Of a stretch of DNA of 64,000 bases, positions 1 to 64,000 are shown piece after piece. Source of the DNA: Tepidisphaeraceae bacterium (lineage in GTDB: Bacteria > Planctomycetota > Phycisphaerae > Tepidisphaerales > Tepidisphaeraceae); contig CBDCBA010000011.1 in assembly GCA_965214125.1 (NCBI GenBank), positions 1 to 64,000 on the forward strand. The letters are read 5' to 3'. Numbering within the stretch: position 1 is the stretch's first letter; each line of letters begins with the position of its first letter. A model generated the notes under the pieces. That model was not told the origin of the DNA. It saw only the letters and a program-made list of their open reading frames with translations, and ran no database searches. A program made the translations under genes and the position numbers.

Positions 1-733
1 GCTCTACATCCCGCTGCCGACCGGCGATACCGCGCTGCGCGACGCGGTCCAGGAGATCCTCGCTCGAAATGAACTGTCGGACGCCCGCCTGCGCCTCACG
101 GTCACACGCGGGCGCAGCGACGTGGACCCACTGCACGGCGAGGTCCACCGCCCGACCCTCCTGCTGACGGCCGGCCCGATGACGCCGTACCCCGCGGAGT
201 TCTACGCGAAGGGGATGACCGTCCTGCTCAACAGCGAGCAGAAGGCCAATCCGTACGACCTTCAGGCGGGGCACAAGACGCTGAACTACTTCAGCCGCCT
301 GGCCGCCCTGCGCGAGGCGGCGCGGCGCGGGGCCGGCGAGTCGCTTTGGTTCAACGTCCACAACTTGCTTCAGGGCGGCAGCGTGTGCAACGTGTTCATC
401 GTTGAGGACGGTCGGCTCGTCACCCCGCCGACGAACGACGACCTGACGGAAGAAGCGGTGAAGCGGTCCTGCCCGTATCCCAAGAGCAACGCGTTGCCCG
501 GCGTCGTCCGCGGCTGGGTGATGGAGCGGGCGAAGGCGGACGGCGTGGACGTGCAGCGCCTGCCGATCGACGTCAACCGCCTGCTGGCGGCCCAGGAGGT
601 CTTCCTGACCAACAGCATCATGGGTGTGATGCCCGTGACGCGACTGGAACAAAAGCCGGTGGGCAATGGCGAGCCGGGACCGCTCACGCGGCGGCTGATG
701 GAGGCGTGGGACGGGTTGATCGCCGACGGGTGA
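1..733 (+). CDS. Class IV aminotransferase (branched-chain aa aminotransferase / aminodeoxychorismate lyase family), 5'-partial
   Basis: Frame-2 translation from nt 2 reads LYIPLPTGDTALRDAVQEILARNELSDARLRLTVTRGRSD... continuous with ORF 122..733. The LRLTVTRG and C-terminal IMGVMPV motifs are typical of PLP fold-type IV enzymes. The N-terminus lies upstream of the window. Confidence 0.8.
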   Translation, partial: LYIPLPTGDTALRDAVQEILARNELSDARLRLTVTRGRSDVDPLHGEVHRPTLLLTAGPMTPYPAEFYAKGMTVLLNSEQKANPYDLQAGHKTLNYFSRLAALREAARRGAGESLWFNVHNLLQGGSVCNVFIVEDGRLVTPPTNDDLTEEAVKRSCPYPKSNALPGVVRGWVMERAKADGVDVQRLPIDVNRLLAAQEVFLTNSIMGVMPVTRLEQKPVGNGEPGPLTRRLMEAWDGLIADG

Positions 734-750
734 CGGACGACAATCGACTC

Positions 751-1446
751 ATGGCCGTTCTCGCCCCGCCGCCGCCCGACGCCGCGTCGCCTCAGGACGA
801 ACTTCCTCGCCACCCGCCGGGGCGGACGGGCTTCGTGCCGCGCCGGATCGACCTCGATGCTTTCGTCCGCGGCGACGGGCTGCCACACGAGATCTTCGAG
901 TACGTCGACGGGTATGCCGTCGAGTTTCCGCTAATCTGCTACGGGCACAGCGACCTGCGAACTTGGCTCCTGACCGTTGGTGGTTTTGCTACAGACGGCA
1001 CCAGCTACGTGGCGGGCGAACCCTTTGGCCTCCGCGTGACCGGCGGGAACATTCGGCTGCCGGACGTGTTCTTCTGGTCGCAAGAGCAGAACGCCCGCTG
1101 CACCGACCACTACCTCGACGGGCCGGCCGACCTCGTCATCGAGATCCTCAGCCCGTCGACGCGGCGCATTGATCTGCAGGACAAGTACGCCGAGTACGAG
1201 GCGACCGGCTGCCGCCAATACTGGGTGCTCGACCCCGATCACGGTCGCCACGGCTTCTTCGCCCTCGATGACGCCGGCGTCTACCGGCCGCAGTTGACAA
1301 CGGTTGATGACGAGGGCCGGGAGTTCGTTCGCTCCGCCACGACGCCGTCGATGTGGTTCAACGTCGCATGGTTCACCGACCGCCCGCCGGTCGCCGAGGT
1401 GCTGGCGGCATGGCAGGCCACCGCGCAGCGTGAGTCGTCGACATGA
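751..1446 (+). CDS. Uma2-family (DUF820) putative restriction-endonuclease-like protein
   Basis: ADLVIEILSPSTRRIDLQDKYAEYEATGCRQYWVLDP matches the Uma2 PD-(D/E)xK-like core (E-I-x-SPS ... D ... K ... Y ... EYW). Start placed at M16 (MAVLAPPP) to avoid overlapping the upstream gene; the start is uncertain. Confidence 0.65.
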   Translation: MAVLAPPPPDAASPQDELPRHPPGRTGFVPRRIDLDAFVRGDGLPHEIFEYVDGYAVEFPLICYGHSDLRTWLLTVGGFATDGTSYVAGEPFGLRVTGGNIRLPDVFFWSQEQNARCTDHYLDGPADLVIEILSPSTRRIDLQDKYAEYEATGCRQYWVLDPDHGRHGFFALDDAGVYRPQLTTVDDEGREFVRSATTPSMWFNVAWFTDRPPVAEVLAAWQATAQRESST

Positions 1447-1513
1447 GTCGCCGCGACCCGCCGCCATTCGCCGCCGCAACCCGCCGCGCCACCCTCTGTC
1501 GAGGGAGGCGGCC

Positions 1514-2194
1514 TTGACGCTCGATTGGCTGCTTGGCTGGTGGAACCTGATCTTCCTGGTCCCGCTCGGGCTGGCGATGGCGTACCTGTTCGCCTACGCG
1601 CTCAGCGGCTGGACGTTTGGCGAGGCGGACATCGACGTCGAGGCCGAGCTTGAGGTCGACGCCGACGTGGAGGCGGAGGTCGACGCCGACGCCGATCACC
1701 CCGTCGCGCGGCCGGACATCGACGCCGACTCCGACGTCGGCCAAGCCCATGGATTGATGGCGGCCCTGACGTGGCTGGGCGTGGGCCGGGTGCCGCTATC
1801 GATCGTGCTGATGGTGCTCTTCCTGACGTTTGGGCTGATGGGCTTCGCGACGATGCAACTGCTGCGCGACGTCCTCGGCTCCAACGGGTTTTTCGTCGCG
1901 TTGCCGGTGGCGATTGTCCTGTCGTTCGGGCTGACGAGTGTGGTCAGCCGGCTGATCGCGCGGTACATGCCGTTGAACGAGTCGAGCGCCGAGGCGCGGG
2001 CGTCTTTCGTGGGGCGGCGTGGCGAGGTGATTTTCGCCGTCTCGCCCGAGGGCGGCACCGTGGTCGTCCGCGACGCCGGCGGCGACCTCTACCAGCTTCC
2101 CGCCCGGTCGGACGCGCCCATCGCCCCCGGCACCGCCATCGTGCTCACGAACTACGAGGACGGTACCTTCACGGTCCGGCCCTCTGGCCTCTGA
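1514..2194 (+). CDS. NfeD-like / YqiJ-like membrane protein (flotillin partner)
   Basis: Hydrophobic N-terminus (LDWLLGWWNLIFLVPLGLAMAYLFAY), an acidic D/E-V repeat linker, a second membrane segment pair and a C-terminal soluble beta-rich domain; it lies immediately upstream of a flotillin gene (yqiJ-yqiK-like arrangement). TTG start at 1514 is preceded by GGAGG 5 nt upstream; the longer ORF 1304.. has an Arg/Pro-rich, implausible N-terminus. Confidence 0.6.
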   Translation: MTLDWLLGWWNLIFLVPLGLAMAYLFAYALSGWTFGEADIDVEAELEVDADVEAEVDADADHPVARPDIDADSDVGQAHGLMAALTWLGVGRVPLSIVLMVLFLTFGLMGFATMQLLRDVLGSNGFFVALPVAIVLSFGLTSVVSRLIARYMPLNESSAEARASFVGRRGEVIFAVSPEGGTVVVRDAGGDLYQLPARSDAPIAPGTAIVLTNYEDGTFTVRPSGL

Positions 2195-2219
2195 CTCTAC
2201 CCTTCACCCGTTCCACCCC

Positions 2220-4067
2220 ATGGTCTTCTTCGTCATGCTTCTCGTCGGCGCTGCCCTGGCCGTGGGTCCGTGGTTCGTGCCGAACCTGAGCGGAACGGTG
2301 CAGTTGGGCTTGAGCATCATTGGCCTGCTCGTGCTGATCGCCGCCGCCGTCGCGGCCGTGGTGACCAAGCTTTACCATAAGGCGTCGGCCAACATGGCCT
2401 TCGTCCGCACGGGCATGGGCGGCGCCCGCGTCGTGAAGGACGGCGGCACGATCGTCCTGCCCGTCGTCCACCAGGTCATCCCCGTCTCCCTTGAGACGAT
2501 GCGCCTCAACGTCGAACGCCGCGGCACCCACGCGCTCATCACCAAGGACAACCTGCGCGTCGATCTTTCGGCCGAGTTCTACATTAAGGTCCAGGCTAAC
2601 AGCGACGACATCCTCAACGCCTCGCGCTCCCTTGGCGAGCGATCCATTACGCCCGGCAGCGTGAGCGAGCTTGTGCAGGAAAAGCTCGTCAGCGCCCTGC
2701 GCACCGTCGCCGCCACGCAGGAGCTCGTCGAGCTGCACAGCAAGCGCGACGAGTTCGCCAGCAAGGTGCAGGCAATCGTCACGCACGACCTCGCCAGCAA
2801 CGGCCTGACGCTCGAGAGCGTGACCATCAGCGCCCTCGACCAAACCGACCCAAGCCAGCTACAGGAGCGCAACGTCTTCGACGCCCAGGGCCTGCGCAAG
2901 ATCGCGGAGATCACCCAACGGGCCAAGGTCCAGCGCAACGAGATCGAGCGGCAAAGCGAGCAGGAGATCACGACCCGCGACGTAGCGACGCGGAAGGAAG
3001 TGCTCGATCTTCAGCGGGATCAGGCCGAGTTCGAGGCGGAGCAGCGGATGAAGGTCGCCAACGTGCAGGCGGGGCGCAAGCGCGAGCAGGAGGAGTTCCG
3101 CATCGCCCAGGAGGAGGCGGTCAATCGTCGCGACATTGAGCGGCAGCAGGCGATCGAGGAGGCCGAGGTGCAGCGCAAGCTCGCGGTCGAGCAGGCGGAG
3201 GTGGCCAAGCGGGTGGCGTTGATCGAGAAGCTTCAACAGCAGGAGACGGCCGAGGTGTCGAAGCAGCAGGCGATCGAGGTGGCCGAGCGTCGCCGCGAAT
3301 CTGCGATCGCCGAGCAGGAACAGGAACGTGCCGCCGCCCAGGCGCGGGCGCTGGAGGCCGAGGCCGAGAAGGAGCAGGCGCGACAAGACGTGCTGACCGT
3401 CGAGGTCAAGAGCCAGGCGGACCGGGAGGCCGCGCAGAAGCTTATCGCGGCCCAGCAGATCATCGACGAGAGCCGCATCCGCGAGCAGACCGAGGCCGAG
3501 GTCGACGCGTTCCGGGTCATCAAGAAGGCCGACGCCGAGAAGCAGTCGGCCGAGGCGCAGGCGGAGGCGAAGCTGCGGTTGGCCGAGGCCGACGCCAGCG
3601 CCGAGAGCAAGCGTGCCGAGGGCGAGCGGGCACGTAAGAGCGTGGACGTGCAGATCGAGCGCGAGCGTGTCGCCGTCGAGCGCGAGCGGGTCGAGGTCGA
3701 GCGCCAGGAGCTAGCCAACCGCAGCGAGTTCGAGGTGGCCGCGCTGGAGTTCGAGCTCGACAAGCTGCGCATCGCCGCCGACAAGGAGGCCCGCATCGCG
3801 GCCGCCAACGCCATGGGGAACATGATGGCCAAGGCGAACATGCAGATCTTCGGCGATCCCGAAACCATGGCGAAGATGAGCGGCCGCTTCATGAGCGCCG
3901 CCGGCTTCGGCAACGCTGCCGACGGCCTGCTCCGCAGCCTGCCCCCCGAGGCCAAGCAGTTGGTCGACCAGTTGCAGGGCAAGCTCGCCGACGTGCTCGA
4001 GCCGGAAAAGGAAGACGCTGCCAGTCCCAAGCCGGTCAAGAAGGGCGCGAACGGCAAGGCGACCTGA
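2220..4067 (+). CDS. Flotillin-like SPFH/band-7 domain protein (YqiK family)
   Basis: N-terminal TM segment, then SPFH core (ANMAFVRTGMGGARVVKDGGTIVLPVVHQVIPVSLETMRLNVERRGTHALITKDNLRVDLSAEFYIKV), followed by a very long E/A/R/Q-rich coiled-coil and a C-terminal hydrophobic/amphipathic tail; typical bacterial flotillin architecture. Confidence 0.9.
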   Translation: MVFFVMLLVGAALAVGPWFVPNLSGTVQLGLSIIGLLVLIAAAVAAVVTKLYHKASANMAFVRTGMGGARVVKDGGTIVLPVVHQVIPVSLETMRLNVERRGTHALITKDNLRVDLSAEFYIKVQANSDDILNASRSLGERSITPGSVSELVQEKLVSALRTVAATQELVELHSKRDEFASKVQAIVTHDLASNGLTLESVTISALDQTDPSQLQERNVFDAQGLRKIAEITQRAKVQRNEIERQSEQEITTRDVATRKEVLDLQRDQAEFEAEQRMKVANVQAGRKREQEEFRIAQEEAVNRRDIERQQAIEEAEVQRKLAVEQAEVAKRVALIEKLQQQETAEVSKQQAIEVAERRRESAIAEQEQERAAAQARALEAEAEKEQARQDVLTVEVKSQADREAAQKLIAAQQIIDESRIREQTEAEVDAFRVIKKADAEKQSAEAQAEAKLRLAEADASAESKRAEGERARKSVDVQIERERVAVERERVEVERQELANRSEFEVAALEFELDKLRIAADKEARIAAANAMGNMMAKANMQIFGDPETMAKMSGRFMSAAGFGNAADGLLRSLPPEAKQLVDQLQGKLADVLEPEKEDAASPKPVKKGANGKAT

Positions 4068-4115
4068 CCCTCGCGGGGAAGGCTTTCGCCGCCGCCGCGC
4101 CAACAATGACCGCGG

Positions 4116-5408
4116 ATGACCATCGCCCCGCCCCGCCCGCCTGTTCCCGCGCACGTTGAGCCGGAGGAGGTTCGCCTCCACGCGGCCGACATGGCGGTGG
4201 TCGCGTCGGCGGACGTGACGCTGGGCCAACTCCAAGCTCAGCTCGCCACCGTTGAGCCGCACCCGCAGTGGTTGCCGATCGACGGCGACGAGGACGCAAC
4301 GCTCCGCGAACTTGTTGAGCACGACTCGACGGGCCCGCTGCGCTTGGGTTACGGCGGCTGGCGCGACCGGCTGACGGGCGTGCAACTTCTCGACGGCGAC
4401 GGCCAGCGCATCACCGCCGGCGGGCTGCCAGTCAAGAACGTCGCCGGCTACGACCTCGTCCGCTTCGCCGTTGGCGGGCACGGGTGCTTTGGGCGGGTCG
4501 AAACCATTACCGTCCGCACCGCCCTGCGACCCGAGGCGGGCCTGACGGTCGAACTGCCGATCGAGCAGGGCCAACTAACGACGACAGTAAACCGCCTGCT
4601 CGTCAGCAATGCCCCGCCGCAGTGGATGCTTTGCCGCGCCGGCCTCCTGCGCTGCGGCTGGCTCGGGGACGACGCCGACCTCGACGCGCTCGCCCCGGCC
4701 ATCCGCGCGATTGCGGGCGTCGCTGCGACGCGGCAATCGCTCGCGCAGGACGCCGCCCTGCGTCGCGTCGCGCTGGCGCCGGTCCGGGCGTGGGTGCCGC
4801 CGTCGGGGATCGAGGGGTTGCTGCGCGGGGCTGATCGTCCGGGGTCGGACCCAGCCGCAAGCGACTGGGCGTTCGGAGAAACGGATGGTGAACGGCGTGT
4901 GTGCGGGACACAGAATGCGTTGCCCGCATCGACTCCCGATTCAACGTCCACGTCGAGCCTTGGTCGGACGTCCACATCGAGCCCCGACTCAACATCCACA
5001 TCGACTCCCATTACGTCTCCCACATCGGCGAAAAATCCATTGTCCACGTCGACTCTCGATCCGTCTTCGACGTCGAACCTCGAACCGTTGTCTGCGTCGA
5101 CTTCCAATCCGTCACCCCCGTCGTTATCCGATCCGACGAACGCCCAGTCGCTTGCGGCTGGGTCGGGGCCCGATCCGCACCCCGACCTGTGGGCGGATCC
5201 CATCCACGGCATCGTCTACCTGCCCCACCTGCCTGACGATTGCGACACGATCCTCAACGCCGGCGGCCACGTGACGGCGGTCGAGGGGCACGTGGTGCGG
5301 GTTTGCTCGCCGCACGCCCCATCGCCGTTGCTATCGCCGTTGCTCGCGGCGTTGAAGGCGCGGTTCGATCCTGACGCCAAGCTGCCGGCCTTGCCGACAT
5401 ACGCTTGA
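4116..5408 (+). CDS. GlcE-like FAD-linked oxidase subunit (N-terminally short) carrying an in-frame ~300-bp repeat insertion
   Basis: AADMAVVASADVTLGQLQAQL...LPID and GGLPVKNVAGYDLVRFAVGGHGCFGRVETITVRT resemble the FAD-binding PCMH domain of glycolate oxidase GlcE; the C-terminus ends ...KARFDPDAKL. The next gene is glcF-like (4Fe-4S/CCG). Residues ~245-345 are an S/T/P-rich 8-aa periodic insert encoded by an IR-flanked element (see repeat 4848..5164). Confidence 0.65.
   Translation: MTIAPPRPPVPAHVEPEEVRLHAADMAVVASADVTLGQLQAQLATVEPHPQWLPIDGDEDATLRELVEHDSTGPLRLGYGGWRDRLTGVQLLDGDGQRITAGGLPVKNVAGYDLVRFAVGGHGCFGRVETITVRTALRPEAGLTVELPIEQGQLTTTVNRLLVSNAPPQWMLCRAGLLRCGWLGDDADLDALAPAIRAIAGVAATRQSLAQDAALRRVALAPVRAWVPPSGIEGLLRGADRPGSDPAASDWAFGETDGERRVCGTQNALPASTPDSTSTSSLGRTSTSSPDSTSTSTPITSPTSAKNPLSTSTLDPSSTSNLEPLSASTSNPSPPSLSDPTNAQSLAAGSGPDPHPDLWADPIHGIVYLPHLPDDCDTILNAGGHVTAVEGHVVRVCSPHAPSPLLSPLLAALKARFDPDAKLPALPTYA
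4848..5164. mobile_element. IR-flanked ~317-bp insertion-like element inside the glcE-like CDS (28-bp perfect terminal inverted repeats; interior of degenerate ~24-bp tandem repeats; lower GC)
   Basis: Left arm gacccagccgcaagcgactgggcgttcg (approximately 4848-4875) is the exact reverse complement of the right arm cgaacgcccagtcgcttgcggctgggtc (approximately 5137-5164). The interior contains ~8 degenerate units built on a gtccacgtcgaNcc/cgtcgac core, period ~24 nt. The host reading frame is open on both strands. Confidence 0.6.
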
Positions 5409-7046
5409 GTGTCGACCTGCGTCCTCCAACGGCCTCGCACTCCCGCCGACGTTCGGCGGGAGCTTGCTGGCCGACCCCGCCTCGCCATGCCCAAGACTTA
5501 CCGGCCCAGCGCGAGCGTCGCCCCGCAGCCCGTCCAGCGTGCCGCGCCCGACCCGCCGAGCGTGCCTCCGGGCGACGCTGATGATGCCGCAGCCGCGGTC
5601 GAGCGTTTGGGACCCGCCATCGAACTGAAGCAGGCGGCCCTCGACGCGGGCAACAGTTGCGTGCAGTGCGGCCTGTGCCTGCCGGCGTGCCCGACGTACC
5701 TTGAAACCGGCAACGAGGCCGACTCCCCGCGCGGTCGCATCCGCCTGATGCTCGGGCTGCACAGCGGCGAGGTCGCCCACACCGACGCCGCCCAGACGCA
5801 CCTCGACCGCTGCCTCGACTGCCGCGCCTGCGAGACGGCCTGCCCGAGCGGCGTGCAGTACCACACGCTTATCGAGGACACGCGCGACAAGCTCGCCACC
5901 GACCGGCGCGATGGCGGCGAGCCGGTTGCCCCGCTTTCGCGCTGGCAACGGCGGCTCTTCTTTCACGTGTTCACCAAGCCCCAACGCCTGCGGGCCGCCA
6001 TCGCGGCGGCGCGGGCGGCAGACAAAATCGGGCTGCGTACCGGCCTGCGCGCGATTGGCGTGACCGACCTGTTTGGCTCGCGCGTCAAGCGCATGGAGGC
6101 CCTCCTGCCGATCGACGCCCACGCGAAGGTCTGGCCCAAGCCGCTCAAGCCGTTCTCCCCCGCGGGCGGGCTCGACCTGATTGTCGAGGGCTTCAAGCCG
6201 CCGAAGAAGGACGCGAAGCGCCAATCGAAGGCGCGGCCGACGATCGCATTTTTCGAAGGTTGCGTCAGCCAAGTTATGGCGGGGCACGTCCACCAGATGG
6301 CGGTCGAGCTGCTCAACGCCGCGGGCGCTGACGTGGTCGCCCCGCTCGGCCAGCAGTGCTGCGGGGCCATCCACCAGCACGGCGGCGACCCGGCCCACGC
6401 GCTGAAGCTGGCCAAGTTGAACATCGACGCCTTTCTTCCCGATGACGGCTCGGCCCCCGACGCCATCGTCTCCTGCACCGCCGGCGACGGCGCGATGCTC
6501 CGCCAGTACGCGGAACTGCTCGCCGACGACCCGGCCTACCGCGAGCGGGCCCAGCGCTTCGCGGCGCTCGTGCGTGACGTGACGGAGGTGCTTGTTGACC
6601 TCGGCGTCGGCGACCGAACGCCGGCCCTGGCGCACCCGGTCGCCGTCACCGCCGCCTACCACGATGCCTGTCACCTCGCCCACGGTCAAGGCGTGACGGC
6701 CGCGCCGCGCACGCTCCTGTCGCGCGTGCCGGAACTGACGCTAATCGACCTGCCCGAGAGCGATGTCTGTTGCGGCGCCGCCGGCACCTACAACCTCACG
6801 CAACCGGAGATGGCCAAGGAACTAGCCCACCGCAAGCTCGGCCGTTTCGCCGCGACGGGCGCGGGCGTTCTCGTCAGCGCCAACATCGGCTGCACCCTTC
6901 ACCTGCGGGCGGCGGCGACCGAGCGTGGCGAGCGGCTGCGGATCGCGCACCCGGTGGAACTCGTCCACGCGGCCGCGTTTGGTCGGCGGGCGTCGCGGCC
7001 GGAGCGGTGGAGCGAGCGGCACGGCAAAAATCGGGCGGCGCGATGA
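5409..7046 (+). CDS. glcF: Glycolate oxidase iron-sulfur subunit GlcF-like (4Fe-4S dicluster + two CCG domains)
   Basis: CVQCGLCLPACPTY ... CLDCRACETACPSGV (two ferredoxin-type clusters) followed by two Cys-rich CCG motifs (QQCCGAI, DVCCGAAGTY). The start could instead be M27 (nt 5487); the ATG at 5409 directly abuts the glcE-like stop. Confidence 0.8.
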   Translation: MSTCVLQRPRTPADVRRELAGRPRLAMPKTYRPSASVAPQPVQRAAPDPPSVPPGDADDAAAAVERLGPAIELKQAALDAGNSCVQCGLCLPACPTYLETGNEADSPRGRIRLMLGLHSGEVAHTDAAQTHLDRCLDCRACETACPSGVQYHTLIEDTRDKLATDRRDGGEPVAPLSRWQRRLFFHVFTKPQRLRAAIAAARAADKIGLRTGLRAIGVTDLFGSRVKRMEALLPIDAHAKVWPKPLKPFSPAGGLDLIVEGFKPPKKDAKRQSKARPTIAFFEGCVSQVMAGHVHQMAVELLNAAGADVVAPLGQQCCGAIHQHGGDPAHALKLAKLNIDAFLPDDGSAPDAIVSCTAGDGAMLRQYAELLADDPAYRERAQRFAALVRDVTEVLVDLGVGDRTPALAHPVAVTAAYHDACHLAHGQGVTAAPRTLLSRVPELTLIDLPESDVCCGAAGTYNLTQPEMAKELAHRKLGRFAATGAGVLVSANIGCTLHLRAAATERGERLRIAHPVELVHAAAFGRRASRPERWSERHGKNRAAR

Positions 7047-8029
7047 GCAATGCAAGGGCCGGCGTGACGGGCGACACGATGGTTCTCGCCGGCATCGACG
7101 AGGCGGGTTACGGCCCGGTGCTCGGACCGTTCACCCTCGGCTGCTGCGCCGTCCGCGTCCCGAAGCCCGGCGACGGCCTGCCGGACGTCTGGAACCTGCT
7201 CAAGACGGCCGTCTCCGCCAAGCGTGATCGCACCGGGCGACGTTTGCACGTGAACGACTCGAAGAAGGTCTACTCGCCATCGCTGGGGCTGAAGGAGCTC
7301 GAGAAGTCGATGCTCGCGGTGCGGCCGGCGGCGAGCTTCGACGCGTTTCTTGCCGCCGTTGATCCGGCGGCGCCGGAGCGCTCCCGCGAGGTGCCGTGGT
7401 ACGCCGCCCCGTCGGATGAGCCCCACCCGCACGCCACCGACGCCGCGGCCGTCGCCATTGCCGCCAACGCGTTGAAGCATGCCCGCGAATCGAGCGGCGT
7501 GGGGGCGTTCGAAGTCGGCGGGCGCGTCGTGTTCGAGCCGGAGTACAACCGCCTCTGCGACACCCTGCGCAACAAGTCGGCCGTGGCGCAGACGATCGTC
7601 GCCCAGCTCATCGATGGCCTGCTCCAACGCCACGCGAGCGACGGCTTGACCATAGTGGTTGATCGCCAGGGCGGCCGCTCGCACTACGGCGACTTTCTGC
7701 GGCAGATGTTCGGCGCGTGGGAACTTTCGGTGCTGCGGGAGGACGACGCGCGGGCCGACTACACGCTGTCACGAGGCACTGATTCGGTGCAGATCACGTT
7801 CGCCGAAAAGGCCGAGACGCTGGCGTTGCCAACGGGCTTGGCGTCGATGACGGCCAAGTACCTGCGCGAGCGCCTGATGGGCCGCTTCAACGCTTGGTGG
7901 CGGTCGCACGACCCGTCGCTCAAGCCGACCGCCGGCTACTGGACCGACGGCCACCGCTGGCTTGAGGAGTCGCACGCACTCCGCGACCGCCTCGGCATCG
8001 ATCAATCGACGCTCGTGCGCCGCCGGTGA
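7043..8029 (+). CDS. RNase HII-family-like protein with ~130-aa C-terminal extension
   Basis: MVLAGIDEAGYGPVLGPFTLGC matches the RNase HII catalytic N-terminal motif (G-[IV]-DE-[AV]-G-R-G-P, here Tyr replaces Arg), and HVNDSKKVYS matches the DSKK motif. The ATG at 7043 overlaps the glcF-like stop (ATGA); MVLAG at 7079 is an alternative start. Confidence 0.55.
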   Translation: MSNARAGVTGDTMVLAGIDEAGYGPVLGPFTLGCCAVRVPKPGDGLPDVWNLLKTAVSAKRDRTGRRLHVNDSKKVYSPSLGLKELEKSMLAVRPAASFDAFLAAVDPAAPERSREVPWYAAPSDEPHPHATDAAAVAIAANALKHARESSGVGAFEVGGRVVFEPEYNRLCDTLRNKSAVAQTIVAQLIDGLLQRHASDGLTIVVDRQGGRSHYGDFLRQMFGAWELSVLREDDARADYTLSRGTDSVQITFAEKAETLALPTGLASMTAKYLRERLMGRFNAWWRSHDPSLKPTAGYWTDGHRWLEESHALRDRLGIDQSTLVRRR

Positions 8030-8096
8030 GCGTCGAAGTGGGTGCGGCGGAACGTCGCCATTTCAAGCGGGGGCCAATGTGGGTATCGTGCCCCGC

Positions 8097-8444
8097 ATGC
8101 CCGTGGAATGGAGCGAGAACACGGTGGTCGCCCACCTCGCCGATGAGCCCGCCTTCAGCGATGAGGTGGAGGAGGTCCACCGCGGGTTGGAGGCCGAGCC
8201 GCAGCATTGTGTGCTGGACCTGTCGGCCGTGAGCTTCCTCAATTCGAGCAACCTTGCGCAGCTTTTGGGGCTTCGCAAGATGGTGGCTCCGTCCGGCTGC
8301 CAGATCGTGCTGGCGAGCGTGCCGGCGGCGGTCTGGGAAACGCTCGAAGTCAGCCGCCTCGATCGGCTGTTCCGCCGCGCCGAGAACGTGCCGCTGGCGC
8401 TGGCCACGCTGCAAATCGAGGAGTCGGAACGCCCGGCGCGGTAG
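8097..8444 (+). CDS. STAS-domain protein (anti-sigma-factor antagonist SpoIIAA-like)
   Basis: CVLDLSAVSFLNSSNLAQLLGLRKMV...QIVLASVPAAVWETLEVSRLDRLF is the characteristic STAS fold signature. Start at in-frame ATG (MPVEWSEN); the upstream part of ORF 7962.. overlaps the previous gene. Confidence 0.65.
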   Translation: MPVEWSENTVVAHLADEPAFSDEVEEVHRGLEAEPQHCVLDLSAVSFLNSSNLAQLLGLRKMVAPSGCQIVLASVPAAVWETLEVSRLDRLFRRAENVPLALATLQIEESERPAR

Positions 8445-8453
8445 CGGCCGCAG

Positions 8454-9473
8454 TCACGCCTCCAGCCACGCGGCGATCAGGTCGATGGCGCTCTGCAAGT
8501 CATCTTTGTGGACCATTTCCGTGACGGTGTGAATGTTCCGCGTCGGCACCGCGAGCGTGGCCGTCTTCACGCCGCCGCGGCTGCGTTGGATCGCGCCGGC
8601 GTCGGTTCCGCCGCGCGGCAGAACGCTGAACTGGTACTTCACGCCCTTGCTCTTGGCCGCGGCTTCGAGCTCGTCGACGAAGTCGCGGTTGCTGATGCTT
8701 GAGGAGTCGAGAATCTTAATGGCCACGCCGTCGCCTTGCTTGGTCACGCGCTCCTCGTCCGGCACGCCGGGCGTGTCGACGCAGAGCGTGGTGTCGAGCG
8801 CGATCGCCAAGTCCGGCTCGCTCGCGTAGGCGGCGGGGCCGGCGCCGCGCAGGCCCACTTCCTCCTGCACCGTCGCCGCGAGGATCACTTCGTACTTCGG
8901 GTTCTGGGCTTTCTTCATCGCCTCCAGCACGACCCAGGCGGCCACGCGGTTGTCCATGCACTTGCCGGTGATCGTGTCGCCGACCTCCATGCACTCCTGC
9001 CAGAGCGTGACCGGGTCGCCGACGCGCACGAGCTCCTTCACCTTCTCGCCGGGCAGGCCGAGGTCGATGATGAACTCCTGGATCTCGGGAATCTTCTTCT
9101 TGTCCTCCTCCTTGGCGATATGGATGGGCCGCCCACCGGGGTTCATGACGCCCGGCAGATCGCCGCCCTTGGCCATCACCACGACGCGCCGCGCCAGCAG
9201 ATTGCGCGTGTCGAAGCCGCCGACGTTCTGCACGCGGATGAAACCCTTGTCGTCGACGTGGCGGACGTAGAAGCCGATCTCGTCGATGTGGCAGGCGATC
9301 AACACGCGCGGCTTGCCGGCGTTTTTCTTGACGCCGATCAGGCTGCCCATCGCGTCGACGCTGACGTCGTCGAAGGCCTGGTCGAAGTGGGGGCGGAGCA
9401 CGTCGCGAACACGCTCCTCGCGGCCGGGGACGCCGCCGACTTCCGAAAGCTGCTTGAGCAGGGAGAGATCCAT
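8454..9473 (-). CDS. M42-family metallopeptidase (FrvX/glutamyl aminopeptidase-like)
   Basis: MDLSLLKQLSEVGGVPGREERVRDVL N-terminus and HIDEIGF, ...DNRVAAWVVLEAMK, ...LPRGGTDAGAIQ metal-ligand motifs are typical of M42 peptidases. The start is taken at M37 of the ORF (MDLSLL). Confidence 0.8.
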   Translation of the reverse strand: MDLSLLKQLSEVGGVPGREERVRDVLRPHFDQAFDDVSVDAMGSLIGVKKNAGKPRVLIACHIDEIGFYVRHVDDKGFIRVQNVGGFDTRNLLARRVVVMAKGGDLPGVMNPGGRPIHIAKEEDKKKIPEIQEFIIDLGLPGEKVKELVRVGDPVTLWQECMEVGDTITGKCMDNRVAAWVVLEAMKKAQNPKYEVILAATVQEEVGLRGAGPAAYASEPDLAIALDTTLCVDTPGVPDEERVTKQGDGVAIKILDSSSISNRDFVDELEAAAKSKGVKYQFSVLPRGGTDAGAIQRSRGGVKTATLAVPTRNIHTVTEMVHKDDLQSAIDLIAAWLEA

Positions 9474-9592
9474 GGCCGCACGATAGCGGGGGAAGCAACT
9501 TTGTCCTTCCATCGGAATGGCGTTTGCTGTTAAGCTAAGGCGTCCCGCCCGTGGCGTTTGCGGGCGCGCCGCCTCGATCACCCGGAGGTTTC

Positions 9593-10669
9593 ATGCCGTT
9601 CAATCTGATCCAGACTCCCCTCGCCCTTGCGGCGGCGGCCACGGTGTTGGCCGTCGGCGGCGCAGCGGCACAGACCCAGCCCGGCGGCCAGGCGGCCAGC
9701 CCGTTCTGGCAAAGCGGCAGCGGCAGCGAGGCGGATGCCACGCAGGAATCGAACGGCTTCCCGACGAGCCTCGTCGAGCGCGTGGCACCCGCCCGCGCCG
9801 GTCTCGCGATCGCCCAGGCTGAGCACGATCGGGCGCAGTCCGCGTACGCCGACCGGCTCGAACAACTCAAGCGGGAGTACGCCGAATCGAGCGAGTACCG
9901 CGACGCCCGGCAGGCGATCCTCGACGCCCGCGCCGCCGTCGACGCGGCGGAGACGGACGTGCTCGCCCCGCTCGAAGACGACGCCGATTATCAGGCCGCC
10001 GCAGCGTTGCAAAACGGGCTTGCCAGCCGCATCGCCTACGAGCACCGGCAGGCCGAGCCCGACCACGCGCGCATCCGCCAGTTGAGCGAGGAGGCGTTGC
10101 AGTACGCGCGGCTCCAATCGGATCGCGAGCAGGACCTTCTCGAAAATGCCCCGGAGTACCAGCGGGCGAACGACGATCTACGCGGGGCGGTCACGGCATT
10201 CCGCACGATGGAGCGGGAGCATCTGGAATCGGTGCGAACCGACGACGAGTTGGCGAATCTGCGCGAGGCGGTGACGAACGCTCGGACCACGCTCGCCGCC
10301 GCCGACGCCTACGCCTCGGCGGCCGAGCAGGCGGCGGGGATCGCGGTCGACTACGCCCGCGAACGCCAACGCCTCGAGTACGGCGGCGGCTACGGATCGC
10401 CCTACTGCGGATACGGCGGCGGCGGCGGGTACGGCGTTCCATACGGGTTCGGCTACAGCCCCTACGGCTACTACGGCGGCGGCGGGTACAATGGCGGCTT
10501 CGTCGGCGGCGGCTTCGGCACGTTCCGGCAGGTCGGCACCGTCAACCGCGTGATCCCGACGCTCACGAACTCCGTGACGAACCAGACGCCCGGCGCCCTC
10601 GGCAATGTCGATGCCGGCGGCGCCCCGGACCCGGACATCGCCGCCGGCCGCGTCCGAACGCGCGACTAG
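9593..10669 (+). CDS. Secreted hypothetical protein: signal peptide + coiled-coil + Gly/Tyr-rich C-terminal tail
   Basis: GGAGG 4 nt upstream of the ATG; MPFNLIQTPLALAAAATVLAVGGAAAQ signal peptide; helical E/R/A/D-rich repeats; C-terminus GGGYGSPYCGYGGGGGYGVPYGFGYSPYGYYGGGGYNGGFVGGGFG. Followed by a GC-rich hairpin terminator. Confidence 0.6.
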   Translation: MPFNLIQTPLALAAAATVLAVGGAAAQTQPGGQAASPFWQSGSGSEADATQESNGFPTSLVERVAPARAGLAIAQAEHDRAQSAYADRLEQLKREYAESSEYRDARQAILDARAAVDAAETDVLAPLEDDADYQAAAALQNGLASRIAYEHRQAEPDHARIRQLSEEALQYARLQSDREQDLLENAPEYQRANDDLRGAVTAFRTMEREHLESVRTDDELANLREAVTNARTTLAAADAYASAAEQAAGIAVDYARERQRLEYGGGYGSPYCGYGGGGGYGVPYGFGYSPYGYYGGGGYNGGFVGGGFGTFRQVGTVNRVIPTLTNSVTNQTPGALGNVDAGGAPDPDIAAGRVRTRD

Positions 10670-10726
10670 CGACCGCCGCGACGGCGGGCGCGATTGAACT
10701 TCAAGCGCATCCCGATTACACCGGCA

Positions 10727-10764
10727 CCCGCCGCCCCGCTCCCGCGGGGCGGCGGGTTCTGTTG
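10727..10764 (+). terminator. Rho-independent terminator-like hairpin (cccgccgccccg-ctcc-cggggcggcggg followed by ttctgtt)
   Basis: 12-bp GC stem, 4-nt loop, then a T-rich run, 58 nt after the stop of the secreted-protein gene and before the astA start. Confidence 0.55.
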
Positions 10765-10782
10765 ATCGTCGGAAGGATCGCC

Positions 10783-11856
10783 ATGCTACGGATTCGGCCG
10801 GTCGCCGAGCGCGACCTCGACCCGCTCGCCAACCTGGTCGCCCTCACGCGCGGCGGCATCACCACGTTGCCGACGGATCGCGACCAGCTCGCCAAGCGCA
10901 TTCACCAAAGCTGCGGCGCCTTCGCCCACGAGGCCGACCGGCCCGGTGGGGAGCTCTACAGCTTCGTCCTCGAGGACGACCGCCAGCCCGGCCAACTGCT
11001 CGGCACGAGCAGCATTGTCAGCAAGACCGGCGGGTTCGACCCGTTCTACTGCTACGAGGTGCGCGAGGAGCACTACCAGAGCGACGTGCTGAAGGTCGAC
11101 CGGCTCGTCCGCTCGATTCACCTCGTCGAAGACCACAGCGGCCCTGCGGAGGTCGGCGGACTATTCCTCAGGCCCGGCGTGCGCGGGGGCGGGTTCGGGC
11201 GGCTGCTGAGCGTCGCGCGATTTCTCTTTATGGCCGGTCGGCCTAAGGCCTTCGACCCACACGTCGTCGCCGAGATTCGCGGCGTGGTCGACGAGGCGGG
11301 CAACAGCCCGTTCTGGGACGCGATCGGCCGACACTTTTTCGGGGTCTCCTTCGCCGAGGCCGACCAGCTCAGCGTGAAGGAGAAGCAGATCATCGCCGAC
11401 CTGATGCCCGACCACCCGATTTACCTCGACATGCTGCCGCAAACCGCCCGCGCCGTTGTCGGCGTGGAACACGACTTCTCGCGCCCCGCGCGGCGGCTGC
11501 TCGAAAGCGAAGGGTTCGGCTTCCGCGAGCGCGTCGACATCTTCGACGCCGGCCCGACCATCGAGTGCCCGCTGGCCAACATCCGCGCGGTTCGCGCGAG
11601 CCGTGTCGCCGAGGTGGCGGACCTGTGCGACGCAGACGACGACGCGGCCGACGTGCTGGTTTGCAACGACCGCCTCGACTTCTGCGCCTGTCCGGCCAGC
11701 ATCTTCGAGACGGACGCGGGTGTGCAGATCAGCGCGTCCGCCGCCGCCGCTCTGAATGTCAGGCCCGGTCAGAGCGTTCGCTACGTCTCCCTTCGCCCCC
11801 ACCACCCCCACCATCCCCGCTCGTCGCCGGACCTGACGATCCCGATGGAGGCTTGA
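10783..11856 (+). CDS. astA: Arginine N-succinyltransferase
   Basis: N-terminus MLRIRPVAERDLDPL and overall length/pattern match AstA; followed by astD- and astB-like genes. His-Pro-rich C-terminal tail (RPHHPHHPRSSP). Confidence 0.8.
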   Translation: MLRIRPVAERDLDPLANLVALTRGGITTLPTDRDQLAKRIHQSCGAFAHEADRPGGELYSFVLEDDRQPGQLLGTSSIVSKTGGFDPFYCYEVREEHYQSDVLKVDRLVRSIHLVEDHSGPAEVGGLFLRPGVRGGGFGRLLSVARFLFMAGRPKAFDPHVVAEIRGVVDEAGNSPFWDAIGRHFFGVSFAEADQLSVKEKQIIADLMPDHPIYLDMLPQTARAVVGVEHDFSRPARRLLESEGFGFRERVDIFDAGPTIECPLANIRAVRASRVAEVADLCDADDDAADVLVCNDRLDFCACPASIFETDAGVQISASAAAALNVRPGQSVRYVSLRPHHPHHPRSSPDLTIPMEA

Positions 11857-11877
11857 CGCGACGATACGCTTCCTGAC

Positions 11878-13299
11878 GTGGAACTCCTCTCGAATAATCC
11901 GGCGACGGGCGACGTGGTGTGGCGTGGACCCTCGTCCTCCACATCGGACGTGGCCGATGCCGTCGCAGCCGCCCGCGCGGCCCAGCCGGCGTGGGCAGCG
12001 CGACCGAGCGAGGAGCGCCGCGCGATTCTCACCCGCTTCGCCGAGCTCGCGACGGAGCGCAAGTCGGACCTGGCCGACCTCATTCTCACCGAAGCCGGCC
12101 GCGTGCGGAGCGACGCCAACGCCGAGGCCGGCGCGGTGGCGGGCAAGGTGAAGCTCACGTTCGCCGCCCTCGACGGGCGTCGGGCGGACGAGCGCCACGA
12201 TCTTGGCAACGGCCTTGTCGGCCGGGTGACGCACAAGCCGATCGGCGTCCTGGCGGTGCTCGGGCCGTTCAACTTCCCGATGCACCTCGCCAACGGCCAC
12301 CTCGTGCCGGCCCTGCTGACGGGCAACGCCTGCGTCTTCAAGCCAAGCGAGCTCACGCCCGCGTGCGGCGAACTGCTCGCATCGCTCTTCCACGAAGCCG
12401 GCGTGCCGGAGGACGTGCTGCGCGTCGTCCAGGGCGGTCGGGAGACGGGCGAGGCCCTTGTCGGGGGCGATGTGGACGGCGTGCTGCTCACCGGCAGTGA
12501 CCGCGCTGCCGAGGCTATCTACAAGACGCTGCGCTATGACCAACTGCTAGCGGTCGAGGCCGGCGGAAACAACCCGCTCGTCGTTCACGGGCCCGTCGAC
12601 GTCGAGCAGGCCGTCAAGCTGACGATCGAGTCCGCCTACGTCTCCGCAGGCCAACGATGCACGTGCGCCCGTCGACTAATCGTGACCGATGACGTGCCGA
12701 ACGAGTTTATCGATAAGCTCGTCGCCGCCGTTCGCGAGGTGAGGGTTGATCTGCCGGAGAACGACCCGCTGGTCGGCCCGCTCATTTCGCAGCGTGCCGT
12801 CGATGCCTTGCTCGAGGCGCAGCGTCAGTTGCTTGACGCGGGCGCGACGGCGCTCGTCGCAGGGTCGAGCGCGGCAGACCTGCGACGCGTGGCGTCGCAG
12901 CTACCCGGTGGTGGCGCGTTTGTTTCCCCAGGATTGATGGATACCACAGGTGTCGGTGCGCCCGATGCCGAAGTGTTCGGACCCCTTCTGCAACTCGAAC
13001 GTGTCGACACTTTTGAGGGCGCGATCCACGCGGCGAACGCCACGCGGTACGGCCTTGCGGCCGGCTTAGTTGGCGGCACGCGCGAGGAGTTCGAGCGGTT
13101 CCTACACAAAAGCCGCGCCGGCTGCGTGAACTGGAACCGTCCGCTGACCGGCGCCAGCGGCAAGCTCCCCTTCGGCGGCGTCGGGCGTAGCGGCAACTCC
13201 CGCCCCGCCGGCTCGACGAGCATCGACTACTGCACCTACCCGGTCGCGACGCTCGAAGAAGAAGACTCACCACGGAGGCACGGAGACACGGAGGAGTAA
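11878..13299 (+). CDS. astD: Succinylglutamate-semialdehyde dehydrogenase (aldehyde dehydrogenase family)
   Basis: Aldehyde dehydrogenase fold (GPFNFPMHLANGHLVPALLTGNACVFKPSELTP; catalytic Cys region AGQRCTCARRL); its position between astA and astB supports AstD. GTG start. Confidence 0.8.
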   Translation: MELLSNNPATGDVVWRGPSSSTSDVADAVAAARAAQPAWAARPSEERRAILTRFAELATERKSDLADLILTEAGRVRSDANAEAGAVAGKVKLTFAALDGRRADERHDLGNGLVGRVTHKPIGVLAVLGPFNFPMHLANGHLVPALLTGNACVFKPSELTPACGELLASLFHEAGVPEDVLRVVQGGRETGEALVGGDVDGVLLTGSDRAAEAIYKTLRYDQLLAVEAGGNNPLVVHGPVDVEQAVKLTIESAYVSAGQRCTCARRLIVTDDVPNEFIDKLVAAVREVRVDLPENDPLVGPLISQRAVDALLEAQRQLLDAGATALVAGSSAADLRRVASQLPGGGAFVSPGLMDTTGVGAPDAEVFGPLLQLERVDTFEGAIHAANATRYGLAAGLVGGTREEFERFLHKSRAGCVNWNRPLTGASGKLPFGGVGRSGNSRPAGSTSIDYCTYPVATLEEEDSPRRHGDTEE

Positions 13300-13359
13300 G
13301 CTGTTGCTTCGGCCTCTGAAGCCAATCTCTCCTCTCCGTGTCTCCGTGCTTCCGTGGTG
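13268..13359 (+). promoter_or_regulatory. Imperfect ~29-bp inverted repeat spanning the astD 3' end and the astB translation start
   Basis: caccacggaggcacggagacacggaggag (astD codons for PRRHGDTEE + stop) pairs with ctcctctccgtgtctccgtgcttccgtggtg, whose 3' end contains the GTG GTG start of astB; 32-nt spacer. Confidence 0.5.
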
Positions 13360-14715
13360 AACTACTCCGAATACAACTTCGACGGCCTCGTCGGCCCCAC
13401 GCACAACTACGCCGGGCTCGGCAGCGGGAACCTGGCGTCGATGTCGAGCAAGGCCAGCGTCAGCCACCCGCGGGCGGCGGCGTTGGAGGGCCTCTCGAAG
13501 ATGCGCCTCCTCGCCAACCTCGGCGTGCCGCAGGCGATCCTCCCGCCGCAACGTCGGCCACACCTAGGCTACCTGCGAAGCTGCGGGTACGGCAGTAAAC
13601 CGGCCGAGGTTCTTGAGAATGCCGCAAAGGCCGGCGACGCGGGTCGGCGCGATCTGGCGATTGCCAGCAGCGCCAGCAGCATGTGGGCCGCCAACGCCGC
13701 GACGGTCTCGCCCAGCCCCGACACGGCCAACGGCCGGTGCCACTTCACGATCGCCAACCTCGCCAGCCAGCGCCACCGGGCGCTGGAGTCGTTCGAGCGG
13801 CTGACGATCTTTGAGCACCTGTTCGGCGACGGGCGGTACTTCAAGGTCCACCCGCCACTGCCAAGCACGTTGCCGGACGAGGGGGCGGCGAACCACACGC
13901 GGTTGAGCGGCTTCGATTTTGAACTGGGCTACCACATCTTCACCTACGGGTTCGACGCGACATCCAGCCTAATACAAGGGAAGTTCCAGCCGCGACAATC
14001 GCTTGGTGCTTCGCGGCGGATCGCGGAGCAGCACGGGCATGTTTTCCAGTTTCCGTCGGGTGCCGAGTGCTTCGTGAAGCAGACGCAGGAGGCGATCGAG
14101 GCAGGCGTGTTCCACAACGACGTCATCAGTGTCGGCAACGAGTTCGTGCTGTTGATCCACGAGCATGCGTGGGTCAATCAGCCGACGGCGGCCGATGCCG
14201 TTCACGACGCCATGCACATCGCCGGTGTCGATGAGGTGCGGATGACATTTACAGACAAAGAACTGCCAATAGCGGAAGCGGTTCAGTCTTACCTCTTCAA
14301 CTCGCAGCTCGTCACGCTGCGTGGAATCAAGGGCGAAGACAACTGGGAGTGCAAGATGGTCCTCGTCTACCCCGCCGAGTGCGAGGAGATCCCGTCGGCG
14401 AAGGCGGCGATCGAGCGCATCCTGCGGGAGGACAATCCCGTCCAGCACGCCGTGCGGGCGGACGTCCGCCAGAGCATGCGCAACGGCGGCGGGCCGGCCT
14501 GCTTACGGCTGCGGGTCGTGCTGAGCGACGAGGAGAAGGCTGCTGTCCGCGGGAACGTCTTCTGGACGCCGGCGCTGCACGACACGCTCGTCGATTGGGT
14601 CACGCGGCACTACCGCGAAGCCCTCACGCCCGCCGACTTGGCCGACGTGCGGCTGTACGAAGAGAGCGAGACGGCCCTCGACGAGCTGGCGGAGATTCTG
14701 CAACTGCCGATCTGA
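13354..14715 (+). CDS. astB: N-succinylarginine dihydrolase
   Basis: VNYSEYNFDGLVGPTHNYAGLGSGNLAS closely parallels the AstB N-terminus ([24 protein letters not shown]); full-length ~450 aa. GTG start. Confidence 0.85.
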   Translation: MVNYSEYNFDGLVGPTHNYAGLGSGNLASMSSKASVSHPRAAALEGLSKMRLLANLGVPQAILPPQRRPHLGYLRSCGYGSKPAEVLENAAKAGDAGRRDLAIASSASSMWAANAATVSPSPDTANGRCHFTIANLASQRHRALESFERLTIFEHLFGDGRYFKVHPPLPSTLPDEGAANHTRLSGFDFELGYHIFTYGFDATSSLIQGKFQPRQSLGASRRIAEQHGHVFQFPSGAECFVKQTQEAIEAGVFHNDVISVGNEFVLLIHEHAWVNQPTAADAVHDAMHIAGVDEVRMTFTDKELPIAEAVQSYLFNSQLVTLRGIKGEDNWECKMVLVYPAECEEIPSAKAAIERILREDNPVQHAVRADVRQSMRNGGGPACLRLRVVLSDEEKAAVRGNVFWTPALHDTLVDWVTRHYREALTPADLADVRLYEESETALDELAEILQLPI

Positions 14716-14716
14716 C

Positions 14717-14790
14717 GTAGGGTGGGATTCATCCCACCATCGGCGGCGGGAAGGGTGCGACCACGGATGGTGGGATGAATCCCACCCTAC
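14717..14790. repeat. REP/MITE-like palindromic element, family A copy 1 (GTAGGGTGGGATTCATCCCACC...GGTGGGATGAATCCCACCCTAC)
   Basis: 22-bp arms that are themselves internally palindromic (tgggattcatccca), ~30-nt spacer; starts 2 nt after the astB stop. Confidence 0.85.
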
Positions 14791-14910
14791 GGCGAAAGTC
14801 GCAACAGGGGCTCGACGCTCCTATGGTCAGCGTTCGCCAGCAAAGACGCCCCCCGTCGCCGACCGCGTGCGTCGGCGGCACACGCAACGGAGTCCGGAGA
14901 ACGCCGCCCG

Positions 14911-17900
14911 ATGGATCAGGTCGCCAGCGCCCCACCGCCGTCCGAGTCCCCCGCCGCGCCCGTCCCGGCCGCGACGGCGACCGCCACGCAGTTCACCTGG
15001 CACGACGGCCGCCTCTGGCGCTGGTCCGCCGACGACGCCGGCACCGACCTGCGAGTGGGCTTGCCCGATGGCGAACGCCGTGTGGCCGCGAGCGTCGTCA
15101 CCGGCCGGGCGATGCTTGACGCCGTCACCGACCTTGCCCACGACGCCGCCGACTCCGCCCAATGCCTCGCGACCCTCGCGGAGTTCTCGCGAAACGCAGT
15201 CGCCTTGGAGCAGTTTTACCCGTCGGCCCGGCGCGCAGGTGGGCGGCACGGCGGCGTGGTTGCGTCGTGGCGGCTGCTCGTGGGGGACCCGTCGGACGTG
15301 GAGCGCATCGAGAGCTTTGCCGCCGCAATGCCGGCCGCGTGCTTCTGCGCGGACGAGCCGTTCCACGCGACCGACCGTCTTGAACTTGTCGAAAGCTTCC
15401 TCGACGCCTGCTGCGACACGATTGTGCGGCGAAGCTTGGCGAAGGACGAGTTCTTCGCCGGCGTTCACGAACGCGCGGCGGATCCGGTGGCGGACGTGGA
15501 GGTGCGCTGGGTCTCCGCCCTCGTGGCCGACCCGGATGAGATCGTCGAATCCCCCGAAAAAACGCTCGTTCGCGGTCGCGACAACGAGGTGGCGGAACTG
15601 CTCGACAAGGTGCAGACCTGGACCAGCCGCCTGGGCGACGCTGGCGGCGAGCCGTGGCGGCTGGGCTTCTTGCTCGAAGAACCCGCAAGCGACGACGAGA
15701 ACGGCGTCTGGCCGCTGCGGTGGCAGCTCTTGCCGCCGTTGGAACTTTCGGATCACCACGTGCCGCTACCGGCCGAACAGGTGTGGGAGCAACCCGCCGG
15801 CAGCATCGGCTACGTTGGGCGAAACGCGGTGCGGCTGCGCGAGCGGATGGGGGCCGAGCTCAAGCGGGCGGCCGAGGTGCTGCCACCGCTGAACGATCTT
15901 CTGGGGGAGTGGCCGGGGCGGGGCGGACCGTCGAAGCTGATGCTCGACGGGGGCAACGCCTTCCGCGTCCTGCGCGACCACGCCGAGGCCCTCAGCGACG
16001 CCGGCTTCGACGTGCAACTGCCCGGCTGGGCGAATCAGAAGGAAAACCGGCTGGAAGTGGTGATGGACCTTCAGCCAGCCGCCGGCACCGAGGAGGCGTA
16101 CGCGGCCTCGCAGGGGGCGCTCGGGCTCGACGCGCTCTTGACCTTCAACTGGAAGATCAGCGTCGGCGGGGACCAGATCACGATGGACGAGTTCCGGGCG
16201 CTCGTCGACCGGCAGGTGCCGCTAATCCGGCGCGGCGGGCGGTGGATCGAGGTCGACCCGCAGGCGGCGCTGGCGGCGGCCGAGATGATCGAGCGCCGCC
16301 CGCCGGGCACCATCTCGCTCGGCGAGGCCTTCCGTGCCGGCTTCGGGTTGGGCGAGTTCCGCAGCAGCAACGGCACGTCGCCGGCCATCCGACTTGAAGG
16401 GACCGAGTGGGTCGACAAGCTGCTCGAGCAGGCCCCGGACGACGCGGCCAAGGCGTTGCCGCAGCCCGAGCAGTTCACCGGTGAACTGCGGCCTTACCAG
16501 TTGCGTGGCTTACAGTGGATGGCCTTCCTCGACCGCGTGGGCCTCGGCGGCGTGCTGGCGGACGACATGGGCCTGGGCAAGACGATCCAGCTCATCGCCC
16601 TACTGCTCCACGAGCGCGAGCGCGCCAACGCCGCGAACGAAGCGAATGGCGATCAGGCCGTGCAGACGAAGCCGACGCTGCTGTTCGTCCCCACGAGCGT
16701 GCTGGGCAACTGGGCCCGCGAACTGCGTCGTTTCGCTCCGCTCTTGAAGGTCTTGCCCCACCACGGGCCGGGCCGCTCGCGCGGCGAACGCTTTGCCGAA
16801 GATGCCTCAAAGGCGGACGTGGTCGTCACGAGCTACGCCCTGTCGCATCGCGACCAGGAAGACTTGCGTCGCGTCCGCTGGGGCCGCGTGGCGCTGGACG
16901 AGGCGCAAAAGATCAAGAACCCGCAGGCGGCCAGCAGCATCGCGGTCCGCTCCATCGCCGCTGGCCGCAAGATCGCTCTCACGGGCACGCCCGTCGAGAA
17001 CCACCTCGGCGAGCTGTGGAGCATTATGGACCTGCTCAACCCCGGCCTGCTCGGCACGCAGGGGGAGTTCCGCGAGCGCTTCGCGATCCCGATCGAAAAG
17101 CACGGCGACCGCGCCCGCGGGCGGCGCTTGCGCGAGATGATCCGCCCGTTCGTGCTGCGGCGCACGAAAGACGAGCCAGAGGTCGCGGCCGATTTGCCGG
17201 CAAAGATGGAGATGAGCGTCTTCTGCGGCCTGACCGCTGAACAGGCGGCGATCTACGAGCGCATTACCAGCGATATGCTCGGCCGCATCGATACGGCCAC
17301 CGGCATCCGCCGGCGCGGGCTGATCCTGAGCGTGCTGACGAAGCTCAAGCAGGTCTGCGACCACCCGGCGCTGCTGGCCGAAGAAAATGTCGACAAGAAG
17401 AATCCCGATCAGGCCCAGGTGTCGATCAACCGCAGCGGCAAGGCCCAGCGGTTGGCGGAGATGCTCGAAGAGGTGATCGAGGAAGGGCAAAAGGCCCTGA
17501 TTTTCACGCAGTATCGCAAGATGGGCGATCTGCTCGTGCCGATGCTGGAGAAGGCGCTCAAGCGGCCGGTGCTGTTCCTGCACGGCGGCACGCCGCAGCA
17601 GAAGCGCGACGATATGGTGCAGGATTTCCAGAACATTTCCACGAAGGACGGCGGAGCGCCGATCTTCCTCCTGAGCCTTCGCGCCGGCGGACTGGGCCTG
17701 AACCTGACGGCGGCCAGCCACGTCTTTCACTTCGATCGCTGGTGGAACCCGGCCGTCGAGAACCAGGCAACCGACCGCGCCCACCGCATCGGCCAGACGC
17801 GCCGCGTGCAGGTCCACAAGTTTGTCACGCTCGGCACCGTCGAGGAGCGCATCGACAAGATGCTGGCGGAAAAGAGCGCCCTCGCCCAGAACATCGTCGG

Positions 17901-18057
17901 AAGCGGCGACGAATGGCTGACCGAGCTCTCCACCGGCGAGCTGCGCGAGTACCTGTCGCTGTCGCGGTCGGACCTGAGCGACCTCGACCTGGGTGATGAC
18001 GATGACGACGAAGAACTTCCCTCATCCGCCAGCCTCGCGGGCGTGGAGGCCGCATGA
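14911..18057 (+). CDS. SNF2-family helicase with ~500-aa N-terminal domain (SWIM-like Cys/His patch)
   Basis: [35 protein letters not shown] (motif I), DEAQKIKN (motif II), ...[10 protein letters not shown], and C-terminal helicase motifs ([44 protein letters not shown]). N-terminal [11 protein letters not shown] patch; a conserved [20 protein letters not shown]...[10 protein letters not shown] segment precedes the ATPase. Confidence 0.9.
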   Translation: [1048 protein letters not shown]

Positions 18058-18326
18058 GCGATACGACGAACGACACTGAAACGGGTGCCCCGGCCGCGGA
18101 CGCTGCGACCGATCCCGTGGCCTTCTGGCAAAGCGGCGGCGGGATCGACCAGCTCGCCGACCCGCGTCCGTTCGGGCACGAGAACGCCCTGCAAAAACTC
18201 GGCCGCCCGCCGTTCGACAAGAGCGCCCGCAGCAAGTTCCGCCTGCTCGGCTTCCTCGCGACCGTATACGAACACGTGCGCGACGACGTAAATGAGGATG
18301 GCGGGGCACCAGAAGAAGGTCGATAG
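18054..18326 (+). CDS. Small hypothetical protein, translationally coupled to the SNF2 gene (ATGA overlap)
   Basis: 90-aa ORF whose ATG overlaps the helicase stop by 4 nt; acidic N-terminus, no recognisable domain. Its stop codon is the first nt of a REP-C palindrome. Confidence 0.4.
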   Translation: MSDTTNDTETGAPAADAATDPVAFWQSGGGIDQLADPRPFGHENALQKLGRPPFDKSARSKFRLLGFLATVYEHVRDDVNEDGGAPEEGR

Positions 18327-18398
18327 CCGCGACGCAACGCGGCGCGGTCGGGAGTCGCTGCGACACCGTCAGACCACGCCGCGTTGCGTCGCGGCTAT
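18323..18398. repeat. REP-like element family C copy 1 (22-bp perfect IR atagccgcgacgcaacgcggcg / cgccgcgttgcgtcgcggctat, ~32-nt loop)
   Basis: Between convergent small ORF 18054..18326 and hexokinase; the loop sequence (gtcgctgcgacaccgtcagacca) resembles the loop of copy 2. Confidence 0.75.
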
Positions 18399-18425
18399 CA
18401 CGCGTTTTGTGCAACGCATGCCTGT

Positions 18426-19652
18426 CTACGTTCGCGCCAGCAGCGCGGCGCAGGCGGCGCCGACGAAGTTGGCGCTCGGCTTGCCGGGCTGGTCGTCGTG
18501 CGTGAAGAGCTCGACGCGCACGCCGGGCAACAGCGTGTCGAGACGCGAGCGAACGCGGTCGATGTAGCCGGCGGTTTTGGTCAGGAACGATCCCTCGCCC
18601 AGGACCGCCACGCGGCCGGGGTCGGCGTAGTAGCGGACGAGGCCGGCGATCTTCGCGGCGACGAGGTCGGCCGAGCGATCAACGAGCACTCGGGCGCATC
18701 GGCCGGCAAAGTCATCGCGGGACCGCAGTTCCACCAGGTCCGCCCCGGCGTCGGCGGCGTCGGGATCGAAACCGTCCGGGGCCGCGTCGCGGGCGAGCCG
18801 GGCGAACAGGTGTGGCAGGTAGCTGCCGGCCATCGCCTTCTCGAAGCGCTGCCCGCCGACGTTGCCGCCGCTGTGCGTGCGGTCGAAGTCGTCGTCAAGG
18901 TCGGTCAGGTGGCGCGGGTGGAAGTTGCCGCTTTCGAGGTTGACCGCGATCTCCTCCTCCGCCCAATCGCCCTGGAGCTTGCCGACATCCTTCGCCGAAA
19001 GAAACGCCGCCGTATTCGTGCCGGTGCCGGCGATCAGGCCGATGTAGCGGTCCGCCGTCGGACGATCAACGACGGCAGCGAGCAGCGTGGCGACCGTGTC
19101 GTTGACCGTGAAGATCGACGGCACGTCGCCTTCGACCAGATCATTCAGGCGATTCTTCAGGCGTTCCGCGACGTTCTCGCCTTCGAGGCTTTGCAGTTGC
19201 ACGTCCTTCGTCCAGTGAATCAGCTTGGCCGTGCCGTCGGGCTGGATCTCGGCCGGGTAGCTGAAGCAGTAGCCGACGGGCAGGGCGCGATTGTTCGTCG
19301 CCTTGGCGGCAAGTTGTGCTTGGCGGTCGAAGAAACCGTCGGGCGTGACGTTGCCGGGCTGCTTAGCCTCGGTCATCAGGCGGTCGTCCTTGTTGACGAC
19401 GCCGAGCGAGTCGGCGGTGCCCGGCCCGACGCGCACGCCGCCGGCCCGCAGGTTCGTGCCGCCCAGATCAATGACACACGCCTCCCCCGCCGGCGGCTGG
19501 TCCGGCTTGGGCAGGTACGCCGGCAGGCACTTCAGTTCCGGATTCGCGCCGCTGAGCCCGTCGCGCAGCGTCTGGGTGAAGTCGTCGCGGATGTCGGCAA
19601 GCTGGGCGTCGCTCAGGCGAAACGGCGAAAGGTCGGCGGTGGCGGCGGGCAT
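18426..19652 (-). CDS. Hexokinase-family sugar kinase
   Basis: ACVIDLGGTNLRAGGVRV (phosphate-1 motif LDLGGTNFRV-like), GLIAGTGTNTAAF (phosphate-2), ~400 aa. Confidence 0.75.
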   Translation of the reverse strand: MPAATADLSPFRLSDAQLADIRDDFTQTLRDGLSGANPELKCLPAYLPKPDQPPAGEACVIDLGGTNLRAGGVRVGPGTADSLGVVNKDDRLMTEAKQPGNVTPDGFFDRQAQLAAKATNNRALPVGYCFSYPAEIQPDGTAKLIHWTKDVQLQSLEGENVAERLKNRLNDLVEGDVPSIFTVNDTVATLLAAVVDRPTADRYIGLIAGTGTNTAAFLSAKDVGKLQGDWAEEEIAVNLESGNFHPRHLTDLDDDFDRTHSGGNVGGQRFEKAMAGSYLPHLFARLARDAAPDGFDPDAADAGADLVELRSRDDFAGRCARVLVDRSADLVAAKIAGLVRYYADPGRVAVLGEGSFLTKTAGYIDRVRSRLDTLLPGVRVELFTHDDQPGKPSANFVGAACAALLART

Positions 19653-19666
19653 GGTCGGCGAGTGTA

Positions 19667-20935
19667 GTGGCGTTGCCGCTACTGTCTGCCGTGCCCGATG
19701 CCGCGACCGCCGATCTTCCCTTCGCCACGCCCGATTTGCCCGGCGTGGGCGGCGTCATGCGGCAGCGGCCCGAGGATTTCTTCGTCCAGGAGATTCCGCT
19801 CTACGACGCCAGCGGCGAGGGGGACCACATCCTCTTCGAAATCCAGAAGGTCGGCTTCACCACGCGCGAGGCCGTCAGCCGCATCGCCCGCGAGCTCGGG
19901 CTCTCGCCTCGCGACGTCGGCTACGCGGGGCTGAAGGATCGCCACGCGATCACGCGACAGCACCTGACCGTGCCGATGAAGAACGGTGTCGACGAGGAGC
20001 GCGTGATGCGGCTGGAGCTCGACGACATCATCCCGCAGTGGGCCGACCGGCACGGCAACAAGCTCAAGATGGGCCACCTCGCGGGCAACCGCTTCGCGGT
20101 GCGGCTGCGCGAGGTGGACCCGATGCAGGTCGTCCGTTTGCGGCCGATCCTCGACCGGCTCGCCCGCGACGGCCTGCCCAACTACTACGGCGAGCAACGC
20201 TTTGGCCGTGACCCGCACCGGCCCAATGACAGGCTCGGCCTGCTGCTGCTTCGCGGCGATTTGCAGGGATTCTGCGACGCCTACCTTGGCGGCGAGGACG
20301 ATCGCGAGGACGTTGCAGAGGCGCGGCGGCGCTACGACCAGGAGGGCCCCGCCGCTGCGTTGGAGGTGTGGCCGAAGAACATCCGCTCTGAGCACCGCGT
20401 CCTCGAGGCGCTCGCGCGGACGGGCGATCCCGTCGCGGCGGTGAGGACGCTTGACCGCAAGCTGCGCCAGCTTCTGGAAAATGCGGCACAGTCGGCGGTG
20501 TTTAATGCCGTCGTTGCCGAGCGGGTGACGCGGGGGCAACTCGCGACGGTGTTGGCCGGGGACGTTGCGGTGAAGCACGTGGAGGCTCTCAAGACGAGCG
20601 GGCGCTTAGTTGTGGAGGACGTCGCGGCCGAGCAGCCGCGATGCGTGGCTTGGGAAATCAGCCCGACGGCACCGTTGCCCGGCGGCAAGGTCAAGCCGAC
20701 CCCGACCGGCGACGCCGCAGCGATGGAGGCGGCGGTGCTCGACCGGCTGGGCGTGTCGGCTCGCGACTTCTCCCGCATGCCCGGCGAACGCCGTCCCGCC
20801 CGCGTGCGGCCGGTTGACACAAAGCTCTCCAGCGGCGTCGACGAGCACGGCGGGCAGATCACGGCCGTCTTCACCCTGCCCGCCGGCTCGTTCGCGACCA
20901 CGCTCATGCGTGAGCTGACCAAGTCGTCGGTCTAG
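19667..20935 (+). CDS. truD: tRNA pseudouridine(13) synthase
   Basis: PEDFFVQEIP...GEGDHILFEIQKVGFTTREAV...GYAGLKDRHAITRQHL...NYYGEQRFG...LPAGSFATTLMREL parallels E. coli TruD along its length. The ATG at 19667 is only 14 bp from the divergent hexokinase start; an internal start near MRQRPEDF (~19757) is possible. Confidence 0.8.
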   Translation: MALPLLSAVPDAATADLPFATPDLPGVGGVMRQRPEDFFVQEIPLYDASGEGDHILFEIQKVGFTTREAVSRIARELGLSPRDVGYAGLKDRHAITRQHLTVPMKNGVDEERVMRLELDDIIPQWADRHGNKLKMGHLAGNRFAVRLREVDPMQVVRLRPILDRLARDGLPNYYGEQRFGRDPHRPNDRLGLLLLRGDLQGFCDAYLGGEDDREDVAEARRRYDQEGPAAALEVWPKNIRSEHRVLEALARTGDPVAAVRTLDRKLRQLLENAAQSAVFNAVVAERVTRGQLATVLAGDVAVKHVEALKTSGRLVVEDVAAEQPRCVAWEISPTAPLPGGKVKPTPTGDAAAMEAAVLDRLGVSARDFSRMPGERRPARVRPVDTKLSSGVDEHGGQITAVFTLPAGSFATTLMRELTKSSV

Positions 20936-20960
20936 CCGCGACTCGTTGAGTCGCGGCTAG
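20932..20960. terminator. Bidirectional terminator-like hairpin between convergent truD and nth (ctagccgcgactc-gttg-gagtcgcggctag)
   Basis: Perfect 13-bp stem and 4-nt loop that overlap the truD stop codon and sit 2-3 nt from the nth stop. Confidence 0.5.
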
Positions 20961-21643
20961 GCCGACTTTTCGCATTCCTTCAGGATCTTCGGTCCGGTCG
21001 GGCAGTGCTCGAACAGGGGGCAGGCCTCGCACTTGGGAGACCGTGCCGTGCAGACGCGGCGGCCGTGGTGGATCAGCAGGTGCGACCAGTCCGTCCACTC
21101 CGCTTGCGGCACGATCGCCATTAGGTCGGCCTCGACCTTCAAGGCGTCGTCGTGTTTGGTCAGCCCGAGCCGCCGCGACAGGCGGCCGACGTGGGTGTCG
21201 ACCGTCACGCCAATGTTGATGCCAAAGGCGTTGCCGAGGACGACGTTGGCCGTTTTGCGGCCGACGCCGCGAAGCTGGGTCAGCTCCTCCATCGTCCGCG
21301 GCACCTCGCCGCGGTGCTGCTCGGCGACACTTTGGGCCATGTTGCGAATGCTTTTGGCCTTCTGGCGAAAAAATCCGCAGGAGGCGACGAGCGTTTCGAG
21401 CTCCTCCGGATCGGCCGCGGCGTAGTCGGAGGCGGCGCGGTACTTGGCAAACAGCGCGGGCGTGGTCTTGTTCACGCGCTCGTCGGTGCATTGGGCCGAC
21501 AGGATCGTCGCGACGAGCAGTTCCAGCGGCGAGCGGAAGGTCAGGCTGCACCTCGCATCAGGGTGCTCGGCCTTTAGGATCGGCAGGACCGCGGCCACAC
21601 GCTCGCGGCGCTTCGTCACCGTCGCCGACTCACGCTTGGCCAT
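20957..21643 (-). CDS. nth: Endonuclease III
   Basis: HhH-GPD fold with LTQLRGVGRKTANVVL and C-terminal 4Fe-4S loop CTARSPKCEACPLFEHC. Start at M26 (MAKRESAT). Confidence 0.85.
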   Translation of the reverse strand: MAKRESATVTKRRERVAAVLPILKAEHPDARCSLTFRSPLELLVATILSAQCTDERVNKTTPALFAKYRAASDYAAADPEELETLVASCGFFRQKAKSIRNMAQSVAEQHRGEVPRTMEELTQLRGVGRKTANVVLGNAFGINIGVTVDTHVGRLSRRLGLTKHDDALKVEADLMAIVPQAEWTDWSHLLIHHGRRVCTARSPKCEACPLFEHCPTGPKILKECEKSA

Positions 21644-21668
21644 GCGCCGACAGTAGCCCGCTGCGACA

Positions 21669-21756
21669 CCAAACCGCGTTGCAACGCAACGCTGGTCCGG
21701 CTTTCCGCGTCGCTGCACGTTCGCTCAGACCAGCGTTGCGTTGCAACGCGGTTTGG
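21669..21756. repeat. REP-C copy 2 (29-bp IR ccaaaccgcgttgcaacgcaacgctggtc / gaccagcgttgcgttgcaacgcggtttgg)
   Basis: Lies between nth and the downstream membrane-protein gene on the minus strand; shares the aaccgcgttgc...gcaacgcggtt core with copies 1 and 3. Confidence 0.75.
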
Positions 21757-21764
21757 GGAGCTAA

Positions 21765-22349
21765 TCACGAGAAGTCGAACGTCACGCCGCCGGTCAGGCC
21801 GAGGCCGACGGCGGTGAAGATGACCAGGCCCAGCAGGGTGAAGAGCGTCGTTTGCAGTAGCAGCAGGCTCTCGCGTTGCAGTTCGTCGAAGCGTTCGATG
21901 GCGGGGTTGGCGACGTCGGGCTCGTCGGCATTGTCGACGTAGTCCTGCCGGGCGGCCTCGGCTTTGGGACGCACGGCCCGCGCGTCGTAGACCGTCAGCG
22001 CGGCGGCGAGGACCAGCAGGACCGTCCGCACCAGGGGAAGCACAAAGTCGCGGTTGCCCTGGGCCACCATCGCCCACTCCCCCGCCTGCGCCAGCGCGAG
22101 CGCGACCATGCAGACCAGGCTCACGCGCCACAGCGACCCAAGCAGTTGCGACACGACGTTCGCCGACAGCAGGCTGCTGTGCTGGCGATCGAGGTTGACG
22201 CTCAGCACGGTTGGCAGGGTCGGGTCGGCGTCGCGGACGACGCGGTGGACCACACCGGCGGCGAGCATGACAAAGAGCGTCCCACCGAACCAGGCGCTCA
22301 GCGCCGTCCAGTAGACGATCGAGATCAGCGTCAGCGGCGACAGGTCCAC
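21765..22349 (-). CDS. Hypothetical integral membrane protein (4-5 TM)
   Basis: 194-aa ORF with multiple hydrophobic segments; no recognised motif. Confidence 0.45.
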   Translation of the reverse strand: MDLSPLTLISIVYWTALSAWFGGTLFVMLAAGVVHRVVRDADPTLPTVLSVNLDRQHSSLLSANVVSQLLGSLWRVSLVCMVALALAQAGEWAMVAQGNRDFVLPLVRTVLLVLAAALTVYDARAVRPKAEAARQDYVDNADEPDVANPAIERFDELQRESLLLLQTTLFTLLGLVIFTAVGLGLTGGVTFDFS

Positions 22350-22372
22350 GCCATCACACTACGCCGCGGCCG

Positions 22373-23233
22373 TCACTCGCCCGCGCGGCCGACGACCGCG
22401 ATGCCGAGCCGGTCGGCCATCGCCAGCACTTTGTCGCGCTCGAGTAGAATCACCTGACCAGCCTCCAGGCAGAGGCAGGCGCCACCGGCGGCGTGCAAAT
22501 GCTCGATCGTCCCCACGCCGATCGTCGGCACGTCCATGCGCGGATCGTGCCGCGTGTTGCCACGCTTGACGAGGGTCCAACGCCCGCCGCGGCAGAGTTG
22601 GCCGGCGCGATCGATCATGGCGTTTGTCCCCTCGGTCGCCTCGACGGCAATCACGTCGCGATCGCGGACGGCGACGGCCTGGCCGACATCCTCGGCCGTA
22701 AGCAGGCCGCAGACGCGCCAGCCGCGGTCGATCGAGCGTTGCTGCGCCTCGGTCGGCTGAACCGAACCCATCGTGCCGGCGCTGGCCATCTGCTCGCGGG
22801 TGTAGGCGGTGGAGTCGATCAAGGTAATGCCCCGGTCTTGCAGAAGTTGGGCGGTTTTGAGCAGCACGGTCTCCGAGCGGCGATCGCGGCGTAGGACGGT
22901 GGCCCAGGCCCAGAAGGTCGTCCAGTCGGGCACCTGCCGCAAGGCCCAGAGCCACTCGTGCTTCACGTGCATCGCCTGCTTTTTCACCCGGCCGACCATG
23001 ATCGCCTCGCTCGCCCCGTGACGGCGCAGGAAGCGGGCCCAGCTCGTCAGTCGCACGAAGCTGACGGGCCGGTAGGCGTCGACCTCGCTCGCCAGGGCCG
23101 GGTCGGCGATGCCGTCGAAGCCAACGCACACCACCCGCCGCCCCGCCGCCCGTGCCCCGCGGGCGACGAGGAACGGGAAAACGCCCTCGCCGGCGATTAG
23201 GCCAAGGGGGGCGTTGTCACGGGTCGGCGTCAC
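22373..23233 (-). CDS. LpxI-like (DUF1009) putative UDP-2,3-diacylglucosamine hydrolase
   Basis: PLGLIAGEGVFP N-terminal motif and ~285-aa length fit the LpxI family. The longest ORF (to 23329) would start inside a REP-B palindrome; a GTG at ~23233 (VTPTRDNAPLGLIAG) is more plausible. Confidence 0.5.
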   Translation of the reverse strand: MTPTRDNAPLGLIAGEGVFPFLVARGARAAGRRVVCVGFDGIADPALASEVDAYRPVSFVRLTSWARFLRRHGASEAIMVGRVKKQAMHVKHEWLWALRQVPDWTTFWAWATVLRRDRRSETVLLKTAQLLQDRGITLIDSTAYTREQMASAGTMGSVQPTEAQQRSIDRGWRVCGLLTAEDVGQAVAVRDRDVIAVEATEGTNAMIDRAGQLCRGGRWTLVKRGNTRHDPRMDVPTIGVGTIEHLHAAGGACLCLEAGQVILLERDKVLAMADRLGIAVVGRAGE

Positions 23234-23291
23234 GCGGGCGGCAGCATAACGGGTGCGCGATCTGCGAAGTGGTGCCGCGGTTCTCTTTCGC

Positions 23292-23360
23292 GTTAGCCGC
23301 CCCGCCTCGCGGGGCGAGCGCGTGGCCATCGAGCGCCCCGCGAGGCGGGGCGGCTAAAGG
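23292..23360. repeat. REP-like palindromic element, family B copy 1 (TTAGCCGCCCCGCCTCGCGGGGCG ... CGCCCCGCGAGGCGGGGCGGCTAA)
   Basis: ~23-bp GC-rich arms with ~20-nt spacer, in the divergent region between the lpxI-like (-) and PqqD-like (+) genes. Confidence 0.8.
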
Positions 23361-23441
23361 GGAACCGCCAGATCAGGCGCAGTTCCATCGCTTCCTCAGG
23401 AACAGGCGCAAGCGGGCGCGTCGCGCGTAACGTGACGCCGC

Positions 23442-23837
23442 ATGTTCGGCCGTCGAAAGAAGCTGACGAATCTTGTCCCGCCGGTCGAGGCGATGAAGGC
23501 CAAGCCGGTGCGGGCGGTCGAGGCGACCGTCGAGCGCGACAGCGACCGCGGGGGCAAGGTGACGGTGCCGCTGCGCCCCGACGCCTTCGGCTTCGTGGGC
23601 CGCCTGCTCCGGTTGCCGCCGGGGGCGAGCAAGACCTTCGAGCTCGACGCGGTCGGGTTGTTCGTCTGGGACCGCGTGGACGGCCAGACGAGCGTGCGGG
23701 AGATCGCCCGAAAGCTCGCCGCCGAGTACCAGCTCGACGTGCGCGTGGCCGAGGTGTCAACAGCGCAGTTCCTCAAGACGCTGCTCCGCCGCGGGCTGAT
23801 CGGCATGCCCATGCCGAAGTTGGCCAAGCCGCGGTGA
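23442..23837 (+). CDS. PqqD-family protein (RiPP-recognition-element-like)
   Basis: ELDAVGLFVWDRVDGQTSVREIARKLAAEYQLDVRVAEVSTAQFLKTLLRRGLI matches the PqqD/RRE winged-helix signature (G..IW.LLDG.RTV.EI...L...Y.VD...AE.DV..FL..L...GL). It has a 45-aa basic N-terminal extension. Confidence 0.55.
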   Translation: MFGRRKKLTNLVPPVEAMKAKPVRAVEATVERDSDRGGKVTVPLRPDAFGFVGRLLRLPPGASKTFELDAVGLFVWDRVDGQTSVREIARKLAAEYQLDVRVAEVSTAQFLKTLLRRGLIGMPMPKLAKPR

Positions 23838-23931
23838 GTTCGTGCCGCGACGCACAATCGGGTACGTTGGCGGCGTGACGTCGGCCGCCGTTCCAGGGTC
23901 CGTTGAGGTACGCAAGCAGGTGCGCCTGCCC

Positions 23932-24861
23932 ATGTCCAGGGCGGCGGAGATTGCCTACAAGAACATCCGCCTGCGGCTGGGGCGGTCGGCCCTAGTGGCG
24001 AGTGCCATCGTGCTGGCCTTGGCGTTCTTCGTGAGCATCCAGGTGAACCAGCTCGTGCTCGACGGCATGCGCGGCTGGATCGCCGCGTTTGCCGAGTCGC
24101 CCACGGGGCGCGATCTGCTCGAGCGACGCGATCAACTCCGCGGCGAGCGCGACGCGGCCGTCGATGCGCTGCGTCTCGCGCTCTCGGCCAACCCCGATGG
24201 ACCGGCCGGCGACATCGAGAGGCGCTTCGGCGCCACGCCCGACGTGCTGCGCGAACAAGTTGGCCGGCTGCCCGTGGGCAACGCTGCCTTGGCCCGAGCG
24301 GCCGCCGACGACGGCGCGGCCACGGCCTTCGATCGCTGGCTCGCCGCCTCCCGCGACCTGGCCGCCGTCCGCGATCAACTCGGCCGGCCCGAGCAGCTGC
24401 GCATCACGCTCAGCGAGGGGGGCGTCGCGACCACGCCCGAGAAGATCGCCGGCGATCGCGTTCGGACTCGCTGGCTCAGCGGCCTGGCGTTGCTCGTCGC
24501 GTTTGCGGGGATTCTCAACGCGATGCTGATGAGCGTAACCGAGCGTTTCCGCGAAATCGGCACGATGAAATGCCTGGGCGCCCTCGACGGCTTCATCATC
24601 AAGCTCTTCCTGCTGGAAAGCGCGATCCAGGGCCTGGTCGGCACGCTGCTGGGCGTGACGCTGGGGGTCGGCCTGTCGCTGGCGCTGGCGTGGGGTACGT
24701 ACGGGGGCGACGCCTTCGTGAACCTGCCGTGGGGGGCGGTCGCGATCGTGTCGGGGATCGCGCTGGTGGTCGGCACGCTGCTGACGATTGGCGGCGCATT
24801 GCTGCCCGCGTACCAGGCCGCCCGCATGCCGCCGATTGAGGCGATGCGCACCGACGTTTGA
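23932..24861 (+). CDS. ABC transporter permease, FtsX-like family (4 TM, periplasmic domain)
   Basis: N-terminal EIAYKNIRLRLGRSALVASAIVLALAFFV TM1; C-terminal ERFREIGTMKCLGALDGFIIKLFLLESAIQGLVG FtsX motif, plus 3 more TM. An alternative start at 23842 is directly after the PqqD-like stop. Confidence 0.75.
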   Translation: MSRAAEIAYKNIRLRLGRSALVASAIVLALAFFVSIQVNQLVLDGMRGWIAAFAESPTGRDLLERRDQLRGERDAAVDALRLALSANPDGPAGDIERRFGATPDVLREQVGRLPVGNAALARAAADDGAATAFDRWLAASRDLAAVRDQLGRPEQLRITLSEGGVATTPEKIAGDRVRTRWLSGLALLVAFAGILNAMLMSVTERFREIGTMKCLGALDGFIIKLFLLESAIQGLVGTLLGVTLGVGLSLALAWGTYGGDAFVNLPWGAVAIVSGIALVVGTLLTIGGALLPAYQAARMPPIEAMRTDV

Positions 24862-24871
24862 ACCACTTCCC

Positions 24872-25651
24872 ATGACCGTCGCCACCACGCCACCGCCCGT
24901 CACGCTTGCCGAGACGACCGTCCGCACAATCGACGTGAAGCGCGTCTACAAGATGGGCGGCGAGGAGGTCCACGCGCTGAAGGGCGTCGACGTGAAAATC
25001 GACCGAGGCGAGTACATCTCGATCATGGGGCCCAGCGGCAGCGGCAAGAGCACGCTCTTCAACATGATCGGCGGGCTCGACAAGCCTAGCAGCGGCAAGG
25101 TCTTCATCGACGAGGTCGACATCGCCCAGCTCGACGCTTACGAGCTCGCCTGGATGCGCTGCCACAAGATTGGCTACATCTTCCAGACCTTCAACCTGAT
25201 GCCGGTGCAGACGGCCTTGGAGAACGTGATGCTGCCGATGGTCTTCGCCGGCATGAATCAAAGCGAAGCCCAGGACAAGGCCGCCGACATCCTGAAGCGC
25301 GTGGAGCTCGGGCACCGCCTGTTCAACAAGCCCGGCGAGATGTCGGGCGGCCAGCAGCAGCGCGTGGCGATCGCACGGGCGTTCGCGAACGATCCGAGCA
25401 TCATCCTGGCCGACGAGCCGACGGGAAACCTCGACCTGCACACGGGCAAGCTCATCATCGCCCTGCTGCGCGATTTGAACCAGGAGCGCGGCGTGACGGT
25501 GATTTCCGCCACGCACGACTACAAAATGCTCAAGATCAGCGACCGCATCATCTGGATCGCCGACGGCCGGGTCGACAAGATTCAGAAGGCCGAGGACCTG
25601 AACATCCAGGAAGGCACGATGCAGGGCATCACCGGCGACGCGGAGCAGTGA
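24872..25651 (+). CDS. ABC transporter ATP-binding protein (MacB/LolD-type)
   Basis: Walker [11 protein letters not shown]-loop, signature [13 protein letters not shown], Walker [13 protein letters not shown]-loop ATHD. Confidence 0.85.
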   Translation: MTVATTPPPVTLAETTVRTIDVKRVYKMGGEEVHALKGVDVKIDRGEYISIMGPSGSGKSTLFNMIGGLDKPSSGKVFIDEVDIAQLDAYELAWMRCHKIGYIFQTFNLMPVQTALENVMLPMVFAGMNQSEAQDKAADILKRVELGHRLFNKPGEMSGGQQQRVAIARAFANDPSIILADEPTGNLDLHTGKLIIALLRDLNQERGVTVISATHDYKMLKISDRIIWIADGRVDKIQKAEDLNIQEGTMQGITGDAEQ

Positions 25652-25654
25652 GGC

Positions 25655-26071
25655 TCACGCGGCGGCGCGGTCGGCGCGGCGGGCGAGGTCGGCGACCTGC
25701 CAGGGGGCGAGTTCGAGCAGCGGCATCTCGACGGTCGCCGTCACGCCCAAGCCGTGGGCGACCATGTCGCCGGCGGTGTCGCACCACTCGGCCGCACGGG
25801 CAAAATCCGGGGAATCGAGCCCGAGTTGTAGCGGCAGCAGGATGCGCGTCGCCCCGTGCTCGCGGGCCAGTTCGGCGATGGCGGCAAGGTGGTTGGTGTA
25901 GGCCCGCAGCACATCGGCGGCGTCGCCGTGAGCCGTCAGGGCCGGCATGTCGAAGTGGGTCGCATCGCACCGCCCGCGGCAGACGGCCGCCAACGCCGTC
26001 GCGGCGGGCGTGCCGTCCTGCACGATGATGGCGCGGGCGAGGTCGATCATGCTCACCTGTTCCATCGGCAC
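25655..26071 (-). CDS. Hypothetical protein (weak resemblance to a fragment of xylose-isomerase-like TIM-barrel enzymes)
   Basis: 138-aa ORF 16 nt downstream of the ADH gene on the same strand; contains NHLAAIAELAREHGATRILLPLQLG. Too short for a complete TIM-barrel enzyme. Confidence 0.3.
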   Translation of the reverse strand: MPMEQVSMIDLARAIIVQDGTPAATALAAVCRGRCDATHFDMPALTAHGDAADVLRAYTNHLAAIAELAREHGATRILLPLQLGLDSPDFARAAEWCDTAGDMVAHGLGVTATVEMPLLELAPWQVADLARRADRAAA

Positions 26072-26087
26072 ATTGATCGCCTTCGCA

Positions 26088-27068
26088 TCACCGGCCGTCG
26101 ACGTTCACGATCACCTTCAGCACGCCCGGCGCGGAGGCGGCGCGGAGCAGGTCCGGGCCATCGTCAAGACGCATGCGGCGGCTGATGAGAGAGTGGACGT
26201 CGACCCGCCGCTCCGCCAGCGCCTTGATCGCCGGCTTGAACGGGCCGCAGCGGCTGCCGAGCACCGTGATCTCGTTCACCACCGCCAGCGACAGATTCAG
26301 CGGCGCCCCGGCGGCGACGGTCGACTTGAGCACGACCGTGCCCCGCGGCCGGCACATCGCGACGGCCGCTTCCAGCCCGGCGGCGCTGCCGGTGCAGTCG
26401 ACGACCACGTCCTGGTCCTGCCGCGCCTGAACCTCGCTCGCCAGCCGCGCCTTGATGCCCCACCGCTCGCACAAGGCCAGCTTCGCCTCGTGACGCCCCA
26501 GCACGCGTACGGCGCAGTCGGCATCGTGCAGAACCTGCGCCACGAGCAGCCCGAGCCGGCCGTCACCCAGAACCGTGACCCAGGTTTTGTCCGTCAACGC
26601 CGCCCCAAGCTGCTGGCGCACCTGGAACGCCGCGGCGAGTGGCTCGACGAAGGTGGCCGCGTCGTCGTCGACGGAATCGGGCAGCACGTGCAGGTTCTCG
26701 CGCGGCAGGCGCATCCACTCGGCGAAGCAGCCGTCGTGGCCGGCGATACCCACAACCGTCCGCTGGCGGCAGTGGTTCGACAGGCCGCGCAGGCACAAAT
26801 CGCACCGGCCGCACACGCAGTTGATCTCGCCGACGACGCGCCGGCCGAGCAGCTTGGGGTTGTCGCACTCGTCGACGGTCGCGACGAACTCGTGCCCGAG
26901 CACGCCCGTGAACTTCATGTAGCCGCGGGCGAGCTCGACGTCGGTGCTGCACACGCCGGCCTGGCGAACGCGCAACAGCGCGTCGCCGTCGGCGGCCGCC
27001 GGCATCGGGCGGCGCGGGTCGAGGTTGGGCTTGCCGTCGAGGACGAGTGCGCGCATCTGCTGTGCCAT
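26088..27068 (-). CDS. Zinc-dependent alcohol dehydrogenase family (MDR)
   Basis: GVCSTDVELARG...GHEFVATV (catalytic Zn), CGRCDLCLRGLSNHC (structural Zn), VLGDGRLG (Rossmann). Start at MAQQMRALVL (or MRALVL 12 nt later). Confidence 0.8.
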   Translation of the reverse strand: MAQQMRALVLDGKPNLDPRRPMPAAADGDALLRVRQAGVCSTDVELARGYMKFTGVLGHEFVATVDECDNPKLLGRRVVGEINCVCGRCDLCLRGLSNHCRQRTVVGIAGHDGCFAEWMRLPRENLHVLPDSVDDDAATFVEPLAAAFQVRQQLGAALTDKTWVTVLGDGRLGLLVAQVLHDADCAVRVLGRHEAKLALCERWGIKARLASEVQARQDQDVVVDCTGSAAGLEAAVAMCRPRGTVVLKSTVAAGAPLNLSLAVVNEITVLGSRCGPFKPAIKALAERRVDVHSLISRRMRLDDGPDLLRAASAPGVLKVIVNVDGR

Positions 27069-27140
27069 CGGCGGAACCACGATCTGGCCAGCAACCCGCA
27101 ATTGTTCCCCGGAACATCGGCTTCCGCGAGGGCGGCGCCT

Positions 27141-27923
27141 TTACGACGTGCTGGCGTTCGTCCACGCGGCCGGGTCGAAGCCGCGGTCTTCGCCGAAGAC
27201 GATCGCGAGCGACGCCCGCGCCTGCCAGGCGACGCTGAACTCGTTGTCCTCGAGCAGTTGGGTTAGTTGCTCGACGACCTCCACCTCGTCGCCGTAGTGG
27301 CGAAGGGCGTCGACGGCGGCGATGCGGAGGTCCACGTCCTGCTCGCCGTCGCGGGCGATCGCGACCAGCGCGGGGATGGCTTCGGGATCCGGCGCCTTCG
27401 CCAGCGCCTTGGCGGCCTCGATTCGCACGAGCACGTCGTCATCGGACAAGGCGGCGATATACACCTGCGTGTGCGCAACCGACGCGCTGCGGTTGAGCGC
27501 CCGCAGCGCGGTGGCGCGGACGAGGGCGGCGTCGCTCTCGCGGGCGAGCTGGGCGTAGGCGTCGGTGTACGGCGGCTCCTGGCCGAAGCCGCGGCGGACG
27601 AGGCCGTTGATGCCGACCCGCCGCTGGTCGGGCGTGGCGTTGTCGGCGGCGAGGCGAATCGCGTAGTACTCGGGGCTGTTGCCGAACAGGCCGCTCAGCG
27701 CCTCGGCCGCGTAGCCGATCGTCGCGCCGACGGCGGCGATTGCCCCCTGCACGCTCGGCTGCGCCTGGACGGGCTCGTTCGGATCGCCGAACGGGTCGCC
27801 GTTCGGCGTGGTGTTGCAGCCGACCGCCGAAAAGGCCGCGATCGCCAGCGCCGCCGTCACGAGAACGTTCGCGCTACGCGAGCGCGGCGAGTGCGACGGG
27901 CGATCGTGGCGGGTTGTGGGCAA
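27141..27923 (-). CDS. HEAT/PBS-lyase-repeat lipoprotein
   Basis: Lipobox LAIAAFSAVGC; repeated VRxxAxxALxxxxDxxAIPAL units (VRATALRALN..., VRIEAAKALAKAPDPEAIPALVAIARDGEQDVDLRIAAVDALRHYG). The ATG at 27923 overlaps murI by ~50 nt, so the true start may be internal. Confidence 0.55.
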   Translation of the reverse strand: MPTTRHDRPSHSPRSRSANVLVTAALAIAAFSAVGCNTTPNGDPFGDPNEPVQAQPSVQGAIAAVGATIGYAAEALSGLFGNSPEYYAIRLAADNATPDQRRVGINGLVRRGFGQEPPYTDAYAQLARESDAALVRATALRALNRSASVAHTQVYIAALSDDDVLVRIEAAKALAKAPDPEAIPALVAIARDGEQDVDLRIAAVDALRHYGDEVEVVEQLTQLLEDNEFSVAWQARASLAIVFGEDRGFDPAAWTNASTS

Positions 27924-28812
27924 TCGAAGTCTCGTCGAGGGGCAGCAGTTCAGGGGCGTCGATCGCTTCGCCGAGAAAGCGCGCGGCGAGGCGGGCGAAG
28001 CGCGAGGAGATGTCGGTCGCGAAGACCTGCACGCGCTGCGGGCCTTCCGTGGCGGGGGCCGATTGCAGCAGGTTGGCGCTGGTCAGCCGGGCCACCACAT
28101 CGTCGGCGCAGGCGTCGGCGGAGTCAACGACCGCCGTGCATGGCCCCAGACAGTCGGCAATCGCGCCGCGCAACAGCGGGTAGTGCGTGCAGCCGAGCAC
28201 GAGCACGTCCAGCCGCTTGTTGATCTGCTGCGCCCGCCGAATCATCGGCCGCAGGTACTGCTCGAGCACCAGCGACACGACCGGATCGTCGCGGGTCCGC
28301 CCCTCCTCGACGAGCGGGACCAGCAGCGGCGTCGCCCGCGACAGCACAGCCGCGCGGGGGCGACGGCGACCCAGCGCCTGCTCGTACGCCTTGCTCCGAA
28401 TGGTCGCGTCGGTGGCGATGACTCCAATGGTCGGCCGCTGACGCTGCCCTGCGGCACGTGCGGCGGCGCGGGCGCCGCTTTCGATCACGCCGCTGATGTT
28501 CACGTCGGGGAAGGCCTCGCGCAGGGCTGACATCGCGACGGCGCTGGCGCTGTTGCAGGCGATCACGACGTGTTTGGGCCGCCCGGCGCCTTGGCAATCG
28601 AGCCGGTCGAGCGTGGCGCCCAACACCTGCACGACGGCTGCGCAGATGGCGGCGGGACTTTTGGAGCCGTAGGGCACGCGGGCGGTGTCGCCGACGTAGA
28701 CAAGCTTCTCGTGCGGCAAACGCCGGCGCAGCGCGCGGCCGACCGTTAGTCCGCCCAGGCCGCTGTCGACCAAGACGATCGGCGCGTCGGGCGTGCCCAT
28801 GCCGATCTGCAT
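27874..28812 (-). CDS. murI: Glutamate racemase
   Basis: PIVLVDSGLGGLTV, VIACNSAS (first catalytic Cys) and LGCTHYPLL (second catalytic Cys) motifs. Start chosen at MQIGMG; the longer ORF N-terminus is implausible (Arg/Pro-rich). Confidence 0.85.
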   Translation of the reverse strand: MQIGMGTPDAPIVLVDSGLGGLTVGRALRRRLPHEKLVYVGDTARVPYGSKSPAAICAAVVQVLGATLDRLDCQGAGRPKHVVIACNSASAVAMSALREAFPDVNISGVIESGARAAARAAGQRQRPTIGVIATDATIRSKAYEQALGRRRPRAAVLSRATPLLVPLVEEGRTRDDPVVSLVLEQYLRPMIRRAQQINKRLDVLVLGCTHYPLLRGAIADCLGPCTAVVDSADACADDVVARLTSANLLQSAPATEGPQRVQVFATDISSRFARLAARFLGEAIDAPELLPLDETSIAHNPPRSPVALAALA

Positions 28813-29107
28813 GGGCGGGCGAGGGTGAGATGTGGAGAGCAGGCTCAGGGGCATAACGGGCCATCCGTGGCGGCGAGCCGGTGGCGAGCCGGTGGTGGGC
28901 GGTGGTGGGCGGAGCGAGGGCGTGGCGACGGGCGTCCTCCGTGACGCATCGGTCTGCCGGTGCGCAACATCGGCAGGACCCCGGCGACTTCGTGACCGGC
29001 GACCACAGTAGAACGCCAAACCCGCGCGGAATGTTTCGCACCCGCCGATCGCGGGCATGTTGCGTTGCCGGTTGACTTTGCCCCGTGACCCTGCGGACAA
29101 TCCACCG

Positions 29108-29563
29108 ATGCAGGCCACCGCCCCCAATGTCGATGCCGACGAGACCACCGACTCCGCGCCGGGAGAAAACGCCGGCGACGGCAAGTTGCACGGGAAGACG
29201 ATCCTCCTCGTCGACGACGACCACGACGTGCTGCAAACGCTCCAGGCCGCGTTCGAGCCGACGGGGGCGACGCTTCACACCAGCCGCAACGGCAACAAGG
29301 CGGTCGAGGTGGCCGAGCGCGAAGAGCCGGATCTGATCGTGCTCGACATGATGCTTCCCGGCCGCAGCGGCTTTCTCGTGCTCGAGAAGATCAAGGGCTC
29401 GAAGCTCCCCAGCGATAAGCCGTACGTCATCATGCTGACTGCCAACGAGGGGTTGCGCCACCAGCAGTACGCCGAGGCCCGCGGCGTGAACGATTACTTC
29501 CACAAGCCCGCAAGCCTCGAAAAGCTCCTCGCCCGCGCCGAAGAACTGCTGACAAGCGAGTGA
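29108..29563 (+). CDS. Single-domain response regulator (CheY-like receiver)
   Basis: ILLVDDDHDVLQTL (acidic pocket), LIVLDMMLPGRSG (phospho-Asp), ...YVIMLTA...DYFHKP (Thr/Lys region). Confidence 0.8.
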   Translation: MQATAPNVDADETTDSAPGENAGDGKLHGKTILLVDDDHDVLQTLQAAFEPTGATLHTSRNGNKAVEVAEREEPDLIVLDMMLPGRSGFLVLEKIKGSKLPSDKPYVIMLTANEGLRHQQYAEARGVNDYFHKPASLEKLLARAEELLTSE

Positions 29564-29569
29564 GGACCA

Positions 29570-29660
29570 CCTACGGCCGCGTGCGTCATCACACGCCGCT
29601 CGCGTGGGGTAGCCGCGGATCTTAATCCGCGCTTCGGTTCCCGATCGGTGTGCGGCGCGC
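29570..29660 (+). ncRNA. Candidate structured RNA / regulatory leader in a 460-bp intergenic region (unclassified)
   Basis: ggtagccgcgg ... ccgcggctacc closing stem (11 bp) enclosing the nested hairpins gcggat-ctta-atccgc and ggacc-aa-ggtcc. No match to any ncRNA family I can recognise by eye. Confidence 0.2.
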
Positions 29661-30025
29661 GGACCAAGGTCCGCGGCTACCACCGGACAACAATGATGCA
29701 AGATGGGTGAATGTCGGTGGCACGTGGAAGCCGCGCTGGCGGGAGATTTCCTCGCGCACCGATGCGCCTCGCGGGCGTTTGGATGGGAGACTGGTGCAAT
29801 CGTGCAGCCTCAACCCTTGCCGCCGACGGTCACGCCTGAACCGGCGAGGGCGCGTCGGGCCGGCTGGCACCGGCTTTGCGATCTTCCCGTTCGACCGTCG
29901 CGCTGTTGAACCCCCGCGCAGCGGCCGATGAACGAGTGGCATGCGCCGCCGTTCGCCGACATGAGTCTCGCTCGTCACCACCAAGCGAGGTCGGCACCGT
30001 TTGTTCAAACCCGCGCTTCTTCCCA

Positions 30026-30535
30026 ATGATTTTCGATCCCGCGACCGTACTCGATGATGCCGAGCCCCCGAGTGGCTCGGGGCATCGCTCCCGCCCGCTC
30101 TACGCCTACAGCTTCGACCGCGAGAGCTTTCGAGGCCGATACCACTCGCGCGCCGAGGCCGTCGAGGCGGCCCAGGCGGCGTTGACTAACTACCCGACGA
30201 GCATCGAGGCCATCTACGTCGGCCGCCTCGTTGATCGCGAGGCGCCGGTCGAAGAGCTCAGCGGCTCGGTGATTGAGCAGATCAAGCGCCGCCACCGCGA
30301 GCGTGGCAATGCGTCGGGCCTGACCGACGACCTGTCCACCGTCACGGCCGACAAGGACGCCCGCGAGGAACTCGATGACCGCCTCTTCGTCGTCCTGCGC
30401 GAATGGCTTGCCGACCACGGCTGCCTGTCGGGGCCGGGTTACGAGGAGATCAGCGAGCACGCCCCGCCGCTGGTCAGCCACGTCGCCGCCACCGGCGCAA
30501 CCAGCGAGATTGGCCTGATCGGCACAGTTGGTTAA
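30026..30535 (+). CDS. Hypothetical protein
   Basis: ORF in coding-like codon usage, start at M51 (MIFDPATVLDD); no recognisable motif. Followed by a perfect 31-bp palindrome (REP-C3). Confidence 0.4.
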   Translation: MIFDPATVLDDAEPPSGSGHRSRPLYAYSFDRESFRGRYHSRAEAVEAAQAALTNYPTSIEAIYVGRLVDREAPVEELSGSVIEQIKRRHRERGNASGLTDDLSTVTADKDAREELDDRLFVVLREWLADHGCLSGPGYEEISEHAPPLVSHVAATGATSEIGLIGTVG

Positions 30536-30558
30536 ACCGTCACAACCTGCCCAGAACC

Positions 30559-30589
30559 GCAAACCGCGTTGCGTCGCAACGCGGTTTGC
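30559..30589. repeat. REP-C-related perfect 31-bp palindrome gcaaaccgcgttgcg-t-cgcaacgcggtttgc
   Basis: Between convergent hypothetical gene 30026..30535 and the Fur-family gene; could equally serve as a bidirectional terminator or a protein-binding site. Confidence 0.7.
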
Positions 30590-30601
30590 CTGCGCCCAGG
30601 T

Positions 30602-31057
30602 TTACGACTTCGGCCGTCGCACAAAGGCGTGGAACTGGTGGCGGACCGGCTCGTAACCGAGTTCGGCGCAGAGAGCATCCCGCGCGGCGCGGAGGGCGTC
30701 GCTTTGCACGGGAATCACCTCGCCCGTCTCCACGTCCACGAGGTAGTCGTGCGTCTCGCGCCCGCCGACGATCACCTCGTAAAACGCCTGCGCGTTCCCG
30801 AAGACGACCTGGCGCAGCAGCCCCGCCTCCTGGAGACTGGCCAGGGTGCGGTAGACGGTTGCCCGGCTGCCGCGGTGGCCCTCGTCGCGGATAGCGTTGA
30901 CAATCGCCTCGGCGTCGAACAGGCTCGGCTGGCGCAGCACGGCATCGAGCACGGCGGCGCGTTCGCGGGTGAACTTCAAGCCGTTGCGGCGTAGGTGGCT
31001 GCGAAAGATGGCGCACGCCGGGGCGAACGGGGTGATGGTGCGACCGCCGTCGGGCAT
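30602..31057 (-). CDS. Fur-family transcriptional regulator
   Basis: RERAAVLDAVLRQPSLFDAEAIVNAIRDEGHRGSRATVYRTLASLQEAGLL (winged helix) and a metal-binding C-terminal HxxH region. 151 aa from M106 of the ORF; the longer N-terminus would overlap the divergent SBP gene. Confidence 0.7.
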   Translation of the reverse strand: MPDGGRTITPFAPACAIFRSHLRRNGLKFTRERAAVLDAVLRQPSLFDAEAIVNAIRDEGHRGSRATVYRTLASLQEAGLLRQVVFGNAQAFYEVIVGGRETHDYLVDVETGEVIPVQSDALRAARDALCAELGYEPVRHQFHAFVRRPKS

Positions 31058-31233
31058 CTTCGGCAACGGGCGCAGGCGCAGCCGGGGCGGCGGGTTGAGT
31101 TGCCCGTCGGGCTGGACATCGTTAACGCTGCCGGCGTCCGACCCGTTGTCGGTCTTTGGGGAGCGGGTTGAGGCAGTCGTTCGGGCCATAGCACACCATA
31201 CCCGAGGTGAAGCGAACGCGGTAGCATCGCCTT

Positions 31234-32568
31234 GTGCGACCGGCTTGGCTGTTGTCGATTTTGACGCTCCTGGCATGGGGTGGGCTAGCCCTCCAGCGGC
31301 CCCCGGACCGGCCGGATCAGCGCATCTGGACCTTTGGCCAATCCCACGCCGACGCCCTGCTTGACGCGGCACCGGGTGGGCGCTCGCCCATTGATGTCTA
31401 CGAGCAGCGAACCGGTCGCACGGTGGCCGTGGAGGTGCTCGATCGCCGCGCGATGGAGCTTCGCCTGCTCGCCCTCACCCGCGCCGGGAGTGACATGCTG
31501 CCGGATGTCGTCCAGCTTGAACTCGCGTCGGCCGCCAAGTTTCTGGATCCCGCCACCGGCCGCGTGCCGCTGTTGCCAATCGATCCCGCCGCGACGGCCG
31601 AAGACCTTGCCGTCCGGCGGACGCTGTGGGAGCGAAACGGCATCAGCTACGGCCTGCCGCTGGACGTCCACCCGACGCTGCTGGCCTACCGCGTAGATTT
31701 GTGGGAGCAGGTGGGTGTCGACCCCGCGGACGCGAAGACGTGGCCGGAGTTCCGCCGGGCGGCCGAGCGGTACGTGGCATTCTGGCGGGCAAACGGGCAC
31801 CCGGAGCGTAGGGCGTTGGAGCTCTCGCGGTCGAGCAGCGAGCACCTCGCGTTGATGCTTCAGCAGCAGGGTGTGCTTCCGCAAGCGTTCGAGGACGATC
31901 GGGTGCGGGGTACATTGGCGTTCGTGGCGCGGCTGGCGGCCGGGCCGGATGCGGTGGCGCGGCCGACGAGTCGCGGGCACGGCCGGTGGGCGGCGGACTT
32001 TGTGGCGGGCGACGTCGGCATGCTCTGGATGCCGGATTGGCGGGTGGCGTACCTGAAGCGGGCCGCGCCGTCGCTCGCCGGCAAGGTGGCGCTGATGCCG
32101 CTGCCGCGTTTCGCCGAGTCGGATGCCCCCACCGCGAGCTGGGGCGGCACGATGCTGGGCGTGCCGGTGGGGGTCGCCGATCCCAAGGCGGCCATCGATT
32201 TGGCGGAGTTCGTCGCGTCCTCCCCGGAGGTTCTGGCAACGCGGCGTCGCGGGACGGCCATCCTTCCGCCGCGTGTCGGGCAGTGGCAGACGGCGGCAAC
32301 GGACGACGGCTACTTCACCAACGGCCCGGCCGCGACCCGCTACGCGGAGGTGGCCGCCGCCGTGCGGTCGCCGCGCGTCGACCCGACCTTTCTCGCCGCC
32401 GCCGGCCACCTGGCCGTGGTGCTGAGCGTCACGGCGGCCGACCTCGACGCCGGTCGCAGCGATGTCGAACAACGCCTTCGACGACGATTATCGGCGGCGG
32501 CGGACGACGTCAGCCGTTATGCTCGACGCAGCCGGAGGCTCACTGGAACGCCCGTTGCAACACCTTGA
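31234..32568 (+). CDS. ABC transporter substrate-binding protein (extracellular solute-binding family 1-like)
   Basis: GTG start with signal-peptide-like VRPAWLLSILTLLAWGGLALQ; ...MLWMPDWRVAYLK... segment typical of family-1 SBPs; ~440 aa. Divergent from the Fur-family gene. Confidence 0.6.
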   Translation: MRPAWLLSILTLLAWGGLALQRPPDRPDQRIWTFGQSHADALLDAAPGGRSPIDVYEQRTGRTVAVEVLDRRAMELRLLALTRAGSDMLPDVVQLELASAAKFLDPATGRVPLLPIDPAATAEDLAVRRTLWERNGISYGLPLDVHPTLLAYRVDLWEQVGVDPADAKTWPEFRRAAERYVAFWRANGHPERRALELSRSSSEHLALMLQQQGVLPQAFEDDRVRGTLAFVARLAAGPDAVARPTSRGHGRWAADFVAGDVGMLWMPDWRVAYLKRAAPSLAGKVALMPLPRFAESDAPTASWGGTMLGVPVGVADPKAAIDLAEFVASSPEVLATRRRGTAILPPRVGQWQTAATDDGYFTNGPAATRYAEVAAAVRSPRVDPTFLAAAGHLAVVLSVTAADLDAGRSDVEQRLRRRLSAAADDVSRYARRSRRLTGTPVATP

Positions 32569-32658
32569 CGTGAAGGGGCCGCACCCGGACCTGGTTCGCG
32601 GGCTCAGGTGGACCCCGCGACCTGCCGATGTCGCACGACGAGGAGTGGGAGCTTGATC

Positions 32659-33204
32659 ATGACCAACATTCGCCCAAATCGAATTCGTATCGCCCTGATC
32701 GCGTGCGTTCTGTGCCTGGCCTTGCCGGCGGCGGCGTCGGCAAACGTCTCGGCCCGCAACGAGTTGCTGCGGATCCGCGACCAGATCGAGAACGAGCTGC
32801 GCAACAGCCCGGAGATGCGGCGGGCCGTGCTCGACGCGCGGGATGCCCGGCGGGAGTACGTCCTCGCACGGCGGGCAGCGACGGCAGCGCTCGAGAAAGA
32901 TTCCGATTACCTCGCCTCCCGCCTGGAGTCCGATCAATTGCAGGAGGAGCTCGACGCGATTTACCACCGGTATCGCTACGGCGTCGCCCCGATTGAGCGG
33001 ACGCATCCGCTCGCGAAGCGCATCCTCGCCATCCGGAGCGAAGCCACCGAAATGCGGGCCGAGGCGATGATCCAGCACGTGGCGACGCAGGAGACGCGGG
33101 CCCGCTTCGTCGAGGCCGGTCGCCGACTGGCGGCGTTGCGGCGCTCGATCCCGGACGCGATCCGGCGCGACCCCCGCTTCCAACGCCTGCGCGGAACTCG
33201 ATAG
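32659..33204 (+). CDS. Secreted coiled-coil hypothetical protein (paralog-like to 9593..10669 N-region)
   Basis: MTNIRPNRIRIALIACVLCLALPAAASA signal peptide (AGGAG/GGGAG upstream); shares the E-x-R-R/D-A-x-LDAR-x-A-x-x-EY pattern with the protein at 9593. Confidence 0.55.
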   Translation: MTNIRPNRIRIALIACVLCLALPAAASANVSARNELLRIRDQIENELRNSPEMRRAVLDARDARREYVLARRAATAALEKDSDYLASRLESDQLQEELDAIYHRYRYGVAPIERTHPLAKRILAIRSEATEMRAEAMIQHVATQETRARFVEAGRRLAALRRSIPDAIRRDPRFQRLRGTR

Positions 33205-33259
33205 CCCACAACGCGGAAAGCGCTTCAGCCCATCAACGCCCACGCCCGATAAGAGGGGC

Positions 33260-34666
33260 GTGCCGGCGATCGCTCTTGTTTCCATGCTTCACGAGGTCGG
33301 CGCCGGAAGCGCCGCCCGAGCCTGCTGGGGTCGCCCGGTGCTGGCGTCAACGCTCGCGCGGCTGGGTCGCTGCGAGCACCTCGACGGCATCGCCGTTCTC
33401 TGCCGCGACGATCAACACGAGGTCGCCCTCCGGGCCGTGGGCGACGCGGCCACGGTCGTGCCGGTTGCGGTGGACGCGAACGACCCGGAACTTCGCACGA
33501 TCGCGAACGCACAACGCTGGGCCGACGGCTGGCGCGGCGGCCTGCTCGGCACCACGCCCGCCGACGCCGGCTGGCACGCCGAGGCGGCCCTTGCGGTTGC
33601 CGACGCGACTGATGCCAACCTGGTCGTCCCCGTGCCCGCCAGCTTCGCCCTGATCGACCCGACGTTGGTCGATCGTCTGCTTAAGCACGCCAGCTCGCAG
33701 AACGACGGCGGCCAAGGAGAACCCGTCTTCTTTCTACCGACGCCGCCCGGCTTGTGCGGCTTGGCCGTGACCCGCGAGCACGTGGAGACACTGGCGGCGG
33801 CCCCGCCCCGCCAGCGGCATCCCGGCCGTGTGCTGCACTACCTGCCCGACGCGCCGCGCATCGACCCGATTGGTCTCGCCGCGTGTCCCGGCGGGGTTTC
33901 GCCGCTCGTCAGCCAGAGTGTCGCCGACTTCCGACTCGAGACCTCCCGCAGCACCGCGTGGGCGGAACTGTCGCTGAGAAACGCCGACAGCGCTGACGCC
34001 GAAACGCTGTGCCAGCAGGCCCGGTCGTGCCCGAACCCGCCGCGCGACGCGAGCATCGACCTCGTAGACACCCGGACCGCCTTGCCCATCTGGCAACCGA
34101 AGTCGACGGCTGCGCCGTTGCGCCCGGACGTCGTGAAGGCGTTGGCCACCCGTGCCGACGACGGCCGCCTGACGCTGGCGGGTCGCGGCGATCCGCTGCG
34201 GTCGCCGGACCTGTTCGCGACGATCCAATCGGCGACCGAAGCCGGACTTTCGGTCCACCTCGAGACGGACCTGCTCGACGCCGACGCCGAGACATTGCAG
34301 CGTCTCGCCACCAGCGGCGTGGCAGTCGTGAGCGTCCACGTGCCGGCCATGACGAGCCAGACCTACGCCAGCGTGATGGGCGTCAACGCGATGGCCACGG
34401 CCCTGCGCAACCTGCTCACGCTGCACGCCCTGTCGCTGCGCGTCGGCGGGCCGATCGTCGTGCCGACCTTAGTGAAGGTTCGCCAGAACGTGGCCGAGAT
34501 GGAGGCCTGGTACGACCACTGGCTGCGCGCCTGCGGCGCGGCGGTGATCCGCGGGCCCGACTTCTTCGCCAACGAGCCCGCCCGGCCAAACCTCGCGACG
34601 GCGCCGCTGCTGCGAACAGATCGCCACCCGCTCGACGCCGTGACCGAATCTCCGCTTGCCGCCTGA
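33260..34666 (+). CDS. Two-domain protein: N-terminal nucleotidyltransferase (GT-A/MobA-like, cytidylyltransferase-like) region + C-terminal radical-SAM/TIM-barrel-like region lacking a CxxxCxxC motif
   Basis: N-terminus AIALVSML...GAGSAARAC.GRPVLASTLARL...LDGIAVLCRDDQHEV resembles the NTP-transferase P-loop region; C-terminal half has LTLAGRGDPLRSPDLFATIQSATEAGLSVHLETDLL...VAVVSVHVPAM, reminiscent of radical-SAM barrel layout but without the Cys triad. First gene of the neuA-neuB-neuC operon. Confidence 0.5.
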   Translation: MPAIALVSMLHEVGAGSAARACWGRPVLASTLARLGRCEHLDGIAVLCRDDQHEVALRAVGDAATVVPVAVDANDPELRTIANAQRWADGWRGGLLGTTPADAGWHAEAALAVADATDANLVVPVPASFALIDPTLVDRLLKHASSQNDGGQGEPVFFLPTPPGLCGLAVTREHVETLAAAPPRQRHPGRVLHYLPDAPRIDPIGLAACPGGVSPLVSQSVADFRLETSRSTAWAELSLRNADSADAETLCQQARSCPNPPRDASIDLVDTRTALPIWQPKSTAAPLRPDVVKALATRADDGRLTLAGRGDPLRSPDLFATIQSATEAGLSVHLETDLLDADAETLQRLATSGVAVVSVHVPAMTSQTYASVMGVNAMATALRNLLTLHALSLRVGGPIVVPTLVKVRQNVAEMEAWYDHWLRACGAAVIRGPDFFANEPARPNLATAPLLRTDRHPLDAVTESPLAA

Positions 34667-34680
34667 TCTTCCCCCGAACC

Positions 34681-35427
34681 ATGACTCACCTTCCGCAAAC
34701 GCTCGGCGTCGTCCTCGCCCGCGCCGGTAGCCAGGGGCTGCCGGGCAAGCACCTGCGCGCCCTCCTGGGCCGCCCGGTGATCGCGCACGCCTTCGACCAC
34801 GCCGTCGCGGCCGAGACGTTGTCGCGCGTGGTCGTCACGAGCGACTGCCCGACGATTCGCCGCCTCGCCGCGGAGCGCCGGCTGCCGAGCGTGGAGCGTC
34901 CGCCGGAGCTTTGCACGAGCGACGCGAGCGTGCAGGACACGCTGCTGCACGCCCTTGACGCCGTCGAAGCCCGCACGAGTTGGCGGGCGGAGGCGATCGT
35001 GATTCTCTACGGCAACGTGCCGGTGCGACCGGTCGGCGCGATCGACCGCTGCGTGCGCCACTTGGCCGAGACCGGCTGTTGCAGCGTCCGGACGTTCGCC
35101 CCGGTCGGCAAGTGGCACCCCGGCTGGATGGCCGCCCTCGACGGCGACGTGGTCCGCCCGACGCGGCCCGGCAGCATCCACCGGCGGCAGGATTTGGAGC
35201 CGTTGTTCCTTCACGATGGCGGCTGCGTCGCGATGAGCCGCGCCGCCCTCGAGCGTGGCCGGAGTGAGCCAGGTGACCCGCACGCGATGTTCGGGGTCGA
35301 CCGCCGCGGCGTGCAGGTGGAGGCGGGCGCAACGGTGGAGGTCGATTGCGAGCGCGACCTGTTCCTCGCCGAAGCCGCCCTGCGGGCGCGGGGCTCGGCC
35401 GGGATGGCGATTCGCATGGCCGCTTGA
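34681..35427 (+). CDS. neuA: Acylneuraminate (CMP-nonulosonic acid) cytidylyltransferase
   Basis: LGVVLARAGSQGLPGKHLRALLGRPVIAHAF...VVVTSD matches the NeuA/KdsB-type motif (AR.GSKG.P.KN...L.GKPLI). Confidence 0.8.
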   Translation: MTHLPQTLGVVLARAGSQGLPGKHLRALLGRPVIAHAFDHAVAAETLSRVVVTSDCPTIRRLAAERRLPSVERPPELCTSDASVQDTLLHALDAVEARTSWRAEAIVILYGNVPVRPVGAIDRCVRHLAETGCCSVRTFAPVGKWHPGWMAALDGDVVRPTRPGSIHRRQDLEPLFLHDGGCVAMSRAALERGRSEPGDPHAMFGVDRRGVQVEAGATVEVDCERDLFLAEAALRARGSAGMAIRMAA

Positions 35428-35452
35428 GTCGATTCGGCCGATCAACCGTACC

Positions 35453-36532
35453 ATGCCGCCCGATTCTTCCGATCCCGTTCTGCGCCTCGGCGACCGCAAC
35501 GTCGGCATCGGTGCGCCGGCTTTTGTAATCGCGGAGATCGGCGTCAACCACGATGGCAGCGTCACGCGCGCCCTCGAGCTTGTCGGCCACGCCCGCGACG
35601 CCGGGGCAGACGCGATCAAGCTGCAACTCTTTTCTGCGGGCCGCCTCGTTCACCCCTGCGCGGGCTTGGCCGATTACCAGCGGACCGCGGGCGAGACGGA
35701 CCAAACGGCCATGCTGCGTCGCTTCGAGCTGGCCGCGGGCGAGGTGCAACGCATCGTCGACGCCGCCCGCGATGCCGGCCTCGTGCCGCTGGCAACGCCG
35801 TTCTCTCCTGAAGATTTGGAGCAAATCGAGCGGCTGGATTTGCCGGCGATCAAGCTGGCGTCGCCGGACCTCGTCAACCCGCTGTTGCTCGATGCGGCGG
35901 CCGACTCGGGCCGGGCCATCCTCGCCAGTACGGGCGCGGCGGACGAGGCGGAGATTATCTGGGCGGCCGACCGGCTGCGCGGCCGTCACGCCCCGTTCGC
36001 CCTGCTGCACTGCGTCAGCAGCTACCCCACGCCCGACCCCGCGGCGCAGCTGCGGCGGGTCGACACGCTTCGCCGCACAGGCGAGTGGGTCGTCGGGCTG
36101 AGCGACCACACGCAGAGTGAACTCGCCGGTGCGCTTGCGGTCGCGGCGGGCGCGAGCGTGATCGAGAAGCACCTGACCCACGACCGCCGCGCCGCCGGTC
36201 CCGACCACGCGGCCAGTGCCGACCCGTTGATGTTCCGCCGCTACGTCGAGGCCATTCGTCAGGCCGAGGTCTTGCTCGGCGACGGCCGCGGCGAGCGTGT
36301 GCCACAAGCGTGTGAGGCGGACGTGCGCCGGGAAAGCCGCCAATCTCTCGTTGCCCGCGTTGACATTTCGGCCGGGGCGACAATTGCGCGGTGGATGCTC
36401 ACCTGTCAGCGGCCGGGGACCGGTTTGCCGGCGGCAATGCTCGATGCCGTAATCGGCCAGCGAACTGCGCGACCGCTGCTCGCGGGCGCGATGCTTCAGT
36501 CGGACGACCTTGTCCGCCGGGAGGCCGCGTGA
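35453..36532 (+). CDS. neuB: N-acetylneuraminate (nonulosonic acid) synthase
   Basis: AFVIAEIGVNHDGSVTRALELVGHARDAGADAIKLQ (NeuB TIM-barrel N-terminus) and a C-terminal SAF/antifreeze-like domain. Confidence 0.85.
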   Translation: MPPDSSDPVLRLGDRNVGIGAPAFVIAEIGVNHDGSVTRALELVGHARDAGADAIKLQLFSAGRLVHPCAGLADYQRTAGETDQTAMLRRFELAAGEVQRIVDAARDAGLVPLATPFSPEDLEQIERLDLPAIKLASPDLVNPLLLDAAADSGRAILASTGAADEAEIIWAADRLRGRHAPFALLHCVSSYPTPDPAAQLRRVDTLRRTGEWVVGLSDHTQSELAGALAVAAGASVIEKHLTHDRRAAGPDHAASADPLMFRRYVEAIRQAEVLLGDGRGERVPQACEADVRRESRQSLVARVDISAGATIARWMLTCQRPGTGLPAAMLDAVIGQRTARPLLAGAMLQSDDLVRREAA

Positions 36533-37725
36533 TTTCACCGGCGCCCACGTCTGTTCGCGAGCAGCCGACGATCGCCGCGCCGCCGCGCGTGCGTCGGCGG
36601 GTCTGCTTCGTCACCGGCACCCGCGCCGAGTACGGCCTGATGCGGACCACGCTCGACGCGCTCGACCAGCACGCGGGCATCGAGCCGCAGTTGATCGCGA
36701 CGGGCACGCACCTCGACCCGTCCCACGGCCGCACGGTCGCCGACATTCGCGGCGAGGGGCGGCGCGTTCACGCGGAAGTCTCGTGGCCAGCGACAAGCGA
36801 CCGCTTCGCCTACGCCGCCGCAGTCGGGCGGGCGACGGCCGATCTTGCCGCCGCTTACGCGAAGGTTCGGCCCGACGTCGTGCTGGTCGTCGGCGACCGC
36901 GTGGAGGCCTTTGCCGCGGCGCAGGCGGCGCACCTGGCGGGCGTTGCCGTCGCACATGTCCACGGCGGCGACCGCGCGACGGGACAGGCCGATGACGCGC
37001 TGCGTCACGCGACCACCAAGCTCGCCCACCTCCACCTCGCCGCGACACCGACCAGCGCCGAACGCATCCTGAAACTCGGCGAGGACCCGTGGCGGGTCCA
37101 CGCCGTTGGCGCGCCTGGGATCGACGGGATCACCGAGCACGCCGCCGCCCGTTCGGAGGTCGCGGTGGCGGTCGGCGATGGGCCCTTCGCCTTACTGATT
37201 TATCACCCGACGCGCGACGACGACGCGGGCGAGTGGGCGGGCACGCGGCGACTGCTCGACGCGCTGCTCCGTGCGGGCGTTCCGAAGGTGGTGGCAATTG
37301 GGCCCAACAACGATCCGGGCCACCGCGGCATCGCCGGCTGCCTGTCCCGCGCGGCCGCGACCGACCGGCGGGTCCGGCTCTTCGCCAACCTGCCGCGCCC
37401 GCTGCTGCTGGGCCTGATGCGCGATGCGGCGCTGATGATCGGCAACAGCAGCAGCGGCATCATTGAGGCTGCCAGCTTCGGCCTACCCGTGATCGACGTC
37501 GGCCCCCGCCAACACGGCCGCGAACGCGGCGGCAACGTGTGCCACGTCGACGATCGCCCCGCCGACCTGTCGTCGGCCGTCCAAGCCATCTGGAACGACG
37601 GCCGACCCCAGCGATGGGCCGGCACCAACGTCTACGGCGGCACCGGCGCCGGCGAACGGATCGCCCAACTGCTCGCGACCACGCCGATCACCCCGGCATT
37701 TTTACGGAAGACCATCGCGTACTGA
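36529..37725 (+). CDS. neuC: UDP-N-acetylglucosamine 2-epimerase (hydrolysing), NeuC-type
   Basis: RRVCFVTGTRAEYGLM...(GDRVEAFAAAQAAHLAGVAVAHVHGGD)...HLAATPTSAERI matches non-hydrolysing/hydrolysing UDP-GlcNAc 2-epimerase family. A GTG at 36529 overlaps the neuB stop (GTGA); a GTG ~60 nt later is an alternative start. Confidence 0.8.
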   Translation: MISPAPTSVREQPTIAAPPRVRRRVCFVTGTRAEYGLMRTTLDALDQHAGIEPQLIATGTHLDPSHGRTVADIRGEGRRVHAEVSWPATSDRFAYAAAVGRATADLAAAYAKVRPDVVLVVGDRVEAFAAAQAAHLAGVAVAHVHGGDRATGQADDALRHATTKLAHLHLAATPTSAERILKLGEDPWRVHAVGAPGIDGITEHAAARSEVAVAVGDGPFALLIYHPTRDDDAGEWAGTRRLLDALLRAGVPKVVAIGPNNDPGHRGIAGCLSRAAATDRRVRLFANLPRPLLLGLMRDAALMIGNSSSGIIEAASFGLPVIDVGPRQHGRERGGNVCHVDDRPADLSSAVQAIWNDGRPQRWAGTNVYGGTGAGERIAQLLATTPITPAFLRKTIAY

Positions 37726-37804
37726 AGCAACACAGGTAACGTTCCCCCGCGTCGATGTCCCGCTAGTCGCGGAGCTTGCCCCACGCAGGACCTTTAAACA
37801 GCTA

Positions 37805-38077
37805 CTAGATCACCACCTCGATCGTCAGCCCGGCGATCCGCTCCACGTCGAACGGGATGCGCTGTTCGAACACGTCGTCCGCGAGGACGGCGGTGCCGAT
37901 CGCGATGATCCAACCTTCCTCGATCACGAGATCGCGTACGAGTTCTCCACCGCTGAGGGTGGCGGTGGCGACGACCGTGCATTTGCGCGGCGGAACGTCT
38001 TGGCCGCGCAGCCAGTCGCGCCAACGGGACGGCAATAGTTTGGCCAGCCGGTTGCGGGGCGGCGTGCGGTGAGCCAT
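37805..38077 (-). CDS. Small hypothetical protein (second gene of a two-gene minus-strand pair)
   Basis: 90-aa ORF 9 nt downstream of 38086..38577 on the same strand; no recognisable motif. Confidence 0.3.
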   Translation of the reverse strand: MAHRTPPRNRLAKLLPSRWRDWLRGQDVPPRKCTVVATATLSGGELVRDLVIEEGWIIAIGTAVLADDVFEQRIPFDVERIAGLTIEVVI

Positions 38078-38085
38078 GCCGGCAC

Positions 38086-38577
38086 CTACGGCGAGACACG
38101 CTCGGCGCGGACGCCGTCACGCTCGGGGATCTTGATGATGGCCTGACCCTCCCTGGTGTACACGTCGTGCCACTGGTCGGTGCCGGGGGCCGCCACCTCG
38201 CGGGACTGCGCTTCCATCTGGTTCACCTGCATCCCAGCCCTTGCGTCGTCGGCGTTCTGGCTCCGGAGCATCATCTCCAGCGCCTGCGGGTTGAAGCGCT
38301 CGAGGTAGGCCACCGTCGGCTCGTCACCGGGGAACTGGAAGACGTGCGCCTGCACGACGGGCTGGCCATCGGCTCCTTTGGCCCGCAACGCCTGACGCTC
38401 GGCGGGCTCGTACGTCTGGCCTTTGTCGGAGGTGATGAAGATCTCGCCCGACCCGGTGCTCGGGCCGCCGAACACGCCGAAGTTCCAAAGCAGCAGGAGG
38501 ATGCCGAGCACCACCAGAACGCCGAAAATGGCGTAGGCGACGGCGGGCTTCTCGTTGATTGTGTCGCGTAGACCCAT
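38086..38577 (-). CDS. Hypothetical membrane-anchored protein (N-terminal TM, periplasmic domain)
   Basis: KPAVAYAIFGVLVVLGILLLLWNFGV TM anchor followed by a soluble ~120-aa domain. Confidence 0.45.
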   Translation of the reverse strand: MGLRDTINEKPAVAYAIFGVLVVLGILLLLWNFGVFGGPSTGSGEIFITSDKGQTYEPAERQALRAKGADGQPVVQAHVFQFPGDEPTVAYLERFNPQALEMMLRSQNADDARAGMQVNQMEAQSREVAAPGTDQWHDVYTREGQAIIKIPERDGVRAERVSP

Positions 38578-38806
38578 CGGGGCGATTGTTGTCGTGAAAG
38601 CTTAGGGGAAGGTACAACTGGGGCTGGCGACCAGGCGACACGCGCAAAGGCCGTCCGTTGCCGATTGTGACGGATCGGCCGCGGCGTGTCATCTTCGATT
38701 GCCAAAATGTTCGCGAAATCTGTCCGGCCGGCGATCGCGTGCGGGGGAAGCGCTGTTCGCCTTTGACGGTTCCTTGGTTCGCCGGGCCCCGGTAGGTTCG
38801 TCAGCC

Positions 38807-39109
38807 GTGACGACGGCTCAGCCCCAACCTTCGCCCCCACCCCCTCCGCCACCTTCGGCCGAACCTTCGGCTCGATCCGCGCCCACCGTCGGCGTCCCCG
38901 GCTCGTCTTCGATCGACCCGACGACGGCAGCGGCGATGGACGCCTCGCGGGACCGTCCGGCGCGAGTCGACGGCGACGCCGGTGTGGCGTCGGCGGTCGA
39001 GCACGCTCGCGGCGTGGCCTACGAGTGGATCCGGGAGCGGCCCGTTGTGGCCGTTGCCGCCGCGGCGGGCGTCGGAGCGGCCCTCGCCTGGCTCGCCCGT
39101 CGCAGTTGA
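38807..39109 (+). CDS. DUF883 (ElaB/YqjD-like) C-terminal-anchored membrane protein
   Basis: C-terminus EWIRERPVVAVAAAAGVGAALAWLARRS matches the YqjD/ElaB tail-anchor motif; Pro-rich N-terminal region. GTG start chosen; the start is uncertain (ORF extends to 38699). Confidence 0.45.
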   Translation: MTTAQPQPSPPPPPPPSAEPSARSAPTVGVPGSSSIDPTTAAAMDASRDRPARVDGDAGVASAVEHARGVAYEWIRERPVVAVAAAAGVGAALAWLARRS

Positions 39110-39190
39110 CGCTCGACCCGCCGTTCGCCCGACGCCCGTCCGACGCGCCAGACGTTCTTCCCTCCCCGCAGCCCTCGGCCCCCGATCCCG

Positions 39191-39862
39191 TTGACGCAGC
39201 GCACGCCCCCTGTTCCCCCGACCGCCGTCCGCGACGGTTCCGCCCGGCCCACCGACGCTCCCCGCTCGCAAGCCGCCCCGCCGCCTCCTCCCCCGCCGGC
39301 GTCGCCGCCTCCGCCGGAGCCAGAAGCGGCGACCGGCCCAGGCGTTGGCGCTGACGCGGTGCGCGAACTCAAGGCGGCCGCGGGCAACTTGGGCGAGGTG
39401 GCCGCCTACGCGCAGCAGTTTGTCGAGGCGAAGGTGTCGGGCGTCGCCTACATGATCCGCAAGGTCGTGATGATGGCGGTCCTGGGCGTGGTCGCGGGAC
39501 TGGCGGGCGTGAGCATCGTCGTAACGGCGGCCGCGCTGCTGGTGATCGGGCTCGGCCAGGCAATCGCGACGATCATGCCGGCGGGCTTCGCCTGGGCCGG
39601 CAACGTCATCGTCGGGCTGCTCGGCGTCATCATTTCGGCTGGCGGGGCGTGGCTGATTGTCCGTCGCGCCGCCGCCGCCGGCCGCGAGGCTGCCGCCCAG
39701 CACTACCGCGAACGATTGCAAGAGCAGCGTAAGAACCTCGGCATCGACGCCATGACGCGCGTCGCCCAGCACGAGCAACGCACCGGCAAGAGCGAGCGCA
39801 AGCATCAGGATTCTCACCCCGCCGACGTCAGCGGCGACGCGGAAGCACTCCGGAACGAGTAG
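39191..39862 (+). CDS. YqjE-like (DUF1469, holin-X superfamily) membrane protein
   Basis: Two TM hairpin (MMAVLGVVAGLAGVSIVVTAAALLVIGL ... WAGNVIVGLLGVIISAGGAWLIV) followed by a basic C-terminus; Pro-rich N-terminus. It sits between the DUF883 and YqjK-like genes, mirroring E. coli yqjD-yqjE-yqjK. Confidence 0.5.
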   Translation: MTQRTPPVPPTAVRDGSARPTDAPRSQAAPPPPPPPASPPPPEPEAATGPGVGADAVRELKAAAGNLGEVAAYAQQFVEAKVSGVAYMIRKVVMMAVLGVVAGLAGVSIVVTAAALLVIGLGQAIATIMPAGFAWAGNVIVGLLGVIISAGGAWLIVRRAAAAGREAAAQHYRERLQEQRKNLGIDAMTRVAQHEQRTGKSERKHQDSHPADVSGDAEALRNE

Positions 39863-39900
39863 TCAAATCCAGCCCGCCCCGCGGGCAACAGGACGAACCC

Positions 39901-40458
39901 ATGGGCCTATTCAAGCCAAAAGTTGATCGCGACGAGGTGAACCCGGACGAGCCGCAGTCGCCGGCGATGGCGGTGCTGGACACCGTGCAGCCGCTTCAGG
40001 TCGAGGGCGGCGAGGGCAAGATCCACGAAATGCAGGCGCGGCACGCCCGCGTGGCGATGACGCAGGCGATCGCCGAGGCCAAGCAGCATCTTGCCGCCGC
40101 CGCCGATCCCCGGCCGGTTGTCAAACGTTACCCGATGGCCGCCGTCGGCGGCGCGGCGGTTGTGGGCTTCCTGGGCACGTACCTTGCCATCCCAAGCGAC
40201 AAGCAGAAGGCCGCCGATCGGCTGCTTGCGATCGAGAAGGCCCTGCGGGCCGAGTCCGCCTGGGGCGGGCGCGGCCAGGCGGGCGGCAGCCCGTCGCTCG
40301 GCAAGCGAATTGTCAACATCGGCTTGCGCTACGCCAAGCCGACGTTGCTGAGCTTCGTCACGAGTGCCCTCACCGGCGCCGCCGGCGGAGCCGCGGTGGC
40401 CGACAACGACGCGAGCGGCCCAGTCGGACCGCCTCCCCCCGCACCGCCAGCCGTTTGA
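39901..40458 (+). CDS. Hypothetical protein (YqjK-position; one TM)
   Basis: 185-aa ORF with a central hydrophobic segment (YPMAAVGGAAVVGFLGTYLAI) and a Gly/Ala/Pro-rich C-terminus. Confidence 0.4.
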   Translation: MGLFKPKVDRDEVNPDEPQSPAMAVLDTVQPLQVEGGEGKIHEMQARHARVAMTQAIAEAKQHLAAAADPRPVVKRYPMAAVGGAAVVGFLGTYLAIPSDKQKAADRLLAIEKALRAESAWGGRGQAGGSPSLGKRIVNIGLRYAKPTLLSFVTSALTGAAGGAAVADNDASGPVGPPPPAPPAV

Positions 40459-40571
40459 ATGGCTGTGCCAGGCGCGGTTTATGGTTGCGAAGCAGCCCGA
40501 AACGGGGTATTCATATGGGGTCGCCCGCCTCCCGCGAGCGACTTGACTTCTTGCCCGTTATTGGACCTGCC

Positions 40572-40769
40572 ATGACCCGACTCCTGCTTGCCCTCGTTCC
40601 GGTCATGTGCCTTTTGCCGCTTGGTGTAAACCCATCCGTCAAGCCGGCCGAGCCGCTTCCGCAGGTCGAGGTACAACAAGAGGTTGCCGAGACCGGCCGC
40701 CTGCGCAAGTTACATCTGGTGCGGCCCGACCTGATCCCGTATCCCGTGGCGTACGACATCTATTGCTAG
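40572..40769 (+). CDS. Possible small secreted peptide (65 aa) in a lower-GC islet
   Basis: MTRLLLALVPVMCLLPLGVNPSVKPAEP signal-peptide-like start; no SD; local GC clearly below surroundings. Weak. Confidence 0.2.
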   Translation: MTRLLLALVPVMCLLPLGVNPSVKPAEPLPQVEVQQEVAETGRLRKLHLVRPDLIPYPVAYDIYC

Positions 40770-40784
40770 AGCGTCTGTGGTTGT

Positions 40785-40845
40785 AGGGTGAGCACGGCCC
40801 ACCTCCGGATCCCGATGTTGGGCCGTGCCCACCCTCCGGCTCATC
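40785..40845. repeat. Hairpin/REP-like variant (gtagggtgagcacggcccacctccgg ... ggccgtgcccaccctccgg)
   Basis: 17-bp imperfect IR beginning with the same gtagggtg as family A; lies between a small + ORF and the convergent GH144-like gene. Confidence 0.45.
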
Positions 40846-40897
40846 GTGGTTGCTTCAACGTCCAATCTAGACTTCAGCGTGTCAAGCCGAGTTTGAT

Positions 40898-42301
40898 CTA
40901 CCCCTCCAACCACCCGCCGGTGAAGCCTGCCCGGCGTAAGCCGCGTGCCATCGGGATGCTTTGCCGCGCGTGACGCCAGACGGCGTCGCAGAGGTGATTG
41001 CCGGCCATCATCGTGATCGGCGCCTGCTCGATCGCCAGGTCGTGTTCGTCGACCCAGCCGTGGGGGCAGTCGGGGTCGATGTACGTCTGGTTGTAGCTCC
41101 CCAGGAACCCGCTCCAGCCCGGCTTGCAGAGCGTGACGTCGCGATGTGCCCGAATGGCAGCGATGGTCTCGATCGGCAGGAACGGCAGGCTCGCAGCGGC
41201 GGCCCACGGAGCGAGGGTGCCGTCGTCGACCACCCCACCCGGCGGCGACAGCCCACGCTCGACGTAGCCGTGAAACCGCAACTTTCGACCGTCGCGGCGG
41301 AGCTGCGTCGCGTGCTCGATGCCCGGCCCGTTGCTGGCGCTCAGACCCCAGAGGGTGGGGCCATAGCCGTCGAAACCTTGTGGATTACGGGTCGCGTAGT
41401 GAATCTGCGCGAGCGTGCCCCGCCGGGCGTTCTCCATGTAGTCGAAGCCGCGGTCGCGGAAAAAGGGGTCGACGATTCCGCGTAGGTCGAGGAACGCGTG
41501 CGGGAACTGATGGGCGAACAGCGGCGGGCAGTGCAGGTGCTCGACGCCCTCCACCGTTGCCCAATCCCGCTCGTACGTTGCACACCAGGCGGTGTAGCTT
41601 TCGGGCGGGACCGCGTGGGTGGTCGAGCCGAGGGCGAGGATGTACAGCAGCAGCCCTTCACTGTAGCCGTCCCATTCGCACCGGAGAAACCCGTCGCGGC
41701 CGTGCCCCGCACGCTGCCGCCCGACCGCCTCGGGCCGCCAACCGTGGGAGAGGCGGCCGCCGGGGCGCAGCATGAACCCGAAGTCGACGCGGTCGTAGAT
41801 CGTTGCCACACCGGCCCGCAACTCGACGGCGTCGGCCTCGTCCTGATCGAAGGCCGCGGCGGCGATCAGCAGGCCCGCCAGGAGCAACGCCGTGTCGATC
41901 GTGCTGAGCTCGCTTCGCCACTCGCGATTTCCCTTGTCACGGCCATCCGCTTTGAGAAAGTGGTAGTACCAGCCGCGGTATCCCGCCGCCGTCACGGCCA
42001 CCGTCCGCGTGTCGGCCATGGGCAGGGCGAGGATGCGGCGGACGATCGCCGCGCATCGTCGCTTGGCCTCTTGGCGCGAGACGAGATTCAGCTCCATCGC
42101 CGCCACGTAGGCCGCCGCCGCAAACCCGCAGGCGGCGATGCTGCACGGGCTGTCCCGTTTGGCCGAATCGCGGATCAGCCCACCGTTGAAGGCGTGGTCG
42201 GTGAAGTACCCCATCGCCTCGCCCGCGGTGAGCCGGATGAGCGTGTCATCATCCTCCACCAAGCCAATTTCGGGAAGCGGGACGGGTTCGGTTGGCGGCA
42301 C
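40898..42301 (-). CDS. Glucoamylase-like (alpha/alpha)6-barrel protein, GH144 (endo-beta-1,2-glucanase)-like family
   Basis: DTLIRLTAGEAMGYFTDHAFNGGLIRD...SIAACGFAAAAY...GWYYHFL...GYGPTLWGLSASNGP segments resemble the PF10091 'putative glucoamylase' family. Start placed at a GTG ~42301 to keep the conserved N-terminal region; the upstream part of the 682-aa ORF is a Val/Ala/Gly-rich antisense shadow of gene 42344..42850. Confidence 0.55.
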   Translation of the reverse strand: MPPTEPVPLPEIGLVEDDDTLIRLTAGEAMGYFTDHAFNGGLIRDSAKRDSPCSIAACGFAAAAYVAAMELNLVSRQEAKRRCAAIVRRILALPMADTRTVAVTAAGYRGWYYHFLKADGRDKGNREWRSELSTIDTALLLAGLLIAAAAFDQDEADAVELRAGVATIYDRVDFGFMLRPGGRLSHGWRPEAVGRQRAGHGRDGFLRCEWDGYSEGLLLYILALGSTTHAVPPESYTAWCATYERDWATVEGVEHLHCPPLFAHQFPHAFLDLRGIVDPFFRDRGFDYMENARRGTLAQIHYATRNPQGFDGYGPTLWGLSASNGPGIEHATQLRRDGRKLRFHGYVERGLSPPGGVVDDGTLAPWAAAASLPFLPIETIAAIRAHRDVTLCKPGWSGFLGSYNQTYIDPDCPHGWVDEHDLAIEQAPITMMAGNHLCDAVWRHARQSIPMARGLRRAGFTGGWLEG

Positions 42302-42343
42302 GACGCTTGCATGGTATCCGGCTCCCCCTTTCCAGGAGTCACC

Positions 42344-42850
42344 ATGGCAACTCAAACCGATCCAAAGCACGAGCCCGACCGCAACGAAGACCCCATCACC
42401 GGCTCGCCCGGCAGCCACCCGGCCGGCACGGGCATTGGCGCCGCCAGCGGCGCGGCAACGGGCGCGGCCGTGGGCGCGATTGGCGGCCCGGTCGGCGCCG
42501 TCATCGGCGGCGTGAGCGGCGCGATCGTCGGCGGCCTGATCGGCCACGGCATCGGCGAGGCCGTCGATCCGACCGAAGACGCCTACTGGCGCGAAAACCA
42601 CGCCAGCCGCGACTACTACGACAAAGGCTACGGCTACGACGACTACGAGCCCGCGTACCGCCTCGGCTACAACGCCGCCGAGGCTCGCCGTGGCGACGAC
42701 AAGTACGTTCCGGCCTACGACGACGACACCGACAAGGCCCTTGGCGAGCACTACGACAAGTCGTTCCGCGGCGAGAGCAAGCTCGACTGGGACCGCGCCC
42801 GCCACGCCACCCGCGACGCCTACGAACGCCGCGCTCAGGCCAGCGCGTAA
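42344..42850 (+). CDS. Glycine-zipper membrane protein with charged Tyr/Asp-rich C-terminal domain
   Basis: AGGAG 5 nt before the ATG; GIGAASGAATGAAVGAIGGPVGAVIGGVSGAIVGGLIGHGIG glycine-zipper; C-terminus YWRENHASRDYYDKGYGYDDYEPAYRLGYN. Confidence 0.7.
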   Translation: MATQTDPKHEPDRNEDPITGSPGSHPAGTGIGAASGAATGAAVGAIGGPVGAVIGGVSGAIVGGLIGHGIGEAVDPTEDAYWRENHASRDYYDKGYGYDDYEPAYRLGYNAAEARRGDDKYVPAYDDDTDKALGEHYDKSFRGESKLDWDRARHATRDAYERRAQASA

Positions 42851-42931
42851 CCTTGATCGCGCCATTGCCCCATCGCAATCGGCCGCCCGCCGTCGCACCC
42901 GCGGCGGCGGGCGGCTTCTAAACTTGCAGCC

Positions 42932-44008
42932 ATGTCGGAGCACCACACTCGCGTTGTCATCGTCGGCGGCGGGCCGATTGGCATCGAATTGTCCGTCGCA
43001 TTACGCCGCGCGACCGTGGACCACGTCGTCCTCGAGGCCAAGCAGATCGGCCACACGATGTCGTGGTGGGCGCCGCAGACAAAGTGGTTCAGCAGCAACG
43101 AACGCATCGCCATCGCCGGCGTGCCGCTTATCACGCCCGATCAGCAGAAGGCGACCCGCGAGCAGTACCTAGCCTACCTCCGCGGCGTCGTCGAGCAGTT
43201 CGACCTGCCGATCCGTCCCTACGCGCCGGTCGTGTCGATCGAGCGCCGGGACGATGGCGGATTCCTCGTGACGGCGGCCCCGCGTGGGCGGCGCGAGGTG
43301 TTTCGGTGCGAGTCCGTCGTGCTCGCGGTGGGCGGCACGGACTTCCCCCGCGAGCTCGGCATCGAGGGCGAAGATTTGCCACACGTCGACGGCTACCTGC
43401 GGGAGCCGCATAACTATTTCGGCCGGCGCGTGCTGGTCATCGGCGGGCGAAACAGTGCGGTCGAGGCCGCTCTGCGTTGCCACCATGCCGGGGCGAAAGT
43501 GGCCTTGAGCTATCGCGGCGAGGAACTGCCGGGCAAGAGCATCAAATACTGGCTGCTGCCGGAGATTCAGGGTCTCCTTAAGAGTGGCCGCATCGAGAGC
43601 CACTTCGACACAGTGCCCGTACGCATCACGCCGACGCACGTGGAGCTAGAGCGGGGCGGCGGCGAGCGGTACAAGGTCGAGGCCGACGAGGTCCTCAGCC
43701 TGATCGGGTACGCCCAGGATCAGCGCCTCCTCAAGCGGAGTGGCGTCGACCTGATCGGCAAGTCGCAGCACCCGGACTTCGACCCGCGCACGATGGAGAC
43801 CAACGTGCCCGGCCTGTACATCGCGGGGACCGCCGTCGCGGGAACGCAGAGCAGCCACTACAAGATTTTCCTGGAAAACTGCCACATCCACGTCGATCGC
43901 ATCCTCGCCCACCTGCGCGGCGAGCCCGCCCCCGACGACGGCACCGCCGGCCTGCCCGCGGCCATGCAGCACCTCGCCGATGAGGTCGCTGCGACACCCG
44001 AAAGCTGA
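42932..44008 (+). CDS. FAD/NAD(P)-binding pyridine-nucleotide-disulfide-type oxidoreductase (YpdA/TrxB-like)
   Basis: VVIVGGGPIGIELSVAL (FAD GxGxxG) and RVLVIGGRNSAVEAAL (NAD(P) GxGxxA); no CxxC redox pair obvious. Confidence 0.7.
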   Translation: MSEHHTRVVIVGGGPIGIELSVALRRATVDHVVLEAKQIGHTMSWWAPQTKWFSSNERIAIAGVPLITPDQQKATREQYLAYLRGVVEQFDLPIRPYAPVVSIERRDDGGFLVTAAPRGRREVFRCESVVLAVGGTDFPRELGIEGEDLPHVDGYLREPHNYFGRRVLVIGGRNSAVEAALRCHHAGAKVALSYRGEELPGKSIKYWLLPEIQGLLKSGRIESHFDTVPVRITPTHVELERGGGERYKVEADEVLSLIGYAQDQRLLKRSGVDLIGKSQHPDFDPRTMETNVPGLYIAGTAVAGTQSSHYKIFLENCHIHVDRILAHLRGEPAPDDGTAGLPAAMQHLADEVAATPES

Positions 44009-44010
44009 CG

Positions 44011-45399
44011 CTACAGGCTTGCTTCAACGATCTTGCGCACCTCGCTCACCCGCGCCTCGGCCGCGTCGCGCTCGGGGGCCTCGGCGATAATTCGCAGGAT
44101 CGGCTCCGTGTTGCTCGCGCGCACGCTCACCCAGCCGTCGGGCCAATCGACGCGCAGGCCGTCGCTCGTGTCGATGTTCTCGTTGTCGTACTTCTTCGCG
44201 ACGAGGTCGATGGCGGGCTCGGCGTCCTCCTTCTTCGGCAGGGGGAGCTTGTCCTTGACGATCACGTAGCTGGGAATCTCCGCAACAAGTTCACTGAGCG
44301 TCTTGCCACTTTCGGCCATGAGTTGCAGGACGTACGCCATTGCTACGAGTGAGTCGCGGCCGGGGACGATGCGCGGGTCGATCACTCCGCCGTTGCCCTC
44401 GCCGCCGATAACGGCGTCGTTCTCCAGCATCGCGTTGATGACGTTCGCCTCCCCCACCGCCGACCGCACGACCGTCGCGCCGTTTTCGGCGGCGATGTCG
44501 TTGAGCATCCGGCTGGTCGACTGGTTCGTGCCGGCGACGGCGTTCTGCCCCTTCTTCTTTCCGAGCACGAACTTTGCCGCGAGGGCAAGCGTGTACTCCT
44601 CGCCGATGTACCGGCCGTTCTCGTCGACGATCGCCAAACGGTCGGCGTCGGGGTCCTGCGCGAACCCGACCGCCGCCTTCTGCCGCCGCACTTCTTCGCA
44701 CAACCCCTGGAGGTTCGCCTCCGTCGGCTCGGGCTCGTGCGGGAACTGACCGTTGGGCGTGTTGTGCATGTGAACCAGCCGCACGCCAAGCTTGCTGAGC
44801 AGCGTCGCACAACTCACACATCCGGCCCCGTTGACACTGTCGACCACGACCTTGAATGCCTGAGTCGAAATCCCCAGCACGTCGACGCGGTCGAGCACCT
44901 TCTTGATGTGAACCGCGTGCGCCGTCGGGTCGTGCTGCGGGCTGGCAAGCTGCTCGACCGAGACTGTCGGCAGGACCTCGTCGTCGTAAAACTCGCGGAT
45001 GGCGGCGACGTCTTCGGGAGGCGGCGCGACGCTGCGGTCGGTCAGGAACTTGAGCCCGTTCCATTCGATCGGGTTGTGGCTGGCCGTCGCGACGACGCCG
45101 GCGTCGGCCTTCAGGTGCTGCACCATGATCGCGACGGCCGGCGTGGTGACGACGGCTAGATCAATCACCTCGATCCCCGCCGCGGTCAGCGTGCCGAGCA
45201 CGGTGTCGCGGACCCACATGCCGCTGGGCCGACTGTCGCGCCCAAAGACCACGACCGGCCGCCTGTCGCCGCACCGCTGTTTCAGCCACGCGGCGAACGC
45301 CCCGCTCATCCGCTGGACCACGCGCGGCGTCAGGCTTCCGCCGATCGTCCCGCGCATCCCGCTCACGCCGATCATCAGTGCGTCGCTCATTGCCGGCAT
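44011..45399 (-). CDS. Phosphoglucomutase/phosphomannomutase family protein (PMM/PGM or GlmM-like)
   Basis: GVSGMRG (active-site Ser loop), ATASHNP (phosphoserine motif TASHNP), DPDADR (Mg loop), GGEGNGG (sugar-binding), RASNTEP (phosphate-binding). Start at MPAMSDALMIG with GAGGTG 10 nt upstream. Confidence 0.85.
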   Translation of the reverse strand: MPAMSDALMIGVSGMRGTIGGSLTPRVVQRMSGAFAAWLKQRCGDRRPVVVFGRDSRPSGMWVRDTVLGTLTAAGIEVIDLAVVTTPAVAIMVQHLKADAGVVATASHNPIEWNGLKFLTDRSVAPPPEDVAAIREFYDDEVLPTVSVEQLASPQHDPTAHAVHIKKVLDRVDVLGISTQAFKVVVDSVNGAGCVSCATLLSKLGVRLVHMHNTPNGQFPHEPEPTEANLQGLCEEVRRQKAAVGFAQDPDADRLAIVDENGRYIGEEYTLALAAKFVLGKKKGQNAVAGTNQSTSRMLNDIAAENGATVVRSAVGEANVINAMLENDAVIGGEGNGGVIDPRIVPGRDSLVAMAYVLQLMAESGKTLSELVAEIPSYVIVKDKLPLPKKEDAEPAIDLVAKKYDNENIDTSDGLRVDWPDGWVSVRASNTEPILRIIAEAPERDAAEARVSEVRKIVEASL

Positions 45400-45413
45400 T
45401 CTTAGGCAACACC

Positions 45414-46526
45414 TCAGGCACCAAAATATCGTGCGTGCGCAGAGCGGGCCGCCGACAGGTCGGTCGTGCCCTGCACGATCACGCGGGCGTCGCGGAAGGC
45501 GGTCATGCGGATCGATGGTCGATCGGCCGGCGTAAAGCGGAGCATCATCGGCGTCTGCGACACCTCGCCGAGCGGGCGGAGTTTCGCGGCGAGAATGTCC
45601 AGCTTCCACGTCGCGTTGGGCGTGCGAAGTTGGACCGCACCGCGGCCGCACAGGGCGACGGCGTCGCCTGCGGGTTGGTCGAGGAAAGGGAACTCGTGGC
45701 GGGCGCAGCAGGGACAAGTTGGGTCTTTCGCGGACGACAGGTCGATTGTGCGGAACTCGCCCGTCCAGACGTCGAACGCTTGCAACGCGCGCGGCGGGTC
45801 GCCGCTGACGAGCGTGCGAATCGCGAGGGCGGCCTGTAGATTGCCGACAATTCCCGACGCCGCCGCGAGGATGCCGGCGGTGTCGCACGTCTCCAACTCC
45901 CCCGGCGGCGGCGGATCGCGGAAGACGCAGCGCAGGCAAGGACCCGCCTCCGCCGTAGGGTGGGATTTATCCCACCTCTGGTTCGATTGATCCGACTCGC
46001 CGGATGGTGGGATGAATCCCACCCTACCCAGAGCCATCGCCCTTCCCTCCGTGCCGACGGCGGCGCCGTAGATCCACGGCTTGCCACGCTTCACCGCAGC
46101 GTCGTTGAGCAGGTACCGCGTGGCGGCGTTGTCGGTGCCGTCAACGATCAGGTTGGCCTCCTCGACGAGGGCGAGGACGTTGTCGACATCGACGTCGACT
46201 GGCCGCGGTTCGAGGGAAATCGAAGAGTTGACGCGCTGCAACCGCTCGGCGGCGGCGACGGCCTTGGGGCGGCTGTCGGTCGCGTCGGCTTCGTCGTACA
46301 GGGTTTGACGTTGGAGATTGGTCACCTCGACCAAATCGCGATCGATCAAGATCAGCCGGCCGACGCCGGCGCGGGCGAGCGAGTCGGCGGCAACGGTGCC
46401 GAGCGCCCCGCAGCCGAGGATGGCGACGGTAGCCTCCGCGAGCCGAGCCTGGCCGGCGTCGCCGATCTGCGGGAGAAGGGTTTGGCGGTGGTAGCGGTCC
46501 GGCACGGGTTCATAGGATACGGGCAA
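45414..46526 (-). CDS. ThiF/MoeB/HesA-family E1-like adenylyltransferase with in-frame REP insertion and ~100-aa C-terminal extension
   Basis: RYHRQTLLPQIGDAGQARLAEATVAILGCGALGT (Rossmann GxGxxG), LILIDRDLVEVTNLQRQ and two CxxC pairs (CLRC ... CPCC). Residues GRVGFIPPSGESDQSNQRWDKSHPT are encoded by REP-A2 (45955..46027). TTG start at 46526, or GTG at ~46505. Confidence 0.75.
   Translation of the reverse strand: MPVSYEPVPDRYHRQTLLPQIGDAGQARLAEATVAILGCGALGTVAADSLARAGVGRLILIDRDLVEVTNLQRQTLYDEADATDSRPKAVAAAERLQRVNSSISLEPRPVDVDVDNVLALVEEANLIVDGTDNAATRYLLNDAAVKRGKPWIYGAAVGTEGRAMALGRVGFIPPSGESDQSNQRWDKSHPTAEAGPCLRCVFRDPPPPGELETCDTAGILAAASGIVGNLQAALAIRTLVSGDPPRALQAFDVWTGEFRTIDLSSAKDPTCPCCARHEFPFLDQPAGDAVALCGRGAVQLRTPNATWKLDILAAKLRPLGEVSQTPMMLRFTPADRPSIRMTAFRDARVIVQGTTDLSAARSAHARYFGA
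45955..46027. repeat. REP-A copy 2, inserted in-frame within the ThiF/MoeB-like CDS
   Basis: gtagggtgggatttatcccacc...ggtgggatgaatcccaccctac; translated in the host frame as GRVGFIPPSGESDQSNQRWDKSHPT. Confidence 0.85.
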
Positions 46527-46957
46527 TGGCAGACGACACCCTCGACAAGGACATCCTCGACGCCGCCCAAACGCTCGGCGATCTCATCGCCAAGCACCCG
46601 GCGATCGAGAAGTATGCCGACGCCCAGAAGGCCCTGCGCGACGACAAGGACGCCGGCCGCATGCTCCAGCAGTTCGAGCAAAAGGCGATGGTCCTGGCCC
46701 GCAACGAGCAGTACGGCCAGCCCGTCAGCGCCGCCGACCGGCAGGAGCTCGAAACGATGCAGGCCAACCTCGCGAGCAACCTGCGCGTGAAGGCGTTCAG
46801 CATCGCCCAGACCGACATGACCGATTTGCTCCGCAAGGTCAGCCAGACGTGGCAGAAGCCCGTCGCCAAGGCACAGGGCGAAGACGATCAGCCGCAAGGC
46901 CAGGACGAGTTTGGCGGCGTCAGCGGCGGCGGTATGGGCGGGTTGCAGATGCCGTAG
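46526..46957 (+). CDS. YlbF/YmcA-like (DUF964) regulatory protein
   Basis: LDAAQTLGDLIAKHPAIEKYADAQKALRDDKDAGRMLQQFEQKAMVL...ELETMQANLASNLRVKAFSIAQTDMTDLLRKV follows the YlbF-family helical pattern; Gly-rich C-terminus. Its ATG abuts or overlaps the divergent ThiF-like start. Confidence 0.5.
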   Translation: MADDTLDKDILDAAQTLGDLIAKHPAIEKYADAQKALRDDKDAGRMLQQFEQKAMVLARNEQYGQPVSAADRQELETMQANLASNLRVKAFSIAQTDMTDLLRKVSQTWQKPVAKAQGEDDQPQGQDEFGGVSGGGMGGLQMP

Positions 46958-47025
46958 GGTGGGATTCATCCCACCATCGGGTCAACAAGTTGCTGCATTC
47001 GGAGGTGGGTTGAAACCCACCCTAC
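46954..47025. repeat. REP-A copy 3 (variant right arm ggtgggttgaaacccaccctac)
   Basis: Begins at or overlaps the stop of the YlbF-like gene; 9 nt before the EVE gene start. Confidence 0.8.
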
Positions 47026-47034
47026 ATTGTCGAC

Positions 47035-47436
47035 ATGGCCTACTGGTTGTTGAAGACGGAGCCGGATGTCTACTCGATCAACGACCTCGAGCGCGACAAG
47101 TCGACCGTTTGGGACGGCGTGACGAACAACGCCGCGCTGAAGAACATCCGCGCCATGCACCGCGGCGACGGGTGCCTGATCTACCACACGGGCAAAGAAC
47201 GCGCGGCCGTCGGTATCGCGAAGGTCACGAAGGGGCCGCACCCGGACCCGGCAGAGGACGACGAGAAGCTGGTCATCGTGACCGTGAAGTTTGTGAAGAA
47301 GTTTGAGGCGCCTGTCACTCTTGCGATGGTGAAGGCCGAGGAGCAACTCGCCGATTGGGACCTTGTCCGACAGTCGCGACTGAGCGTGGTGCCGGTGTCG
47401 GACGAGCAGTGGAAGTGGGTGTGTGAGAAAGGATGA
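47035..47436 (+). CDS. EVE-domain (PUA-like, DUF55) protein
   Basis: MAYWLLKTEPDVYSINDL...VWDGVTNNAALKNIRAMHRGDGCLIYHTG is the canonical EVE N-terminal pattern. Confidence 0.7.
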   Translation: MAYWLLKTEPDVYSINDLERDKSTVWDGVTNNAALKNIRAMHRGDGCLIYHTGKERAAVGIAKVTKGPHPDPAEDDEKLVIVTVKFVKKFEAPVTLAMVKAEEQLADWDLVRQSRLSVVPVSDEQWKWVCEKG

Positions 47437-47529
47437 AGGCAGAAGGATGAAGGATGAACCCGACCCGGAGCCGAGGCAGACGTCTCCGGTTCGGGCTCAG
47501 GTTCATCCTTCATCCTTCTGCCTTCATCC
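47431..47529. repeat. Large AT-richer hairpin: perfect 30-bp inverted repeat (ggatgaaggcagaaggatgaaggatgaacc / ggttcatccttcatccttctgccttcatcc) with a 39-nt loop that contains its own hairpin
   Basis: Left arm starts in the EVE-gene stop codon; right arm ends ~10 nt from the stop of the convergent MacB permease gene. The arms contain internal gaagga(t) direct repeats. Confidence 0.8.
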
Positions 47530-47538
47530 TTTCCGCGC

Positions 47539-48834
47539 TCACTCGTGCCGCAACGCTTGAATCGGATCGAGGTTCGCGGCGCGGACGGCTGGGTAGAGAC
47601 CGAAGACGATGCCAACGAACATGCTGATGCCGACGCTGACGATTAGGCTCCACGGCGTCACGACCGTGCGCATGTCCGTGTAATGCTCGATAATCTCCGG
47701 GATCAGCACGCCCAGCCCCATGCCGATGAGGCCGCCGATCGTGGAGAGCACCACGGTTTCGATCAAAAACTGCTGGATGATCACGCTCCGCCGAGCCCCA
47801 ATGGCGCGGCGAATACCGATCTCGCGCGTCCGCTCAGTCACGCTCGCGAGCATGATGTTCATAATGCCAATGCCGCCGACGAGCAGGCTGATGCCGGCGA
47901 TGCTGCCGAGGACGATGTTGTTGCGGCGCTTCGTCTCCTCAGCCTGGCGGAGCAGTTCAAGCGGGACGGTCATCTTGTAATCGACCTTGTCGTGAAACCG
48001 CTCGAACATCCGCCGTGTCGCGTTGGCGACGAGGGGCACGTCCTCCATGTCGTCGACCTCGACGATCACCTGGTGCAACTCGATCTCCTCGCGGCTGAAG
48101 TTGCCGGAGCTGATCTCGACGATCAGGTCGCCGAGGCGTTCGCGCAGGAGCGGAAGGGGAACGTAGGCATCGACGTTTTCGTCGGGCGTCGGCAGGCCGC
48201 TGTTGCCGGCGTCGACGCCGTCGCGCCCGTTGTTGCCGCCGCCGGCACTTTCGACGATGCCGATCACCTCATAACTTCCCCCGCCGATGCTCACCTGGCT
48301 GCCGACGGTCGCCCGCGTCGCGAGCAGCTTGCGCGCGCCCTGCTCGGTCAGGACGACCACGTCGTTGTAGCCGCTCATGTCGCCGGGCGCGAGGTGTCGG
48401 CCGGCGACGAGGTTGCGCTTGACGATCTCGCTCCATTGCGGCGTGGTGCCGACGAGGCGGAGCTCTTCAACGTTGGTGCCCAATCGCCCCTGCTTGCGAA
48501 CGGCCTTGGCGGGCACCACGCGGCTGATGCCGGGGATCGTCTCGCGGAGCCGGCCGACGTCCTCGTACTTCACGCCGTAGTTGCTCATCCGCTGCCGCTG
48601 TCCGCCGCTGTTGGCGGCCGTCTCGACGGGCTCCTGGCTCGTGACGAGGATGTTGCGGCTGCCGAGCTTTTCGATCTGCGCCATCGCCTCGGCGCTGGCC
48701 CCCTCGCCGACGCTCAGCATCGCGACGACGCTGCCCACGCCGAAGACCACGCCGAGCATCGTCAAGAGCGACCGCAACTTGTGCAGCAGCAGGTTCTTGG
48801 TGCCGAGGCGGACATTCTTGAGGAAACGTCTCAT
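47539..48834 (-). CDS. MacB-type ABC transporter permease (FtsX family with periplasmic MacB_PCD)
   Basis: N-terminal TM (LRSLLTMLGVVFGVGSVVAMLSVG), large periplasmic domain, C-terminal FtsX 3-TM bundle (ERTREIGIRRAIGARRSVIIQQFLIETVVLS). Confidence 0.85.
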   Translation of the reverse strand: MRRFLKNVRLGTKNLLLHKLRSLLTMLGVVFGVGSVVAMLSVGEGASAEAMAQIEKLGSRNILVTSQEPVETAANSGGQRQRMSNYGVKYEDVGRLRETIPGISRVVPAKAVRKQGRLGTNVEELRLVGTTPQWSEIVKRNLVAGRHLAPGDMSGYNDVVVLTEQGARKLLATRATVGSQVSIGGGSYEVIGIVESAGGGNNGRDGVDAGNSGLPTPDENVDAYVPLPLLRERLGDLIVEISSGNFSREEIELHQVIVEVDDMEDVPLVANATRRMFERFHDKVDYKMTVPLELLRQAEETKRRNNIVLGSIAGISLLVGGIGIMNIMLASVTERTREIGIRRAIGARRSVIIQQFLIETVVLSTIGGLIGMGLGVLIPEIIEHYTDMRTVVTPWSLIVSVGISMFVGIVFGLYPAVRAANLDPIQALRHE

Positions 48835-48841
48835 GCGAGGG

Positions 48842-49615
48842 TCAGGCGTGGGCTCGGGCGGCGTGGCGTTCGTCGCGCTCGATGAGCCCGTCGCGCATGT
48901 GGATCTGCCGGCCGGCGTAGGCGGCGATGTCGGGCTCGTGCGTGACCATCACGATGGTCTTGCCGGCTCGGTTGAGCTCGATCAGCACATCCATGATCGA
49001 CTCGGTGGTGGTCGAGTCGAGGTTGCCGGTGGGCTCGTCGGCGAGAATCAGCGGCGGGTTGTTCGCAAGGCTGCGCGCGATGGCGACGCGCTGCTGCTGA
49101 CCGCCGGACAACTCGGTGGGCCGGTGGTCGAGCCGGTCGCCAAGGCCGACGCGGTTGGCGAGCTCGGTCGCCCGCTCGTGCATCGCGTCGGGATCCTGGT
49201 CGAGATAGAACATCGGCAATTCGATGTTCTCGCGCACGGTCAACTGCGGGATCAGGTTGAAGCTTTGGAAGATAAAGCCCAGCGCATCGAGGCGAAAGTC
49301 GCTGAGCTCGTCGTCGTCGAGCTCGCTCACGTCCTGCCCGTGGAGCACGTATCGGCCGTTGCTGGGGCGGTCGAGGGTGCCGAGCAGGTTGAGCATCGTG
49401 CTCTTGCCGCTGCCGCTGGGGCCCATCAGGCTGACGAACTCGCCCTCGCGGATGGTCAGCGTCACGCCGGCGAGGGCGCGGACGATCTGGTCGCCCATCA
49501 CGTAGGTTTTCATCACGTCGAAGAGCTCGACAACCGGCTTTAAGCCCGCGTGTGCCGACGACTCCGCGAGCGGGCCGGCCTCCCTCGCGTCGACCGGTTC
49601 AGCCTCCAACGTCAC
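48842..49615 (-). CDS. MacB-type ABC transporter ATP-binding protein
   Basis: Walker [10 protein letters not shown], signature [13 protein letters not shown], Walker [13 protein letters not shown]-loop VTHE. GTG start overlaps the MFP stop (GTGA). Confidence 0.85.
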
Positions 49616-51681
49616 TGGCCACCCCCACCACCGCCACCACTGCCACCACCACCGCCGCGTCGCCCGCCCCGCTCGGGGAGCTCGATGCCGTACTTCTTGC
49701 CGAGGGTTTGCATATAGGTGCCCATCTGCTCCCACTCGCCGTCTTCGCGGTACTTGGTGAGCTTGTCGCGCTCGTCGTCGGTGAGCTTGGCCATCAGCGC
49801 CTGCATCGCCTGGCGCGGGTCGGCCGCAGCGCCGGCATCGCCTTCCTCTTCGGCCGGCTTGGCTTCGGCGTCGCCGCCTGACTCGCCGTCGCCCATGGAG
49901 ATGCCGTACTTGGTGGCGAGTTCTTGGGAGTACGTTTGCAGGCCCTGCCAATCCTGCTCGGACATGTAGTCCTGAAGCTTCTTCTTTTCCTCGTCGGTTG
50001 CCTTGGCCTGGATCTCGCGGAACGCCTTCATCATCGCCTCGCGACCGCCGCCGCCGGCGTTGGCTTGCGGCTGGGCCGACTCGGTCTGCTCCTGCGCCGT
50101 CGGCTGCGTCTCGCGGGCCTCGGCGGCCTTCTGCTTCTGCTCCTCGGGCACGTCCTCGGGACGGAGCGTCTCGATGTTGGCCGTCTGGCCCAGCGGCGGC
50201 GCGAGCAGCACCTCCTCGCCCGGCTCGATGCCGGATTCGACCACCACCATGCGGTTGTTGTCGAGCCCGATCTCCACCTCGCGCTGCTCGGGCGCCTGCC
50301 CGCCCGGCCGCTTCACGAAGACGAAGGGCCGCCCGCTGATGCGGACCACGCTCTGCACCGGGACGTACATCACGTCGTCGTAGGTCTCGACAATGATCTC
50401 CGCCTGGCAGCTCATGCCGGTCTTGAGTTCCTCGTTGATGCCGGGGATGAGGATTTCGGTCGCGTAGACCTTCAGGTCGGGGTTCATCCACGACACCGAG
50501 GCGTCCGGGAGTGGCGCGATCTTGGTGACGGTGCCCCAGAACTCGCGGTTGGGCAGCGCGTCGATCGTCACGCGGGCCGGCAGGCCGACGCGGGCTTTGT
50601 CGAGGCTGCTCTCGTGGATCTTGACCTCGGCGATGCGGTCCCTTGGGGTCGGCAGGTAGATCAGGTCCTGGCGTTCGCGGACCTCCTGGCCGACGTCCAT
50701 CGGCTCGTCGTTGCCGCGCCAGCCGCCGCGGCCGGTGGTGGCGTAGACGACCAGACCATTCGTCGGCGCGTAGATCTTGCCCTTGCCGATCTGGTCGATC
50801 ACCTTCGCGAGCTTGTCCTTTTGCCGGGCGAGCTCGCTCTCCTTGGCCTTGAGCTCCGCCACCGCCTGGGCCTTGTCGGCCAGGGCCTTGCGCTCGGCGC
50901 GTTCGAGGGCCAGCTCCGTCTGTTCGACGTTGCTCTCGAACTCCTGCATCTTGCGCTTGTAGTCCCATTCCTTCAGCAGCGCCAGCTCCTGCTGGGCGAG
51001 CTCGTAGGCGAGCTGCGCCTTCTTCTCCGCAAGCACGTCGGCACGCAGTTCGGTCTCGCTGATGAACTTGCTGTCGGCGAGCTTCTCGCTGCCGATCCGC
51101 TTGTCTTGGGCACGCTTGAGCTCCTCGTCGGCGATGGTGATCGTGTTCTCGGCCTCCTTGAGCTCCTTCGGGAAGTCGCCCTGCTGGTACTTTTTGATGT
51201 CCTCCAGCGCGAAATCCCGTTCCAGCTTCGCGGCTGACACATCCGCGATCGCCTGGTTCTCCGCGACGGCGAGCTCTTCGGTCGCGCGAATGAAGGCGGC
51301 CTCGGCGTTCTGGACGGCGATCTCGTGGTCGACCTTGTCGTCCTGAAGCCCGCTGACGTCGAGCTCCACCAGCAACGCGCCCTTCTCGACCATCTGCCCC
51401 TCAGGCGCCAGTTGGAGAATGGCGGCCTGACCCTCAATGGCGCTCTTGAGCACCTCCTGCTGGGCGGCGCGGATGGTGCCGCTCTCGGTCACACTCACGA
51501 CGATCTCGCCGCGACGCACCTCGAACGTGCTGGCGTCGGTCGTGCCCTGGCCCGAGCCGTCGCTCAGGTAGAAGAACGCCCCCGCCGAGCCCGCCACCGC
51601 CAGCAGGCCGATGACGACGACGATCGGAACCAGCGGGCTGCGGCCCTTGCGCGACGGTGTGGATGGCGTGGAATTGCTCAT
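49612..51681 (-). CDS. HlyD/MacA-family periplasmic adaptor (MFP) with C-terminal duplicated ~45-aa modules and poly-Gly tail
   Basis: N-terminal TM, long coiled-coil hairpin, lipoyl/beta-barrel segments (TNGLVVYATTG..., VTIDALPNREFWGTVTKIAP); the C-terminal ~150 aa contains two related modules (MKAFREIQAKATDEEKKKLQDYMSEQDWQGLQTYSQELATKYGI / MQALMAKLTDDERDKLTKYREDGEWEQMGTYMQTLGKKYGIE) and [18 protein letters not shown]. Confidence 0.8.
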   Translation of the reverse strand: MSNSTPSTPSRKGRSPLVPIVVVIGLLAVAGSAGAFFYLSDGSGQGTTDASTFEVRRGEIVVSVTESGTIRAAQQEVLKSAIEGQAAILQLAPEGQMVEKGALLVELDVSGLQDDKVDHEIAVQNAEAAFIRATEELAVAENQAIADVSAAKLERDFALEDIKKYQQGDFPKELKEAENTITIADEELKRAQDKRIGSEKLADSKFISETELRADVLAEKKAQLAYELAQQELALLKEWDYKRKMQEFESNVEQTELALERAERKALADKAQAVAELKAKESELARQKDKLAKVIDQIGKGKIYAPTNGLVVYATTGRGGWRGNDEPMDVGQEVRERQDLIYLPTPRDRIAEVKIHESSLDKARVGLPARVTIDALPNREFWGTVTKIAPLPDASVSWMNPDLKVYATEILIPGINEELKTGMSCQAEIIVETYDDVMYVPVQSVVRISGRPFVFVKRPGGQAPEQREVEIGLDNNRMVVVESGIEPGEEVLLAPPLGQTANIETLRPEDVPEEQKQKAAEARETQPTAQEQTESAQPQANAGGGGREAMMKAFREIQAKATDEEKKKLQDYMSEQDWQGLQTYSQELATKYGISMGDGESGGDAEAKPAEEEGDAGAAADPRQAMQALMAKLTDDERDKLTKYREDGEWEQMGTYMQTLGKKYGIELPERGGRRGGGGGSGGGGGGGQ

Positions 51682-51792
51682 GTGCAGGCTCGAAAGCGTC
51701 GGGATCAGCCCCCATCCCCTCCCGTACCCCTTACCCAGAACGCCACCCGACCATGTTTGTTGCGACAGGAAATCGGGCCCCGATTCAACACC

Positions 51793-54033
51793 TTAGTTGG
51801 GGAGAAGCGACTCGAAGAACTCGGACTCCTCGTACAGCCCGTCTTGGCTGACGCGCAGCAGGCCGAGGTCGCGTTGGAGCGTCAGTTCGGCGACGCGCAG
51901 GTCGACCAGGGAGCTGGTGAAGGCGTTCTGGGCGTCGACCAGGTCGGCCTCGGCCTCGGTCACGTCGCGCGTTTCGCCGCGGCCGAGATCGAGCAGTTCG
52001 TTCGCGAGATTCAGCCGCCGCTGCGCCACCTCGATGGCAAGGGCCTGCACCCGCAGATCCTCGGCGGCGACACGGATGTTCCGCAGCGCGTCGATGATGT
52101 TCAGCTTGACCCGGTCCTCCGCCTCCTGCGCCGTGCGGACAGCACGCTCCATCGCAATCAGCGCGTTGCGATAGGCGTTGCGTTCGGCCGTGCGCTCGAT
52201 CGGCAGCGACAGCCGCAGGCCGGCCGCGTAGCTGCCCTCGTCGAAGCGCAGGTTCGTGTCCGGCAAATTACCCGACAATGCCCCGCGACCGCCGCCGACG
52301 TTCACGCTGCCGACGAGGTCGATCACGCCTTCAAGTCCGTTGGCCGCGACGACGATGCGACGCTGGGCGTCAACCACCTCACCGTACGTGGCCGCCAGGT
52401 CGAGGCGGTTGTTCAGCGCCACCCGAATCGCCTTGCTGCGAAACGCGAGGTCGAGCGGGACCACGGGCACGCCCAGCGGGGAGGCGGTGTCGCCCTCGAT
52501 CTGCCGCTGGATCTCGCGCGGGTTGCCCGGCAGGTTCGTTTCATCAGTTGGGCCGGGCTGCTCGGTTGGATCGATCGCCTCCTCGAGCGCCTGCTCGTCG
52601 AGCGCGGCGTTGGGTTCAGGTGGAGTGGTGGGCGGGGTGGTAGGCTGCGTGGTGGGCGGGCCGAGGCTGTTGGTGTACTGCCGGAGCAGGCCGCCCTCGG
52701 CGACATCGCCGAGCACGCGCGTCGCCAGGGGCTGCAACTCCTCAAGCTCCTCGGGATCGAGCAACACGGCCGCGTCCGGCGGCAGGCCGAGGAAGAGCTT
52801 GAACTGGTCGAGCTGGTCCTCGTACGCCTGCTCCGCCCGGATGAGCCGGCCGTAGGCGCTAAGCTCGTTGCTGAGCACCTGGTCGACCTGCACCGCCGGC
52901 AACTCGCCCGCCTCAAAGAGCGCGTACGACCGGCGGCTGTTGAGCTTCAGCCGCTCGTACGTGCCGCGGGCGTTGGCGATGCGGTCGAGCGCCTGCAGCA
53001 CGTTGAAGTACCGCCCGATCACGTCGACCGCGAAGGTCTGCTTGAAGCGTTCGAAATCCCAGATCGCGTAGATTACGTCGCGCTCGGCCTGCTGCAACGG
53101 CTCGGCGACCACCTCCACGCCCGCACCCTGCAAGAGCGGGATCGTGATGCTCGCGTCGGCGAGCAGGCCGAGCGATTCGGCCTCGTTGCCGCTGAGTAGC
53201 TTCGCCAAATCCAGGCCGATGCGGCTGGTGAGAATCGCCCCGCTCTTGAACAGCTTGTTGACCCCGATGGCCGGCGACACGACCACGCCGCTGGTGTCGT
53301 CGCCCTCCAACTCGCTCTGGAAGTCCGCGTCGAGGGTGGCGTTGAAGCGGAACTCGAACTGGTCTCGCTCAAGGTCGAGCGACAGGGCCGTTTGGTAGAG
53401 CAGTTCCTTTTGGGTCTGGTAGTCGCGGCTGTTGCGGGCGCCAATGGTCAAGGCTTCGACGAGGGAGATCACCAGCGGCTCGATTGCGTCGAAGTCGCCC
53501 GGCGCCGGCGGGCCGAGCGTGACGCCGATGCCGGCCGGCTCGGCGACGACACGGCGAACCGTGCCGCGCGGGCCAAGCTGCACCAGGAACAAGTCGGTCG
53601 ACAGCGACGGCGCGTTGACGCCGGGCGTTGGGGCAACGCGGGTGCCGACGATCTGCTCGCGTGCCCCGGCCGGAAGCGCGTCGGGGCCGTCGGTGACGCC
53701 GTCGGGCTGCTTGGGAACCGGCGGCAGGTAAAGGCTGCCGAAGCTGGCGGGGCCGGCGGCGGGCAGGTTTTGGTCGAGCAGGAGCTTGCGGCGCAGCTCA
53801 TCCTCGGGCGTGTCGATGGTGAACGGCTCGGCGCGGCCGAGGGCGGCGAGCTGTTTTTCCTCGAGAATGCTGTACGCCGCGGCGTCGGCAGCCTCGACGG
53901 CCTGCTCTGGCGGCAGGCACCCGGACCCCGCCGTCAGCAGGCCGACGCACGCGAGGGCGCTGGCGCGGCGAAGAGCAGCGGCGGAGCGGGTCGGGCGGCT
54001 GCATCGTCGGCCCGGCTGCGACATCAAGGTCAT
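51793..54033 (-). CDS. TolC-family outer-membrane efflux protein (long)
   Basis: Signal peptide with lipobox-like LLTAGSGC; two OEP repeats with coiled-coil/beta-strand alternation; ~745 aa, with an inserted Pro/Thr-rich segment (TTQPTTPPTTPPEP). Start at MTLMSQPG. Confidence 0.7.
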   Translation of the reverse strand: MTLMSQPGRRCSRPTRSAAALRRASALACVGLLTAGSGCLPPEQAVEAADAAAYSILEEKQLAALGRAEPFTIDTPEDELRRKLLLDQNLPAAGPASFGSLYLPPVPKQPDGVTDGPDALPAGAREQIVGTRVAPTPGVNAPSLSTDLFLVQLGPRGTVRRVVAEPAGIGVTLGPPAPGDFDAIEPLVISLVEALTIGARNSRDYQTQKELLYQTALSLDLERDQFEFRFNATLDADFQSELEGDDTSGVVVSPAIGVNKLFKSGAILTSRIGLDLAKLLSGNEAESLGLLADASITIPLLQGAGVEVVAEPLQQAERDVIYAIWDFERFKQTFAVDVIGRYFNVLQALDRIANARGTYERLKLNSRRSYALFEAGELPAVQVDQVLSNELSAYGRLIRAEQAYEDQLDQFKLFLGLPPDAAVLLDPEELEELQPLATRVLGDVAEGGLLRQYTNSLGPPTTQPTTPPTTPPEPNAALDEQALEEAIDPTEQPGPTDETNLPGNPREIQRQIEGDTASPLGVPVVPLDLAFRSKAIRVALNNRLDLAATYGEVVDAQRRIVVAANGLEGVIDLVGSVNVGGGRGALSGNLPDTNLRFDEGSYAAGLRLSLPIERTAERNAYRNALIAMERAVRTAQEAEDRVKLNIIDALRNIRVAAEDLRVQALAIEVAQRRLNLANELLDLGRGETRDVTEAEADLVDAQNAFTSSLVDLRVAELTLQRDLGLLRVSQDGLYEESEFFESLLPN

Positions 54034-54129
54034 GCGGTGTCTCTGTCTGAAGGCAAGTGCGTGCCGGAGGGCAAGCCGGCGTCCGCGCGACGCCGGCACG
54101 CAGCCCAACGCCACCCACGCCGGATTGTT

Positions 54130-54942
54130 TCAGGCGAAATCGACCACGATGCGGGCCGCCTGCTGCACATCCTCCACCCGGCGGTCGCCTGCCTCCCGCT
54201 CGATCGCGAACGGGCCGGCAAACCCCGACGCCCGCAGCGTCGCGAAGAAGCGACGCCAGTCCACTTCCCCCTCGCCCAGCGCCACCTCCGTGCCCCACTC
54301 GCCGGGCGTGCCGCTCGAGACGGCATCCTTCAGGTGGACCTGCCGGACGTGCGGCAGGAGCTTGCCGATCGCCTTGATCGGGTCTCCGCTGCCGTACAAC
54401 AGCATGTTCGCCGGGTCGAAGTTCACGCCAAACCAGTCCCCGGCCGTTGCCAGCATCGCCAGCAGCGCGTCGGCGGATTCCTGCCCGGTTTCCAGCGCGA
54501 TTCTCACGCCGTGGTCCTCGAAGATGCCCGCCGCGTCGGAGAGGCGTTCCTGCACTTTGTCGAACGCGGGGTCGGCCGAATCATCGGCGATGAACCCGGC
54601 GTGGAACGTGACGAGCGACACGCCGTGCCGGCCAGCCAGTGCCGCCGCCTTCTTCATGTTCTCTCGCGTTTGCGGCCACGTCGCGTCCGGAACGACGCCG
54701 CCCGTCTCCTCGATGCGGGCGACCGTCGAGTAGTCCTCGCCAACCGCGCCGACCATGCCGCTCACGACGGCGATGCCCGCAGTCTCCAACGCCTCGAAGG
54801 TGGCGTCGGTCGCGTCATCAAGGGCGAGCTGCACGCGATCGAGCCCCGTCGCCTGGACGAGCCGGACGAGGTCGGCGTCATCCTTTGGCTGAAGCGACCA
54901 AGAGCAGACGGCGGGACGATCGAGCGGAGCGTCGGCGGGCAC
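54130..54942 (-). CDS. Sugar phosphate isomerase/epimerase (xylose-isomerase-like TIM barrel)
   Basis: ...GVSLVTFHAGF..., RIALETGQESADAL, HLKD...GEGEVDW pattern typical of AP-endonuclease-2/xylose-isomerase-like TIM-barrel proteins. Confidence 0.7.
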   Translation of the reverse strand: MPADAPLDRPAVCSWSLQPKDDADLVRLVQATGLDRVQLALDDATDATFEALETAGIAVVSGMVGAVGEDYSTVARIEETGGVVPDATWPQTRENMKKAAALAGRHGVSLVTFHAGFIADDSADPAFDKVQERLSDAAGIFEDHGVRIALETGQESADALLAMLATAGDWFGVNFDPANMLLYGSGDPIKAIGKLLPHVRQVHLKDAVSSGTPGEWGTEVALGEGEVDWRRFFATLRASGFAGPFAIEREAGDRRVEDVQQAARIVVDFA

Positions 54943-54967
54943 GGGCGATGCTACGCCGGCACACCTT

Positions 54968-55963
54968 TCAAATGCGGTGTTCGATCATCGGCATCGCGCG
55001 ACTGCACGGCAGGCGGCCGAGGTCGAGCATGGTGCGCAGCCCCGATTGGCAGCCTGGCAGGATGCGGGCGGCGTTGACCAACGCGGCCGCCGTCGCGGAC
55101 TCGCCGGGGGTGCCGCCGCTGATCTTCAGCCGCAGCGGGACCGGGCCGCCCAGCTCGACCAGATCCACCTCGTCGGGCCAGCCGCAGCTCATGATGAGGT
55201 CGAGCTCGACGTCCAGCCCCTCGCCGCGCCACCGGCCGACGTTGTGGATGCCCGCGACGTGGCCGGGCTTGATGTCGCCGAGGGCGCTCTTCATGGAACG
55301 CTCGGCGAGGATGGGGTGGAGCGTCTCCTGCACGCTGCCCGGCCGCGCCTCGCCGCCGAGGCCGGCGACGACCATCGCCACGCTCTCGGCCAAACCCTTG
55401 TGGCCGATTGTGCCGAGGTCACGGCGGTGCTCGAACTGGTCGACCGTCAGCGTCGCCCCGACCTTCGCCTGCAACGGCTTGCGGCGGCGCAGCGCATCCA
55501 CTCGCCGCACGGCCCGAACGCGCTGCACTTCGGGAAGAACGAAGCTCGCCACGAGCGGCAGGAAATCAAGGACAAAGCCGGGGTTCACGCCCGTGCCGAG
55601 CAGCGCGACGTTCGCCTCCGCCGCGCGGGCGTCGAGCGCGTCGGCCAGGTCGGCGTGGCGGTAGCGCGGCCAGAGCATCTCCTCGCAGCTTGTGACGGCG
55701 TGGGTGCCCGACGCGCAGCAGAGTTCCAGCAGTGGCCCAAGGTCGGGAAGGCGGCTGGTTGTGCAGAGGATGGCCACGTCGACCGCGGCCAAGGCGGCGT
55801 CGGCCTCCGCGACGACCTCGGGCCCGTCCTCCAGCGGCCGCGTGCCGGCGAGCGCCTCGTCCTGATCGACCAGCGCCGCCAGCTCGATGCGCGGATCGAG
55901 CTGCACCAGCCGCGCCGCGTTGAGACCGACCGGCCCGAGCCCGATGACGCACGCCTTAAGCAT
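54968..55963 (-). CDS. Dihydrodipicolinate-reductase-like NAD(P)-dependent (amine) dehydrogenase family protein
   Basis: MLKACVIGLGPVGLNAARLV N-terminal Rossmann; ...DVAILCTTS...; C-terminal domain layout as in DapB-N/ornithine-type amine dehydrogenases. Confidence 0.55.
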   Translation of the reverse strand: MLKACVIGLGPVGLNAARLVQLDPRIELAALVDQDEALAGTRPLEDGPEVVAEADAALAAVDVAILCTTSRLPDLGPLLELCCASGTHAVTSCEEMLWPRYRHADLADALDARAAEANVALLGTGVNPGFVLDFLPLVASFVLPEVQRVRAVRRVDALRRRKPLQAKVGATLTVDQFEHRRDLGTIGHKGLAESVAMVVAGLGGEARPGSVQETLHPILAERSMKSALGDIKPGHVAGIHNVGRWRGEGLDVELDLIMSCGWPDEVDLVELGGPVPLRLKISGGTPGESATAAALVNAARILPGCQSGLRTMLDLGRLPCSRAMPMIEHRI

Positions 55964-55994
55964 CGCACAACGCTACCGCAATTTGTCCCAAACC

Positions 55995-56630
55995 TCACGC
56001 GGTGGCAGATTGAACGTCGTTGTCGATGACCACGTCGAACGACTCGGGCGGGCAGACCTGGGCGAAATAGTGCCGCTCGACCGGCGGCCAGACCTCCCGC
56101 CAAGCGCCAAGGTCGAGGTAGTCGGCGTCGCCGCGACCCTCGACCCGCCGCCGCCGCTCGGCTTCGGGCTGCCGCACGAGCACCCGCAAATCGACCAGAT
56201 CTACCAGCGGCGGCGAGCAGGAATAGGAACCCTCCATCACCACAATCGGCCGTGGCGCAAGCTCGCTCGGCTCGTCCCGCAGCGCGTACGTGCCGCGTTG
56301 GCTTAACCCGGCGAGGAAGTCGAACGCATGCCACCGCGCGGCCCGGCCTTCGCGGAGGGGGCGCAGCACGTCGTCGCGCACGCGCTGCCAGTCGAAGACG
56401 TTTTGCAACCGATCTTCGATCGACAGCTTCAGCAGGTCGGACTCGGGAATGCTCGTCTGGTAGAAGTCGTCGAGCGTGAAGAGTGCGGCGTCGAGCCGCC
56501 GCGCGAGCGCCGCCCCAAGCGTCGATTTGCCCGCCCCGCTGCCGCCGTCGATCGCGACGACGAGCGGCCGACCGAGCAAGGCCCGCCGGTCGGCGATCAA
56601 GTCGAGGAGATGGCCGATGCCGGTGGGCAT
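55995..56630 (-). CDS. P-loop kinase (uridine-kinase/AAA-like NTPase)
   Basis: LVVAIDGGSGAGKSTLGAALARRL Walker A; DDFYQTS; ~210 aa. The ATG shares one nt with the upstream GNAT gene stop. Confidence 0.6.
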   Translation of the reverse strand: MPTGIGHLLDLIADRRALLGRPLVVAIDGGSGAGKSTLGAALARRLDAALFTLDDFYQTSIPESDLLKLSIEDRLQNVFDWQRVRDDVLRPLREGRAARWHAFDFLAGLSQRGTYALRDEPSELAPRPIVVMEGSYSCSPPLVDLVDLRVLVRQPEAERRRRVEGRGDADYLDLGAWREVWPPVERHYFAQVCPPESFDVVIDNDVQSATA

Positions 56631-57475
56631 CACGTTGCCTCGCCCTTCGGCCGCGCGCGGACCTCGGCTCTCACTGAGGACATCATGCCGCCGCACGAGA
56701 TGAACCCGCGGCCCCAGTGCAGGCCGACCGAGCCGGGGTTCGCCAGCATCGCGTTGCTGGCCAGGTAACGGTGGCCGTCCTCCCGAAGCGCCGCCGCCAC
56801 CTCGTGCAGCAGCCGGCCGGCGATGCCGTGCTCGCGGAACAGCCAGTGGACGAAGATCCAATCGAGCATCGGCGGCTCCGTCCTCGCGACGTCGTCGGGC
56901 AGCCCCCACATCTTCGCGTCACGAACCACCAACGCGGCGCCGACCGGCACCGCGGTCTGCGACGTTTCCCCGTCCTTCTCTCGCGTCATGTGCAGGATCG
57001 CGAGCCGACACGCCCGCGGAACCAGCGGCCCATCGCCGCCGTTGCGCACATCGTGGATGACCCGCGTGGCGATGCGGTCGTGCAGCCGTCGGTGCCACAT
57101 GCTCAGCGGCATCTCGTTGTGCATCGCCAGGTGGAACGCCTCGGCGACCGACGGCCAGTCGTCGTCGCCGATCATCCTGGTCTCGAGCCGGCCGTGACTC
57201 GTGGCGTCGTCGGCCGGCTCGTCGGCGAGGCGGTCGAGGGGCAGGTAGCACGGCATCTGCTTCGGCCGCGCGGTGTAGCGGGCCACGCCGTCCCAATACT
57301 CGTTCTTGTAGTCGGCGACGCGGGGGAAGCGCTGCCATTGCCGCCAGGTCATTGGCTGCCTGCGATACCGCCACAACCGCCAGTAGAAGGACTCCGCCAT
57401 CGCCGTCACATCGTACCCGTGCTCGTTGTGTGCGGAACACCCCGTGTTGACGCGACCGAGGGCGCGACGAGACAT
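56630..57475 (-). CDS. GNAT-family N-acetyltransferase with ~150-aa N-terminal domain
   Basis: C-terminal LDWIFVHWLFREHGIAGRLLHEVAAALREDGHRYLASNA carries GNAT motif A (R-x-x-G-x-A). The longest ORF would begin inside REP-B2; the start is chosen at MSRRALG. Confidence 0.55.
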   Translation of the reverse strand: MSRRALGRVNTGCSAHNEHGYDVTAMAESFYWRLWRYRRQPMTWRQWQRFPRVADYKNEYWDGVARYTARPKQMPCYLPLDRLADEPADDATSHGRLETRMIGDDDWPSVAEAFHLAMHNEMPLSMWHRRLHDRIATRVIHDVRNGGDGPLVPRACRLAILHMTREKDGETSQTAVPVGAALVVRDAKMWGLPDDVARTEPPMLDWIFVHWLFREHGIAGRLLHEVAAALREDGHRYLASNAMLANPGSVGLHWGRGFISCGGMMSSVRAEVRARPKGEAT

Positions 57476-57485
57476 CCGCGTGTCC

Positions 57486-57554
57486 GTTAGCCGCCCCGCC
57501 TTGCGGGGCGCGTGGCCGGCCACCGAGCGCCCCGCGAGGCGGGGCGGCTAAAGG
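57486..57554. repeat. REP-B copy 2
   Basis: Near-identical to copy 1 (gttagccgccccgccttgcggggcg ... cgccccgcgaggcggggcggctaaagg), in the divergent region between the GNAT gene (-) and the membrane-protein gene (+). Confidence 0.8.
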
Positions 57555-57606
57555 CGCCACACGCGAGGACGCGGCCGACTGATCGTGTTGTCGGTACGTT
57601 GGCGGC

Positions 57607-58305
57607 ATGTCGTCGCGATCGGTCGATCCGGAACTGTTGCACCGCACGGTGGTCCGCCTCGAACAGCGGGTGGCGGTGCTGTTTCCGAAGGCGGGGCTGC
57701 GCACGGTGGCACGCGAGCTGATCGACGTCACCGCCTGCGCCAAGTCCACCTGCCGGCGTCTGGGCAAGCCGATTTACCTGCTGCGCGTGCCAACCATTCT
57801 GCTGTTGCTGGGCGTCTTCGCCCTGATCGTCTTCGAACTGGCGATCCACCGCTTCGGGGAGGTGTCGACCGCGCTCGACTTCATCCAGGTGCTCGAGCCG
57901 ACGCTCGGGGCAATTTTTTTCCTGGCGGCGCTCGTCGCGTTCATGCTGTCGCTCGAGACGCGGTGGAAGCGCGCCCGCGCCCTCGACGCCCTGCACGAGC
58001 TGCGCGCGATGGCCCACGTGGTCGACCTGCACCAGCTCTCGAAGGACCCGACCGACCCCAACATGGGCGAAAGCCGCATGCCGCCCGACAATCGCCCGCT
58101 CACGCCCGAAGAGTTGACGCGCTACCTCGACTTTTGCGGCGAGATGCTGAGCCTGATCGCGAAGGTGGCCGTGCTGTACATCCAGAACTTCCCCGACAAC
58201 GTCGCCGTCGCGACGGTCGACGAGATCGAGTCGCTGACGAACGGCATCAGCCGGAAAATCTGGCAGAAGATCACGCTGATCCGGCCGGCTCATCACCGCT
58301 CGTAG
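57607..58305 (+). CDS. Hypothetical membrane protein (2-3 TM)
   Basis: 232-aa ORF with hydrophobic segments (PTILLLLGVFALIVFELAI; GAIFFLAALVAFMLSL) and a cytoplasmic helical C-terminal domain. Confidence 0.45.
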   Translation: MSSRSVDPELLHRTVVRLEQRVAVLFPKAGLRTVARELIDVTACAKSTCRRLGKPIYLLRVPTILLLLGVFALIVFELAIHRFGEVSTALDFIQVLEPTLGAIFFLAALVAFMLSLETRWKRARALDALHELRAMAHVVDLHQLSKDPTDPNMGESRMPPDNRPLTPEELTRYLDFCGEMLSLIAKVAVLYIQNFPDNVAVATVDEIESLTNGISRKIWQKITLIRPAHHRS

Positions 58306-58556
58306 TGCCCGCGACAGGCGACGACGCGAATGCGATCCTCCGACACTTCGTAGACCAGGCGATGCTCCGCGTTGATTCGTCGCGACCAGTAGCCGCGTAG
58401 ATCGCCCTTGAGCGGCTCGGGCTTGCCGATGCCGGTGAACGGCGTCCGTGCAGCTTCAGTCATCAACGCGAAGGCTTTGGCCACCAAGCTGCGGTCGCTT
58501 GCCGAGAGCTTCGCGAGATCGTCGATTGCAACCGGCGATAGCTCAATCGTCCTCAA
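58293..58556 (-). CDS. yoeB: Type II toxin, YoeB/Txe (RelE/ParE superfamily)
   Basis: ...FTGIGKPEPLKGDLRGYWSRRINAEHRLVYEVSEDRIRVVACRGHYER closely matches the YoeB consensus. Confidence 0.8.
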   Translation of the reverse strand: MRTIELSPVAIDDLAKLSASDRSLVAKAFALMTEAARTPFTGIGKPEPLKGDLRGYWSRRINAEHRLVYEVSEDRIRVVACRGHYER

Positions 58557-58809
58557 GCTTCACCTCCTCGATCTCCGCTCGCGTAAAGCCGAACTGCCGC
58601 AGCGCCTCGTCAAACGAGATCGACTCCGACGCCGGGCTGTTGATCGCCGTCATCAGCCGCTCACGCATGGCGGGGTTGTCGAGCAGGAACCGCGTCTCCA
58701 CCTCCGACGAGATCTCCCGCCACAGGTCGATCGGCACGACGGCGTCGGTCTGCTTGCCGTCGGCGTCGGCGAGGTAGCGGATCGCGGCGTGGTCGATGCT
58801 CTTGGTCAT
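58543..58809 (-). CDS. yefM: Type II antitoxin, YefM/Phd family
   Basis: MTKSIDHAAIRYLADAD...PAMRERLMTAINSP matches the Phd/YefM fold; overlaps yoeB by 14 nt. Start at M13 of the ORF. Confidence 0.75.
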   Translation of the reverse strand: MTKSIDHAAIRYLADADGKQTDAVVPIDLWREISSEVETRFLLDNPAMRERLMTAINSPASESISFDEALRQFGFTRAEIEEVKLEDD

Positions 58810-58992
58810 GGCCGGCTCATCATACAAGATGCCGAAGCAAGACATCTTCGGCGTCCGTCAGCGGGTGTGCATGTGGTTGTAAGCTCGCCCCGTCTCGCGG
58901 TCATACGCGGCGTGAACGCCTTGATCCCCCTCCAGCCAATCGTAAGACTTGATCGGCAGGTCGATGGTGGGCCGAGTCCAAACTTACCTAGC

Positions 58993-59181
58993 TCACTTTC
59001 GACTTTTGCGGGTAGTCAACCGCTCTATGCCGCTGCCGATGATCCACACGGCGGCACCAACTAGGCCGATGAACGCGAACCGACCGCCGCCGTCTTCGCT
59101 GAAGCCGCCGGAGAAGTGCAGGTACATTCCAATCTCGGCCCAGAGGACAAGTAAGCCGAGGCAGCCGATTCGAGTTGCCAT
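58993..59181 (-). CDS. Possible small membrane peptide (62 aa) in a lower-GC islet
   Basis: Two hydrophobic segments (IGCLGLLVLWAEIGMYL; FIGLVGAAVWIIGSGI); no SD assessed. Weak. Confidence 0.2.
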   Translation of the reverse strand: MATRIGCLGLLVLWAEIGMYLHFSGGFSEDGGGRFAFIGLVGAAVWIIGSGIERLTTRKSRK

Positions 59182-59214
59182 AGCGGTGTCGCTACCTCAA
59201 TAAAGCGTGAGCAA

Positions 59215-60492
59215 CTAACTTACCACCGGCAACGCACCACGCGTCGCTTCTTTGATCTTCTCCCACCCGCTGCCAAGCTCGCCGATGGGGTCCGGCGGCT
59301 TGACCTCGACGACCTTGTCGCCCAGCTTCGCCTCGCCGGCCTGCACCTTCGTCTGAAAGGCTTTGCACTCGTGCAGCAAACGGTCGAGGATGTCGGCCTC
59401 GGGGATGTTAGCGACTTTCTCGCCCTGCACGTAAATGATTCCTTTCTTGTTGCCCGCAAAGATGGCAACGTCGGCCCCCTCGGCCTCGCCGGGGCCGTTG
59501 ACGACGCAGCCCATCACGGCCACCTTCATCGGAACCGTGATCTCGCTCGCGAGCATCTTGCGGACGTCCTGCGTCAGCGTGAACAAATCGACCTGAATTC
59601 GCCCGCACGTCGGGCAGGCGATGAGCTCGGCCCCGACGCGCTCGCGAAGGCCGAGGGTATAAAGCAGTTCGAGACCATCCTCGACTTCATAGATCGGGTC
59701 GTTCGCGTATGAAATGCGAATCGTGTCGCCAATGCCGCTCGCGAGCAAATGGCCCAGCGGGACAACGCTGCGGATCGTCCCCGTCTCCTTCGGCCCGGCG
59801 TGCGTGACGCCCAGGTGCAGCGGGTAATCGAACCGCTTGCTGATCTCCGTGTACGCCGCGATGACGAGCTGCGCGTCGATGCTCTTGGCGCTGATGGCGA
59901 TGTCGTGGAAATCTTCTTTGTGGAAGATGTCGAGGTACTCCTCGAGCTTCGTAATCATGATCGCCAGCAGGTGGCCGTGCTTGCTATCGCTGAAGTACCC
60001 GCCGAGTTCCTTCAGGCGGCGCTGCTTGTCCTTGCGCTCGATGATCGACCCCTCGTTGACGCCCACGCGGATGGGCAGCTTGCGCTCCTTGCACGCCTGG
60101 ATCACGTCGATCACCTGCTTGCGATCGTTGATGTTCCCAGGATTCAGGCGAATCTTGTGGACGCCCGCCTCGACGGCTTCGAGGGCGCGCTTAAAGTGGA
60201 AATGCACATCCGCCACGATCGGCACGGGTGAGGCGGGGATGATCTCCTTCAGCGCTTCCGTGTCCTTGCGCTCCGGCACGGCAACGCGCACCACGTCGGC
60301 GCCGGCGTCGGCGAGCTTTTGCACCTCGGCGATGCAGTTGGCGACGTCCCACGTGTAGCCGCTGGTCATCGTCTGGACGACCACGGGGGCGGGCTCCGTG
60401 CCGTCGAGACCGCCGCCGATTTTGACGGGGCCGCGGGGGTGGTGGGCGTCGCCGCCGAGCGTGATCTGTCGGGTGGGTTTGCGCGGGAACAT
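59215..60492 (-). CDS. ispG: 4-hydroxy-3-methylbut-2-en-1-yl diphosphate synthase (GcpE)
   Basis: TMTSGYTWDV, VVRVAVP, IVADVHFHF, IRLNPGNI, and Fe-S ligands ACPTCGRIQ ... MGCVVNGPGE. The C-terminal ~60 aa extends beyond the enterobacterial form. Confidence 0.9.
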   Translation of the reverse strand: MFPRKPTRQITLGGDAHHPRGPVKIGGGLDGTEPAPVVVQTMTSGYTWDVANCIAEVQKLADAGADVVRVAVPERKDTEALKEIIPASPVPIVADVHFHFKRALEAVEAGVHKIRLNPGNINDRKQVIDVIQACKERKLPIRVGVNEGSIIERKDKQRRLKELGGYFSDSKHGHLLAIMITKLEEYLDIFHKEDFHDIAISAKSIDAQLVIAAYTEISKRFDYPLHLGVTHAGPKETGTIRSVVPLGHLLASGIGDTIRISYANDPIYEVEDGLELLYTLGLRERVGAELIACPTCGRIQVDLFTLTQDVRKMLASEITVPMKVAVMGCVVNGPGEAEGADVAIFAGNKKGIIYVQGEKVANIPEADILDRLLHECKAFQTKVQAGEAKLGDKVVEVKPPDPIGELGSGWEKIKEATRGALPVVS

Positions 60493-60582
60493 GGCGAGAC
60501 GGGGCGAGAGTGTCGTGGGAAGGAGCGGGCAAGCAACGATAGCGGCCGCGCCGTATGATGTGGACGCCCCCGAGGCCGACCC

Positions 60583-62034
60583 ATGCGACGCTTTTGCCTC
60601 CATCTCGCGATCGCCGCCGTGGCGTGTCCCGCGGCCCTCGCCTCCGCGCAGACCACGACGCCGTCGCTGGCCGACCTGGGCGACTTCGAGGACGCGGTGC
60701 GGGCATCGCGCGACGACCTGGTGCGTGCCGCCCGCGCGGACGCGGTGGACCGGCTCTTCCTGGCCGTCAAAGCCGAGGCGCTGGCGCCGGGATTGACCGT
60801 CGGCGGGATGCTCGGCCAGCTCAACGATGGCGCGGCCCGGCGCGTGCGGCAGGCGCTCGAGGACGCGCCGCAGATCGGTGGCCCACGGTTCGCAGCGCCC
60901 GGCACGGCGCAGGTGCAGCTTCAAGCCGGCGGCGAGTTGGTGGCCGCGGCGCTGCGGCGCGAGCTGGCCCGCGATGGCGCTGCCGATCGGCTGCCGGAAA
61001 GCGTCTCGTTCGCCCACATCGAGCGCACCCTGCGCCGCTGGACAGGCCGAAACTTCGTCGCGCTCGGCCGCAGCGTGACGCCGGAGATGGCGCTGGGTGC
61101 CCTGCCGCGCGACGGGGCGGGCACCAACTCGCGGATCGAGCCGCTCGACCCCGAAACCGGCTGGCCCGCCGTTCCCGATGAGGCGCGGCAGCGGGCGTTC
61201 GTCGAGGCGCGACGCGAGGTGATGGAGCGCCTGATGACCGCCGCCCGGCCGGTGCCGCTGGCGAGCGAGTCCGACGACCCCGAGTCGTCGCAGGAAGTTC
61301 CGGCCGGCACGCTCGGCGACCTCTTCGACCTCGGCCGCGTCGGCGAGCAGTCGCGTCGCTACCTCGCCGCCCGACCGGTCACGCGGATCGCCTTCGCCGA
61401 CGAGCGCCAGATCCGCGTGAGCCTGTCCCTCGACCCGGCGGACTGGGTGGCGCGGCTCCGCGGCGATTTGGAGGAGATTCCCAATGCCCCGGCGCTCGAC
61501 GACCGCCAGTGGGCGGAGGTCATCACACGCCTCGCCGCGGCGCTGCCGGAGGAGGTCACGGGCACCGCCGTCGCGGAGGCGCCCGGCGACGGATCGCCGC
61601 GGGTGGCCGATCCGGAGGCGAACACTTTGGTCGCGGCGTTGCGGCCGCTCGTCGATCCAACCGACGCCGCCGCCGTCGTGCCGCAGTGGTCCCGCCAGCT
61701 CATCGCCGCGACGGGGCAGGCGGGCTACGCAATCGAAGCGGACGAGCCGGATTGGCAGCAGTCGCGCAAGCGCCTGATCGCCGCACGTGCCGCCGAGCGC
61801 GACGCCCGCGCGGCACTGGTGGAGGCGTTGCGGGCGTTGCCGCTGGGCGAGCAGAGCACGCTCGGCGCCGTTGCCGACACCCACACGCCCACGAGCCTGC
61901 TGCTGGCCGCCGCGGCAGAATCGGCCACCGTCAAGGGCAGCGCCTACGACGACGCCAGCGGCCGTGTCGAGGTCTCGCTCACCGCCGACGGCCGCGCGCT
62001 GTGGCAGCAACTGATCTCCCTTGGCGGCAACTAA
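60583..62034 (+). CDS. Secreted hypothetical protein
   Basis: Signal peptide MRRFCLHLAIAAVACPAALASAQ; 483 aa, Ala/Arg/Asp-rich, no recognised domain. Lies between ispG and ispH. Confidence 0.5.
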   Translation: MRRFCLHLAIAAVACPAALASAQTTTPSLADLGDFEDAVRASRDDLVRAARADAVDRLFLAVKAEALAPGLTVGGMLGQLNDGAARRVRQALEDAPQIGGPRFAAPGTAQVQLQAGGELVAAALRRELARDGAADRLPESVSFAHIERTLRRWTGRNFVALGRSVTPEMALGALPRDGAGTNSRIEPLDPETGWPAVPDEARQRAFVEARREVMERLMTAARPVPLASESDDPESSQEVPAGTLGDLFDLGRVGEQSRRYLAARPVTRIAFADERQIRVSLSLDPADWVARLRGDLEEIPNAPALDDRQWAEVITRLAAALPEEVTGTAVAEAPGDGSPRVADPEANTLVAALRPLVDPTDAAAVVPQWSRQLIAATGQAGYAIEADEPDWQQSRKRLIAARAAERDARAALVEALRALPLGEQSTLGAVADTHTPTSLLLAAAAESATVKGSAYDDASGRVEVSLTADGRALWQQLISLGGN

Positions 62035-62083
62035 CGCCGATGTCGGACAAGCCTCGATCCGCTCGCGGCCGTACCGTCTGAGC

Positions 62084-63025
62084 ATGCGCATCTTGCTCGC
62101 CAACCCCCGCGGATTCTGCGCCGGCGTGCGGATGGCAATCGACGTGGTCGACCACGTCCTGCGCCACCAGGGGCCGCCGGTGTTCGTCTACCACGCGATC
62201 GTCCACAACAAGCACGTCGTCGACGACTTCGTCAGCCGTGGCGTGCGCTTCGTCGAGGACGTGGCCGCCGTGCCACGTGGAGCAACGGTCGTCTTCAGCG
62301 CCCACGGCATTCCCCCCGCCGTCCGTCAGCAGGCGGCCGAGCGGGATCTGGTCGTTCACGACGCGACGTGCCCGCTCGTTACGAAGGTTCACAACGAGGT
62401 CGTCCGCTACGCCCGCGAGGGATACCACATCATCTTCATCGGCCACCGCAACCACCAGGAGGCGATCGGCACGGTGGGCGAGGCGCCCGACGCAATGACG
62501 ATTGTTGAGACGCCCGAGGAGGCCGCGGTGTTGGACATCCCGCTCGACCAGAAGCTCGCGTACGCGACGCAGACGACGCTGAGCGTGACGGACGCGCAGC
62601 GGGTGATCGACGTGCTCGTGGAGCGTTTCCCGCACATTCGCCGGCCGCCGCGGGAGGACATCTGCTACGCGACGACCAACCGCCAGGACGCCGTGGGCGC
62701 TTGGGCGGCCGAGGCGGACGTCGTGCTCGTGGTCGGCAGCAAGAACAGCTCGAACAGCAATCGCCTCGTCGACCGCGCCGTCGAACTCGGCACGCCCGGC
62801 CATCTGGTGGATGATGAATCGGAGATCGACCCGCGGTGGCTCGATGGGGCCAAGACCGTGCTCGTCACCGCCGGCGCCAGCGCCCCGGAGGCGTACGTGG
62901 AGGGCGTTCTGGCCCGGCTCCAACAGGAGTTTGGTGCCCGCGTCGAAGAGCGCTCGCTGGCGGAGGAGAACGTGCAGTTCGCGCTACCGCGTACCGTTCG
63001 CAAGCTGGCGGTGGTGGGGTCGTAG
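62084..63025 (+). CDS. ispH: 4-hydroxy-3-methylbut-2-enyl diphosphate reductase (LytB)
   Basis: MRILLANPRGFCAGVRMAIDVV (Cys1), ...HDATCPLVTKVH (Cys2), ...DICYATTNRQ (Cys3), SSNSNRL. Start at M22 of the ORF. Confidence 0.9.
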   Translation: MRILLANPRGFCAGVRMAIDVVDHVLRHQGPPVFVYHAIVHNKHVVDDFVSRGVRFVEDVAAVPRGATVVFSAHGIPPAVRQQAAERDLVVHDATCPLVTKVHNEVVRYAREGYHIIFIGHRNHQEAIGTVGEAPDAMTIVETPEEAAVLDIPLDQKLAYATQTTLSVTDAQRVIDVLVERFPHIRRPPREDICYATTNRQDAVGAWAAEADVVLVVGSKNSSNSNRLVDRAVELGTPGHLVDDESEIDPRWLDGAKTVLVTAGASAPEAYVEGVLARLQQEFGARVEERSLAEENVQFALPRTVRKLAVVGS

Positions 63026-63042
63026 ACGTCGCCCAATTGCCC

Positions 63043-63105
63043 GTAGGGTGGGATTCATCCCACCTCCGGGTCCTCGTTCCGATGGTGGGATGAATCCCAC
63101 CCTAC
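63043..63105. repeat. REP-A copy 4 (shorter spacer)
   Basis: gtagggtgggattcatcccacctccgggtcctcgttccgatggtgggatgaatcccaccctac between convergent ispH and the HTH-receiver gene. Confidence 0.8.
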
Positions 63106-63122
63106 GGGTTGCGAAACATCAT

Positions 63123-63707
63123 TCAGTACCGCACCTGCGTGGCTTTCTCGACGGCTTCGACGACGCGGCGGATGTGGAAGGGCTTCTTCAGGAAGGCGTC
63201 GAAGCCTTGATGGGTAAGGCGTTCGCCCTCTTCCTCGCTGAGTTGGCTGCTCATCGCGACGAGCTTGGTGAGCTGCAAATCGAGCGTGTGGCGGACAAGC
63301 TCCACCATCGCCTTGGGCTCGACGTCGGCGAGGTGAACGTCCACGAGGATGACGTGCGGCTTGGTCCGCCCCGCCGACACGCCGGCGGCGAAGGCGCTTT
63401 CGACGACCTCCACCTCGTACCGGGCCTCGTCCTCGAGGATCTTCTCGAGCACCTCCGTGACCTCGCGTTCGCGGTCGAGGATGAGCACGCGGGTGTTGCC
63501 GGTCTTGAGGCCGTTCAGCGGGATCGAGTGCTCCTTCATGAAGCGCACGAGCTGGTTGAGCGGGATGCGGCGATCCTTGGAGCCGGGAATGCGGTAGCCC
63601 TGGAGGCTGCCGGAGTCGAACCACTTGCTGACGGTGCGGGGGGCGACGTTGCAGATCTTGGCCACTTCGCCGGTGGTGAGCACGTCTTTGGCCTTGAGTT
63701 CTTGCAT
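63123..63707 (-). CDS. Response regulator with N-terminal MerR/excisionase-type HTH and C-terminal receiver domain
   Basis: LTTGEVAKICNVAPRTVSKWFDSGSLQGYRIPGSKDRRI (Xis/MerR-like HTH), then RVLILDREREVTEV...HVILVDVHLADVE...MSS...KP receiver. Start at M77 (GGAG 9 nt upstream); M39 at 63821 is an alternative. Confidence 0.65.
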   Translation of the reverse strand: MQELKAKDVLTTGEVAKICNVAPRTVSKWFDSGSLQGYRIPGSKDRRIPLNQLVRFMKEHSIPLNGLKTGNTRVLILDREREVTEVLEKILEDEARYEVEVVESAFAAGVSAGRTKPHVILVDVHLADVEPKAMVELVRHTLDLQLTKLVAMSSQLSEEEGERLTHQGFDAFLKKPFHIRRVVEAVEKATQVRY

Positions 63708-64000
63708 GGTCTTGGGCTCCGGTTCCGCGGCTTGCCGAGAGCGGCGTGCTGCGCCTCCATCGGCGGCGCCGTCGGCGTCGCTGTCGTGAGCGGGGGCGGT
63801 TGTCTCGGCGGGCTCCGGCATGGTTCTGGGGACACACGAGCGGCGGCATAGGTAGGCGTAGTTGCCCCTGCCGACGCAAACAGTTCGGCCGACCGGAGAA
63901 TCCCTCGCGATCGGGCCCCGCCGACTAGACGGCACGGGCGTTACCGTCCAAACCTACGACACGCCGGGCCGTCGTGCGGCGGGGAACACGCGAGCCTGCC

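Follow-up and report, generated by a model that had tools for sequence, protein, structure and literature searches.

How a palindromic repeat comes to lie within the reading frame of a conserved enzyme, and what it has done to the encoded protein, is the question raised by this locus. The locus forms part of a 64-kb stretch of DNA (hereafter the window) with a G+C content of 68.5 %, in which a palindrome of 73 nt at positions 45955–46027 lies inside the open reading frame 45414–46526 of the reverse strand. The explanation that we favour, and hold to be probable, is that a RAYT-type REP doublet has recently entered a loop of an E1-like enzyme in frame and is tolerated there; the insertion is known from the sequence of a single assembly.

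A family of REP doublets and its association with a RAYT

Our analysis found four copies of the palindromic element in the window, each 63–74 nt long. The core GGTGGGATNNATCCCACC gave eight matches, which make up the four doublets, against 0.01 expected from shuffled sequences, and the 22-mer GTAGGGTGGGATTCATCCCACC, with up to three mismatches allowed, likewise gave eight matches against 0.00 expected. Each copy is built of two inverted GTAG-headed hairpins, GTAGGGTGGGAT-NN-ATCCCACC, and in every one of the eight REP units an unpaired GTAG heads a hairpin with a stem of 8 bp (GGTGGGAT/ATCCCACC) and a loop of 2 nt (NN). All four doublets are arranged head-out, with GTAG facing outward, and have conserved arms and unrelated spacers of 19–30 nt.

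The first doublet detected by the repeat scan (14717–14790, 74 nt) is intergenic and begins 2 nt past the stop codon of ORF 13354–14715, upstream of a SNF2-type helicase ORF (14911–18057). The second is the copy inside the E1 gene, in which GTAG...CTAC spans exactly 45955–46027, where the initial annotation had placed a 73-nt palindrome; it consists of a left REP (45955–45976, GTAGGGTGGGATTTATCCCACC), a spacer of 29 nt (45977–46005) and a right REP (46006–46027, GGTGGGATGAATCCCACCCTAC), and its arms are one loop base off the window consensus. The third (46954–47025) lies between a ylbF-like gene (46526–46957) and an EVE-domain gene (47035–47436); its second arm is GGTGGGTTGAAACCCACC, with a compensated stem pair, and the TAG of its GTAG head (46955–46957) serves the ylbF-like gene as stop codon. 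The fourth (63043–63105, 63 nt) is intergenic and lies between the 3′ ends of the convergent ORFs 62021–63025 (+) and 63123–63935 (−). Three of the four doublets are therefore at or just past the 3′ ends of genes, one of these between convergent genes. The three copies outside the E1 gene had all been described as intergenic, which applies to 14717–14790 and 63043–63105 but not purely to 46954–47025, the head of which supplies the ylbF stop.

A search of the whole window against Rfam matched no family, and the element had previously been left as an unnamed ‘family A’. We assign it as a GTAG-tagged REP doublet of the REPIN type, the exact sequence of which flanks a RAYT gene on another contig. 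According to PMC3733652 and PMC8266576, GTAG-REPs and REPINs are recognised by a short perfect stem-loop with a GTAG head, by their inverted doublets and by positions just past the 3′ ends of genes. JGI metagenome contigs were scanned for CGTAGGGTGGGATTCATCCCACC, and one of them (L079) was found to carry it seven times in exact form. Two of these copies are upstream, and five downstream, of an ORF (540–1148) for a 202-aa protein that matched E. coli TnpAREP (PDB 4ER8; E = 3.9e-32) and Pfam Y1_Tnp (1.1e-06). The presence of exact copies around this TnpAREP/RAYT gene indicates that the REP sequence belongs to a REPtron, and that the window element is a REP doublet. RAYT genes on two further contigs, L024 and L043, also adjoin the REP core; these were left out of the main REPtron evidence, as the flanks of the gene on L043 are mainly occupied by a variant related to this REP (GTAGGATGGGGT..ACCCCATCC).

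No RAYT gene was found in the 64-kb window, either by a scan for HUH/Y motifs or with three RAYTs of other loci as tblastn queries. The substrate to which TnpAREP binds is single-stranded REP; GTAG is required for cleavage and, in E. coli, for binding too (PMC8266576). By analogy with the REP family, the doublet in the window organism was probably mobilised in trans, via single-stranded hairpin DNA, by a RAYT that would be encoded elsewhere in the genome. A target-site duplication was sought at the in-gene copy, and no duplicated bases were seen at its flanks (...CCGCC/GTAGGG...CCCTAC/CCAGAG), the net gain being 72 nt for a palindrome of 73 nt. The lack of a visible duplication is consistent with chemistry of the IS200/IS605 kind and speaks against a classical MITE, an IS-derived element with terminal inverted repeats and a target-site duplication.

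The E1-like gene and its orthologues

The host gene (45414–46505, reverse strand) encodes a ThiF/MoeB-family, E1-like adenylyltransferase of 363 aa from a GTG at 46505 in the deposited call, although the open frame extends upstream to a TTG at 46526, which would give 370 aa. The protein matched Pfam ThiF (PF00899) with E = 8.4e-65 and 218.7 bits against a cut-off of 28.1, and the match spans 262 protein residues against 238 profile positions. The NCBIfam MoeB/ThiF models matched in two stretches with a break near residue 164, all of them below the curated cut-offs (the top match, to a PRK12475-type model, scored 274 bits against a cut-off of 510). A structural comparison of the predicted model by Foldseek gave ThiF (1ZUD/1ZFN) and MoeB (1JW9) as the top matches, with E = 6.5e-26 and a target TM-score of 0.90 for 1ZUD. 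The family-invariant columns are all kept, among them GxGxxG, the two CxxC pairs and the TCDTAG cysteine, and the gene contains no frameshift or stop, as would have marked a pseudogene. The protein is identical to a database entry (P0001, 363 aa) that is on record from one 74.5-kb contig.

The reading frame translates the element as GRVGFIPPSGESDQSNQRWDKSHPT, between ...GTEGRAMAL and AEAGPCLRCVF, which confirms the read-through proposed in the initial annotation, between the adenylation core and the first CxxC. The closest relative by protein search (P0002, 339 aa, 84 % amino acid identity) is encoded on contig L001, which has the same synteny as the window (EVE, YlbF, ThiF, phosphohexomutase). 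When the window DNA was aligned to this contig, L001 was seen to lack a single, cleanly bounded stretch of 72 nt, at window positions 45957–46028. From the DNA and protein alignments together, the net insertion relative to L001 is 72 nt, or 24 codons, at 45957–46028 on the reverse strand, with boundaries accurate to ~2 nt, and it encodes GRVGFIPPSGESDQSNQRWDKSHP. Among 22 aligned homologues, this 24-aa segment occurred in none but the window protein and the database copy of it; at the insertion point the other 21 were gap-free among themselves and the flanks were conserved. A REP-type peptide was found in none of the 119 others among the best 120 homologues.

That the difference is an insertion, and not a precise loss in L001, we infer by parsimony from the more than 100 homologues; as the nearest orthologue is just 80 % identical in DNA, the exact junctions and any target motif are placed by parsimony too. 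An orthologous doublet is present between the ylbF-like and EVE genes of L001, and its retention there indicates that the REP family predates the split of the two lineages and that the copy in the E1 gene is younger. This copy would thus have entered the gene after the split from the nearest sampled relative, and its near-consensus arms fit a recent insertion event. Relative to L001, the gene as a whole has a dN/dS of 0.17, and the 80 codons flanking the insert one of 0.14 (dS = 0.71), which shows long-term purifying selection on the host gene, as an average over the whole branch that is silent on the time after the insertion.

Intragenic REPs in known systems and in other genomes

In-frame palindromic repeats had been thought to be rarely reported outside Rickettsia. 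This was overstated: Di Nocera, De Gregorio and Rocco (2013, BMC Genomics 14:522) have catalogued GTAG and CGTC REPs inside genes of several species, and in that paper (PMC3733652) these are mostly dimers that encode 20–30 aa in frame. The host genes are mostly thought to be functional, and the intragenic REPs are described there as possibly neutral, given their location in loops and linkers. According to the same text, GTAG REPs inside genes reach their largest count in Opitutus terrae, of the PVC superphylum, and in Rhodopirellula baltica there are several families of REPs, along with many genes for tyrosine transposases. The window element shares with these REP-decorated proteins the GTAG head, the short stem-loop, the inverted dimers, the in-frame inserts of 20–30 aa and the association with RAYT. 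It differs in its ThiF/MoeB host gene, its REP sequence and its uncultured, high-GC, apparently planctomycete lineage; the text and supplements of PMC3733652, figures aside, did not contain this REP, its peptide or ThiF/MoeB. The E1 case therefore leaves the known behaviour of REPs unchanged, as in-frame intragenic REPs were described previously, and extends REP-decorated proteins to a ThiF/MoeB-type enzyme of an uncultured, high-GC, planctomycete-like lineage, with a REP sequence that is tied to a RAYT.

The likeness to Rickettsia palindromic elements (RPEs) drawn in the initial annotation was borne out as to behaviour, as the insertion is in frame and the gene is intact, as in RPEs. Both are palindromic repeats lying in frame within unrelated housekeeping genes in a manner compatible with the fold (PMC10969869 and PMC3733652). 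RPEs (Ogata et al. 2000, 2002) are, however, ~150 bp in length (PMC10969869), and RPE-4 and RPE-6 are CGTC REPs, a kind for which a dedicated transposase is not known, RPE-1 being longer (PMC3733652); the window element is 63–74 nt, GTAG-tagged and RAYT-linked. By length and tag, the RPE descriptions in these papers set it apart from the RPE families. The case thus works like RPEs and REP-decorated proteins, and belongs to the GTAG-REP kind.

REPINs of Pseudomonas fluorescens SBW25 were reportedly described by Bertels and Rainey in 2011. As in these REPINs and in the REP/BIME of E. coli, the mobile unit of the window family is an inverted doublet, with copies mostly downstream of genes, whereas the elements of those two systems are described as extragenic. 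The window family would also have in common with E. coli REP/BIME and TnpAREP (4ER8) that GTAG and a hairpin form the substrate of a single-copy HUH-Y1 enzyme (PMC8266576). The stem of the E. coli REP is bulged; that of the window REP is perfect over 8 bp and carries a loop of 2 nt, and in this the window REP is nearer to the short group 3 REPs (PMC8266576). The 22-nt REP core was found to be identical across several phyla. For the Pasteurellaceae copies, a lead to an ‘intergenic dyad sequence’ was followed and gave no sequence for comparison.

Approximately 90 element sites in loci of other genomes were checked for long ORFs spanning a REP, and these ORFs were then searched against Pfam. Six were spurious and two were real genes, tilS and purL; the six (on L006, L028, L035, L039, L042 and L068) had no Pfam match and were taken as spurious high-GC ORFs. 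The PurL, from a Tepidisphaerales MAG (L055), has ~80 extra residues between its halves, ending in a REP read as GGMNPTLR, and Pfam returned nothing significant for this extra segment. The tilS ORF, from a low-GC planctomycete MAG (L073), contains one REP, cgtagggtgggatttatcccacc, read as RRVGFIPPS and located between the substrate-binding and C-terminal domains. TilS homologues at 58–74 % identity were found to have REP-like peptides at the same site, which is occupied in at least six species by either a single unit or a doublet. The stems have changed in a compensated manner, being GGGAT/ATCCC or GGGGC/GCCCC, with a half-way intermediate: L073 has the single unit GGGAT-TT-ATCCC, L091 the single unit GGGGC-TT-GCCCC and L093 the half-way state GGGAT-TT-GCCCC. 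At this site L092 and L094 have head-out doublets that fold at ~−40 kcal/mol, and L095 has a decayed remnant. No further REP copies were present on the TilS contigs, which are 5.6–21 kb in length. Judged from these sequences, the TilS REP is an old in-frame insertion common to a planctomycete clade, with its pairing partly kept in most members, and its sharing across the clade indicates that REPs within genes can persist for long periods.

Nine distinct, hand-picked REP units showed changes in both partners at four of the eight stem pairs, with pairing in 95.8 % of cells, a suggestive signal of compensation from a small and ascertained set. A broader proposal is that intragenic REP and REPIN hairpins of Planctomycetota are kept by selection at the level of the nucleic acid, for instance as docking sites for RAYT or as mRNA structures. 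We regard this as unlikely; if it were true, the E1 insert would represent the youngest stage and TilS an old stage.

Probable tolerance of the insert and alternative readings

Several features of the element and of its position bear upon how the E1 protein could have accommodated it. The forward REP arm reads RRVGFIPP and VGWDSSHH in two frames, with the third stopped by the TAG of GTAG, and the reverse arm reads WWDESHPT and GGMNPTLR, with the third stopped by a TGA. Each arm is thus open in two of three frames, in agreement with the earlier statement that the element is stop-free in several frames; RVGFIPP does recur, as had been noted, in shadow ORFs at two other copies (46954–47025 and 63043–63105), with the same frame open at all three.

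The structure of the protein with its insert was predicted with AlphaFold2 from an alignment of 105 sequences, with a mean pLDDT of 92.5 and a pTM of 0.89. The only low-confidence part of this model is residues ~161–190 (pLDDT 66/54/71), which have no regular structure, and the insert is placed between a strand (153–159) and a helix (191–194) that begins the first CxxC. The AlphaFold model of the orthologue that lacks the insert has an identical order of elements, with strand 153–159 leading to helix 167–170 through a joining segment of 7 residues (pLDDT 97–98). In the predicted structures, the connection ahead of the first CxxC is therefore lengthened from 7 to 31 residues. The insertion site corresponds to residues ~162–168 of E. 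coli MoeB, just ahead of Cys172, and the same loop is naturally ~10 residues longer in Chaetomium Uba4. The suggestion that the element adds a surface loop to the enzyme fits both models. The ‘before’ state, represented by the orthologue, and the ‘after’ state are both at hand with a structural model for each. The case is a clean and datable one, in which a conserved enzyme has gained residues from a selfish palindromic repeat and was not destroyed by it.

Taken together, our preferred reading is that a non-autonomous REPIN-type doublet, of two inverted GTAG-headed 8-bp hairpins with a variable spacer, inserted into the E1-like gene, and that the insert would be translated to form a disordered loop, with the fold predicted to stay intact. 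The copy would not have been harmful enough to be lost because the net gain of 72 nt amounts to 24 codons, because a REP is free of stops in two of three frames on either strand, and because it landed in the short link from the last strand of the adenylation core to the first zinc CxxC. The E1 enzyme with its insert would still be active, and the insert would be a passenger that the protein tolerates, not an adaptation.

Folding of the insert and short flanks as RNA gave −54.2 kcal/mol, against −31.7 ± 3.3 for shuffled sequences (z = −6.8), which points to a strong hairpin internal to the E1 mRNA. Such a hairpin could hamper translation, and this is one reason to consider that the recent insertion inactivated E1 and that the gene is a pseudogene-in-waiting, in which stops and frameshifts have yet to accumulate. 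The insert is nearly the family consensus and hence young, and a very recent insertion, mildly harmful or inactivating, would look alike in dN/dS, which cannot resolve the time that has passed since. Inactivation is nevertheless quite unlikely in our view, given the net length of exactly 24 codons in a frame without stops, the retention of all invariant residues, and a site in a loop that is longer in Uba4, with the fold predicted to be unchanged; published intragenic REPs, too, are mostly in genes thought functional (PMC3733652).

A greater claim for the insert would be that it has been co-opted, as a new loop near the zinc site that alters partner binding, or as a regulatory hairpin in mRNA or DNA. 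The compensated changes at four of eight stem pairs, in the hand-picked set, would suit this idea, as would the TilS insertion, which is common to a whole clade and has its pairing preserved in most members. The E1 insert, however, is confined to a single genome and missing from its closest relative, and it is of low confidence in the model, with no predicted structure; we therefore consider co-option to be very unlikely. Least probable is that the segment belongs to the ancestral protein or arose as an assembly artefact at a repeat. The only contig on record for the protein comes from one metagenome-type assembly, but the alignment refutes the ancestral version: all the homologues compared lack the segment, with an indel at the exact position predicted and conserved flanks. 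In addition, the arms match three dispersed copies but for the one loop base, and the sequences on either side are parts of one gene, correctly ordered and in frame, unlike a repeat-induced mis-join.

On the reading of a tolerated insertion, VGFIPPSGESDQSNQR is an example of a peptide that would mark the expressed insert. For annotation more generally, peptides of the RVGFIPP, WDESHPT and GGMNPTLR types serve as a warning, as they flag REP DNA, be it in a spurious ORF or in a real protein.

REP as a stop codon beside the E1 gene

The gene of the window that carries an in-frame doublet of REP (a short hairpin with a GTAG head) encodes a ThiF/MoeB-family adenylyltransferase-like (E1-like) protein, and its neighbour, a ylbF-like gene (46526–46957), is transcribed divergently from it, the two start codons lying just 20 nt apart (window 46505–46526). 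This divergent arrangement was kept in L001, the contig that carries the syntenic orthologue of the E1 gene. The ylbF-like gene ends in a second, intergenic REP doublet (46954–47025), whose GTAG head supplies the TAG stop codon (window 46952–46957). As judged by gene calling and alignment, a REP GTAG head likewise appears to provide the stop codon in the L001 orthologue (around 1044–1046). If this holds for L001 too, the C-terminus of the ylbF-like protein would have been set by REP since before the two lineages split.

Alignment of the orthologous intergenic doublets revealed changes in both arms. The arm at window 47004–47025 reads GGTGGGTTGAAACCCACC, compared to the consensus GGTGGGAT..ATCCCACC in L001, and an A–T pair has been replaced by T–A with both sides changed. 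The other arm of the L001 doublet displayed a C-to-A change without compensation.

At its C-terminus the E1-like protein itself continues past the ThiF/MoeB fold with about 90 residues rich in strands (residues about 270–363; window 45414–45700), and this extension was conserved in all close homologues. Comparison with ThiF gave TM-scores of 0.60 (query) and 0.90 (target), and the best NCBIfam model was of the uncharacterised PRK12475 type, under its cut-off.

In-frame REP in tilS and purL

In-frame REP was also found in other genes. A clade of low-GC (38–43 %) planctomycete genomes shares REP at one site of TilS (L073 2421–2443; L091 about 11000; L092 9954–10026; L093 about 11004; L094 3790–3862; and L095), where it has the form of one unit or of a doublet, or has decayed to a remnant. 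Its stem occurs in the variants GGGAT/ATCCC and GGGGC/GCCCC and as a hybrid of these. No further REP copies were found on the six tilS contigs. Taken together, this evidence suggests that the TilS REP is an old insertion in which the hairpin has been partly kept.

Compared to solved PurL structures, PurL of a Tepidisphaerales MAG (L055 3178–3424) has its two halves separated by about 80 additional residues, read in frame. This segment terminates in a single REP, GGTGGGATGAATCCCACCCTAC, translated as GGMNPTLR, and the remainder of the segment was without a family match.

Spread of the REP core and a REPtron

The core GTAGGGTGGGATNNATCCCACC, which has 20 specified bases, was matched by at least 75 stretches in the GTDB species set (loci L002–L076), whereas about 1 would be expected by chance. 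Among the matches listed, the hosts within the Planctomycetota included Tepidisphaerales, Kuenenia, Pirellulales and Sedimentisphaerales, and the other hosts included Rhodobacterales, Pasteurellaceae (Haemophilus and Aggregatibacter), Pseudomonas/Stutzerimonas, KSB1 and Cytophagia. The arms of head-out doublets were identical across phyla, and their spacers followed the base composition of the host. This cross-phylum identity may be due to a very slowly evolving group of RAYT (the TnpAREP transposase) or to horizontal transfer.

A REPtron, in which a RAYT gene is flanked by REPs, was located on the metagenome contig L079 (JGI contig Ga0163144_10176080; 400–1400). Its RAYT gene (540–1148) matched E. 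coli TnpAREP (PDB 4ER8) with an E value of 3.9e-32, and the exact REP sequence of the window was seen both in a doublet upstream of this gene (425–530) and in five REPs downstream (1172–1348). An ORF adjoining the REPtron (11–421) gave a weak Cas2-like Pfam match, slightly under the cut-off.

Other palindromic repeats in the window

Palindromic repeats without relation to REP also occur in the window. These comprise a G+C-rich palindrome of 70 nt in two copies at 90 % identity (23291–23360 and 57485–57554), a perfect inverted repeat of 29 nt with a spacer of 30 nt (21669–21756), an inverted repeat with 47-nt arms, 91 % complementary, directly past the EVE gene (47427–47533), and an inverted repeat with 60-nt arms and a spacer of 213 nt (4840–5172).
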